A DNA stretch of 63,997 nt, filler included, from Rhabdomonas costata (taxonomy: Eukaryota), in NCBI GenBank assembly GCA_019059605.1. It is 39 parts of 39 records of this genome, joined end to end, with 100 filler letters (N's around TTAATTAATTAA, not from the genome) between each part and the next. Parts side by side here need not be neighbours in the genome. Positions count along the whole stretch, not along the records: positions 16,438 to 17,981 come from JAHMHO010013365.1; 38 more parts are not named here. The stretch is one strand, 5' to 3'. This document shows positions 1 through 63,997 of the stretch, piece after piece (position 1 is the first letter of the stretch; every line of letters begins with the position of its first letter). The notes under the pieces were generated by a model. The model was not told the DNA's origin. It was given only the letters and a program-made list of their open reading frames with translations, and did no database searches. Position numbers and translations under genes: made by a program.

Positions 1-715
1 GGTTTTTTTGTGATGCACTCTTCTCGAACTCTTGTGCCTGTGCCGCGGTGCCGTGAATTTTACTGCGTTTGCTTCACATCTGAAGCGTTGGTTTGGTTTG
101 AAGTTGTTTGGGTACTCTTTCCGAGATCGACGCTCAATGCTTTCAGGAAACCCCGGATTTTGTGCATGCCGCGTTCTGTTTCCCCGCGACCAGCTTTGCA
201 TTTCGCTCACCATTGGTGGGTGTGCAGGCGCCGGCGGCTTCCGCTGCCACGGAGAATTCGTCCGCAGCTCCACCCCCGCCACCCGTGGCAGCGCAGCTCC
301 CGGTGCCCATGCCCCCGAACTTGCTGGCGCAGCAGACGCCTGGTGCCTTTTTCCCGCAGGCACAGCAGGTGATGCTCTCGGAGGTGCCCCTGCCACCACC
401 CAGGTGAGCACGTTCTGAATCCAAGCAGGCAGGGAAAGGAGGAGAGCGATACAGAGTGTGAGACGTTGCAATTTTGGCACCGACAGAATGGGCATCCGCC
501 GAATCGTCACTCAAATCTTATAGACGGAACCATGGCGGTGGATGGGTTTGTACGAGCTGGCCATGTGGAGTCTGCTTTTAGATGGCGTTTCGGCAGATAC
601 TCAGTGAAGGGGGAAATCGAAAGTTCGGAAGTTAAAGACAAGAGCGGTTTTTAGCTGCGGGACTTCCTTACTTTAAAAAGTATTGAGTGCCATCTCTTCA
701 CCTCCCTGCACACAG

Positions 716-1386
716 CGAAGAGGAGCAGAGCAAAGCCGAGGGTGGTCCTGCCGCCCAGGAGGGCGGAGAGGACGAAGACGACGATGATCTCTTCAAGCGG
801 ATCCAACAGATGAAGGCCCGCCGGGTGAAGGCCGCGGAGGTCCGCTCTGCTATGCTGAAGGTATGGCAATAGAATATTCATAGAACATACAAGAGAACTT
901 GCGAACGCGTTTGTGGGGGAAAAATCTTCCGAACCTCTGAGCTCAACGTCGGATGTGCCTACGCGAAACAACGATGTGTGTGCGCTATAATTGTTTCGTT
1001 TTCCAAAAGGCACTCAATGTCAACAAACCTGTCACCAGAAAGGTCACCTGGCACAGACCCGTCCACTCATCCCTCCGTCAAAACAGAGTAAGCCAGTACA
1101 TGTTGATTTACAGTCGCTGTTTCCATTGTCGGCGCAGGAGACAGACATAGACATAGCTCACGTTTGCAAGAACCCTGCGACAGACTCGGAGGAGTCTTTG
1201 CGGTTGACGAATGCCGTTTCCTTCGGGGGGCGTGTCTATTGTCCTCCTCTGTGTGTCAACAAAAAAACAAGGTCGAGACCCCGCTGCAGTTTGGGCGGGT
1301 GCTCAGCGAAGCAGAAAACCTCAACCTGCTGGAGGCTGCGGCCAACGCAGAGCGGGAGGCCAAGAAGTTTCAGCAGTGCCGAACTG
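716..1386 (+). CDS. Internal exons of an unidentified acidic/helical protein (partial)
   Basis: GC-rich segments bounded by cag|...|gt: ~716-860 (EEEQSKAEGG...DDDDLFKRIQQMKARRVKAAEVRSAMLK) and ~1290-1386 (FGRVLSEAENLNLLEAAANAEREAKKFQQ), joined in phase 0. An upstream Pro-rich exon ends CCCAG|gtgagc at ~403. Confidence 0.5.
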
Positions 1387-1545
1387 GTTGACCCCCCATC
1401 GCCACCTCTTCTAGGACGCCGGGAAGTGTTCCCCTTTTCTCGAAATAACCTCTCCAGGGAACACGTGCCTCGCAAACCTAACCCCTTGCGAGAGAAAGAA
1501 ACTAAATCAGGGGACACACCTATCGCAAACCTAACCCCCTGCGAG

Positions 1546-1645
1546 NNNNNNNNNNNNNNNNNNNNNNNNNNNNNNNNNNNNNNNNNNNNTTAATTAATTA
1601 ANNNNNNNNNNNNNNNNNNNNNNNNNNNNNNNNNNNNNNNNNNNN
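1546..1645. other. Artificial contig spacer (first of 38 identical spacers)
   Basis: 44 N + TTAATTAATTAA (stops in all six frames) + 44 N, recurring every ~1.64 kb. The contigs are all ~1535-1550 nt, consistent with size-sorted concatenation. Confidence 0.99.
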
Positions 1646-2477
1646 GGGTTCGTGGACGCAGACGCTGGACCAAGTGGACCCCAAGGAGGCCGCAGAGGTG
1701 CACGCCATAAACGCCCTGGCCCCGATGATTCTGAACTCTCAGCTCAAGGTCCCGCGTGGGTGAATAAGGATCTAATTTTTCCACTGCATGGGCTTCAGAG
1801 CCTCTCGCCTTTCTCAGGGGAGGGAAAGGGAGTGTCCTCGGAGCTTTTTTTTTTTGTAATTTACACAGCCCTTGCTGGTTGCCCTCACGCCTGGAGAGAC
1901 CGCCGAGACAAAGAAGCGATACATTATCAACGTCTCCGCTATGGAGGGGCAGTTCTACAGGTTTATCTGAGAGGGGCTTTCCGCCCCGGTTGCTGGCTTT
2001 TCTTTTTCTTCAAATCTGGATGAAAAGCTGTTCATATTTCGAACATGAATTTCTGGTCCTCAGCTCTTCTCCCCGCGGGTTTTTTTTGCCCGTGTCATCT
2101 CAAAAGTAAGAGGAAGGGCTAGACAGACGAACTACATGCCGAAAAGCTCTTCCATTTTTTCACCACCCCTTATTTGCGTCCACGTCTGAAAATGCTTGCG
2201 ATTTAGAGTGCACTTTGATTGGGACTTTTTTGAGGTAAAGCGGGCAAACCTATCACTCAGTGCTCGCCATTGAAGCTCATTGTGCAGATTTCGGATTTCC
2301 TCCTGTATGCAATGGTTTTTTTTCTTTTTTCTTTTTTTTTGGGGGGGGGGTGATGCAGGTTTAAAACAGACCGTCACCCGCACACCAACATGGCCAAGGC
2401 GGCGTTGAACATGATGACCCGCACCTCCGCGCAGGGCTACGCCAAGGATAGGATTTTCATGAACAGCGTGGACACAG
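1646..2477 (+). CDS. Short-chain dehydrogenase/reductase-like oxidoreductase, C-terminal exons (partial)
   Basis: Exons 1646-1748, 1869-1960 and 2359-2477 with phase-compatible GT-AG introns give [36 protein letters not shown]...[53 protein letters not shown]. This matches the [17 protein letters not shown] subfamily. Confidence 0.9.
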
Positions 2478-5400
2478 GTCCTGGGGCCTTTGATGGTTTG
2501 GGGTTAAACACATTACTGATGTTAAACGTCCTTGAACGTTCAAAGATTTCTTACTTCATTAAGGCATACATAACTTCATCTAGTGCTTCTGGGAGGCAGT
2601 GATATTATGTGCCTAACTTCCTAATATTAAAATACCGTCTGGAGTGTGGCCGTCACTTGGTCCCTTTCGGCGTGGATTGAGGGGTGCGTTCCGTTTTGCT
2701 GTAAATATGCCTTAAAATTCTCCACTACCAGGTGGGGCAAGAAGCGGCACGAAAACAACAACCAAGAGCCGCCAAGGGGAACTGAGCGGTCGATGGTGAA
2801 AATACCCATTCGGCTTCCCCCTCCTTACAACAAATCGGTGAAAAATTACCCCTGAACCACACCAGTATTTTGCACATTTTTGTGCCGCTGTTCTAAGTGC
2901 TGGACATTGGACGCATGGTGATGGTGATGCACTGACTACAAAAGGGCTTCGATCCCACATTTACTTCGCTCGTCATGACCATTGTCCACTACAACGTGCG
3001 TGCTATGGCTGCTGCACATAACCGAAATGCTTTGGATTTGGGAGACAGTGAGGGCTGAAAGAAGGAAGGCAGATATCGAAGACCCGAAATATGAATGAAA
3101 GATGGTTTGAGTTTGATTCGATTCCACGTACATGGGTGTCATCTGGATATACACACACCTTTTTTACCCCTCCTCCCCTCCACCACAACCNNNNNNNNNN
3201 NNNNNNNNNNNNNNNNNNNNNNNNNNNNNNNNNNTTAATTAATTAANNNNNNNNNNNNNNNNNNNNNNNNNNNNNNNNNNNNNNNNNNNNGTTGAATGTA
3301 TAGGAGCCGAAGTGCTATTCACACCGTTCGGGAGCTTAAGTGGACGGGAAATGGGCCTTTATATATGCCCTCGGCTTCACCAAGAACTTTCAAGGGACAA
3401 TTAGAGAACCAGTGAAAGACCAGCTAAATTTAAGGATCCAAACATGGATTATTCAGTTGCTGCAGGGGATTGAGTTTGCGAGATTTGCGGCACACATGAT
3501 CACAGAGATGGAGAGTAATGGACTATAATAAATGCACTACGAACCTAATGTTATTTCACTCATGTCTTGGACGGAGAAATGTGCTAGAACACAGCATTGA
3601 TTTGATTTCCATGGTACGGTGCATTTATGAGTACACAAAAAATGTACAGCAAAATGCTTCTGTAAAAACATCAAAAGCACTGCACTGCGTTGCAACGTGC
3701 GAGATGGTAAATATTAGTAGGAATTATCAACTAACAGTTTCACTTGTCTAACGCCTTCCCTGATTCATGTTTTTCTTGGCAGCAATTTCTAATCTCAAAA
3801 ACTTCAAGCATTTTGCACGGTAATTTCATAATGGTTCCATAATAAACCACGTGAGTAGCACTGGCCAGTTTGTCAGCACACTAGCGCAACATGAGCAAAT
3901 TAAGAGAGCCTTTGTGATCCAAAACGCGCCTCACAACATGATTTTGAGAGAAAAACACCAATTAATGGTCCCACTTTTTACGGTATAACACTCCGACAAT
4001 ACTGCGGGAACACTTGCGTGGCTCATACGTTTGGAGGTGGTGATGCAACTTGATCCTGCTCGCGTTGGACTGTATCAGGACCTTTGAAAATAGACCGTGG
4101 CTTCCCGTATTGATCCATGGAGTTGATATGGATCTGCTTTCCTCGAGTGTCGCCTTTGTGAAATACGTGGATGGGCGCCGTCAGCTTGCCATCACAAATA
4201 CTGGTTGAAAATCTGAAAACCGTTTGGGGCAAAGCTTCTGCAAATGAGGGTGGTGAGATGCATGTGTGGCTCACAAGCTGATCTGGCACTCGTGGTGTCG
4301 CATTATCGGAACTAATGGCTCAAATCTTCTGTGCTGTAGATGGTTTACGCTGGGAGAGTCTCGCAGCTGGTGCCTTTCCACGATCTCCCACCAAAAAAAT
4401 GATTCAGAAGAGGTATTCAATTGCAAACGCACCATGTCTTCTGTAACTCTGCAGCATTCCCGTACGCACTCTGCAAACTCTACAACCACTCTGTACCTCT
4501 GCATGTGGCCACTTGGTCTTTGCTCTGGCCTGCGGCTCATCCGTTGTTGTTTCAGACACCAGTGCAACAACGCAGGCAAAATTAACGAGAAACAACTCTG
4601 CAAAAAAGCTACCTGACGACGTTGGATGAAGAAACGCCTTCGCAAATCGTAATGGCTCACGACCGCGATGTGTTTCGGTGGTTGGTGTTGGTCAGCAGTC
4701 GGTTTTGCAAGTGATGGACCCTGGTTTATTTGTGTTTGAACAGCGGCCTTGAATCGTAGCCAAAAGACATCAAAAACAACTTGGTTTTGATGTCTTTTGG
4801 CTACGATTCAAGGCCGCTGTTCAAACACAACCAACNNNNNNNNNNNNNNNNNNNNNNNNNNNNNNNNNNNNNNNNNNNNTTAATTAATTAANNNNNNNNN
4901 NNNNNNNNNNNNNNNNNNNNNNNNNNNNNNNNNNNGGGGTGGGGTTTCGCTGGGCGGTTCTCGCCGTATATGCCTTTCCCCAATCTCCCACCCCAAAAGA
5001 AGGCTGTGGAAGGGGCAAGCGACCGCACACTCGTACTCACCAAAGTATAGCGGACAACGTATCGGCGGCGGCGGGGGCGATCCGCACTTAAGCATTATCT
5101 CACAAAGATAATGCTAGCGATGACAGCTGCAACTTACGAGCTTGGGCAAACGTAGTTACAAAGCGGGTGAGGGGGTGAGAGGACGCGCCTTTTGAGAGGG
5201 GGCGCTGCATGATCTCCGTCTTCAGCCCAGGCAGCGAGGCAGCTGTGCATGCTGGCGCACAAACGGAGGGGCCAAATCGTCATGAGAACAGCCGAGAGGA
5301 GATTAACAGACCGCAATTTTAGAGTCTTTCAAGATCCAGCTTCGTTTGTATTCCTGATCAATAGCTTGCTAGCATATTGGCGTCTTTCTTCGGACATAAG

Positions 5401-8400
5401 CATATTAATTATACCTAACGTCCAGTAGAAAAAAATTTAACGTCACCATTCGTTGAGAGTCATCTGCTTTTTTCTTTGACTTAGGGACAGTTGTGTCTGC
5501 TAGTTCGGGTTTCTCTAACATCTTTCTGGTTGCTTACTCTTGAGTGAGTTTGCTGGCATCAGCTTGCATCTTTAGTCATGAGCTTTCAACGCACAGCTGC
5601 CCGCGCTATCTTTTGTGCAAATTTTGCAATCACGGCGCATCCTCTGCTACTCATGCGTACCTAGCATGCTGACCTCAAGTGTCTCAGCTTCCATCTCGCG
5701 GGCGCTTTTTATACTGCAGACTTCCCTCCATTGGCTTCCGCTTAGTGCTATTTCGTTTCATTCGCACTTAAACCATTCCCGCTCCTTTATGGGACGCACG
5801 CACTAAAAACCGCCCTCAAACTACCAAACCTCCAATGGGCAAAAAGCAGACAGGTCAGAAGAGAGGAAATACTTCTGTGGGTGGAAGGGGCACACCAGGC
5901 AGGGACAGGTGCAAGTTTGCGAATGGCAGCAGCCCAGTGTGCTGCGGGGTCCAGGGAAGAGGCCCAGTGCGCACGGCGGCGCGACGCAGGACGTGCGGCA
6001 GCATTGCTGCTGCACGCTTGCGGCTTGCGAGGAATAAAGAAAGGCCGAGCGAAGGTTCGGGTGTACTCACGGAAAGAAAAAGTAACTGCTGCCGCAGGAA
6101 AGGAGAGCAGAGAGGAGAGCGAGAGTGGGTGGTAGTCGAAGCCATCGAAGGCTGAAAAGTCGTCCTCACACAGGCGGGCTTCTTTCGAGACCGGGTACCA
6201 ATCCGAATGAAGTGGGCTCGTATTCCACGCCAGCACAACCAATGGCAGTGTTTAAGAAATTGCTTGCTTGGCGGAATTCTCCCAACTCTCTCGGGGCGCG
6301 AGCTCTTAAAAATAACCGACATTCTCGCATACGCGAATCCTAGAGCTTCCGAGTTTACGACCGCCTGATAGACAACTCGTCCATGTTCAACAGCCTGTGA
6401 CTACGTGTTTCGACTCAACCATCGTGCACTACATCAGCGCCGGACATAACCATCTAGTAAAGGAGTTCTACCCAAAAACNNNNNNNNNNNNNNNNNNNNN
6501 NNNNNNNNNNNNNNNNNNNNNNNTTAATTAATTAANNNNNNNNNNNNNNNNNNNNNNNNNNNNNNNNNNNNNNNNNNNNGTGGTGGTTTCCAACCCCATG
6601 GGGTCCGATACTAGGATTGTAGATACTAGATAGGATACTTGCATCGGACCCCATGGGGTTGGAAACACCCTCAAGAGCGACCACAGCAAAGCTTGTCGCA
6701 AAACACGCCATCACATATCGGGGGTAGAGCTCGAGCCACTCGCAAGCGGCAAAAATACTGAAACATGTAAGAAGCTGAATCAGAAAAGTCATAACTCCTG
6801 TTTGACTACCTTGAGACATAAAAGCTATAAGCGTTCTTCTCGTGTCCTCGGCTTGCATGAGATCGCAAACCACCCACGCAAACGATGAGCGGAGACAGCG
6901 CTGGAATCTGCGCAATACCATCAATAAGCCAAGGTAGCACGATCAGACGAGTAAGTATCCGGCTTAACGGTAGGAGTGAACAGTGATAAAGAAAAGAACA
7001 GACAATCGCAAATGTCGAGGTGCCCAAGCAGCCCAGGAGCAAGTCGCCACTCACAATGGGATCAAGCATGGTGACTGGAAAGAAGCGGTAGAGTAACACC
7101 AAGGGGCGCAGACTGAGCCCTTAGAGGTCCGCCAATGTCCAGTAAGCAAACCACAGAACCACTCTGAACACTTCAGCGAGCATTCTATAAGGAGGAAACA
7201 ACCTGCAGAAAAGAGCAAAAGCATTGAAATTTGAGAGCAGAGTGACATTGCGGATATGACACGAAAAAAGGGCGAAGGCGACCTCGAGCTGCCTCGCAAC
7301 TGGGTTAAAATGCAGTATTTTTCCGATAATGACAATCCCAATAAGCTTGTTCATGAACGGAGTAAGTATCGGGACAAGGATGTCTGATCTCCGTCTAATA
7401 AGGGTGGTCGTTGCTTTAGCATTTTCAAAGTTCAAAGTTCAGAGTTCAAAGTTCATCAGGGAACCAGAACACGAACGTGAAGAACTGTACTTAGTGTGAG
7501 CAGGCTTAACCCAACGGCCTGGAATCTTTTGTGCAGGCTTCCCGAAACTGCTGCGTGGCCGGTACTCGGAGTCAGGGTTCCATTCCATTTTTAAACATAC
7601 GATCTGCTAAGAAAAGGTCAAACAAGTTTGCTATACAGCAGCGCTCAGTCACAGTCAGCAGAATTTCACCAGCACAACCAGAAACCTCACAAAAAGAACT
7701 AAAAAAGAAAACAGACAGAACACAGCAAGTGGGGGGCGAAGTCCTCAACAGCAAAAGCTGACTAAGCCTCGGGCTGAGCCCGGAGAGGCTGAGTGGGGTC
7801 CCTCATATCCAGGCCCACCTGGAGAACCGTGGGCAGCCCCTGGGCGAACCGAGCGTTCATCTCCTGCACAGCCAGTGTGCATGTCAAGAGGAGGTGTCGA
7901 CTTTTCGTTCAAATGTTTTCTTTATTAGCAACGCGTATTTTCAACTTCCTTCCAGGCTCGGAACCGTCGTTGAGTTCAAGGTTTGCGTTTCATCACGCCT
8001 CTGTCTGAGTGAACCAGAAACTGAGTGCGGAAGTCCCAACCACGGCCGTCACCGCCACAACCAGAGCGTAGGTGAATTTGTTTATGAACGGCCTGTCTCC
8101 ACAGCATTCTCTGGACACCAAAAANNNNNNNNNNNNNNNNNNNNNNNNNNNNNNNNNNNNNNNNNNNNTTAATTAATTAANNNNNNNNNNNNNNNNNNNN
8201 NNNNNNNNNNNNNNNNNNNNNNNNGTGTGTGGTGAAGAGTGAGAGAATTGGAAGGGACTAAACAGTCGCGGGCACCACTTCCCCTCTTCACTCCCTTCCA
8301 ATTCTCTCACTCTTCTCCACTGGGCCCCTGGGCAACCATTTCCAGTGTTGTAAAACCGGTAAACCGGCGATGACACACCGGAAACGAGGTGCGCGCGAGG

Positions 8401-9465
8401 AGAGGCCGATGTCTTCGCATGGAAATGCATACAACCACTGCAGCCAAAAGCAAGCTTCTGGGAAGGATGCCACAGCTGCCACACGGACGGAGTGGAAGAC
8501 TTGCACAGGAACGGGCACGGCAAGGGAAAGAAAAGCTCACAGAAACAAACACACACAGAGAGACAACGATGGAGTGCAACACACCGCAGCGCATACGCTG
8601 AGATGGAAAGAGAAAGAACCGGTGAGAGGAAAAAAACTTCGACGAAAACCAGTGGATGAAACCCGACTGCTGTCCTCTGTCGCTACCCTTTAGAAAGAGA
8701 AGCGGGTATTTACACCCATTTACGACAAAACAATACACCAAAAACGACAACTCGAGAGAAGCAAAGCGTCCGCTATGCCCAGCGCTGCAAGAGGATGGGG
8801 TAGGAGAGGGGGGGCGATGAGGAAGGTTGAAGGAAGGCAACAGGTAGGTGTCTTTGTGGAGGTGGAACAAGGCGAAGGGTGAGAGAACTGAGATGTTTGA
8901 GAAGAATCTGTAGGAAGAATGGTGTCTGTTGGGGTTACACTTCGGTGGTCACCAACCACAGGAAAAACACCTGAACAACACAAACCAGGGAAATAGCTGG
9001 GCGCAATGCAAACACGTCACAAGCCGTACACGGTTGCGTGGGGCCCTCAACGATCAATCAGAATGCGACCTGCATTTCATGGGATTCCAAACGAAAAATT
9101 GCGCAGAGAGTTACCAGGAGATTTGCATAACCGGAAGGAATATTACACGTTATTACACGTTTAAAGCCGCACCCCCCTCCCCCGAAATACACAATAGCGC
9201 TCAAAGGTCAACTATTCTGCTCTGGAATCTGTGGCTTCCCGCCCCACTGCTTAACCCAACCCCAATCTCCAACCCTGCCTTGTCTGCATTTACGCCCAAG
9301 TAAACTCCTTTAAAAAAGTTCCATCACCTTCCAAAGGACTCATTCGAGGTCATGGAACGTAGAGTCATTCTGGGCCTTGTTTTGGAAACAAAAAGTACCG
9401 GGAGAAAATTTTTTCCAAAGCCAGCAGGACGACACCTCTCACACCCCACCCCACCAAAAGCACAC

Positions 9466-9627
9466 CTTGCAGCATTGCCACACCACAATGTCGAACAGCA
9501 TGGCCGTGGCCCAGGCGCCCATCCAGTGCCCCAGCTGGTTTGTGGTGAACTCGTCCGCCAGGATCACCACAAACACAGAGCACAGCACCAGCCACGCGAG
9601 GTGCGCCAAGTAGCCCACCACCACCGC
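9466..9627 (-). CDS. Exon encoding two transmembrane helices, polycystin/REJ (PKD1-like) membrane region
   Basis: cag|AVVVGYLAHLAWLVLCSVFVVILADEFTTNQLGHWMGAWATAMLFDIVVWQCCK|gtgtgc. The TM-F-x5-W-TM-K pattern resembles PKD1-family TM segments; family assignment is inference. Confidence 0.45.
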
Positions 9628-10121
9628 CTGTTCGCAGAAGAAAAAACAAGCCAAAGAAAATATCTCTGAATTGCTCCACCCCAAAGCCTCCCACAACAAA
9701 TACAATGGAAGATTGACAAATCAAACCGCAGGCACGCAGAGATTAGAAGGGAGGGACAGCCCGAAAGGCNNNNNNNNNNNNNNNNNNNNNNNNNNNNNNN
9801 NNNNNNNNNNNNNTTAATTAATTAANNNNNNNNNNNNNNNNNNNNNNNNNNNNNNNNNNNNNNNNNNNNGTTTGTGTGTTCTGGCGAGAATGGAGATGAC
9901 CCTTCTTGCCGGTTAGATGCAGATTGATGGCATTTGCTACGAGGTCCCGGTCTCAGTATGTGGACCACAATACAATTACTGTAACACACTGAGACTCTCT
10001 TAGGGCAATTCCCGCCCGTCTATTTCTTGGTTGGTTGACCCGCCTTGCCCAGTTGGGAGGGGGTGACAAACCTTTTGTCTTGCGCGTTCCAAGTTAACTT
10101 TCCCCTGTCGCTGTCATGCAG

Positions 10122-10657
10122 AGTTCCCGGCTTTGTGGGCAAAGTGAGGATCATAAACGAAGGACAGAACAACGCCATTGGTTTTGCAGGTGCCCTGTGC
10201 AGTTTTTGCTTCTTTCCTCATCTCTCTATTTTCGTTTTGTTGGAATGTTGCATTGCTGCCTTTTCTGTCTTGGAAACGTTTCTGCAGCTTTCCAAGATGT
10301 GTCCGCGGCGCTGAACGCCATTCGGCTGTTGAATGGCAAGACAATGGAAAACTCAAGCCGTGTGCTGAAAGTCACGTATGCTCTCGGCTGGGTTGGGGGA
10401 TGGGTGCGGTTGTGGGGGTGCTCCCATCATGAAAGCGGTGTGAAGGGAAGGGAGGTGAGACCCGCGGTTGCGTTGCTTTTGCCTGCTTTCCTCCAAGAGA
10501 CATGAATTCCAAAGCCACAGGGGTCATGACCGAGACCAGCAATACAAAACGTTGATCAAGGCGGTGGGCAAAGCACCAACGGAGAACGTTTTGGAGAACG
10601 TTTTGGAGAACGTTTTGTTGTGTGTCGCACAGGTTTGCCCGAAAGGAGATGAGATAA
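10122..10657 (+). CDS. RRM-domain RNA-binding protein, last three exons
   Basis: Exons 10122-10189, 10288-10375 and 10633-10657 splice in phase to VPGFVGKVRIINEGQNNAIGFAAFQDVSAALNAIRLLNGKTMENSSRVLKVTFARKEMR*. It has an RNP1-like AIGFAAF, A..AI..LNG and a terminal beta strand LKVTFA. Confidence 0.88.
10581..10616 (+). repeat. Intronic 12-nt tandem repeat (GGAGAACGTTTT)x3
   Basis: Three perfect copies read directly. Confidence 0.9.
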
Positions 10658-12120
10658 CCTCACCTTCCGTCCGCTGCCCTGGGTAACCAACCTATGAAGA
10701 GTGTGCGAGGCCCATTGTTGTTGTGTGTGCGTCTGTCCTACCCATCTGCGGGGAAAGTACGGAAAAAAAAAGGCCGTGAGGTCGCTTCCCCCCCTGTTAA
10801 CCGGGCATCTCAAGCGCACCGCAGAATTGCACCCCACAGCAGTGCACAGCGCACCCCCCAGCATTCTATTGCGCGCCCCGGCGAGCCCTGCGCGCCCCCG
10901 CCCTCGGCGCGTGGCGTTGCAGCAGGCCATTCGAACTGAGCAGCCTATGCTTCTCTCTCCCCCTCTCGCTGTGCGATCCCTCCCGTGCTCCATGGGGTAT
11001 GGAAGGGTGGACACAACTGGAGTGAGCTCACGAATGAGCGCAGCTTTGGTTACATAAGAACCCACTGCTCAGTTCGTTTTTTGCCACTGCATCTGGTTGC
11101 AGTGGTGACGGGCCGCGGTCCCCCGGAGTCGAGGAAAGGAAAGAGGGTCTGAAATCTGAAGAGACGTCTGAAGAGAGCGGAAATGGCCGTTGAGAGAGTC
11201 GAAGAAACCAGATCCCCTCCCCACAGGCGACAGAGTAAGTCTTCGCTAAGGGAGAGTCTCCTCGGCCCAACCCTCAAATGCATTGCCCTGCCTGAGAACC
11301 GGGTAGGGAACCCACCGACACACACTCCACAGACATACAAGCATATCACAGCCAAACATGCACCTACGTCGGACAAACCTTCTCCATTTCCCACCTGCTC
11401 CACCCCCCCACACCNNNNNNNNNNNNNNNNNNNNNNNNNNNNNNNNNNNNNNNNNNNNTTAATTAATTAANNNNNNNNNNNNNNNNNNNNNNNNNNNNNN
11501 NNNNNNNNNNNNNNAAATTCCGTAAATCCACCCGTTTATTAAATGCCACTATACTTGTCAGCGTCCCTGATATACCCCAACAAAGTGGTGCCATCAAGAC
11601 CACCTACCTGCATCAAAAACCGCGTAAAATGTGCAAAATGTCACTCTGATAAATTCCACCATCATTTGCAAGTTCCTTCGCACTTACAAAACACACAAAT
11701 AGACAAACACACAAATAATGAGAAATATACGAATATGAAGAAATACCAAAAAACAAAGTAAAACGATGCAAGAAAACGTGTAAAAAAATGCCACTATATT
11801 TCAAGTGCTTCCAAGTGCACAAGATATCAACACATAGACACAGTGTATTAAAAATGCATCATGTGTAAAAATCCAGAAAATCAAAGAAACTAAAGTTGTT
11901 TAAAAAATAAAAATCATGAAAATTTGATTTGAGATGCAGGTAAGACGTCATAAATGCACCCAAGATGGACCTAATACGCATGGACCACTTCGTGACTCAT
12001 GCTCCGTGAATCTGTGTGGTGCAGGAGTGATGGAGATGATAGGGAGGCTGTGGCCCCAAAGATGTATTTGCTGGTCGCATGTTCCTTCGTCACATGCTCC
12101 CTATATGTAGAACCACGAAG

Positions 12121-12205
12121 ACCGAACTCCGAACTCCGAACTCCAAAACCAAAACCCCAAGACCAAAATCCAAAACCCAAAGACCGAACCCCAAACTCAT
12201 AACTC
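12121..12205 (+). repeat. Degenerate ~7-nt tandem repeat (CCGAACT/CCAAAAC-like)
   Basis: ccgaactccgaactccgaactccaaaaccaaaacccc... read directly. Confidence 0.75.
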
Positions 12206-14435
12206 AGGCTTGGGGGCTCAGGAATGCCCGGCGGGCTTGATCTGGCATGCACGAGTTGCACGCTGGCAAAGCCACCAATAAAACAGGGTTTTTATATCAG
12301 TTGATTTATTCAGAACAAATTGCATATTTTGATTGTTATTATGATTCGCCATTTCACCAAAATCCTCTGATTTGGTGTGCCGTTTACCCACCGAGTTCCT
12401 AGTCCATCACTCCTGGTAGCAAACTAAACAGTTATGAGCTACGCCTTGCCAGATTTCCTGGTGTGCGTGTGTTTTTTCCTTTTCCAAGGCAAGGCGTCGC
12501 CAACGAATCCGCTGAATCCTATTATTATTATTATTAATCCACCGTTTTTTCCATGGCAAGGCGTCGTTCTCCAAAACCAGGAAGAAACTGATGTCACTGC
12601 GAGTGCCGTTTGCCAATCCACTGGATGTGTGACACTCAGCGAGGCGTCGTGCTTTTTAAGTGGGAATATTTCCACTCACACCATGGTTTTGTTTTGTGAA
12701 ACAGTGTACAGTGATCATAGCCATAGTTCCACCATGCAACTTCTGTTTTTCGTATCATGGAAATGGGGGTTTTTGGCGTCAAAGCAGATGTTTTCCGAGA
12801 AAATTGCCCAATCTCAGCAGGGGATGGAAATTTCTTCACAACGCGAACCAACTTGGAGATCCAGAGGTACTTCCGCAGAACCGATACAAGCACACAAGCA
12901 CACTACAGAGACGAACGACACGAAAACCCAAAACCTGACCCTCCATCCTCCAACCACGCACCTCCATCATCCATCCTCCATCCTCACGACAATCACGACC
13001 ATTACAATTGCATCACATCAGCACATCCCTCGAACCCAACCCAACCACCGAACCCTCCGNNNNNNNNNNNNNNNNNNNNNNNNNNNNNNNNNNNNNNNNN
13101 NNNTTAATTAATTAANNNNNNNNNNNNNNNNNNNNNNNNNNNNNNNNNNNNNNNNNNNNGCAACTGTTTGCCTGGGCCAACACGCATTCTTCTCAGAATA
13201 CAATTTTGCGCGCTTCCCCCTCTCTTAGATTCGGCCCTTTTGTGCTTCTGTGCTACCGCTGCTGCGTACTGCCTTGAACCCTGGCAAACTGTCGTGTGTA
13301 AGTAAACTTCGCAAGCTTGAACGTTCCGGTAAGGTCAACCTCCGCTGCGATCGTTTCCGGCCCCCCGCGTAACAGCGGGCGGAAAGGCGCCACACGACCG
13401 AGGGGCATTACCAAGGAGGATGCACCACAAACACCGCGCGCTAAGGCATCCAAGTTCAGCATGGCTTAAACTCACAGCCGTTGTTGTCCATTCGCCAACG
13501 ATAATTGAGGGCAATGAGGCGGCGTTGATGTCAAGCCGAATGCTACCAGTGGGGAGGGACATCACATTACAGGCGTTGTGCGTTTTTCAAAATTGTATTT
13601 CAACCGCATTATGAGAAAGACGCTCGGACCCCCAGAACCAAAGAATTACAAGACCAAAACCGCTAGTCAGCGTCACTTCGTCCCAGCATAAAGTACTCAA
13701 AGTCGCAGCGCATCCACTGGCAGTGATACTGCGAAGTCCTCCTTACATTCCACCCCGCCTGCACCAGCTCGGGCTCGGGCAACGGTAGCTTCACAGCAAC
13801 TAGGACCATCCCACCAGGAGCCTGCGAGGACAAACGACAACCCCTACACGCCAGCCAATATTTCTCGCCTTAAACGACAGGGCCTAATCCACTGCTGCCA
13901 GTGTTCTGGTTCAAACCGAAAGCACAGCGCTTTCCATAGATGTGTCGACCATTAAGCCTCAAATTTCATCATTCTGGGGCAGGATCGGCCCTTAGAAGTA
14001 TCCAAGTTGTTACAAAAAGCAGTCATAACAGAAGTATTGTGGGATTTGCCCAACTCGAAGGATAGCCTATGTATGGCTGAACATAGCACGACGAACATTC
14101 CTTCTTCGGGCTCCAGTCTTTGATGTCCTGAGCCACCGACAAAACGCCTATCGGTGTGTGGGGTCCGACCGTTCCGGGAGCTGATGGAGAAATTCAGGAA
14201 ATAAAGACGGTGATCGGTTCACCTCGGCAAAAAAAACGGAGCACACCAAGAGCTCTGCAAAGCCCGCTAGGATCTCCCGCTTCGTCTCAGGCCGGTCCTC
14301 AATCCAGTGGAAAGCCCAGAAAGCCACCACAAGATCCACCCTCACCCGGGTTGAAGGTACACCTAAACCCAGAGCCTCTGCCATAGTGAGTCCCCCTGAA
14401 CCAGCCGCCTCCCCAGAAGGGGACCACTGCCGTAC

Positions 14436-14618
14436 TGTGGGCCTTTGTCCGGAGAGGTCGTGCAAGGGGATCTCGTAGTCCACCCCGGCGCGGTACAGGA
14501 ACTCGTCAGCCTCGAGGCCGAAGCACCCCCCGGGACTGAGGTGGCGGATCATCCAGATCCCCAGGCTCAGCGCGCCACAAGGGTAATCCAGCACCTTGTG
14601 CGAGCTAGGAAGGCCTTC
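14436..14618 (-). CDS. Class I SAM-dependent methyltransferase exon
   Basis: cag|EGLPSSHKVLDYPCGALSLGIWMIRHLSPGGCFGLEADEFLYRAGVDYEIPLHDLSGQRPT|gtacgg. Matches the GLxxxHxVLDxGCGxLRxGxxxIxYLxxGxYxGxD...YEL methyltransferase pattern, with motif I variant DYPCG. Confidence 0.75.
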
Positions 14619-15366
14619 CTGCATCCCGCACCCCCACCACCACCAGACACGTGCACATTCTCCGAAAAGGCTACAACACAAATTCATCACTATCTTTCCA
14701 CAANNNNNNNNNNNNNNNNNNNNNNNNNNNNNNNNNNNNNNNNNNNNTTAATTAATTAANNNNNNNNNNNNNNNNNNNNNNNNNNNNNNNNNNNNNNNNN
14801 NNNGAAAGACCGCTCTGCTCACAGCCCGCCGGAGCCCACGGTGACAAGCGCCCGCTGCGAAGACCGTGCGTCGCGCTCCATGCCGTCCCTAAAATGAAGT
14901 CCAGCAAACGGGCTAACCCAGGATGTCTTGAAATGTGAACTCAGCATTCCCATTTCACGAAGACCATTCTTTTAGGCAAAGAAAATAGGCACTGAAGTCG
15001 ATGGTACCTCCGAGACTGCAGCGAAGAATTAGCATGACACAGCAAACCTCACTTCTCCTTGCATTACTGTCGCTCGCGGTGGATTCGGTTATTTTCGCAC
15101 CGGTGAAGTGCAGAAGGAATGATGTGCCCAACACCCAGTTGTGCACATCACTCACCTCCTTTGCTCAGCGCAGTTGACCTTCGAATTGACCCACCCTCAA
15201 AAAGCGCACATACAACACACCTTCCGGAGAACAAAACATGCAAGGCCGAACAGCGCCCAACGTTCTAACGTTCCCTTGTGCGAGCAATTGTGCTAGCTCC
15301 TTTCTAAGTTGTTCCACGGCTTCCAAGATGCACTTATGCAACGAAGGGAAGAGTGGGAAGACACAC

Positions 15367-16337
15367 CGGCACCGCGCGCACAAAGCCTCCCTCGAGGGCT
15401 TCTGCCCATGGCAGGCCGTGCACAGGTGCGCGGCGCAGTACCACTTCCCCCCCGTGGGAATGCAGAAGCACTTCCCACTGTTGTGGGCGCACCGAGTCTG
15501 AGGGGGAAAAGAACCTCAATGGTGGTAAAGGGAGGTGGTCAAACCAGGGGAGAGAACGTAGTGAACAACCAAGACCTGACCAAAAGAACCGCGATTACGA
15601 GTAAAGATAAGGTGTTCGTTAGAGGGGGCGGACGCCTGGTACCGCTAAAAGTTTGCTCAATGGGCATTGTCGCCAGCCTTCTTTGAGCTCGTTATCGGGT
15701 AAAGATCAAGTCTCTCAGGAGTTTTTCTGGCAGAGAGCGCCCCACTCACTCGTCGGAAAAATATAATGAGCCAACCAACGCCAGCATTTGATAAAGGAAA
15801 ACACAGACTATTGCAGAAAAAGAGCACCAAACCCCCACTTTCGCAGCGATAGGCGAGCGATGAGGAACCACGCCGAATCCACACTCATGACAAGCGGCAA
15901 CGTTGTCAGAAAAATTACGCAGGGGGCAGGGATTCTCGCGAAACCTGAGCCAGCACGTCCTGCAACCGTGTCAGCTGCATCAGGAAGTTCGGGTTGGGGT
16001 TGGCGCACGGCCGCGCCTTGCGCACCTTCGCAAGAGCTTGCGCCAAACTCATCCGCTCAGTCATCATGAGGTACCCGATGACGATGCTGGCGGAGCGGCT
16101 GATCCCGGCCATGCAGTGCACCAAAACTACCCCGTCCTGGGACAGCGCGTGCTGGATGAACCGCAGCGGCCTCTGAAACTCGATGTGCTGAGTGTCGTCA
16201 TCGTTGAGGCTGCAGTTGTGATAAGTCAGGGACTCGGGGAAGAAGTTGGGCAGATCCTTTGCGGCGTTGACGACGTGGGTCACCCCAAGAGACTTCAGAA
16301 GGCTCCGCGAGGATGCCGCATCCACGCTTCCCAGGTA
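15367..16337 (-). CDS. Dual-specificity protein phosphatase with probable Cys/His-rich downstream exon (partial)
   Basis: Exon 16337-15945 carries LGS..AA, GVTHVVN, the catalytic VHCMAGISRS, IGYLM and R....PNPNF..QL. A phase-0 GT-AG intron (15944-15498) links it to exon 15497-15367. The phosphatase domain is secure; the splice is inferred. Confidence 0.93.
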
Positions 16338-16442
16338 NNNNNNNNNNNNNNNNNNNNNNNNNNNNNNNNNNNNNNNNNNNNTTAATTAATTAANNNNNNN
16401 NNNNNNNNNNNNNNNNNNNNNNNNNNNNNNNNNNNNNTGTGT

Positions 16443-16610
16443 TGGTCGTTCTTGGCGTTCTTGGTGTGCTTTACTTCGGGTGGCTTTACGGGTTTGGTGT
16501 TGTCTTCTGCTTCTTTGGACCTCATTCTGCATGATACTTAGTTTGTTGTTGCTCACTTTCATACGGTGCTTTCGTTGGGGGCTGTGTTTGGATTGTTTGT
16601 AGCGTTATGG
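16443..16610 (+). pseudogene. cox1: Mitochondrial cytochrome c oxidase subunit I fragment (helices IX-X) with in-frame TAG; NUMT, mtDNA fragment or chimera
   Basis: Manual translation: [55 protein letters not shown], matching the COX1 signature FTxGGxTGxxLxxxxLDxxLHDTYxVVAHFHxVLSxGAVF. The TAG is at 16539-16541. Confidence 0.92.
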
Positions 16611-18334
16611 GGTATGCCTGGGTAGGGGGGTCGCCCGGGGTCTTCCCCACTGTTTCTCTGCTGGCCTTCCCTCTCTCACCTGGCCCTGCTCTGCTCTGCT
16701 CTGCCCGCCTTCCCGCCCAGCTGGTTGATATGTAGCCTGACTCATGGCCTTGCCAGGATCTGGCACACGAGGGGCTGATCATCAACTTCTGTCTCAGCTG
16801 ACCAAAAGGGCTCTCTGAAAACCTCTGAAAAGGTTTGTCCAACGCATGAGAGTTTTCTCCTCTGTCTCTGGATGTGGAACACTTGGGTGATCTGGACCGT
16901 GACAAACACTCTCCTACGGGTCCGGAGCCAAACCAGCAGCCTGACAAGCGTTTGGCCAAGAGCTGGGGCGCGAGTGGCTGAGATCGGTCTTCGCCCACCT
17001 TGGAGGCTCCCGGGAATCGCTAGGAAACTTTTTTGGGGACTAGGGACGGAAAATCCTTAGATGTCCTGGCTATATTCTCTGGAAGGAGGAAAACCTTGGT
17101 GAACGGCAGCCTTGGTTTTTGTTTTAATATCTTTGGCCACCCATATGACAAGTTAGCGTTTATGGACCAGAGCAGGGATTGGGTGGCCGGGGAGCCCTTT
17201 CCTCGACAAGGTTGGTTTGTAAGAATCAAGGTCCGAAAGCACCGGGTTATTGGCCAGACCGTTTTTGTTTTGACGGACGCGTGGAAGTCAGAAAAAGGAA
17301 GGGAAAAAATCCCAAAGCTTGGCGGTGGTCGCGTCCATCGCGGCAGCCGGGCGCGATCCCAAAAGGAAATATCACCTTCACTTCGAACCAGTCATGCGAG
17401 TGATGGAAAAGCTCTCTTGCTTGCGAAAGGGATCAAAAAAGGGGGAAGAAACTCCCACCAACGCGGTGAAAAATAAAGTCGAGGCGATCGTGGCTATAGC
17501 GAAAACAACACCTTTCATTTCTGGTTCACGAACTGGAGTTACGGTACTCAAAGAGTGCACGCAAATGACAAAACATAGGGAATTGCATTCCAATTTCAAA
17601 AATCTGAAACGAAATGGTGGTTAGATTAGTGTGAAGGTCTAGCATAAGCAAGCGGAGCCATACTTGAGTACCAATTTTGTCAGGGCTTGCTGATTCAGCA
17701 CAGCACGTCAAAGAACGAACATCGCAGGTCCACAGCGGCCCGACATTTGTAAACCACTGACCCTCCGCGCCTACGAACTGGGGGACTGAAAGCAGACGAT
17801 TTATTATTGGGCCAGTGTGTGATGCTAGTCCATTTGTGCAATTTGCAATTTGGAATGCACACCTGACAGGATGCGAGGATCTCGCGAAGAGGCGGCCTTT
17901 GGGACAGCATTCGTTCACAGCCTCTCACACAAACCCTCGCATGAAACTGTGACCAAAGCAAAGGCACGATGGGGGCAACCANNNNNNNNNNNNNNNNNNN
18001 NNNNNNNNNNNNNNNNNNNNNNNNNTTAATTAATTAANNNNNNNNNNNNNNNNNNNNNNNNNNNNNNNNNNNNNNNNNNNNTGTGTTGTGGGGAAATATA
18101 CCTTGTAGCTGGTAGCTGGTAGTTTGTAAGGTTAAAACACCTCCTTTGCACTACACTTCAGAAACTCTCAATTTTACGATGGCGCGGACAATTTATGGCT
18201 TGCCTGTTTTTTTTTCATGCCTGCTGAATAGTTGTGATTGCTCAATTCCTCATTTCGTGTCATTGTTTGGGCATTGCTTTCGATCGCCTACCACTGTGTG
18301 GAGGTTCTCGGAGGGTGGGTCGGTTCCGATATAG

Positions 18335-19625
18335 GGCATGATGCGAACTCGAACATCGCTGCGGCGTGTTGCCGCGGCGCAGAGCAATGAAGGGGGTGGG
18401 CCCATGGGGCTCTCCCCAGAGGAGCTTGCGCAGCGGGCTACCCTGCGCGCACTGCAGAGCTCTTCTGAGGCTGCCGAGGCCAGAGCACAGCGCAAGGCTC
18501 ACCTGCAGACCCCCGAGGGCATCCTGGAGAAGGTGCGAGATAAGTGGCTGAGAGGGGGGAGGGTACGCGCACCCTTTCACTGTGCCTGGGGACCAGCCGA
18601 TGGTCGCTGTGGTGTGAAAGCATTGTGCGAATTCGGCATTGTAGGCCTTCCCACGCGGCGGGATGTGGTACAAGTACAATAGGACCTCTTGAAGTACTAA
18701 CCACACTGTGTGCACGGCACTTTTGGTGTATCTCTGTGTGTCTTCATCAGAAAAAGTGTTACCGTTGCACAGTGTGCGTGTGTGTATATGTTTCTGGGGG
18801 TGTGGGTCCGCGAGAGGATGCAAGAAGCGCAAAGCGACAGACTCAATGCATGATGCACGCCCACACAGGAGGAGAGCCGAATCGTTCCCCTTCTCAAGAA
18901 GTGGAACTCGTGCGAGTACCTTTCCAGAGCGCTACCCCTGTACGATCCCCAGGTGCTCCGTGGTTTAGTACAATTGGCTTGCAAAACTCACGCGAACATT
19001 CACGTCGACATATCGCAATACGCTGCCTTGAGTGCCGGCATTTGATAAGAACCTCACCTTCTTTGCTCACTTTTCTCGCCGCGGATACTCTTGCTGCCCA
19101 TCGGAAGAGGCTTTTCAACGACCTGGGGGGAATGGAAGATGGAGACGAAATGCGTTGACCGAGTTTCTCGAAAGAACTGTTCCACAGGCAAGCCAACATT
19201 TGATCAGGTCTATGGACTTTTGTTAGAATGTTGTGCCCTGCTGGAATTGGAATAGCAGCCCCATGCCCTGCCTGCAGACCTCATCCCCGACCGGCAGCCG
19301 TCTGCGTAAAACGTCTTTCCATTCTTCTTTCTCATCTGAATCTCCGTTTCTGGGTGTCGATCAATTTGCAGACTGCTTCAAGTGCCGAAAGGGCAGAAGA
19401 GGCTGCGCCCGTGGGGACGGAGGCGGGTGTTGAGAGCGGGGCGGAGGGCTCGGCTGCCGCGGAGTTTCGGGTGCAGCATGTCGTGGGAGACGCCTGCGCG
19501 CCGCAGCTGCCGTTGGGGCGACATCCCGGCGAGGCCCCTGAGGTGCGAATCATCATGCACTGTGTCAACCCCAGCGGGGAGTGGTGCGCCCGGGGCATGT
19601 TCAGAGCCCTGGGCGCACCACACCC
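18335..19625 (+). CDS. CHD1L: CHD1L/ALC1-like chromatin remodeler, linker and macro-domain exons (partial)
   Basis: Exon 18335-18532 (LSPEELAQRATLRALQSSSEAAEARAQRK) resembles the ALC1 linker. The exon from 19372 (VQHVVGDACAP...IIMHCVNPSGEWCARGMFRAL) matches the ALC1/Poa1p-like macro motif (YVxGDxxxP...IIxHCVDxSGxWGxGGxFxAL). Confidence 0.75.
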
Positions 19626-19836
19626 NNNNNNNNNNNNNNNNNNNNNNNNNNNNNNNNNNNNNNNNNNNNTTAATTAATTAANNNNNNNNNNNNNNNNNNN
19701 NNNNNNNNNNNNNNNNNNNNNNNNNCGCGGGAAAAGGGAGCGAGCTTGCTGTGCACACAGTCCTTCTCGGACAGCTTCGCCTCAGCGAGGTTTGGGCGTG
19801 TCAAAGCGAGTCTCCTGTGTGTGTGTGTCCTGCAGG

Positions 19837-20672
19837 CTTTCCCTGCGTGAAGCCGATTCTGAAAACCCTGTGTGACAAGACCTGCAACAAGTACTACAAT
19901 GAGGACTGCGCCCCATGCACGGAACCTGGGAAACGTCTGCCACTCCACCCCCCGTCCTCGTTTTCGCCCCACCTACCGACACCCTTCTATTTTTTCTGTT
20001 TCCCAGGACGAAGGGGTGTGTGGTGGCGAGGAGCAGGGGATTAAGTATGTGACAGATGCTGTTGTACCTTTGCACAGTTGGTTGGTGGACATGCCCGATG
20101 ACCGCCGCGCCTGCAGTGGTGAAAGCTGCACCTTCCACGCCGCACGGTGCCTCGCCTCTCTCTCTTTCTCCCTCTGCTTTGCTGCTGTGGTAGCATAACG
20201 TGCTCCCCACTTTTCATGAAGACGCAAAACTAGCTAGCGAGAGGGCCGCAAGGCACTTGCCTCTTCTCTCGGACTTACTTCTGCCGTTTTGGCAACCTGC
20301 CATCAATTGCGCCTCATGGCACGACTTTCCTTTTTGTCCTTTTGTTGCGGTGGTCTGGAGGGGTTGAGTGGCCGGCCTCAGTTCTTCGCCAGAGAGATGC
20401 ATTTAAACCCACCCCCGTTGTTTTTTGCGGACGGCAGAACGTAGGCATAGCAGGCACTTGCAACCGCAAATTCTCCAAAGGAATCATCTTGGGCTGCGTT
20501 GCAGAGGTGTGAGGAGGGTGAATCCCCCACCTTTTTCTGCATTTCATGTTTGCTTGTTTTGCTCTCCTCGCAGGCTTTCCCGATTCGCCCTGTGTCAAAG
20601 AGCAGGAAATGTGCAACTGGGGCTGCCGGACGGTCTACCAGAAGAATTGTATCGCTTGCCCCTTTGCAGCGG
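19837..20672 (+). CDS. Cys-rich repeat protein exons (unknown family, partial)
   Basis: Two exons both starting cag|GCTTTCCC encode GFPCVKPILKTLCDKTCNKYYNEDCAPC and GFPDSPCVKEQEMCNWGCRTVYQKNCIAC, with shared Cys/Tyr spacing. Confidence 0.55.
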
Positions 20673-21936
20673 GCGAGTGGCTGTGCCTTCCGTGAGAATT
20701 GAGGTGTGTCTGCAGCTCCCTTTGAGGCCGCCCCATTAACAGCCAGGTCACTTGGAGCTTAGGACCCGACCCTTGAATTTTCTGGGGGGAAAAAATCGAA
20801 TTGGTTCGGTTTTGAAGCCTCCACGCCGCGATGCTCAGCTCCTGTGTGTTTATGGGCGCTGTGGGCTGCAGCTAGACCATAGTACACAGTGCGCTGATCG
20901 GTGTGGTGTTCCTCATTTCTTACAGGGTGATAGGCGTCCGGTTGGCAGGCGACCCCTCTGAGCAAAGTAAGGATGTTCCCCAATATGGGCTTTGTGTTTT
21001 TTTTATTCTGTTCGCAATGTTTCACAATCGGGTGGAAAGAGTAGAGTCGGGTGGAAACAGGAGGCCTTGCATTTCTGTTGACGTGGGGACATTTCTCTGT
21101 GGGAAGGTTATTTGGCAAGTTCGCGCCTTCTTGAGCACGTTTTTTTGTACGCCGTGGTGCGTGTTTCCGCGGGTATTTTCCTTTAAGAGAATCTTTCGTG
21201 GGAAAAGGAACGTAAGGGGAACAACAACGGGCCCGCATAGGTCCACAGGCTATCCGGGGGGCTTGAANNNNNNNNNNNNNNNNNNNNNNNNNNNNNNNNN
21301 NNNNNNNNNNNTTAATTAATTAANNNNNNNNNNNNNNNNNNNNNNNNNNNNNNNNNNNNNNNNNNNNGTGGGGTGGTCGTCAGCAGATAAAGGGGTATTC
21401 TGAAATGCAAGCGATAGCCTGAACCAGCGGGCTCTGTTCGTCGGGTCAACAGAACTGGATGAAGCGCCATGGGGCGCTTGGGCTGGGGTCTTTTTTCGAT
21501 GAGCCCAAGCACCGCCAAGCTCTCGCACGCGCGGTACTATCCTTTTTTCGGCTTTAGGAGGGCTTCCCGCTGCGAGTGGTACACAAAGACTTCTGGTTTC
21601 GCTTCCGATGCATCGCGCCCAAGGAGGACCGAAAGTCCCCAACCACGCCTGGTGTGGTCACAACCTCTCATGCCCGTGCCCGTCTGTGTGCCTGAGGAAG
21701 AAGTTCACTGCCGTTTCGTTTGGACGACCCTTTTTCTGCTTACCCCTCTGAAATCTGAGATGACTTATAGCGTTTGGGAAATAAGGCTGAGGTGCCAGGG
21801 TCTTGGTGCGGAAGTCTTTTTCGCTCTCTGAGGACCCCAAGTCTCGTTTTCCCCCTGGGACATGAAACTGGATATTGCAGTGAGGCATCTGTGGGGTCAT
21901 TTGGTTTTCTTGCCCCCTCCCATCGCCCTCGCGCAG

Positions 21937-22028
21937 CGAATGTGGTTGAGAAGTGTGGAAGGCTCATCCAGGCCTGGTCCTGGGTGTACAAGTACACCGA
22001 CAAGGACTACGCCATCGGCAAGACCAAG
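21937..22028 (+). CDS. Probable myosin motor-domain C-terminal (converter) exon
   Basis: cag|..NVVEKCGRLIQAWSWVYKYTDKDYAIGKTK|gttgc. YxIGKTK(VF) is the myosin converter signature. A candidate upstream exon at 21453-21533 (NWMKRHGALG) is not phase-compatible without a further exon. Confidence 0.55.
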
Positions 22029-23012
22029 GTTGCTGCGTCGGGGGCGGGTTAGGGTGTCCTGGCGAGAGCTCTAAGTGGCGGCAGCTGAGATGGGTTATGC
22101 TCGCCCTTTTCTGTGGCCACTTTCTCTGACACTGTGGATTTCACCTGCAGTAGCCACACGAAGAACATACCCCTTGGGTTGGTGAACGAGCGTAGGCGTA
22201 TGTGGTGGAGCGAGTGAACCATCATGCATAGGGAGTGAGAGACCGTAACGTAGCGGAGGGATCTCACGACCGGCAAGAAACACCCCCAGAGGCATCTTTA
22301 TCCCCCTATAGTCATGCTGATACTCTTACACCCCCTTACACCCCTAGAGCGCATCGAGGCATCCCGGCCATCTCTTCTTCTTCTCTCTAGGGGCCCCACG
22401 AACGCAAGTGAGTGGGGATAGTAGGAGGGATGGCATCGACGTAAGGAGATGACATCCCGACATCAAGGCAGGAGGGATGGCGGAGCGGAGCGTAGACATC
22501 CCGACATGCATCTTACCTTCGTCGTCACTTCCCCGCTACCACGGGTCGTTCCTCCTCACTCCACTCTTCCTTCCATCGTCGTGATGCTCCGTCCCTCGCA
22601 TCACTCCTCTTCCTCTACGTTCCCTCCACCGGCATAAGCACGGTTACGGTCACTCAACCCATCAACACCCTTCTATACACGTGTCACTGCGTTCCACTCC
22701 CCGCCATAAGGCGGTCCGTGTCACTCCGTCCGGGCGTAGCCACAGTGGAAGACATCCGGGTTAGGTGAAGGGTTCAGAGGTTGGGTTCCCTCTCCCTACT
22801 GCAGCGGTCTCAGCATCAGCATCTGCATCGAAGCATCCCTCTGACTTCCTGACTTCCCTTGCGTAGGGTTACCGTTACACCTTCTGCGTACGGTATGGCA
22901 CCACACCCCCCNNNNNNNNNNNNNNNNNNNNNNNNNNNNNNNNNNNNNNNNNNNNTTAATTAATTAANNNNNNNNNNNNNNNNNNNNNNNNNNNNNNNNN
23001 NNNNNNNNNNNG

Positions 23013-23714
23013 CTCTGGATGCACGTCGATGGGGCCTATGGGGGGTTCCTGGCGGGCCTGACGGACAGGGGGAAGGCGGCATGCAAGGGGATCGCCCTGG
23101 CCAACTCCGTCTCGCTGGACTTTCACAAGAGTCTGTTTCAGCCTCGCGCGATAGCCGCGCTGGTGGTGCGCGACCGTTCGACGCTGCAGCGCGCGTTTTC
23201 GCTCACGGATAAGGCCTCCGCGGCGTACATGCCAGCGTGCACGCACAGCGACAATGACTCCGAGGAGGGCTCCCTGGACATCCCGGAGTCCCTGTGCAAC
23301 ACCTCCTTGGAGCTCTCCCGGCCCTGCCGGGGGGTTCAGGTTTGGATCCCGCTGGCCCTGCACGGGGTTCAGGCGTTCCGTCAGTGCCTCAGCGAGAGGT
23401 TCGAGATGACCGACTTCCTCGTGGAGGAGCTGAAGGCCTTCTCCGACGCCGTTGAGGTGGTCCCCCGCCCTACCCTCACCGTCGTCACGTTTCGGTGCAT
23501 TCGACGCCCAAGCATGGAGGCCCGCAATGCAGACACCCGGGCTGTGGTCATGGCAGTGCTGCGGAGGGCACGGGTGTATATCTCCACGACCACTGTCCGC
23601 GGGGTGGTGCTGGGCCGGATCTGCGTGCTTAACTACCGCGCTCGAAGGGAGACCCTGCAGCACTTCTTGGATGATCTGAAGGCAGCTCTGCAGGAAACTG
23701 CCGGCCTTGAGTAG
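23013..23714 (+). CDS. Group II PLP-dependent decarboxylase (aromatic-L-amino-acid/glutamate decarboxylase family), C-terminal half, no intron in the visible part
   Basis: LWMHVDGAYGG, PLP-lysine motif SVSLDFHKSLFQP, ELSRPCRGVQVWIPLALHG, VVTFR and RICVLNYR; high GC3; TAG stop at 23712-23714. Confidence 0.95.
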   Translation, partial: LWMHVDGAYGGFLAGLTDRGKAACKGIALANSVSLDFHKSLFQPRAIAALVVRDRSTLQRAFSLTDKASAAYMPACTHSDNDSEEGSLDIPESLCNTSLELSRPCRGVQVWIPLALHGVQAFRQCLSERFEMTDFLVEELKAFSDAVEVVPRPTLTVVTFRCIRRPSMEARNADTRAVVMAVLRRARVYISTTTVRGVVLGRICVLNYRARRETLQHFLDDLKAALQETAGLE

Positions 23715-26700
23715 CCGTCATATGCAACCTTTGAGGCAGGCAACAAAATGTGCTGGGAAGTGCTGCCCCTCATCGAACGGGTGTGACAATTTCGGTTGGC
23801 TTCATTATATGCCAGCCTTTGATGTACGTGCCCATTGCACAATGAACAGGACAATGTGATACGGAACATGTCATCTTCGGATCGAAGTCTGATTTGGAAG
23901 CTAATGTGAAACGAGAGGAGGTGTGTTCGAAGATATTGGGCGCAATTCAGCGCGGTTTCCGTTTTTTCTGTAAATGAGTCTAGACAAAACAGGATTCAGG
24001 TAGTTTGTTTGTCGAGTGTTTCTTCCTGCGAATGTTTTGCTGCTGTGGTGTACGCACGTAAACCTAAATAAACTAGGTTGTGTTTTGCTCTTGTATACAT
24101 CCGTCGCCGCGTACACGAAACTGCATTCAAATCCCTTGCGCGTGCATTGCTTTCACAAAATTCTCTTCCCACACTGTGCGGTGGCAAAAAAATTCCCGCA
24201 GGATTTCGCACATTGCGGCTAATATCGTTGGCTACATCGCATTTTCCTGCTTTCAGGATTCTAGGCGCCTTCTTCCAACGCGCTGTACGGGGTCATGTTG
24301 CGGTGGAGATTTCCGGCGCAAAAGTCGTCAAAACGAAAGCGTCCCAAAATAGAAGTCCCCCAAGCGGGAACTTTGGCCCCCGTTTCAAACAAGCAAACGG
24401 GCCACAGCGGCCAAATGCCGGATGGATCCAGGCCCCAATCCGTGGTGGTGGTCCCTCCGCAGCAAGTACTGTGTTGGTTCGTACTTTTCCAGCGGAAACT
24501 TTGCTTTTTACTCCGCTGCCCGCTTTTTTTGCGGTGGAAGACGTCCTATCCCCGATANNNNNNNNNNNNNNNNNNNNNNNNNNNNNNNNNNNNNNNNNNN
24601 NTTAATTAATTAANNNNNNNNNNNNNNNNNNNNNNNNNNNNNNNNNNNNNNNNNNNNTGTGTGGTGTGTTTGGGGTTTGGGGTGTCCCCATTGATTCAAG
24701 CGGTGCCTTGCGGAACATGGCTGTTTGAAATGTCAAAAAGAATTGCATGAATGTGACGCACTGCACGCAGATCGTTGAGGTAGGCCTGGTTCTTCACGGT
24801 GAGGCGAGCATTTTCTGTGGTGAGCGCAATAAACAGGGTTTCTAAAAGTTTCAGACCACGAAACAGACAGATTTTCGCGCAGATTTCTCTCTCCCACCTT
24901 GAAACTGGAAAAAGTGGGCAAAACAATTGGCAACCCGTCATTATGACCAAGACATGGGTGCAAAACGCCAATTCCAGAACGCTTTGAGAGTCTCTGTCCA
25001 TACATTGGATAGGCTTATGTGGAAGCCGGTCCACCTGTGTATGAGAGAGAGCGGAACACAATCAAACCGGAAAGGCAATGAGAGGGAGGGGGCAGACGCG
25101 AGTGAACCACAACCCTGTTGCGGCACATCCAAAGCCAGCGGACACACCGTTTTCCAAAGCGACAAGCCTCTGAGTGAGCTGCCGCACATAGGGCGAGCGC
25201 CGGTCACTTGCAAACTCCTCTGCCAACATCTGGTCAGAGGCATCAAACACTGTGAAAACAACAAGGCAACAGTCAAGCGTTTGACTTCGGCGAATCCTCA
25301 GGAATACTCGGGTCAAATGGTCAAGAATGTGATTTTGCCCAAGCGAGAATGAAGGTAAGTTGGTTACTACCGGGACAGCAGCACGGCGCGAATGGGCGCA
25401 CGTCAAGGAGTGTAGGTGTGCATGTCTGGGGTGCATTTGATACGATAGGTGCGGATTAGCAAAGCGATTTTTCAAAAAGTGATTCAGTTCTTTCGCCAAG
25501 CAAGCACCAAAACACAACAGACCCCCCCCCCGGCAAAGCAAAAGGAAGGCCAAGACACAAAAAGCATGCGGCACCCTTTGAAGGAGAGTAAGTCACGTAG
25601 TCCTCGGGTGGCATCGGCATCTTCACGTAAGAAACTTGAGGAAGATGCTCAATAACGATGTGAAAAACAGCTGTCAGAACACAGTGTCACATGACCGGTT
25701 AGCTTGATGACTCCCCACCATTATGCATCAACGGGCTGCGGGCCGGAGTTGACCAAATGGTTCACTTAAACTCTGGGCTTCTCTTTTTGTCACTGCCACT
25801 GTCTCTCTCTCGCGCACGTCGAATTCTTGCCGGGGGACAGGAATGTCGAGCGAGAGGAGAAAGAGACCGCCTTGGGCTGGTTCCCTTTCCTGATTGCCTT
25901 TCTTCTTGCAGTGTTTGCAAAAGAAGATAGAGACCGCCATGGGCGGGTTCCGCCCTTGCTTGTTTGCACTTATGTTTACCATGGTTCATCCAAGTTCGCA
26001 GTGCAAAAGGTCCGGGGATGCGACGACGCAAGCGAGCTTGAAAAAAAAGAAGCCCCCTCAGAAAAATACCTTAATGACCGAAGGAGCAAAAACACCGAAA
26101 AAACACAGAAAAAACACAGAAAACCGATGAAAAATTTGAATTATCGGTTGTCACGCTCGATTACCGATTGCCTTGACTCCTGGAGGCGCCGAGTACCAAC
26201 ANNNNNNNNNNNNNNNNNNNNNNNNNNNNNNNNNNNNNNNNNNNNTTAATTAATTAANNNNNNNNNNNNNNNNNNNNNNNNNNNNNNNNNNNNNNNNNNN
26301 NTACCGAAGAAAGTGGAAGAATTGGGAATAATGTAGCAGAGGGAAGAGCAGAGGACGCAGAGGTAATGGATGTGTAATGGGTAGTTGAGTTGAGCGGACC
26401 TGCACTGCGCTGTACACTTCGAATACTCGCTATTTTAGAGGAGTGCGAGAAGTGCGATAGTCAAACACAGTTTTCCCCGCACCACCCACAGCGTTTCGTA
26501 ACGTTTCGTAGAGGGCGAAATTACGATCACAAGGGAAAGGTTTGGAATGTCCGCTGCCGTGCCGTTAATTTTGTGCAACCAGTTGGGTATTTCCGGGACT
26601 CCGCCCCGCAGGCATTGCTCAGTATCCAGGCGAATGGTATGCACAATTACGTGACGCTTCAGCCTCAGGTCTATTCAAAACAAACAGGTAGAGTTGCATG

Positions 26701-29300
26701 GGAAATAACAATGCCATGCTGGTCAACAGATACGTAAATGACCTGCGGAGTCCGCTAAGAAAGCAGGGCTGCAAACGGACATACCCATGGAGATACAGCT
26801 TCCATCGGGCAGGGTGTTGGGCGCAGAGGGCAACTCGTTGCACTCTCTAGCAGCACACAATGAAGAGGAAATCCAGCAAACCAGCACCCGCGGCTACACA
26901 GAAACAAACCTATTTACTCCATATCACCCCTTTGGCTATTACCCACATATTTCGAGGCAGTGACCGCGACTTTGAATACGGCGGTTGGGTGCGGGAAGGA
27001 GTGACAGCTGTCTTGCACATTTCTTGCGTGGGAACAGAAACCGGCAGCACGCAACACTTTGGTACATTGCTGTGATGTGCAGGTTCTACTGAAAAAGTTC
27101 CCTTTGATCTTTTTTGTCGCTTCGCATGCGCGCTTGAAATAAACGAAAGAGCAAAAAAGAAAAAACAACAAAATGTGCATTCAACAAAAACAGAACAGAG
27201 CTCCTTCACACGAACCCTCCAAGATGCAGTGGCGGACCACTATGAACGTTCTGCCAAGGCTGGGGTGAGTGAGGGTGAGTCAACATTTACACAGTGAAGA
27301 TCAGCGGATCGCGGGCCTTTTGCTACCACGTCATCCAGTCATCAAGCGACAAGCGAGGGCGAGATAGTAAAAAGGGGGAAGGGCGACAAAGCAGGTACGT
27401 TTCTGCCAGGGGGGTCTCGCTGACAGTGAGCAGCTGCTCCTTAATCCCCTCCGCGACTTCCTTAAATCCGGCGAAAGACCAAACATGGTCGTATACGGGG
27501 GAGGGAACAGCGAAAAAACTACAAACAACAAATAAAAATGCAGCTCGCAGCTGAGAATGAAAATTCCTTCTCACATCTACAGACTCAATATACTGCTGTC
27601 TATCAGGCTCTGGGCGGGATGAAAAAGAATAAGAAGAAACAGCAGGTTCCAGCAGCAGCCAAACAAAGAACCCTTCTCGAGGGAAATTTCCAAAGGTGAC
27701 CTTTTCATCCACTGCAACCCACCCACTCATCCACCACTGAGAGATGATGGACAAGCCGGCGCGGTTAGAAAAGAGCGAGAATTTCGCTCGTGAGGCTGAC
27801 GCTAGCAACACTCCGCACACGCGACCCTCCCCTACCCAACCACACNNNNNNNNNNNNNNNNNNNNNNNNNNNNNNNNNNNNNNNNNNNNTTAATTAATTA
27901 ANNNNNNNNNNNNNNNNNNNNNNNNNNNNNNNNNNNNNNNNNNNNGGGGTGTTGGGCAGGAGGGCATCCTGCAGACCTTTGAAGCTGGGGAAATGAAAAT
28001 GCAAGTCTATTACGAGGAGTAGTTAGGCTTATGGTATGAGTATGTTTGCATACGTTTGTGTGTGTTTGTACGCAAAAAAAAAAGACGGAGGAGAGCGGGA
28101 ATGAACGACGCCCAGTTCTCCATGCATGAACACCAAAGACATCTTCCCGTCATTGTCTCAAATCTCAAATCCCCGCAAAAACGTTCCTACCCACCATAAG
28201 AAGATATGCCCACCTCCCCATCGTCCAAGACGGGCGGAGCAAATGTCTGAACAAGAGAAGAACGAGTGGGAACGAGTGGGTGGTGTTTTGTCGGCCGAAA
28301 GGGGGCAAGCAAGTCGGGATCCGTCCCAGGCCAAAACACATTATCTATCGGGCTGCGAAGGGAATGCTGATCCGAATCGCAAGCGTTCCCCTTGCAGTCC
28401 ATTAGTTAGTGTACCCCCAAAACAAAGCACGCCTGTACAAAGTGGCGGGTCTTGCCAAGTGCAAAGAACACGCTACTAACCACGGGTGAGATGAGAGACG
28501 CGCCAAAAGTCCATCCAAGAGTGCATCGCGGTGCCCGGATTGTACGGTCAGGCCACGAAGTCAACCTCAGCCACTCTCTCCTCCAACGCGGCAAGGTGAT
28601 ACCAGGCCGCCACGAAGATAAGCACGGCACAATATCGGAATATCTCGCCTGGCAATCCCTTTACTTCTAATTCAGGGGAAAAGCAGCTAGTGTCACTGTG
28701 CCCGGTTGCCCGCCTTTCTCTGTTGCCATCCATAAATAATAAAGTGGGGTATGCCAAGAAACCCATTGTTTGTGCTACAACTTTGTCGGTGGCTGGCATT
28801 TAACATCGCGGTATATCACTCGTGAATCCGCCCTCGGAAAAAGACCGCAACCGGTGCCAGTGCCAGTGCACCACTTTACCAGAACAAAATGGCCGGTCCG
28901 GTTTAAGAAAGAGGGCACATCTAAAACAGGCTGGTTTGTCGAAATGAAAGGCGCTTGCCTGGCCGCTGGTGAAGGGGTCCGCAGGCAGGAGATGCAAATA
29001 GATCCCTAGAACAGAGCATTAACAAAAACCCAAAGCCGAATTCGGAATTCCTAATTTGAAAAACGCAATTAAAAAGGCAATTGAACATTTACTCTATGGC
29101 GTCTAAAATTAAGCCCAAAGATGGAGAAAGGCGGAACGTCCTCCCAGGTAAATTCATTTTCAAAGTGTCCAAACACTGTATTGCATCTCAAATGCAATGC
29201 AAAAATATATCACGAGACGCCTTCTGTTGCATGGCAAACCTACAGCGAGAAAGGAGGGGAAGGGGGGCACAGTCAAAGGACCACTGTTGGAGCGGCTACA

Positions 29301-29430
29301 GGAGATGGGGTAGACTTCGATGGCGGCCTGACCGTGATCGGTACTGCGGCGGCGCCGCACCACGATGGCAGCTCCAAACATAACCAGAGCAAACCCCACA
29401 ATCCCCGCAATGGAGCGGCCAGAGAGCTCG
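29301..29430 (-). CDS. Exon encoding a single TM helix followed by a basic stop-transfer segment
   Basis: cacag|..SIAGIVGFALVMFGAAIVVRRRRSTDH...|gtagcc. Confidence 0.4.
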
Positions 29431-29705
29431 CTGTGTGCCAGAAAAACCCAAACACGCCTACAACGCTTTGCACACACACCAACAAAACANNNNNNNNNNN
29501 NNNNNNNNNNNNNNNNNNNNNNNNNNNNNNNNNTTAATTAATTAANNNNNNNNNNNNNNNNNNNNNNNNNNNNNNNNNNNNNNNNNNNNAATGCCCTTCG
29601 TGTCGTCCAGCACGAACAGCAGCACCGTGAACGCGCCAAAAAACCAACAGGTGTGCAGAACAAGCAGCACAAGGACACGCCACAGCACACCGCGCCAAGG
29701 CGCCA

Positions 29706-29731
29706 TGTGTGTGTGTGTGTGTGTGTGTGTG
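29706..29731 (+). repeat. (TG)n microsatellite
   Basis: Read directly. Similar simple repeats at 29992-30010 (GA)n, 49182-49208 (CA)n and 60645-60670 (GGAGA)n. Confidence 0.9.
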
Positions 29732-30074
29732 CGCGGAAGATTTGGTTGTGCGGGTCTATAATTTTGCATTGGGGCAAGCTGATGACAGGAACGCACGTCG
29801 GAGTCATGGAAAGTAGCCTGCATTTGGAAATGAAAGAAGCACAATAATAATGGTGTTCTATTCAATCACAAAGCGCAAGAGAAAACGTTCTTCATTCACA
29901 GGGCACATGGTCGTTCAATTCGCAACCAAAACGCCAGCGAAATAAAAAAAATCCTGCAAATTGCACGTAATGGAGACAATCAGACAATTGAAGAGAGAGA
30001 GAGAGAGAGACGAGACATAAACGCTAGGCAAGAACCCTGACCCAAAAACCCGTGGCGCTTGTGGTAGGGTTCAC

Positions 30075-30771
30075 CTTGCTCAAGGTGATGTTCAGACAAC
30101 CATCATTCACAGACCATGTCGAGCCATCGGCTTTGACCGGCTTATAAGGCGCCCCAGACAAGGTGGGTGTCTGGCCCTTCAGCCCAGCAGAAATGTGGGA
30201 ACGAGTGATTTCGACTGCAAGCTGCGAACAAAAACATGAAGCCAGATAGTTTAGAAACACTATTTTGATACAGAGAGCAAGAAAGCCTTCGCAGGGGTGA
30301 CTTTTGTGGATGAAAGCCATTTGGCAACTTGGGATAGGGAAGAAAATAGTCAAGTGGAGGAAGATTTATTTCATTTCATTTCATTTCAGATCTTTCACTC
30401 ACAAGCAAAAGCGCAAAACGACAACTGTAGCAAAGAATGGGAGGCTGCTGTTTTGCTTCCTCTGAAGAAAGCTACAACCTCAAGGGCATTTTTGAGTTTG
30501 CCACATGCACACCAATTCATTCACGCTTGTACGAAGCACAAGAATGGGCGCAAACCTGCTTGGCTTTTGTCCCAGGAGGAAGAGGAATGCGCACCGAAAT
30601 CTCATCCGCATCTTGAGTCCAAGAATATCCCACCTCCTCGTGCACCGTCTCCTCCATCTTTTGCTTCATGTCTCCAAACATGCTTTTCGCTTCATAGATC
30701 CTCTGCATCTTGTCTTTGCCAAAAATCTTCTCTGCTTGATAAGGGGTCATGGTGGGCTCCGACTCCGACAT
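30075..30771 (-). CDS. NudC-like CS-domain co-chaperone, first two exons
   Basis: Exon 30771-30556 (MSESE...GYSWTQDADEISVRIPLPPGTKAKQ) plus exon 30221-30075 (LAVEITRSHISAGLKGQTPTLSG..YKPVKADGSTWSVNDGCLNITLSK). This has the CS-domain YxWxQ...STW...L.I.L.K pattern; the GT-AG intron is phase 0. Confidence 0.9.
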
Positions 30772-31507
30772 CGTTTCAATGAAGCCGTTTCAATGAAGCG
30801 AGTAAGGAGAAAAGTCGTCAACAAAGGCGCTGAAACAAGTCCAAAGGGATGCCACACGAGATGCTTCAGCGCGGTGATATATTAACGGTTGCTGCTGAAA
30901 ATTCTCTCAAAAGACTACAGTGGGCGAACAAAATGTTGACAGTTAACACTATCGTCTTTTTTTATACCTCAGTACCAGTACCAGGGGGGGGGGCAGGCCA
31001 AGGCCGCAGCTCGCTGTCTTGCTATCGGCTCTGCTGCTGCTCCCTCTCCTTAAGCGGGGAGGGGAAGGTAATTGTTGATTCATTCCCTATATTTGACCCC
31101 CAACTTGAGTAAAGTTTTCCAGGTGTGTGTGTGTGCGNNNNNNNNNNNNNNNNNNNNNNNNNNNNNNNNNNNNNNNNNNNNTTAATTAATTAANNNNNNN
31201 NNNNNNNNNNNNNNNNNNNNNNNNNNNNNNNNNNNNNTGTTGTGAACTGTGCTTCTCTGTCTTTTTTTTTTACCAGAGGAGCACAGTTTTTTGCCAGAAG
31301 TTCGGTCATATACATACACTCTGGAAAAAAACTGTGCTCCTCTGGTAAAAAAAAAGACAGAGAAGCACAGTTCACAAGGCCGCCGCCGCAGAGAGAGAGA
31401 ATCAAAGAAGACGCTCCAGGGCATGACCCGAGGTCGGGGGTGGCATTTGGGTGGCTCTGAACCGAAATTTTAATACCTCTAGTCTACACATAGGAGCACA
31501 TCCACAC

Positions 31508-32329
31508 CGTTGAAGTCCAAGCGGCTGACCAACGCCTCAGGGACAAGCTGGTACACCCTCCCCCGGGACCCCAGAAGCTCATTCCGTACGACATCCAGCA
31601 GGAACAGCGCGTCACGCGGGCCATTCTCGAGGATTCCTTGGTCTGCAGGGGGGGGGGGCAGGAGAGACCGGCCAGCACTCATTGAAAGCGGGTCATTATC
31701 ACCCCTCGCCCACCAAATTTGCTGCAGCCCGACCCCAATTTCAGCAAGGCGCTGCTTTTCAGCACCATCGCACGTTGACCTATCCCCAACCCTGGCCACC
31801 CAAAACGAATACCTACAACGACTGGTGTGCCGTAGAACAGAGCCAACTCCTGCAGCAGGCGGGCCTGCTGCACAAGGGGGCCCAGCACCTGCGTGGCAGA
31901 GGGGTTGGCGCAAGAATCAAAGTGTGCGGCCCTTGTATGAGAGGAAATCACTTGACGAGCGCGTCAGCACAAAAAAACGGATTAAAGAGAGAGAAACCTT
32001 CTCCGAAAACAAAACGTTCAAGCCAAACGCCAAATCACCGCCGCGCGAGTATCAAAGGAAGTGAGTTTCACCGCTGACTGGCGGTGTCAAGGGATAAGCG
32101 ATTGTCAAAGCGACAGCCATTCGACATTGACCAGAAACTGGCCATGACATCAGAAAAGGTCGCAATAATGCCAGTACTGCACAAAGGAACACGCAAACAC
32201 GACCGAGAAAACGGAGAGCGCTTCGCAGCCGATCGAGGTGTAAATGCCCTGACCGTGCACGATGCCAATTCTCAGCTGCAAGGTCGAGCCCCGCGTTGCC
32301 TGCAGGAACTTCACCGCCAGCTCGCAGGC
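31508..32329 (-). CDS. Class III nucleotide cyclase-like domain, catalytically degenerate (partial)
   Basis: Exons 32329-32204, 31888-31813 and 31642-31508 splice in phase: ACELAVKFLQATRGSTLQLRIGIVHGQGIYTSIGCEALSVFS-VLGPLVQQARLLQELALFYGTPVVV-DQGILENGPRDALFLLDVV...RVYQL. This follows the RIGIxxG..GxIG..VxGxxVNxAxRL..YGxxIxV layout. Confidence 0.78.
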
Positions 32330-33656
32330 CTGCACCCAAATGCAAAACTTCCCTTTTCGCGGCAATTCAAAGGGAGGATCAAGCTCAGTATGCAGGCCTG
32401 AAAAGACGACCAAAATCAAGATGTCTACTTATCCCCTTTTGCCGCCTTCTGCCAGAAAAAACATAGTACCCAAAGCACGACCACATTGGATCAATCAGCG
32501 CCACTGCAATGCACCCGTGCGTCACGGATTCCGCCAAGCCGTCCATATATCCGAAGGCGAGGATCTCACCGGGAAAAGGGCCTCCTGTATTCTCTCCACC
32601 ACGCCAGTTGGAATGCACCAGACATACAAACGTAAATGTCACTAAAAACAAACACATCAGAAAGAAAACCATGGGGCAGTGTCAAGCAACTTCCCTTCCC
32701 TCCACTGTACGTAAGTTGAGGCTGGGCACACAGTCGCACTTTTCTGAGCATAGCACATTGAAGTGCGACTGTGTGCCCAACNNNNNNNNNNNNNNNNNNN
32801 NNNNNNNNNNNNNNNNNNNNNNNNNTTAATTAATTAANNNNNNNNNNNNNNNNNNNNNNNNNNNNNNNNNNNNNNNNNNNNGGGTTTTTGGCGGGGGAAC
32901 ACCCTAAGCGGGCGGCGTCATAATTTTGGTTAAAAATTTTGGGTCCCTCTCCATTTCACTCCATTTAAATCATAAAATGCACTGCCCAGATAAAAATGTG
33001 GCCCCGGTTTCTGGAGGGCAGTGGCAGCCGAAATAAATCGTTGGATTCAGATGACTGCTTCCGGGCACGTGCACATCCATTCTCACTCGTGTGTGTGCGT
33101 GTGCATCGTTTCCCCGAATCGCAATGAAAGCATAATTACTTCAGCCTTGCCTTGTATCTTGTCTTCTGCCACTCCTCAAACACCAATCTTAATTTGTATT
33201 GTGTGGTAAAATCAATTTGCATAGCAAGGAAGTGAGCCAACACGGAACAGACAGCAAGGGAAGAATATCAGCCACTAGAAGAGAAAAGCTCCGAAAAAAA
33301 GTACAACTCGCATTTATCTTCCCTGCCGATGTCCCTTAGATCTCGCTCCGATGACATTGCCCATCTCTTACCCGAACCACCCCACCTGTTTCCCGCTGGG
33401 GTCTTGTGCACTTGGCTCGCGTCACCTCAAATATAAGAAGTGCCCGTCCATAATCCATTTAAGCTTCTAAGTCCAAAAAGCGCACATCTTCTTGGGAGTG
33501 ACTTTTTGATGGGAACAGGACTATATTATCTACCCACCCTCCCATTCACACAGCTTACATTTCTAAAAGAAAGAAACGTATTTAGTATGTCGCGGTGTGG
33601 GTTCAAGCTGGTCAAGTAATAAGTACAGCACCCCCCCTCCCCAACCCGCACACACC

Positions 33657-33875
33657 CGTGTCGTCGGTGAAGCCCTCGAACTCCTCCTCATCATAGTCCA
33701 CCCCCCGGAACCGGCGGAAGCCTTGCTTTCCTTCCGGGGTGTCAGACTTCCCTGCATCAACCTCGTCCGCACCACTCGAGCCCCGAGGGAGACGCTCCGC
33801 ATCCCCACTCGCATCGTCCTCAACTACGCGCGATGACTGTGGCCGGGACCCCGCAGGGCCAGTGCCCAGCTCTAT
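33657..33875 (-). CDS. Internal exon of unknown acidic low-complexity protein
   Basis: GC-rich segment bounded by ctgcag| and |gtgtgt, encoding IELGTGPAGSRPQ...GVDYDEEEFEGFTDDT. Confidence 0.45.
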
Positions 33876-35265
33876 CTGCAGGCATACAGGTCCAAAAAAA
33901 AATACAAGGCGGAGGGACACCGAATAAAAAGGGAAGAGCTAAAGAAGAACCAACAAAAAGGAGCTTGGTACAGCCGAAAAGGTGCAAATTGACAAATTGA
34001 CGCTAGGGAGAGGGGGAGAGTGGTAACGGTGACCACTGGTATTTTTTGCTTTTCAACCCAACCAAAAAAGAAGTGGGTAAAGGCCCCCTCAGGTCACGTT
34101 CCCGGCCCAGCCGCCCACTCCGGCCTTTCGCTGGCCTTCAGTCCTAAACTAATGCTGTCCTACTCGTCCGCCAATATCCCAGCCAGAAGTTTTCACGTCA
34201 AATCTGGTGCTGGCTAAGGACTCACTTAGCCAGCACCAGATTTGACGTGCAAACCAAGAATACTCATCGAGGGAACACTTGCGCAGTTCACCTAACCTTC
34301 TAACAGGAATGAGCGCGAAGATCACGAATCACCCCGCTCCCTTCCTGTAGACGCCGAGCGCGCAGCAGCACCTCAGCCACCGCAACACCGTGGCCACGGG
34401 CAGGTAGTTGGCGGTCANNNNNNNNNNNNNNNNNNNNNNNNNNNNNNNNNNNNNNNNNNNNTTAATTAATTAANNNNNNNNNNNNNNNNNNNNNNNNNNN
34501 NNNNNNNNNNNNNNNNNAAGTACAGCCCAACAGAAGCACAAAGAAAACGTAAGAGGGAAAGAGCAATGCAAAGGTGAAGGTCTGGACCCTTGGAGTGGAA
34601 GGGCGGAAAACCAAGGGAAAGCGCATTCGTTTCAGAAATAGCGGTTTGGGCGGTCATCATCACTGTGAGAACAAACTGCCGTTTGCCTGGAGCGTTTGTG
34701 GTGCTTCAGTCGAAGCACAGGAAAGTTTTTTTGGGGTGGGGGAATGAGTGGGAAGCATGAGCGGAGAGAGGGAACATCGGTGTTATTGTGTGTGTGTGTG
34801 CGCGCTGGGGTGCACAAGCCGGATCGGCCAGGCGCTGTGCCACTTACCCAACAAGGAAAGAAAGGCAAGTGGGGTTTGGTCGGAGTCGGCTCGCAAAACA
34901 GCCTTGCGTCCGAAGACGAAGGGCAGGCATGCCAGGACCCCCGACAACCCACACTCGAACTGAGAGAGGGGAGAGAAAGAGAGGGGGAGAAAAGTCTGAC
35001 GAGATCTCTACCAAAGCTTATAGCATACGACAACGGTGGTTATTGCGAGGGTGTGGGCAGAGCCAGGCGACAATCAGGAGAAAGTTCCGGTCCACCTTGA
35101 CAGCTGCAGGGATACGAGAGAAAGAGAGAGAGACGCACACATAAGAATAGCAGGCAATCGCTAGGACCACCCGGGCCAACCTCAGTAACGCAGTGAGCCT
35201 CGAGTAAGGCAACGGGGGGGGGTCCCTATTTTCGGAGCTCTCCCTATATTCTCTTACGCGGACAC

Positions 35266-35385
35266 CGTGCACACGAACTTCGCGTACATCAGGTCGGAGA
35301 ATACCCAGATCGGCAGGCAGCTGGAGCCGTCCGGGGGAAAGCTCTGGGTGGAGGTGGCGGTGCTGGGGCACCCCGTGGTGTTCCA
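35266..35385 (-). CDS. Internal exon of unknown Cys-containing, probably extracellular protein
   Basis: ttcag|WNTTGCPSTATSTQSFPPDGSSCLPIWVFSDLMYAKFVCT|gtgtcc; high GC3. Confidence 0.45.
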
Positions 35386-36361
35386 CTGAACAATGCAAAC
35401 ACGGTGTCCGCGAACCACCAAGACAGAAAGGTAAATGGATGCGAAAAAGATCCCCGTACCCAAGCTTCAAAAATCAGGGGACCCGCACGTGCATTTCCAT
35501 TTTCGTATTTGCAAGACATCCTGGACAAAGTCCCAGGAAGCATCTGCACCGCACACCGGACCCCTGCAAAGTCTACTGTAATTCGGTAATTCTCTGTCTC
35601 CTAGCAAGGCCCCCCAGAGCACTGGTTCACATTTGAGAAATGGTGACCATAGGGAGGCGAGCCAAAATGTACTAGCGCTAAAAAAGCATGGTGCTGATGA
35701 AAGCATGGTGGTTTGCGATCGAGCAATAAAGCGAAAGATTAGGGTTAGGTTATTGGTTTACAGACTAGGAGCCGGATGAGAGCACGGAAGAGACGAAACA
35801 AGCGGGCATGCAGCCATTCGAGGTCACATGCTTCTTAATTCTTGCACTATGGAATCGCCGCTTCCTTGCGACTGTATTTTTTGATAGGTCATAATTTCGG
35901 GCACAAAAACAGAAAGTATCCAGTTGTGCTCATGTAGCACTGAGCGAGCTGAAGAGCAAATTTTAGCAGTTGGAACATTCATCTCAAGTGAACAACTCAA
36001 CTCGAACGCAAATACCATTTGGAATTGCACCAGCGCCATCGTTGCAGACTGCAAACCACAANNNNNNNNNNNNNNNNNNNNNNNNNNNNNNNNNNNNNNN
36101 NNNNNTTAATTAATTAANNNNNNNNNNNNNNNNNNNNNNNNNNNNNNNNNNNNNNNNNNNNGGGGTGGTGGATGACGTGCTTTGTTGGAATACTTGACAA
36201 GCGACGATTGTGTGATCGTTTCCTGTCCATCTGAATGTTGTGCGGTTTTCCAATGAAAAAGTCGATTCCCCATGCCCCCCAAAAAATTTCCGCAACAGCA
36301 GTGCCGTGCACGTACGGGTCCTAGCAGGTGCTCGTTTTTGTGTTTTTGTGTGTGATAATAG

Positions 36362-37531
36362 GTGGAGAAGCCCGATCTGGTCTCCACGCTGGCCTTCCTG
36401 CACGACACCTTCGTCGTGCACCGTAGGCCGAGCTTCGCGGAGCTGCTCTCCGATCCCGAGGCCTTTCTGCAGTTCCTTCTTGAGCTCCACCAGAGGCTTG
36501 TGGTGGTTGGTGGTTGGGGACTGAGTCGTCGTCGGCAAAGCTCGCTCTTACATCAATGCCTCTCGCCAACCCTCGTGCGAGAATGGGTCTTATATTAAAA
36601 CGAGAGAGACGCCAGAAATGGAGGTGTTTTGAATCTGCTGTGTGTTATTCTGAGGGGAAACCTCACCCATGATGCCACCATGAGAAATTCGTGTGAGAAT
36701 CGCTGTCTGCGAGGACCAAAAATCACCTCCCTGAGAAAACAGGAGGAATCTCGACAACTCAACAACTTTTTCCATGAGAGGGTTCTGTGGAACGCCGCAG
36801 CCATGTTTTTATGGCATTTAGGGGGATAGTAAACCTGTAAATTGTGAGAAGAATTCAGCGTGCGGTCCACTGGTACTGGGCGAGACTTTTGGTTTCAAAC
36901 TGTTGTTATTCATTTTTAGGATTCACCTCAGCACGTATCCTTCGCCAGGATTGTGTAGAGTCCTCGCCTGAGTACTGATGGCCATTTTGTGGTTTTAACT
37001 GTTGGATATTGTTTCGTGGCATCGATGTCAGGACACCCGTGAGACACAGACAGAACTCGGCTTCCCACGAAGGCCCAGTCCGCGGCACGGCCGGAGCTGC
37101 CGGCTGGGGCGGGAAGGTGGCCTGGGGGACCTGTAGCAGCTTTTTAACATGCAGTTCAATAAAATCAAGGGAAAGTGTCAATTACACCCGTTCCGTGCAC
37201 GCTCTCATTTGTCTGCATTTTTTTTGCGATGGACTGTCTGATGGAAGATGCTAGCTGGACATTACTCGGAGGTGCCGGATGGGGGCGTGAGATGGAGAAC
37301 CCTTTCCACCCCCGTCCTTTTGTTTATTTTTAGGCTGATGGGCTCAGTGGGGCGCTCTCGGGGCTTCGAGGCGGGGGTGCTGCGGACGGAGAACGTGTGC
37401 CTGGCCACAGCGCGGTGGTGCCCGCCGCAGTTCACGGAGGTCCCGGAGCTGCTGCGGGAGTACGCGCAGTGGGCCGCGGAGGGCTCGGCCAGTCTGGACC
37501 CCGTGGTGTTCGCCATTGAACTGCAGTGCCG
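36362..37531 (+). CDS. Fic/Fido-domain protein, two exons upstream of the catalytic motif
   Basis: Exons 36362-36495 and 37334-37531 give ...FLLELHQR-LMGSVGRSRGFEAGVLRTENVCLATARWCPPQFTEVPELLREYAQWAAEGSASLDPVVFAIELQCR. This matches the Fic pattern lH..lm...aG..R...V.i...P....V..l...w...hPv..A. The HPFxDGNGR motif would lie beyond the contig. Confidence 0.8.
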
Positions 37532-37837
37532 GTGCGTTGCAGGGGTCCTGTCTGCCCAAAAATGGAAGCTATCATGTCTTTTTGGCGCTCCTGATACGAA
37601 TACTCACCCACCCGTCCCTGTTTTTCATTAGGAGCATGCAATCAATAATTATTAAGTATGAAAATTATTAATTATGTCTCTCTTGGAAGCTTAAGAACAC
37701 CCCACNNNNNNNNNNNNNNNNNNNNNNNNNNNNNNNNNNNNNNNNNNNNTTAATTAATTAANNNNNNNNNNNNNNNNNNNNNNNNNNNNNNNNNNNNNNN
37801 NNNNNTCGTTGGTTGGTTTGCGACTATTATCATTCAG

Positions 37838-39078
37838 ATTCGCGAAAGAACTTCAAAGTTTGACAAGGAGGCACTGGTGTCCGAACTGGAGACCACCCAG
37901 CGGCGCTTGCAAGAGCTGGAGAAGGAGCTCGCCGCATCTCGGACGTCGCTGAAGACAACACCACCAACTTCTTCTGTTCCAAGCCCCAAAGCTCCTCCCG
38001 GTAAAGAAACTAGTCCTCTCATTGAGGAATGTACGTTTTTTTTTACAATTTGCGCGTCTTTTGAGCTGGGAGCCGAAGTCTAAATCCTTTTAATGGTTTT
38101 GTCCAAGCTATTGGAATGCCGTTAACTTGAAGAGAGGAGTCCAATAAAGTCGGCAGCTGCCTTTGATTGATGTGCTTTTGAAGGAGCCGGAAACGTAAGT
38201 TGATGTGTTGCGTTTGGCTTACGAAATGGATTATTCAAGGGACCTGCTTCGTACGTGCCTCCTTTTTCTCCAGGAGCTGAGGGCTATCATCCCTTCAAAG
38301 CCTGAGACGGACGCGCTTCTGGAGGAGTTGAAATCTCACTTTGGACAACAGACAGAAAAATCACGGCAGCTCCAGGCATCGCTCTCTCAAAAGGTGCCGT
38401 ATACAGACACAGACAAAATCAGAATCGTCAGGTTCGGTACAAGTGACACCGGCCCAGTCCAAGGTTGCAGCCTTTGCTGTCTCCGCAACTAACTCACTCC
38501 TCCAGCGCTTTACCAACAACCCTTCACCTGTATTCCCGAAGCAAGGCAGAAGAGCAACAAAAGGACTTGTCAGGTGCTCGACGTGAAGACACTTCTGGTC
38601 GTCCTTGTGCGTCCTTGTGCGAAGATATAAGGCGAAGAAGTTCCTCTCAACCCGCCAGGGCATCGGCGTCACTTGACGCTTCCAACCGCACCATTCCTTC
38701 CCATTGAGCACTTCTCTTCCCTTCTCCGCACTGAGCAAGACAGAGAGCAAGAAGGCTACAACACAAGCACCCGATTCTCTTGCTCATCCTTTTAATGTCA
38801 TATTGCAGCATCGAGATAGATGGCGAAAGTTCCTCATCTTCCGGATGAAATTTGTGCCGCTGACCTCGTGTTTGTTTGCAATGTGCCGAGCTTCTGGCGC
38901 CAAAAGAGAAAGTGAGAAAGGGTGAGGTCTTAAATTTGGGATTTTTCTTCGCGCGATAGGAGAGCGAAGTGGGTACGCTGCGCAAGCAACTCGATGTGAA
39001 GCAGTGGCAGGCCACAAAAGAGGATGCGGCAAAGGAGGAGGAGCGGCGAAGAAATGAACGGCTGCTCGTCCAAGTCAG
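37838..39078 (+). CDS. Coiled-coil protein, several internal exons
   Basis: AG/GT-bounded exons 37838-38000, 38274-38393 and 38960-39078 with heptad-like E/L/K/Q-rich translations (ELETTQRRLQELEKELAA; ESEVGTLRKQLDVK...KEEERRRNERLL). Confidence 0.65.
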
Positions 39079-39590
39079 GTGAGTCTTCGCACCCGCTTCT
39101 CTGCTTCTCTGTGATCGCTTTTTTGTTTCGTTTTCGTGGTTTTTCTCAGTCGTGCTGTGCTCAGTACAGCGCCTAATAACTTCGTTTTGCCCACCTCTCA
39201 ACGGGAATGTTCGTCCAAATGATAAATGGCTTCAGGACTGAGATGGGAGCCTCGCACCCAAACTTGCTCCCGTATGAGCAAAAGGCATGACGTCTCCCGT
39301 TCAATCCAGGCACACTGCATCTTGATTTTCACTCTCACACACCCAACACNNNNNNNNNNNNNNNNNNNNNNNNNNNNNNNNNNNNNNNNNNNNTTAATTA
39401 ATTAANNNNNNNNNNNNNNNNNNNNNNNNNNNNNNNNNNNNNNNNNNNNTTTGTTTGGGACGGGAACGAGGGGCGCCCGACCTGCCACTCTGTATTAAGT
39501 AGACTCGTTTCTTTGCCCTTCAGTCCCTTACCGGAGCAAACCCCGACGAACTCGGGAGACCAGAGCTTGGAAGCACCCGACCCCACTCAG

Positions 39591-39745
39591 TCCTGCTTTC
39601 TGTATGGTCCCCCGGCGCTGCTGAAGCGGCTGCGGCACACTGCTAAGTTCCTCCCCCCTCTGGTGGAGTTCTTCGCGGGGTACACCTCCGTGCACATCTC
39701 GCGGGCCGTCGGAAGCCTTGTGATCGTGTTCCTGGACTGCTGGGG
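39591..39745 (+). CDS. Internal exon of unknown protein
   Basis: ctcag|SCFLYGPPALLKRLRHTAKFLPPLVEFFAGYTSVHISRAVGSLVIVFLDCW|gtacgg; high GC3. Confidence 0.45.
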
Positions 39746-40029
39746 GTACGGTCTTTTCTTGGGCGAAGAAAAATACATGCTGCTCAGTCGTTTGGCTTTG
39801 AGTAAGAGTTGCCAAAACTCAGAAGCAGATGCAACGCAGTGGTAACCCCCCGAGGCATTCGGTCAAGAAAAGATCGTGAGTACCGAACTCTGCTCAAACC
39901 CAGATGAAAATGGGCATAAAAGCGGCGCGGAAATAGATGTGAATTGGGTGGGTGGGTAACGAAACAGATTCAGTCCGTGAGCCTTGCCGCAGTGCTGCCA
40001 GATATCCGCTGAAGGCTTCCTCAGCTGCC

Positions 40030-40399
40030 GCATAACGGTAACCCCATCCTTACGGCTACCTTTATGAGTAAACGTGGCTGAATACACCTTGCGTGGCCAA
40101 CAGCGCGTGTGCCCTTCTTCAGCTCCACGGAGCCCCGAACTGGGGCTGTGCAGCGCTGCGCACCACCTGCCCAGAACCTTGTGAGAAGGGAACTGCAGAG
40201 AGACGGTGCAACAAAGAGCCAGTAAACGCGGGACTTGGACCAATTCAGACGAACGGTGGGGGGAGCGGCGAGGGATTTGGAGAGTTGAGTGGGTGTCATC
40301 AACACCACCGTGCAAATAAATGAGGGGGATGGTGCCCGCAGAAAAGAGTTTGGGTCCCAGCGGGTCCCCTTGCTTCACGCCTTGACAAGAAGAGTTCAC
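40030..40399 (-). mobile_element. Degenerate non-LTR retrotransposon reverse-transcriptase fragment
   Basis: GVKQGDPLGPKLF (RT domain 4 GVxQGDPLxPxLF) followed by a decayed xxDD (GVDD). Spacing is shortened, so it is probably a relic. Confidence 0.7.
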
Positions 40400-41422
40400 C
40401 CGTGAACATGTGTAGAGAGGTGTGTGGGAGCAGTAACACCAATCGTACCAACATGACTTTGGTGGCCCAGACAGCCTACCGTGGAGTCAACAGTCACCAC
40501 ACTGTGACATGTTGTGACTTTTGGTCTTGCTCCAGGGCAGCGTGAGAATTCTCCTCCACCCACATGACAGTTCTGCTTGTTAAAACACCCATTTAAATAA
40601 AAATTTGCATCAACGCTAACAAACAGATGCAGCCGGAAGCAGGGGTGACTCCACTTGCCAAGCAATTACCCAAAAAACTACAGCGCTTTGCTACCAGCTC
40701 CGTGGATGAGGATCTGGGCACTGGGAAAGAGAACAATGGTTTGTGTCTTGTGCGCAACTCCTGTCGCCTTCTCTTTCGCCGTTGGAGTGCTGACTCTCTG
40801 TTCTCCGGGTTCGTGTGTTCGGCCCCGTGAGGTGTTTGGTAGAGAGCGGTGCCTGGTGGAACGTTGGGGCGTGCTGTCCTTGCCGGAGCGCATGCATTGC
40901 TCGGAGTGTTCCCGCCCCCTGCCTGAGTGCGTGGGTGATGTACGTGTGGGGCTTTGGGTTGCCTCAGCACCTTTCCCCTTTTGCTACTCTGACANNNNNN
41001 NNNNNNNNNNNNNNNNNNNNNNNNNNNNNNNNNNNNNNTTAATTAATTAANNNNNNNNNNNNNNNNNNNNNNNNNNNNNNNNNNNNNNNNNNNNGGTGTG
41101 GATGCGCGTCATTTCTCCCAAATAATATCAATTTTGAGGGTGATGTACAACCTGCTTGCACGGGACGTACAATCTTCGCACAATCGGCAGGACGGCAGTG
41201 GATTCGGTTTCAGGTGGGGGTGGGTCCCATCACAACGCGACTGCATGCGATTTGGATTCGCCCTCACCGGCATCACCAGCGGACCGTGGCGAAAACGGAG
41301 AAGGATCGAAAGCACTCTCCACAACGCGTAGGAAGAAGCCATTCCTGATGGGAAGTCTTTCTGCCTCCAGCGAAATGGTGAGTTCGTTTTCGCTTTCTAA
41401 TTTCCCACACATGTACAGACAC

Positions 41423-42423
41423 CACTTCTGGGCCTTCCCGTCGTGCCACCGCCCCACTGCGGTGTGCCCGGCGAAGCTGCTGTGCACCACCGCCCTCTGC
41501 CACTCGTTCAGCGTGCTGCACGTCACGCTGCCGGCAAACGCGGAGAGGTAGTTCTCCATGGGCAGCCAGGTCCCGGGGTGCACCGACGGAGTCTGAGCGC
41601 GGTCCTCGGCAATGAGCTGAAGAAGCTTGGCTTGAGTGGACTCCGGCAGGTCCTTCAGAACCCTTTGATACCCATATCAAGCAAGGAAACTCTTTCTTTC
41701 TCAGATTTTTATTTCCTGGTGAAGCAGTAACGGTTCCTAGCGGTGACAGGAAACTTACCGAAGCGTTCTCGAAACGATGTATAGTGCACTGGTAAACTGC
41801 AATGGTGAACCTTAATGGATGTTCGTTAAATTTAAGGGGTGAGGCTAGACTTCCCAAAAATACTGCAGACTAGACCCTCGCTAGGGCTTATCGGACAAAA
41901 GGGGCAGAGGCAAGCCTGTGTCGTGGCCAATTCCACCGAGAACCCCTCAATAGCACCTTCTTCTATCCCAGAATATGGCTGGCTAGGCATTCTAAATGTA
42001 CAAGTGAGACCTGCTTTTTGGTTACCCACCCAGCCAAAAAGTATTCTTCTGCGGGATAAAGATTTGTAAAATCGAACACTTAACCGCATGGATGTGAGAC
42101 ACATGAGTGATCTTACTTAATAGCAGAGGTTATCACGCCGAAAACACTTCTATTCATTCCATTATCCCTCAAGAATTTAGAATCAAAGAGAGTCGGGTCT
42201 TGGAAAGGTGGAAAGGTGCCCTATGACACACGTGTGCAATGGGACTATCTTTTCATCGTTGACCCTGACACCTATAAGCCGCCTGGCACAATTTCCGGTG
42301 GGTTCGGGGGTTTAGTCTGGCACAATCACCCCATTTTAGAGAGGACGTGGCAGTACCGTGCTTGGTGCTCGGCGTCCAACTTCTCGCCCCATGGGTCCCA
42401 CACTTCCACTGCCGCGTGCAGCG
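41423..42423 (-). CDS. Calpain-like protein, end of catalytic domain II and start of domain III (partial)
   Basis: Exons 42423-42357 and 41662-41423 splice in phase 2: AVEVWDPWGEKLDAEHQAR-VLKDLPESTQAKLLQL...HPGTWLPMENYLSAFAGSVTCSTLNEWQRAVVHSSFAGHTAVG. Compare the calpain consensus NPWG...G.FWM..eDF...F....vC...W..v.g.W.g.tAgG. Confidence 0.6.
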
Positions 42424-42487
42424 CTGGGGGCTCACCACCCTCGAAACTCAGCACCTGCAAAAACCCAGAGAAACCTCGTCTACCAAT

Positions 42488-42636
42488 CGTTCACCCGCAT
42501 GCAATCGGCAAATGGGAAATAATCCTGATACGTGACAAACAAACGAATTCGATGCAACATCTGCGCAAGCGCATACAGGCACCACCAACCGTTCACCCGC
42601 ATGCAATCGGCAAATGGGAAATAATCCTGATACGTG
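42488..42636 (+). repeat. 47-nt identical direct repeat, two copies, 102-nt period, truncated by contig end
   Basis: cgttcacccgcatgcaatcggcaaatgggaaataatcctgatacgtg at 42488-42534 and 42590-42636. Confidence 0.9.
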
Positions 42637-43362
42637 TCNNNNNNNNNNNNNNNNNNNNNNNNNNNNNNNNNNNNNNNNNNNNTTAATTAATTAANNNNNN
42701 NNNNNNNNNNNNNNNNNNNNNNNNNNNNNNNNNNNNNNTTGTGTGTTTGGGGGTGGCGCATTTGAGGTGAGCACGCATATTCCGTCTGTTCCGGAATGTG
42801 CATGGTCGGCATGTTTTGTTTCAAAACTGAGGTTGTTTATTGAAATCTTTTGAAAACACGTGGGGGATAACAGCATTGTGTAGGGGCTCAACGGATTTCG
42901 AGGAAAGAATTCAGGATGCGTTTGCCACTTTGCGGGTAAGGGAAAGAGGGAAGAGCAGGAAGGGGAGGGGGAGGGGTTGATAAATCTCGCTATCGTTCGT
43001 AATTCTGCCCTGGAACATCCCTCTCTGTGGATCCTCACACACATCCGCTGATGCGAGGCATCCCACGAAAAGTCGTCGTCAACCCCGCAGGTGCAAAGAA
43101 CCCGACCAAGAGCGTCTAAGGCAGGTCGAGATGGTGGCATGCGGATGATGACCCAACGACTCCGTCACCAGTAGGGCATGAGATCATTCAGGTGCGCAGA
43201 GTCCTCAATTACACTCTCTGTGGATCCTCCTGCGGTCTTCGGCAGCGCATTCTTCTTCTGTCCCTCTCCCCCCGCTGTTTTGTAGACTCGAGCAGGACCA
43301 GGGCCTGGGCCCGCGGGAGGCTTTAGTGCGATCCGCTTTCGCCCTCCGAAAAGAAAAAACAA

Positions 43363-43646
43363 ATGTTGGCGAGGCGCGGGGTGCGCATCGCGGTGTCCGT
43401 GTTGTTCGGGGTGTTGGTGGTGGGGCTGAGGGCTGGGCCGGGGAGCCGGCGGGTGCTGCGGTGGGTGGCGGAGCGGATGGAGGGGGCCCCGAAGGAGCCC
43501 TTGTGGGAGATCTTCTTCCTGGACCTCCGGACGGAGCCCTTCCGTGGGCCGCCCACGCTGTGCTGCCTCAACGGGGTCCAGCTGACCTTTCGCGGCTGCC
43601 ACCGGGGCAACGTCACCGTCACCAACGGGCTCCACCCCTGCCAGCC
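43363..43646 (+). CDS. First coding exon of a type II membrane/secreted protein of unknown family
   Basis: ATG, short basic N-terminus and hydrophobic helix (MLARRGVRIAVSVLFGVLVVGL); high GC3; donor CC|gtacgc. Confidence 0.6.
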
Positions 43647-44917
43647 GTACGCCCTGCCTCCACACACATACACACTTTAGCAAGACTGCGGTTTTGGGGA
43701 GACAAAACGCACAACCCCCTAAACAGGCAATTTACAAAAAGCGATCTGCACACTGCACAGAAGAAGCAATGGTTTCGGGATTTCGGGATTTCGGGGTTTC
43801 GGGATGCACAACAGTGGTAAAAGAAAAGAAAAGAAACACACACACACATACACAACGTTGGGTGGTGAGCTGATAACCCGCGGCACCGCTCGCACCAACG
43901 GTTCCTCTCGCCTGCACCTGTGGCCAACAGCGCGTACTCCCGTCAGTCCACCGTGGTCACCAACTGTCGTTCAGGAAACAGCCAGCACTCTATGCGCCGC
44001 CCAACACACACCCTAATCCGCATACACCCACAACAACACCAGTGGCAGGATGACCAACAACAAGCCAAAGCTAGCCCAGGGAGGCAAGCCAGTGCGCGAG
44101 CCACGGACCGACTCCAGAAATCTGACGACGAACTGTTACAGTGGCAGCAAGCAGGAACTGCGACAGGGGCTCTGGAGGAGAGTCACACTGACAATAATTG
44201 AGGATTTGCGCTGCGCCCGACAGCCGACTTTAGACACATGAACACACACGGAATTCTTTGAAGAACGAGACACCACCCACACNNNNNNNNNNNNNNNNNN
44301 NNNNNNNNNNNNNNNNNNNNNNNNNNTTAATTAATTAANNNNNNNNNNNNNNNNNNNNNNNNNNNNNNNNNNNNNNNNNNNNACGGGGTTCATTCATGTG
44401 ATCGCTCAGGTCAGTGGCAGGTCACTCCATGAACGGGGATCTCATCTCTCGCGGGGGAAGTTAGGGGGTATTGCACCCACTTGACATTTGGTATCGCTTT
44501 CGACTTTGTATTCTATCGGTATGCGTGTATCATCTTTTGCTTCTCGAGGTTGCAGGGCTCATTCCAGTGTCGTTTGGGATGGTTGCAGGGAACTTTTTCG
44601 TGTCTTGTGGGTTGGCGTTTCATAAGCAACAGGTGGAAATACTCCTCACGGTGGGGTTAAACTGTGGTCTCGATCACCCGAGAATTGAAGCGTTGTCGAA
44701 TTCAGCCACTTTGCCTCTTTGCAGTTCATAAAAAGGACCTCAAAATAATCTTCATGGCTGTTTTTACAAATGTGGCTTATGTACCATTAACTGCGGTCAC
44801 AGCGACCCCTCTAAGTTGCCAGTTGGCGAATTTCGGTGTTCCGCAGCTGCCCTTTTTTTTTTTTCGCTTGGCACCTGCGCAATCTTCCTTGATTTGCATC
44901 CTTCCTGTTTCTCCGCA

Positions 44918-45737
44918 ATGAGGTCGATGGACCTGCAGTCTCCACCCGGATCGCCGCCTCCCCACCCTCAACACAATGTGTCCGCGGTGTCCAGCTTCCT
45001 GGCGGCCAACCCGGTGACGGCGATTGTGCTGATCACAACCTTCGTGCCGTCGATGGCGATGGTGGTGGGGTCGCTGCTCTCCTTCCGGATTAACCCGTCG
45101 GAGCGCGTTATGGGTGCGTCGTATAGCAAGAAAGCGGGTGGGATGGGTGGTGAATGATGATGAGTGGGAGATTGGGCTTATCACCCAACGAGTGCCCTTT
45201 TTTTTGCGCGTGCTTTTGATTTTTGATTTTTGCGAGTGCGAAATCTTGATAGCAGAGTTTGACATGCATAGCCAGTATTATCTCTTCCTTTTACCACATC
45301 TTGTCATCTTGTGGGCACCCCTAGACACCAACCTTTTGCATCCCTGGACACCCAACTTTTTTTTCACGCACATGCATACGGATGCATGCAGTAAATTTCT
45401 TCCCGGCATATTTTAGCTCTGGGTAATTAGTGTGCTGTATTCCCATGCTCGGCGCGACATGAATCCCACACACACAACACGTGCACACAGGTGGCCTGCA
45501 GATGTTCGCCGCAGGGATCGTTCTGGCCGCGGTGGGGTGCGAGCTCTTGCCACAGCTGCAGTCGGCGCACAGCTTCTCGGAGCGGATGGGCGCCTTTCTG
45601 GGCTTTGCGGGGGGATGTGTGGCTATGTTTGCGGTGCGGTGGGCGACGGACCTTCTGGGCGACGACGATGTCATCCTTGATGTGCAGGCCACGATGCGGA
45701 AGGCCCCCAGCGAGACGACGGGTCTTCTGATTCCAAG
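44918..45737 (+). CDS. ZIP/ZupT-family metal transporter, N-terminal exons
   Basis: Exon 44918-45113 plus exon from 45491: ...AMVVGSLLSFRINPSERVMGGLQMFAAGIVLAAVGCELLPQL...AFLGFAGGCVAMFAV. Matches the ZIP TM2-TM3 motif FAAGxxxxxxxxELLP. Confidence 0.85.
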
Positions 45738-47756
45738 GCACACACGCAGCCTCTCGCCGACGCACACTCACGTCGCCATGCTTGCTTTTGTTTTACCTCT
45801 CCTTTTTGCTTTTGTGTTTCCTCTCCTTTCACTATGTCTGTGCTTGCATTTTTAAGAACAGCGCGCTTGTTACTTTTCGTGTGCAGCATCTCTGGACAAC
45901 AAACCCCCCACACACACCCACCACANNNNNNNNNNNNNNNNNNNNNNNNNNNNNNNNNNNNNNNNNNNNTTAATTAATTAANNNNNNNNNNNNNNNNNNN
46001 NNNNNNNNNNNNNNNNNNNNNNNNNCTGTTGGTGAGATGAGACTTCAGAAAAGCTCAAGAGTTGATGAAGTAGTGGTTCATTTGGATAAAGCCAGTGAGG
46101 AAGTCACGGAAGGTATATGGGATCAGTTGAATGGAGAGAAAGTTGAGGGAGAAGGCGAAGCAAGAGCAAGAACATCTGACCGAGGCAAGTCTGTAAATAG
46201 CACAACCCGACTATATGACACACTGCCTGGAAGAAAAGCAAAGCGAGAGAGGGAAAGTGGAGAGAAGGCCGAACCGTAGAGAGAGAGAAGGGCAAGACCC
46301 TCGAGCCAGACAGTGAGAGAAAGGATTTGGAAGTAAATTGGAAAAGACGCGAAAATCAGGAAGGAACTGCAAGAGAAAAGCACAGGAAAAATGAGAGCAT
46401 CCAGTGAGCAGAGAGGAGAAGAGATAAAGCGCACCTGAGATATTTAAAGTCTTGAGGCAAGACAATGGGAGGAAGAAGGCCAAGCTAAAAGAGGATTATA
46501 GAAGAGGTGAAGATAAAGGCTTACTATGATAAAGGAAATCCTATATGCGCATGTGCACGCGTATGTTGAGTTTTTGCTCAGCGATGATCGAGTCAACATC
46601 CTGCAGAATGGAGTAATTTGACGACGAGCGGATGTTGGATTAAAAGATGAACAAGTCGGTGTTCTTCAACACCGATTTTAAGAGATTAGAGAAAGAGATC
46701 CAGATAAAGGTTGCAGCTAAAAGCTAGACGGAGCAAGGCTAAAGCGAGCTAGAGGCGAATCAGGGCTAAAAAGGTTGAGAGCTGAACCTTCTCACTTTCC
46801 CCTTTGCTGTGCTCTGGTGCCGTTACATTCTTGCTTGCCTTGTTTTTGTGTGGGAAAGGCGTAAGCGTACGGATGGGTAAAGGCAAGACCTCCAGGACCC
46901 CACCTCCCAGAGGAACCCTCTAAAGCAAAGCCAGCAGAAGCCACAGCAAGAGAAGTCCAGCTAAACCACCCGCTTTGCCCAAGACCCCGGCCACACCTCA
47001 GCTAATGAGCCCCCGCCCCCAGCTAGAGCAAGCAAGCGCGGAGCCGAAGAGCACGACGCCATACACACCCAAGCCAGAAGCCAAATATATAGCCCACGCG
47101 GAGGCGACAGACCGCAGCGCACAAAGAGAGGAAGCCAGACCGGGATCGGGATAACCTCAGCCTCGTGCTTGGTGTTTCCACCCATTTAAACCGCGGCAGC
47201 GCCCACTTAGTGCAAGCTAAGTCGGATACAGGCTGTCAGAAGCGGAACCCAGATCCACGACCACCCGCAAGAGGTAGGAGGCAGGTAAGAGTCTCAGCGG
47301 ATAGACAGCGTGTGACACAACATCCCGCCAAGGGCATTATGTCACGGCCCGGCTGACAACTTTACCATTTACGTTTATCCCGGCGTTCCTGTGGGCTCGG
47401 TGTTCAGCAGGCGTATCCCGACAATGCTTTCCGTCTTACCTTGGGTGTCCCCGAGAGCGTGACTTTCTTACGACCGGTACGGCTTCGACTTGCGTCCGAA
47501 GTTTGGCGACCGATGAAACCGAAGGTAAGACGGAAAGCATTGTCGGGATACGCCTGCTGAACACCAACCCNNNNNNNNNNNNNNNNNNNNNNNNNNNNNN
47601 NNNNNNNNNNNNNNTTAATTAATTAANNNNNNNNNNNNNNNNNNNNNNNNNNNNNNNNNNNNNNNNNNNNGTGTTGGGTGTGGTTGGGGTTGGTTGTGGA
47701 CATTTGCTTTGCCAAGAATCCTGGCGATGTGAACTTTAGGGTGTGTGGTATTGCAG

Positions 47757-47894
47757 GGTTCCAGTGAGTTTGAGACTGTGAATGTGTTCCGACCCGTATT
47801 TATGATGACGGATGAAGACAAAAGAGCGAGCATGCCGGACTCCCTGGTGAATTATCTGGACGACATGAAGCCGCAGAGCAGCAGCAGCTCATGA
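47757..47894 (+). CDS. Terminal exon of an unknown protein
   Basis: tgcag|GSSEFETVNVFRPVFMMTDEDKRASMPDSLVNYLDDMKPQSSSSS*. Confidence 0.45.
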   Translation, partial: GSSEFETVNVFRPVFMMTDEDKRASMPDSLVNYLDDMKPQSSSSS

Positions 47895-49503
47895 GAAAGG
47901 CGGATTGTACCTTCCCTGTGCTGCACCGTGTACCTTTGCTTCGCTTTTGCTGCCTTTTTGGATACGCTTTTCCGCCACATGGAAGGAGCTCAGAATGTTC
48001 TCGTTGTGGACAATTTTGATTTGTATCCTGCTGCTACACATAACTTTTGGAAAGAGTCCCACAGAATTATCACACCCGCCAATCGGCCCAGAGTGATCGC
48101 ACGCAGAGCTTTCCGGGTTCCTGTCACTGGCCCCAACGTCCCATTATTCAAAACTCCAGGTTTGCACCTGCTACTGTTTCCATGCTATGATATACTACCG
48201 AACTCGCGTCAACGTGCATCTCAGATTCAGCTTATTTTGTTGGTGTTGCATTCCATTTTTCCAAGTGGCGATGCTGTTTCCGCCAATTATAAATACTTCT
48301 TTTTTGGCGGAAACAGCATCGCCGGTTAGAAAACGAGCAGTGCGGCAACACCAACAACATCACAAGCGGAGCATTCTTTTTCGCGTCTTGCAATGCGCGC
48401 CACAGCTTTTTTACCCAATGGCTTACGCACCTGTGCGCAGTCTCGTGTTCTTGGGTGCCCGCGTGTTTGCTGGTGGGGTTCTGGATCTTTTGCCCAAAGT
48501 TGCCCCAGAAATAAACCGCGCGGCACGTGTAGCGTAAGAAGCGGCAGACACAGTCAGCAAGAAGGCAGCAGACGCTGCTTCAGCAAATGGCGCCCCTTTT
48601 TATGCCCTTCCCTTCCCTTCCCTTCCATCTCGTGTCGCCCTTTGTTTCTTTTTAACTCCCGTCTCCGCGCTTTCCAACAGTGCGCGCCGAAAGGGCAGAC
48701 CCGAGGTAGCAACAAGTGGCCTTGACCGTTCCTCCTTCTTTTCAGCCTCCGCCCGCCGTGTCGCGAAAGCGAACCCTAACGCGGACAAGCAGCCCAGCAG
48801 CAACCAAAGACACAAAAGTTGGGCGGAGAACGTCAAAAGGACGGACAAGAGTCGTTCTTCGCCGTCAACTGCGCCAGTCTTTCCAAAGCAACTGGCATAT
48901 TCTATTTGAAAAGGCGCTTTTTCGGACCATAAATCCTTGAAAACCGCTGCGTTGGGGCTTTTTTTATTTAAAAAAAAAATCCGACCAAGAACCTTCAGAA
49001 ATGCGTGCCGCCCCGATGCCTTACGTGTGCCTTCCGCAAAAGTATAGCTAAGAAGTCTGACCTGTGCTTACGGAGCGGCAGGAAGTAAATCCCACCATGG
49101 AACTTGAATTCAATTGAGGCAACAAATAAATCACCGCAGCGATGCCCAAAAGCATCCCCAACAAAAAGCTACTACCCCCCAACACACACACACACACACA
49201 CCCACACACCAAACNNNNNNNNNNNNNNNNNNNNNNNNNNNNNNNNNNNNNNNNNNNNTTAATTAATTAANNNNNNNNNNNNNNNNNNNNNNNNNNNNNN
49301 NNNNNNNNNNNNNNGTGTGGGTGTGTTTGGTGTGGTGTTGCTGTCCGTCTTCTCTTGCTTTGATGCGCAGCTGCTGCCGAGGAAATTCATGCAAAACACA
49401 TCTTTGCACAATCGAATTGAAAGGCTAAGCTTCAAAAATGAGACGACCATGCCTTGCGATGGTGAGCCAGTGTGCCGAAAATATGCTGCAATGCAATGCT
49501 CAC

Positions 49504-49953
49504 CTGAAGGCTGATTTCTCGCCGCCGCCGCAGGAGAGGGACTGCGAGGCGGGCTGACAGACGAGGAGGCTGCCGCGCGGAGCATCGCCAGCGTGGCGCC
49601 CTTAGTGCCCCCGCCAACGTCGGTGAGGTACTCCACGACGGACTGCGGTCGTTCTGTTTGGGTGGTCGTCCTTGATATACTGTTGTACGCGCGTACACCC
49701 ATCCAACTGTTTCAGCTTTCATTCTCGGTCGACTCCATCCGTTTTTTCTGAACCTAGCTCCAGTGTTCAGGCTTTTTCTCAATTTGCTAACAGAGATGTG
49801 AGAGGGAACGTGGCCGGTGGGAGGGGGGCAGGAGCCTTGCGCCATTAAGGCGATGTCAAGCGCGCTGAGTCCCTCGGCATTGAGGGCGTGGGGGTCGGCA
49901 CGGCTCTCCACCAGTTGGCACACGCAGCTCATCGCCCCGCCCTGCTCGACAAC
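49504..49953 (-). CDS. Ankyrin-repeat protein exons (partial)
   Basis: VVEQGGAMSCVCQLVESRADPHALNAEGLSALDIALMAQ-ERPQSVVEYL, matching ankyrin L+..gAd....n..G.t.L..A...vveyL. Confidence 0.75.
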
Positions 49954-52031
49954 CTGCACCGAGAAAATTAAGCGGAGAGTTATCAGCAAACGCGCGGCCA
50001 CCTCGAACTTCAGAGTAGGGAAGAAAATAGCACTGGAGAAATTGAGGTGCTCACACGACATGATAGAAAGCATCCCTGGAGGAAATAACAGCAGACGTAC
50101 AGGATTTTCTGCGATTAGAGTGAGAATGAACACGGAGGCAGGATTCAGATCAAAAATTACAAAGTTTGTGCTCAACTCAAATAGCATTTTTGTTTTTTTG
50201 GAGCATAGGCACTCGACAATTATGCAGCCCCCCATTAAGTCAACTTTCCAGCCCCGACGGGAAAAAGCATCAAGTCAAGCGTACAGCCCCTGCAACAGAA
50301 GTTCTCTTACCAGCTTTCCTGCACAAAGCCACACAGGAAACAAGCAATGGGATTCCCATGGCAGCATGAAGATTTGCATTTGAATGAAGATTTGGGGGTT
50401 AGGTGGCGATGTACACACTCCGTGGGATTCGAATGAATGGTTTGCGGGATCTTTCCAGGATATATCTTGAGCCACGTAGCGCAGCGGACGCTATGCAGCC
50501 TGCAAGCGTAGGTATTGTTGTAATCCTACTGTCCCACTGTCCCAGTCAAACCAACAGTTGTTGTAATCCTAGCTAGTTTCGGCGTCCCGTATACTAGCGA
50601 CTTGTGTACTTGACTAAATGGGAGGGGGACAGCTGAATAATTGACCTTCGTCGCCTATTTCTGTCTAATAACAATGGGAGGAACACGGCACACTTAAGGG
50701 AACGAGCAGTCGGGGTGAACTCTAGCTGCACTGTAGTTAGCGAGGATAACCCGCCTAGCCTAGAAGGATCGCAGACGAATGTATCCGCAAAACTCGGCTG
50801 CACATTTGACATCTTAGCCCTTTTCTTCAATTTCCTTCCGCATCTCGAAAGCACCTTNNNNNNNNNNNNNNNNNNNNNNNNNNNNNNNNNNNNNNNNNNN
50901 NTTAATTAATTAANNNNNNNNNNNNNNNNNNNNNNNNNNNNNNNNNNNNNNNNNNNNTGTGGTGGGTGTGGTTGGTTTTTGGTGGGTACATTCCAAACTC
51001 AAATTGAAAATGTGTATTAGATCCGGTTTTTTCTGTTGCCATTGGTAACTGTCACCCAAAACATCATTTTGGTCGAAAGTTGCGGGGTGGCAGTAGTTTT
51101 TTAGCACTCTTTTTTTTTACACCCGTGCGGACCTCGCTCATCCTTTGCCCCCCTCCCTATGCGCTACCCAATGCTTCACGCAAGTATACTTCTTTTTTTT
51201 TTTGCATTTCTCACCTCACCTCTCACCCCTCGACTTCATTGTCCTGGTCACAGTTCTTTTTTTTATGCCACACGCTTGCCAGCTCAGTTGATTAATTCCC
51301 TGGACATTGTTACATTTTTGCTGTCATTGTTGAATGTAGAGACGAGTTTGCGTGAAAAAACTCTACCAATTCCACGCCCATTAGGGATAATCTTCGAGCT
51401 TTCGGTGCGTGCTGTCATCGGATGAAATCATGTTGCCATTAAAAATCTATCGTTCGAAAAGTGCATTGCTTAAGCAGAAAGTATAGAAGTGTGGCCGGTG
51501 TATTCCTCAGGTTTACCGGCCCGCTTATATCCTTGCGATAGACCACAAGTGGCGGTCTGTAGTCGTCGCCTTTCGGGGCACCTCTTCTGTCCATGACGCG
51601 CTCACGGACGCCAGCTTTAAGGTTTGCACTTGCGACTGTGTGTCGTTTTTGATGTCGTGCCCTTTGTATGCTACTACCTCGTGTCCTGCTGTACCGAGAT
51701 TACTAAGTTTATCGAATTGCTGAGGTTGCACCGCCGGTTTTGATGTGGTCCCGTCCTCCCGCGTCCTGCTGAACTGTGAGGTCTTTAAAGTGGCGTACAC
51801 TTCCACCTAACGGTAGCGGTTGGAAAGGTTTTCTCCGTGCAGCATGGGCAAGGCAAATTATCGGTGTTGTGGGCAACGGTGCTGAATGTTGACCGTCACC
51901 GTTGGCATTTATCCCGATGCCCGATGGTCGTCGGAATGCCATCTGCTAAGATTTAAAGGCTAGATGTACATACGCGTCCTTAAATGCTGGGTAAGCGGAC
52001 TGGGGATGGCGGTCCTGGGGGGTGAGTGCAG

Positions 52032-52298
52032 ATGATCACTGCAGAATTTCGACACCTGGGCTCCCTTCGAGTTTCCGAGGGCTTCTGGAAGGCCTCGAAG
52101 AACTCCAAGGAGAAGCTGGACTCCCGAGGCAGGCTAGCCGCTGCGTTACGGGCCAACCCAGGCTACGCGCTGGTGCTCACCGGGCACAGCCTTGGCGGAG
52201 CCGTCGCGATGCTGGTGGGTCTGCTGTACCACGTGGAGCTAGGCGGCGCCCACCCTGTGCGATGCTACGCCTTCTCCCCACCACCGGCTTTCTCTGAG
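52032..52298 (+). CDS. Lipase class 3 (alpha/beta hydrolase, DAG-lipase-like) exon
   Basis: cag|...EGFWKAS...PGYALVLTGHSLGGAVAMLVG...VRCYAFSPP|gt; nucleophile elbow GHSLG. Confidence 0.92.
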
Positions 52299-55200
52299 GT
52301 TCTGACGGAAGGGAAAGGAGCTCTCTGCGCGTGGTCTGGTGAAGCTTGACGCAAGAACTTTTGGATATACATCCAACAATGATATGGTTTCCTTCGGAAA
52401 GTTTTGTTTCTCGGCCCACCCGGGAGAAGACCAGAAGCACACAACCTTTTCTGGTACTTTCACAACCGATTAGGATTGTGTACAGCATTGTTGCCGTGGC
52501 ANNNNNNNNNNNNNNNNNNNNNNNNNNNNNNNNNNNNNNNNNNNNTTAATTAATTAANNNNNNNNNNNNNNNNNNNNNNNNNNNNNNNNNNNNNNNNNNN
52601 NTTTTTTTGGTCTTGATGCAACCACTGGAGGAGTCCTGCCAATTGCCATCCAACTCGGGAAAGTGCGGGTCCTTTTCGGCGTACATTCCAGCTGTCCGGG
52701 GATGGGAGCTCTCGGCTGATCTGTCAGTTTTCGGCTGCGGTCCGCCAGTTCTCCACTCCGAGACTGCTTGAGAAAATCCGAGGAGTGCTGTTTGAAATTC
52801 CCGATTCTGGGCATTGCTAGTCTCCAAGGCATTGTTCATTGAGATGGATTGGTCTCGGAGGAGAGTCCGAATGTCCTCGGTAGACGTGGTCCTGGAGATG
52901 ATTCGATGAAACGACGGAGGAAAACGTGGCGGACGCGGCTTGACCGACCGACAACTGTGCTCTGATTCAACTATTTTTTGCGATGGACCGATGCAACTGA
53001 CAACGGTGGAGAAACAAAGCAAGAGAACCAAGGAGAGACAAACAATGGGAGAAGAAACAACCGCAATGTGCGCTAGGGTATGTTTAATTTGGCGGGGCTC
53101 TCGACTCTCTTCCGTCGCCAGTCAATTCGTCCGCGCGCGCTTAGTCCTATTCTGTTCAGTTCTTCGCGCGCTTGCCGCACTCGCTCAAAAAATATTTTTT
53201 GGTGTGGGTAGATCGTTTGGGTCGTGATTCCTGCCTCCAACGTTGCCACGTGTGTGGTTCCTGCTTCTGAAGCTGCTGTGAGGGTTCGTGAACCAGAAAC
53301 GCGTACCTCTGATGCAACCCTGACAGAGAAACGCCTAACTATAAACCAGAGACACAATACCAGATGACAGAGCGTAACCAGATGAAAGAGACGCGATTCC
53401 AACCCCTTGACGTGATTCTGAGTGAAAAAGTGAAGAGTAGAGTGGAGTGGAGTGCGTAGAGTGGAGATGATGCTGGTATCCCTATCCGAGTGGCAGATGA
53501 TGCGATTCTTGACCTCTAAGTTGGATATTAGCGTGGAATTATTGACCCTGATGTGGATGTTGGTAGTGGTGGCATTCCTAAAGCTGATGGTGTGATGAGT
53601 TGAGGCCTTCCAACGTAAGAGGTCAGCATGACTGCAAGAGTACCGCTACCTCCGGTGGTTGGAGCTACAGATGCATTCCTTCTAATATTCCTTATGCCCA
53701 TGCATGACTGAGCCAATTACTACCGCTAAATCACTGTGGAGGGGTTCTAGGGGTGTAAGAGTGAGTCTGATGCCTTGATGTTGGAATTCTACCGCAGGTG
53801 CCTTTTCTACTCCGCGATGCCCTGCTGCGCACGACATCGCTCCGTACCAAATTAGCATCAACATAACGTTGAGGAGTTGATGGTGATGATGAGTGGAAGG
53901 GGCACGCAAGGGGTGATGAGTGAACCACCACATTGAAGATATGAGTTACCTTACGCCTCTAAGCATGGGGTTTCTACCTCCAGTGGTATTCCTACTCCGG
54001 ATGGCTCCACTACGTGACCCATCCTCCTTCTAACTAGCTAACGCACGAACCCCATCTCTTACGCTATTCTTACCCCTGATACACGTTGGAGGCATTCTAA
54101 CATCCCTCTAAGCGTAGAAATACCCGCTTAGAATGCACACCTACNNNNNNNNNNNNNNNNNNNNNNNNNNNNNNNNNNNNNNNNNNNNTTAATTAATTAA
54201 NNNNNNNNNNNNNNNNNNNNNNNNNNNNNNNNNNNNNNNNNNNNTGCTGCAGTACTACGCGGTTTCCAATTGGTTCCTGTGAGCTATGTGTATGTGTGGT
54301 CGGGTCAGGGGTTACGGTTGGCACCCACCACGCTGTCCTTGGGTTTAGGAACCGTTCTTTGGAGAGATGGATAGACGCGTTTCCGTACCTACGCACATAA
54401 CATTGACCGCAGCTCTCAGGAGAGCACAACTTCGTCTCCTTGCACATGTGCAGCCTTGGGGCTAGCAATTGTTTCGACCACAAAAGGTTAACAATTGCGA
54501 AGATGCTTTTTCACCAAGAAAAAAGCCATGTACTTCTAGCTCCCACGATAGGAGGAAGTCGACCAATGCCTGAAGCTGTCTCGGAGTGGTCCGGTACGCC
54601 CGGTTTACCCACCCCCAATCCAAAGTGTTTAGGGTATCCGTTTTTTGACATGGTGAAAAGTATTCAGAACGGCTCCTGAGGCAGTGACGTCTTGGAATGC
54701 ACCTTCTGTTGCAACTTCGGACCCTCAAGCAGGCGTTGCTGTCCTCTCCGTGGCCTCCTTTTTGAAGGCGCGGAAAAGGATCCCCCCCCCCTCGTTTTCT
54801 CCAACCCGCACGAAACCCCTCCATGGCGCCCATGGAGCGGCTTCGCTCTCTGCTTTTCTTCTTTTCTCCCCTTTCCCTCTGTACAGTCAGCAGTCATCTT
54901 TGTTGGGGAAAATGCGGTTTTGCCGTGGGGGGCTTGTACTTCTTGGCTGTTTCTTTCTCTCTCTCGGATCTGGCGATCTGGATCTGCAAAAAATGTTAAG
55001 TCTGCGGTGTGTGCGGTGAGAAGAGGGATGCATAGCCAGCACCACAGAAGGTCCTGGGGTGGTGTTAGCACGTCCTTCCCTCTGCATATTTCCGGCTTTC
55101 CGGTGCAGTCTCTGTACTTCCTTTGTGCGCGCACAAGTTTCCCATGCTGCGGCAGGGCGGCAACCTTTGGCTGTTCCGTTGGTTCATGCAAGCGCTCAGT

Positions 55201-56799
55201 GCCCGTGGATTCTTGACGTTGGAGTCTCCAGTAGAGGACAAACAGGAGTTTAGGAAGCGATTCTCGTTTAAGAATTGAGCTGACGTCCGATTGCTCGAGT
55301 CTACTCCGTCTGAAGAGGGAAGCCCCCCCCCGCCCGGTCATGTGGTGCATTTCACGGGAGCATCACCTTCCTACATTTTCTGATCTCATTAAGAATGAGT
55401 AATTTATTGCTGCGGGGCACGCGCACTTCATTGCATTAAACATTTTAGTCCGCATACGTTGGTCACACCGCCACGGATTGCTAACCAGCGTGGAGAGTGG
55501 TGGCCCCTGCCTTCAATCTCGCTCCTTCCTGCGAGCTCGTGTCGTTGGGTCGCGATGGCTTCGTCTCTTGCAAGGTATCTCGCAAAGACCGCACCGCGTA
55601 TCTACATATTTTAGCGCAGGATGATGCAGGCGGAAAAATTGCGGAAGTTGAGAACTCCTTAAACCCGACACTGGAGAACGCAAGCATGGTTCTCCAGTGT
55701 CTAGATGCGGCGTTCCTGCAGTTTCCGAAATCACTGAATCCATGGTAAGGAAACCATGACCTAAAAACAGCTCCATTCTTCGAATCGNNNNNNNNNNNNN
55801 NNNNNNNNNNNNNNNNNNNNNNNNNNNNNNNTTAATTAATTAANNNNNNNNNNNNNNNNNNNNNNNNNNNNNNNNNNNNNNNNNNNNGTTTTTTCACCCC
55901 GGACACCCCATTTTCGACCCTTCCAAGGTACCACCGAGGTCCCGTTTTTCTCGTATCAAAACCCTACACTACACTACGTTTTTCACGGGAATCAAGGTCA
56001 TGGTTAGGTGGAATTTGCGGTTCGGGTTTAGTGTTAGCATGGTGAGGGAGGATAGGATAACAAATAGAAGTCCGGGGCTCTCCAACCCCAATTCAAGCCC
56101 TTGCCAGACTTGCAGGGTAAGAAGCGATCCAATTGTATTAGGATAAAACGCATAACCTCTGCCCATCACCCATAACCCCCAATATAGTCAGGGGAACTTG
56201 GCTCTCCAAATGGCTTATCAGCCATCTTACTGCAGTTACTACTGTTTACATAATTACTGCAGTAACTGCCTTCCGGAAGCACCCAATTAAGGGCTAAGCC
56301 GAAGCAGGCCCATTAAAGCGCAGGTCAGCAGAAATCTGAGTGCAGCAGGAACCCGGTTACGATGTACATCTCAGCACATAGGTAATTTTCAAAGCGGAAA
56401 AAACGCTGAATACCGTTTTCCCGTTCTAAGGAGTCGAACTCCAAAAGAGCGCGTGGGGAGGGCGATTGTGCCTTCCAGTGCCCAAGAGCCACACTTTGGG
56501 ATTAATTTAAAGCATGCAGGGGTGAAATCGAACGATGCCAAGGAGGCAGATATATAACCTTCTGTGTAAAAAGAGGCTTAGCAGGCAATCCTACACTCAC
56601 ACAAAACTGGCACAAGGTCACTGCACGCATGTGCTTCCCCATGGTGCTTTGGCACATGGATGCAAGCTGTGGTCGTTTGCCTTTTTTAGGATCCTCTGAG
56701 TACCCCTCTCTGCAGAGTACAACGAGAATAGCAACTTTTTATACCCCAGGATTTCGCCCACCCACACATCACCAGCCAAAAGCAGACACACGCACATAC

Positions 56800-57183
56800 C
56801 GCGGCGCTGGTTGCCACCATAGACCTTGGAGAACCTCCCGACCCCGGTGTGGGGGCGGATGTAGATGTGGCGAACCAGGGAGGCTGCGAGCACGCAGGAC
56901 GTCCCCATCCAAACTTCACAGTCCAAGCACCAAACTTCACAAACAGCGCACTACCGTAACACAAGCGCACCATATCTTACCAAAAACATGCTGTGTTCTC
57001 TCAGCAAACTCAGGCACTGCAAATGCCGGGCACATTTTTCTCGTTTTTTGTGGAAAAAAAAAGGAAGGAGAGAGAGCTCTCACGAACCGCAGCGGTGGTA
57101 GTAGAAGTCCGGGCTGGCCGGGGACAGCACCTTGGCCACCCCCGTCTTAATCACGTCCAGGTAGGGGGGCAGCTCCAGCTTCC
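56800..57183 (-). CDS. RPS19: 40S ribosomal protein S19 (eS19), two internal exons
   Basis: Exons 57183-57088 and 56883-56800: [65 protein letters not shown] intron, phase 1. Confidence 0.96.
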
Positions 57184-57626
57184 CTGCGGGACAGTGCGCA
57201 CGTGAACCTGGCTGCCACTGGCTGCCATGTGCTTCTTCGTGCCTACGCTGTTCTCCTTTTCGAGACACCCGTATGAAGCAAGAGCATAAATGCATCTTTG
57301 CCCCCCCCCCCCAACCCGCCGGAAACCGCACATGCATGTCCAACAAATGAAAAGCATTTTAGGATCTTGGGCTGGCCCGCTGCGCTCCACGGCGCAAGAC
57401 ATCCTGAGTCCCAGGGGACACCCCACAACCNNNNNNNNNNNNNNNNNNNNNNNNNNNNNNNNNNNNNNNNNNNNTTAATTAATTAANNNNNNNNNNNNNN
57501 NNNNNNNNNNNNNNNNNNNNNNNNNNNNNNAAAATGTAACCAAGGTGTGAAACGATCATATTATTACATTGGGTTTGTGGTGAAAAGATACAAGTGGAAA
57601 ACAGACTGGTTGAGAGCTGGAGGCAC

Positions 57627-58845
57627 CTCCAGGATCTTTGCCAGGTCACACAGCGCGGTATTCTCGTACCGCTCTCTGGAGTGCGACGCGATCAGCTTGG
57701 TGTCGTATTTTTCCGGAAACAGAGTAGTCAGAAGGACCTTTCGAAGAAAAATGGCATATATTGTAAATGCTACATTCCCATTTCTGGTGTCATTGTGTGC
57801 TGCTTTGTGCGTATTAACTGTGCCAGGCTTTTCTATCTCAGTTCCCGACATTCTCAAAGCGGTGTGGGCCACATCAGAATGCGGATGCATGCATACAACT
57901 AAAACATGGAATCCTCCAGGAAACGCACTCAACATCAAGCAATAAGTAATGTAACATTGCAGCTGTATTTTGTTGGGGGTACGCAGTGTGCAGCTTTCTT
58001 GGCGGCACTTCACTTTGGCATCCTCAACTACGGGGAACAGAACCTTGAAGTCTGAAAGGTCCTCTGGGAGCTCTTTGTGAAAGGAGTTGGCGACAAACAT
58101 GAAGTCATACAGGCCGTTGTGCACCACAATCGGCTTCCCACAGCTGCGCAGGGCGTTGAAGACGTGGCGGAACCCCAACATGGAGTGCAGCTTCTGCGCC
58201 TTTTCCCGAGCACTGTCCTCCTTTTTGAACAGATAACATGTGGAGATACTGAGATGGCCCAAGCAAGTTGGGTTTATGAAAATGACGCTTCCTCTGGATG
58301 TCGTTGCGTCGGCGCTACATGTGCATACTCGTGCTCGAGCTAACAAGCATCTGCTCGCCCAAACGGATGTAAGCAAAAGTTGACTGTGTCCTTCTGTGTG
58401 GCTGAGAAAGGTGGTTGAGAAGGAAAGAAGGGGCGCATTGGATTCATCCACCTCTCTCTTGCGCAGCTCTTCCTTGGAGAGTTTGATCAACACCCGTGTC
58501 CTTCGCTTTGTCTTCGGATCTGTGCTGACCTGAAGGGGGGAAAAGCCGGCACACAACACCTCTCCCATAGAAAGCAGCGCAGCATTCACTATGTTCGCCC
58601 GCGCAATTGTAAGATGTCGACATGGCAAGTGCAGACCCCTGCGGGCGCTAGCGCGACTCCGGGTGCACCTCCCATAGCGGGCGCGCAACAGCAGGGCGTA
58701 CGTTCATAAAGAGTTCGGGGTGCAACTCCTCGCACAGCACATGCACAGCGGCAGCCAGGAAAGGGTTCAGGTCACGTAAACGGTGCTCCCGAAGGACGGG
58801 GTCCTCGGCGAACAAGGCGACCCCAGCCATCACCTCGTTTACAGT
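57627..58845 (-). CDS. PARN: Poly(A)-specific ribonuclease (CAF1/PARN family), four internal exons
   Basis: Exons ~58845-58701, 58529-58452, 58220-58044 and 57737-57627 carry GFRHVFNAL...KPIVVHNGLYDFMF...ELPEDLSDFK...LFP..YDTKLIA, the PARN DEDDh-domain signature. Confidence 0.9.
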
Positions 58846-59660
58846 CTTTTGGGGAAGTGGAAAAGGAACAAACGAACCATCATCAACCGCGCGTCGCCGG
58901 TTTCTTTTTTCATTCCTTTCCAAGTGCCAAGGCAGCGCTGGTATAGCCTACTTGACGCGATGTTTCATTGGAGTCCTATCTTCCTCCATCACCCCGTGGT
59001 TAATCGCGACGCATCCACAGTCCACACGAGGCCCAGGGGTGAGAGCGGAGATGAAACCCTGAAACCCCACACCNNNNNNNNNNNNNNNNNNNNNNNNNNN
59101 NNNNNNNNNNNNNNNNNTTAATTAATTAANNNNNNNNNNNNNNNNNNNNNNNNNNNNNNNNNNNNNNNNNNNNGTGTTGGGTGCGTTTGGTGGGTGGGTG
59201 GAAAGCACAAGATTGGGTGTTGTTTGCCGTGTGAGTAAGTTTGAGTGCACCTGTAGAAATGCGATGAAGTTCTGGTTCCCGTGGAGGTGAACAAAAGGCT
59301 TGGTGTACGCCATGCTGAGGTTCTGGCACACCAGGATTTCCAAGCAGGTCTGCCTATTTGATGACGAAGAGCAGGCCCAATTCTTTCAACTTCCCGACTT
59401 GATGACCATGCGGCAGCTTGGCGTTACCACTGGACCAGGCTTTGAAGCAGTTTTGTTGGCTTTCCGCAATTTTATAAAGAGGATGCTTCAATCAGGGCCG
59501 AAGCAGCCCTTTAAGTCCTTCAGGTATCTCAGGCGTTGCTCCCAAACCGCAACGCGGCACATCCTTTTTCCTCTTCCGACATCGTCCGGTACTGCTCTTT
59601 GGCGGTTCTTCTGAGCACATTTCATTTTCGTCGCTTTTTGCCGCCACTGCAGTCTCACAC

Positions 59661-60423
59661 CTATCCTCATCATGGAAGAGTTCCACGGGCTGCGTCCCCG
59701 CGAAGGCCTCGTCCAGACTGAACCCCATCAGCGCGGCGGAGTAGCCCCACTCCACGGCGGGCGGGAGCCTCAGACTGGCCTCCAGAGGGCTCCCCCCGGG
59801 GGGCCAGTACACCAGTAACGCGCGGTTGCTCACCAGCGCCAGCAGAAAGGCTGAGGCCAGGGTGAGCAGGCGGTTGCCCAGCCCTATCCCGTCATCGATG
59901 CTGGCCACCACGAAGCGCTTGGAGGACAGCGGACCCTCTGAGAGAGACAGGGAGGGTATTTGATCATTTTTTTTTGCCTGCGTGGGTGGGTTTTACTCGA
60001 GAACACTCAAACAAAGCAGCTATTAGCAGAATCGATATAAACCTTACATACAGGTGAAAAAGAGCCGCGCGAGGGAAGTAGTGAGGGCAAGAATGATCAC
60101 ACATGATTGCATGAATTTCCGTCGGACTGCTTGAGAGCTTCAGTGCTGACGATACCAAAGCTGACAGGTTTTTGCAATGACGGCAGTTCGGGGAGAGGGT
60201 TAATCTTCTTGTGTTCTCAATATGGTAAAACAGGACGGGACAGAGAGAAGAGCCCCAGGGGGTTCGTTTTTCACCCTGCACAGAAAATGCTGCGGATGAT
60301 AACCTGGCGCTACCCCCAACCCACGCAAGCACCTCGCAGCATTCGGCGGTGCAGCCGGAGGTACCGGTCCCTCCAGGCCTTCCACCTTGGTCCCACTGCA
60401 AGGACATCGTCCTCGCGGCGGGT
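59661..60423 (-). CDS. Alpha-1,2-fucosyltransferase-like protein (GT37/xyloglucan fucosyltransferase motif), two exons
   Basis: Exons 60423-60333 and 59937-59661: RYLRLHRRMLREGPLSSKRFVVASIDDGIGLGNRLLTLASAFLLALVSNRALLVYW. The GLGNRxLxxASAFLxALLxxRxLLV motif is characteristic. Confidence 0.82.
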
Positions 60424-60816
60424 CTGTAACCCCCCACCCTCCAACTGTGCACGTGCAAACATACTTCCTCTTGAAGTTTGCTGCTCAAAAGGAAACGGAC
60501 AGGGGGCAAGTGGAAAACAAAGCCACCGCAAAAAGGAAAAACAGAATAGACGAGGACCAACAACTGCGACACGACCAATACACAAACCACAGAGTAATCC
60601 GCAGATAATTTCAGAAAAGTAAGGCAGAGAGAGAGAGCAGTGAAGAGAGGAGAGGAGAGAGGAGAGGAGAAAAAGAAACGCGCCTCTTCAGCCTCCTGCA
60701 GCTGTGCAATGTCACCNNNNNNNNNNNNNNNNNNNNNNNNNNNNNNNNNNNNNNNNNNNNTTAATTAATTAANNNNNNNNNNNNNNNNNNNNNNNNNNNN
60801 NNNNNNNNNNNNNNNN

Positions 60817-61620
60817 GCTGGCCGGCGCGGAGCATGAGGTCGAAGGACATGTGACCTGCAGCCTCGAAGTCGCTGTCGACGGTGCTGAGGATGAAGAGGT
60901 CTGAGGGGTGAAACCAGAGCTGGCGCTCGTGTTGAGGAGTAACGGCTTGCACACCTTTGGCAATGGTTTGTGGTAAGCGGAGGTCAACGAAGGGAATGAG
61001 GCGAAGCTTGCTGGCCCAGCCGAGGGCTGCAACGGTGGTCCACAAGCGGCCGTGGCACACCTGGGTGGAGTATGCTGCGAGAGCTGATTCAAGTAATTGC
61101 TGTAAGGATGTGACAGGGGGTATATATCGGGAAATGGTGCGGAGGGAACTTGCGTATCCCGTGATTGTGGAGGGTGCGAGGCATTGCAAGGCAAGTCGGA
61201 GTGAGGGCTCCGACGGTGTAATCAGGCCGGAGGCGGCCTGCGTGAGTCAGTACGCGGCGGAGGTGCTGGTGTCCGTGGTGTGCTCGTGGCGGGAGCGGTC
61301 ACGAAACCGGGCAGTGGTTGCGTTCTCGATGGGGCGGTCGGTGCTCTCCACAAAAGTGGCCCCCTTTGGCAAATAGATGTTGTCACCTTTGCGGGTGCAA
61401 TCGAAGAACCAGTGGCCCTTGCCACACTGGTTGCACTGGTGCGGTGGAAGCCGCCGAGTGTCGAAGACCTTACCACCCTTGGAGACGTAGTAACGGGCAG
61501 GGGGCTTCCCACGAGGGAAACTGATCGAAGGGGAGGGGTCTTTGGCTCGCTCAGGGCACTCGCTGCTCCAGTGCCGTTGGTTGCAGGTGTAGCACAGACC
61601 CGGTGGGGGATAATCCGTGC
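60817..61620 (-). mobile_element. Tyrosine-recombinase retrotransposon fragment (VIPER/TATE/DIRS superfamily): zinc-knuckle gag followed by recombinase N-terminus
   Basis: Two CX2CX3HX4C knuckles (CYTCNQRHWSSEC, CNQCGKGHWFFDC). Then LAPSTITGYASSL (YR N-terminal helix motif) and SFDLMLRAGQ (box I F..xLRxxE-like) at the contig edge. No introns. Confidence 0.72.
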
Positions 61621-62515
61621 GCCAAACAAACAGAAAACAAAGAAAAAACAAAAAACAAACAAAAACAAACACATACGGACGATGACGAAATTTGGTTTTC
61701 GAGTCACACCGCAAATTAGCGTTAATTTCTGGTTTGGTGACTCCTGAATACGTTACCACCGATCTTTTGGCCGTTCTATCTCTGCCTGTTTGATACTTTG
61801 TGGAATTTGTGTCCAGCGTGCATATCACTCAGTCGTCTTTTCTTCTACGCGGATTCAAATGGACCAGCCAGTGTTGGTGAAAACTTTGTCTTTCATTACT
61901 ACAGGTTTCAGAAAACTTTCATGTCATACGTTCCACGCATTTTATTTCTTTGTTTACCGGTAAACTCAAAACATGTTTTTAATCCATATAAAACACATAC
62001 AATGCAGGCACACAAGCCTTGTGGAATTTTAACGCATTCATGTGTTCAGATAGAGGTCGTAATTCTGAGTTTCGTGAGGCGCACACACTTCCCACATAAT
62101 CACATAGAGATTCAAAAACAAAGCTTCTACGCTGGCTGATGTTCTTTCCGCTTTCCTGAGATCTTATCCCACAAAACTTAGAGTTTGGTGTGATTTGAGA
62201 CGTACATCAAGGCCTAATTTCAGGAAAAATAAACAGCTTCTCCAGATATCAAACCTAAGAAACCAAGTGCGTCACGTTTAACGATGTTTTTGTGAATTGC
62301 AACACCTTAATTACGTGTGCGGATAATAACGTAATTAAGGTGTTGCAATACACAAAAACNNNNNNNNNNNNNNNNNNNNNNNNNNNNNNNNNNNNNNNNN
62401 NNNTTAATTAATTAANNNNNNNNNNNNNNNNNNNNNNNNNNNNNNNNNNNNNNNNNNNNGTGGGGGATGAGTAGTGTCTGTTTGAGTGAGTGTGTGATGG
62501 GTGTGTGAGCCCCAC

Positions 62516-62659
62516 CATGAGGGAAATCAAGTCGGCCTCGGTGAGATGCTCCGGAGGAGTAGTAGCGCCGTGGTTAAGAAGGATCGCCGTGGGGGTGAAG
62601 GTCTGGCCCTCCGTGTACTGAGGGATTGGGGTGTCCACCCACCGCTCGTACGGGTACAC
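62516..62659 (-). CDS. TOP3: DNA topoisomerase III (type IA, alpha-like) exon
   Basis: ctcag|VYPYERWVDTPIPQYTEGQTFTPTAILLNHGATTPPEHLTEADLISLM|gtgggg, matching VYPYxxW...GxTxPPxxLTEADLIxLM(xxxGIGTDA). Confidence 0.93.
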
Positions 62660-63997
62660 CTGAGCAGGAGGTGGAGGTCGTTCAGAACATTTTCAGACGT
62701 GACAAAAAAGGGCCGTGTGTGCGTGGGGGTGCGTTTATTCCTAAGACCTGCCTCAGTGGACGTGTATGTCTACAGAGACGCAGACAGCAGAGACGGTCTG
62801 CTGGTGGTGGACAGGGGATCGGGGAAGTAAAGTGGTATATAGAAACCAACCGATCTCAACAAACCACCAGGCATGGCCAGAGCTCCTGTGGATACGTTCA
62901 CGTACGTTCACCACCTTCACCACCCTTCCCCTTGCGTGCAAGAGCTATTGCGGCAGTGCACTTCTCATACACAAAATACTCAGAAGATCTGGAAACTCCG
63001 TTCTGAGCGGTACTGACTTCTGGCATTCTGGGTCAACGTACTGGACGATTCCTGCTTCCTTGTGTTTCTCAATCGCATCCTTCAGCTGCACGTTTTTTGT
63101 GGTGACGTCGACACAAACAGAGAAAAAATGGCATTTCATCGGCACTGACAATTTCGTTACCGCACTCTGGGCACGCGGGTACGTTGCTCAGCATGCATCG
63201 GGATATGCCAACTCGCTCAGCGTTGCTCAGAGTAAGCGAACAACCGAGAACAAATCAGGGCGCTCCTCACGTGGGCACAGGCTTCAGTGCCAGGTATGCA
63301 ACTTTGCGGGCAGACGCGACGGTGAGCATCCGGCACTAAGCTTTGCAGACGGCGCTCAGCTTTTCGATATTTTTGGGATTGGTGGCTTTTTGGCGGCCTG
63401 CGCTGTGGCAATTGTTGTTAGCCAGCAGAGCCTGCAGCGGGTGTTGAGGCCGCAGTTGCCGTCGTCGTGGTTCTGCAGGGCTTGCACGAAGGTAGCGAGG
63501 CGCCGTTGTGACATCGGGGCAGATAGCACAGGGGTTGGCGTTTGTGTCCCTCACAAGCACCATATTGGGGATGGTCCTTTTTGATGGATGGGGTGTTCTG
63601 GGGAATTTTCTTCAGTTGTCTACACGCCGTCGGCACGACCTTGCTGCGTGTTTGCATCGACATTCAGCGCGTCGTCGAACACATGTAAGGCGAGTAAGTC
63701 AGCTCTTGTTCGCTTTTCGCATTGCCGGGTCTGGATCAGCACTGCTGGTTTGCAAGCGGATCCTTTCTTCGCTGGAGACCAACTTTGCTCTTGCCAGATC
63801 GAGAATGCGCTCAGCTGCAGTCTCCTCGGTCATTGTGCCAAAAACTCGCGGCAATGGGCTGTCATAAAAGGGAAAGCAAAAAGGATGAGAAGCGTTTTAC
63901 GACCTTTTTAGGAATAAAAAATCCGTACAGTGCGATGCAGGCATGCGAGGTGCTTGGTTCCGTATGCTGTCTTATTGGAACATCTCTACAAAACCAC

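Follow-up and report, generated by a model that had tools for sequence, protein, structure and literature searches.

The TAG codon at positions 16539-16541, which interrupts a cox1 fragment, would with high confidence be an ordinary sense codon inherited from a functional cox1 gene, the alignments indicating a mitochondrial code in which UAG is read as tyrosine beside UAU and UAC. The case for the code is made from DNA alignments. UAG=Tyr is already known in a euglenid mitochondrion, being in print for Rhabdomonas costata (PMC8219788). The cox1 copy in the window (the whole stretch of DNA analysed, 63,997 nucleotides) is not a working gene. Given the code, the chances are somewhat better than even that this copy is a young NUMT, and both layers taken jointly, the code and the young NUMT, come out slightly on the probable side.

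The cox1 fragment and its affinity

The window is composed of contigs of about 1.5 kb strung together, with N-spacers between them. One such artificial spacer (N44, TTAATTAATTAA, N44) occupies positions 16338-16437, and contig C13365 (assembly G000; 1544 nt; window 16438-17981) begins right behind it, its first 186 nt constituting the cox1 piece. Since the contig begins inside the piece, the 5' side of the piece is cut off. The contig on the other side of the spacer carries a dual-specificity phosphatase exon (15915-16337, minus strand) with a TAA end, which gave one match (62%) at a strict cut-off.

The euglenid mitochondrial cox1 fragment spans 16443-16623 on the plus strand, covers the heme-ligand region (HDT-Y, HFH) and is 97% identical to the clean copy C72867. 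The earlier note had placed the end of the similarity at 16610; the match to the organism's own cox1 in fact continues through GMPG to 16623, four codons further. The reading frame at 16440-16622 encodes a COX1 peptide with a single TAG, at 16539-16541 (plus strand), on the tyrosine of the HDTY motif, this TAG being very probably a Tyr codon in this mitochondrial code. The presence of a cox1 fragment with an in-frame TAG at this tyrosine, as first noticed, was confirmed by Pfam (PF00115, E=1.7e-13, 50.7 bits for a cut-off of 34.8, with HDT and HFH present) and by a PDB search, in which Euglena COX1 (8iuf) was the top match of the peptide (E=3.3e-19). The HDTY column holds Tyr in 28/29 euglenid-like proteins and in 82/83 other COX1 proteins. 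The threonine of the HFHT motif (16554-16565, plus strand), previously taken as unusual, is the euglenid state: Thr follows HFH in all 29 euglenid-like proteins and in Euglena, whereas 82 of the 83 remaining COX1 proteins have Tyr there.

The piece is also distinct in composition, as had been remarked. Its G+T content is 0.76 (the maximum across 287 N-free 186-nt bins of the window is 0.73) versus 0.50 in the flank on the same contig, and cox1-derived DNA has about 0.72. The peptide is 91% identical to the database protein P0001. In a COX1 tree (FastTree, 38 sequences, one half-gene, N-terminal), the N-half encoded by contig C54965, with TAG masked, was sister to P0001 with a support of 0.995; together they fell within a euglenid clade holding Dinema validum P0008 and E. 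gracilis P0018, with bacteria, fungi and animals apart. A metagenome scan with a euglenid COX1 alignment yielded no close relative among the matches listed (80 loci, 40-47% identity), and a degenerate pattern specific to euglenids had no matching stretch in either viral_contigs or genome_contigs. Compared with their nearest relatives, the COX1 sequences of loci L031 and L002 have about 5 residues deleted before RDVFG and about 2 before YVWS, deletions common to most of the copies shown.

TAG and TGA in the mitochondrial genes

Searching G000 with the cox1 piece returned 32 DNA matches at 73-100% identity, and 44 of the 46 COX1 HMM matches in this assembly contained an in-frame TAG. Of the two cleanest cox1 contigs, one has 254 open codons, 9 of them TAG, and the other 214, 4 of them TAG; neither contains TAA or TGA. 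All 13 of these TAG fall on Tyr in the relatives P0124 and P0129, an outcome with a chance probability of about 3e-17 at a Tyr frequency of about 5%. Under the same 13 codons, P0001 has Tyr at 12 positions and E. gracilis at 11; the figure falls to 10 for P0002 and 9 for P0008, and these two alignments count against the code. The invariant Tyr of HPEVY, the cross-linked catalytic residue of COX1, is encoded by TAG in 15/20 cells and is Tyr in 29/29 euglenid-like and 83/83 other references. TAT and TAC are still used for Tyr alongside TAG. Between copies, TAY-to-TAG swaps affected 6/45 cells versus 15/1325 for non-synonymous Y-to-G changes, the cells not being independent; the reverse TAG-to-TAY swaps, likewise in non-independent cells, were not above the non-synonymous control (7/151 versus 16/371, p=0.82).

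The codon at 16539-16541 is itself TAG in 22 of the 25 cox1 copies that cover it, a result that bears on the first option of the earlier note, a NUMT with one nonsense change. The idea of one nonsense mutation, or an error in base calling, within a NUMT of an organism that uses ordinary Tyr codons has one point in its favour, the location of the fragment at a contig edge. Against it stand these 22 copies and 12 more cox1 Tyr sites that use TAG, and the systematic use of TAG at Tyr across cox1 copies refutes it, leaving it practically no probability; the NUMT part of the option probably holds.

Tabulating TAG at Tyr columns, as had been proposed, extended the pattern beyond the 13 sites of cox1. 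In cob, once alignments below 55% identity were dropped, 4 of 10 Tyr columns have TAG as their majority codon, and TAG does not occur in any non-Tyr column. In cox2, two of three TAG lie on a Euglena Tyr and one on Leu. A mitochondrial-type atp6, with E=4e-13 to Euglena subunit a, was found on contig C14811 (locus L178, frame ending at 1331; also L183); three of its six TAG fall on Tyr, one on Phe and two at the alignment edge. The earlier note would have returned to an ordinary NUMT or an error had no other TAG occurred at conserved Tyr positions; as such codons were found, the code stands. Its second option is right in what it says of the code, with UAG as a sense codon used systematically for Tyr in mitochondrial genes. 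The piece is not a diplonemid-like module, since the gene is continuous in other contigs. Modules of the diplonemid type are genes present only as short separate pieces with fixed ends, whereas here we observe the frames of 254 and 214 codons, and breaks at varied places. Two contigs with complex I membrane subunits, C65586 (L078) and C39239 (L079), have a GC content of 0.60 and 0.35, respectively, and no TAG; they look like bacterial and other-eukaryote contamination.

With regard to UGA, no conserved Trp column of cox1 or cob has TGA as its majority codon. The clean cox1 contigs contain 9 TGG and 0 TGA, and TGG is the majority codon in 7 of 8 cob Trp columns, the eighth being one edge cell; TGA occurs in 1 cell. 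The only steady in-frame TGA is the cob codon after YCPSAE (L047 and other cob loci), present in 6/7 copies and corresponding to Gly in the relative. UGA=Trp is therefore best treated as unproven for this mitochondrion on the alignments at hand.

RNA editing that turned every TAG into UAU or UAC would leave the code unchanged, and other Euglenozoa do edit heavily (PMC4700960). It would have to convert G to a pyrimidine at at least 13 cox1 sites and in cob, cox2 and atp6, solely within TAG codons, and Soukal et al. (2021; PMC8219788), who describe UAG in R. costata where cox1, cox2, cob and nad4 have Tyr positions, saw no indication of editing in these genes. We consider editing very improbable and retain the reading of UAG as tyrosine. 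The R. costata report also leaves no support for regarding the code as new to the group. As here, it concerns a euglenid whose cox1, cox2 and cob have UAG in Tyr columns, with continuous intronless genes in a very fragmented assembly. It differs in assuming UGA=Trp, whereas the conserved Trp columns here use TGG, and in listing seven genes, atp6, found here on C14811, not being among these. Its available text is silent on stray copies, on any 3' cassette common to several genes and on absent stops, and its six text supplements, so far as available, make no mention of stop codons, UAG, the genetic code or Figure S3.

The precedents for UAG=Tyr cited in PMC8219788, the mitochondria of some labyrinthulids and of the sponge Clathrina clathrus, show the same stop-to-Tyr reassignment; as these lineages are unrelated to euglenids, we infer an independent origin. 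According to the available text, C. clathrus also has CGN=Gly. Euglena gracilis provides the closest solved COX1, COB, COX2 and subunit a to the proteins described here and shares their HFHT. It uses table 4 (as stated in PMC8219788), whereas the present genes use TAG for most Tyr and, unlike those of E. gracilis, are G+T-rich at about 50% GC.

The mitochondrial DNA of E. gracilis has no tRNA genes (PMC4700960). Euglenid mitochondria being, on this example, devoid of known tRNA genes, an imported tRNA-Tyr must presumably read UAG; it would do so through a changed or modified anticodon, and the mitochondrial release factor would no longer stop at UAG. Unusual tyrosyl-tRNA synthetases of R. costata have been tentatively tied to the code shift (PMC8219788). 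ARAGORN reported 0 tRNAs in the window, and a tRNA-Tyr-like pattern gave 0 matches in G000 (a weak search of an incomplete assembly); neither result is informative on the tRNA that decodes UAG. The mitochondrial coding strand is strongly G+T-rich and A-poor (A 8-10%), which could favour a G-ending Tyr codon.

Origin of the window copy

Compared with C72867, the window copy differs at 5 of 181 bases, all synonymous (0 non-synonymous), and has no indel. Three of the five differing bases are private among the fetched copies, indicating that the window copy was not copied from any fetched allele. Its 3' end forms a junction (16616-16630, plus strand, delimited by eye) made of the 6-nt word GCCTGG, common to cox1 and the adjoining repeat and in register, two more cox1 bases, and 7 nt matching neither; the word is found at the cox1 end and in the upstream part of the repeat. 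Beyond the junction, 16631-16904 is an internal piece of a dispersed repeat, entered mid-way and of strand-balanced composition, with 244 candidates in G000, of which 40 were scored (other copies at 80-89% identity). That this repeat is a solo LTR was ruled out, as other copies extend beyond both ends. A piece of a lower-copy repeat follows at 16938-17102 (7 other contigs match within it, 73-86%), and 17416-17981 is a non-coding-looking stretch that is 93% identical to C66362 and overlaps C78794 exactly over its last 127 nt. When compared with 118 other loci that had been retrieved in searches for mitochondrial genes or for the cassette, the flank gave 0 matches.

The window copy thus joins mitochondrial sequence to non-mitochondrial DNA. 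NUMTs consist of a short mitochondrial piece in balanced, repeat-bearing DNA and show graded decay among copies. The window copy resembles them in its flank and in the gradation of the copies but is itself without neutral decay, a state that fits a young insertion only. In such an event, microhomology-mediated end joining would be the probable means by which the 181-nt cox1 fragment was linked into the middle of a dispersed, non-mitochondrial type of repeat. Among cox1 copies (alignments under 30 codons dropped), those at 95% identity or above (16 alignments) total 76 synonymous and 15 non-synonymous changes with 4 indels, and those below 85% (18 alignments) 282 and 298 with 75 indels, a graded decay that looks like repeated escape of mitochondrial DNA. 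The synonymous excess among copies L001-L046 stays near 8-14% of synonymous sites as decay rises (hand estimate); this flatness suggests several coexisting functional cox1 alleles, not a simple clock. Several observations count against a NUMT: all 5 changes are synonymous (p=0.001 for the 26% expected), the contig stops inside the cox1 piece, and the flank has no linked nuclear gene.

Some of the same observations would be accounted for if, under the same code, the contig were an amplification or assembly chimera in which a minor mitochondrial cox1 allele was template-switched onto a nuclear repeat at the 6-nt word. The cox1 piece is without decay, the microhomology is in register, the contig ends within the piece and has no exactly matching neighbour there, and fold-back inversions make up 5 of the 45 cox1 loci, evidence that this assembly contains artefactual joins. 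A clean template switch would not, however, give the 7 junction bases that match neither partner; the best other copy of the flank reaches only 89% identity, and amplification does not make the many older copies with indels and non-synonymous decay. We regard the chimera as unlikely, though it keeps an appreciable share of the probability.

It could also be supposed, again under the same code, that the piece is a short gene fragment scattered within mitochondrial DNA. The mitochondrial contigs of E. gracilis bear short fragments of all genes, scattered in a manner comparable to the stray cox1 copies here (PMC4700960), and every change in the window copy is synonymous. Mitochondrial-type flanks are nevertheless G+T-rich and A-poor (G+T 0.64-0.73 in L016, L017 and L046), against the balanced 0.50 here, and the flank has nothing in common with the 118 other mitochondrial-gene or cassette loci. 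This origin is improbable, and the young NUMT remains the reading we favour.

Gene ends and related proteins

A cassette of about 40 nt is shared by the 3' ends of cox1, cox2, nad4, nad1 and atp6 (L177-L199, L013, L016, L017, L029, L070-L075, L212). Its 25-nt core occurs 42 times in G000 at no more than 1 mismatch and 0 times when read backwards. Thirty cassette matches were examined: 11 lie behind cox1, 9 behind cox2, 3 behind nad4, 3 behind nad1, 2 behind atp6 and one behind an unassigned frame; for two of the 30, the DNA upstream was too short for clustering. None of the 8 cob 3' loci examined carried the cassette. Pfam identified neither the atp6 nor the nad1 tail; a PDB search identified the former, not the latter. 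At the opposite end of the genes, a 5' motif is common to the upstream region of cox1 (L035, L044, L046) and the vicinity of the cox2 start (L073, L074).

In the cleanest copies, no in-frame TAA is present ahead of or within the cassette, and in cox1 an in-frame TAT of the cassette lies about where P0001 and P0002 end (by eye). The DNA downstream of the cassette is swapped between genes. It should be noted, against over-reading these ends, that TAA is rare on the coding strand, with 0 in any frame of 1408 nt. Unlike the other genes, nad1 meets the cassette in frame +1, and no single cut site yields UAA in both frames. A cassette always in one frame is ruled out by nad1, and the probability that four of the five would share a frame by chance is about 0.14 (calculated by hand). 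The shared cassette without in-frame TAA raises the prospect that stops may be made after transcription. Stop-less mitochondrial transcripts occur in dinoflagellates, and stops made by tailing occur in diplonemids and animals.

The proteins of relatives were considered in the same respect. Among 132 short database proteins, 20 matched a full-length euglenid-type protein at 75% identity or more, and 3 of these were dropped because it was not possible to locate their end within the reference. Nine of the remaining 17 end just before a conserved Tyr (P0121-P0123, P0125, P0126, P0141, P0143, P0153, P0186), 5 before Cys (P0128, P0138, P0140, P0145, P0148, mostly of the P0002 group) and 3 elsewhere; rough binomial p values are 1e-8 for Tyr and 1e-4 for Cys, for proteins that are related and some of which possibly stop at contig ends. 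P0001, P0124 and P0129 are full length. These truncations hint that other organisms share UAG=Tyr while using TAY at other sites, and in the P0002 group Cys may be the meaning of a stop-like codon, perhaps UGA. Fused frames are also seen: P0129 holds COX1 and COB in one frame of 1127 aa, and P0004 COX1 and COX2 in 819 aa. E. gracilis has a single open frame that contains atp6, atp8 and nad1 (PMC6930080).

A joint reading of these observations can be offered as a tentative one, which we think possible but hold to be clearly short of probable. Gene ends would have no genome-encoded stops, UAG would be Tyr, UGA would be a rare sense codon, maybe not Trp (the relatives hint at Cys), and UAA would not end frames. 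The cassette would be a 3' processing site, at which cleavage and A-tailing create UAA or release is stop-independent, and it would also serve recombination, given that genes exchange the sequence downstream of it. Within the clade, UAG would mean Tyr in other organisms, and UGA would mean Cys in a sister group. The literature searched, which covered few subscription papers, contained no account for euglenids of a shared cassette or of proteins ending before Tyr or Cys.

Taken together, these results describe a code change that is real and rare, yet in print for a euglenid, and a window copy that is a non-functional scrap. Any translation of euglenid mitochondrial genes has to treat TAG as Tyr, and barcoding can be led astray by stray copies of cox1. 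If the truncated proteins are confirmed to reflect code changes, one clade would be reassigning UAG, and perhaps UGA, in different ways; if translation is confirmed to end without DNA-encoded stops, the loss of stop codons would become directly testable.
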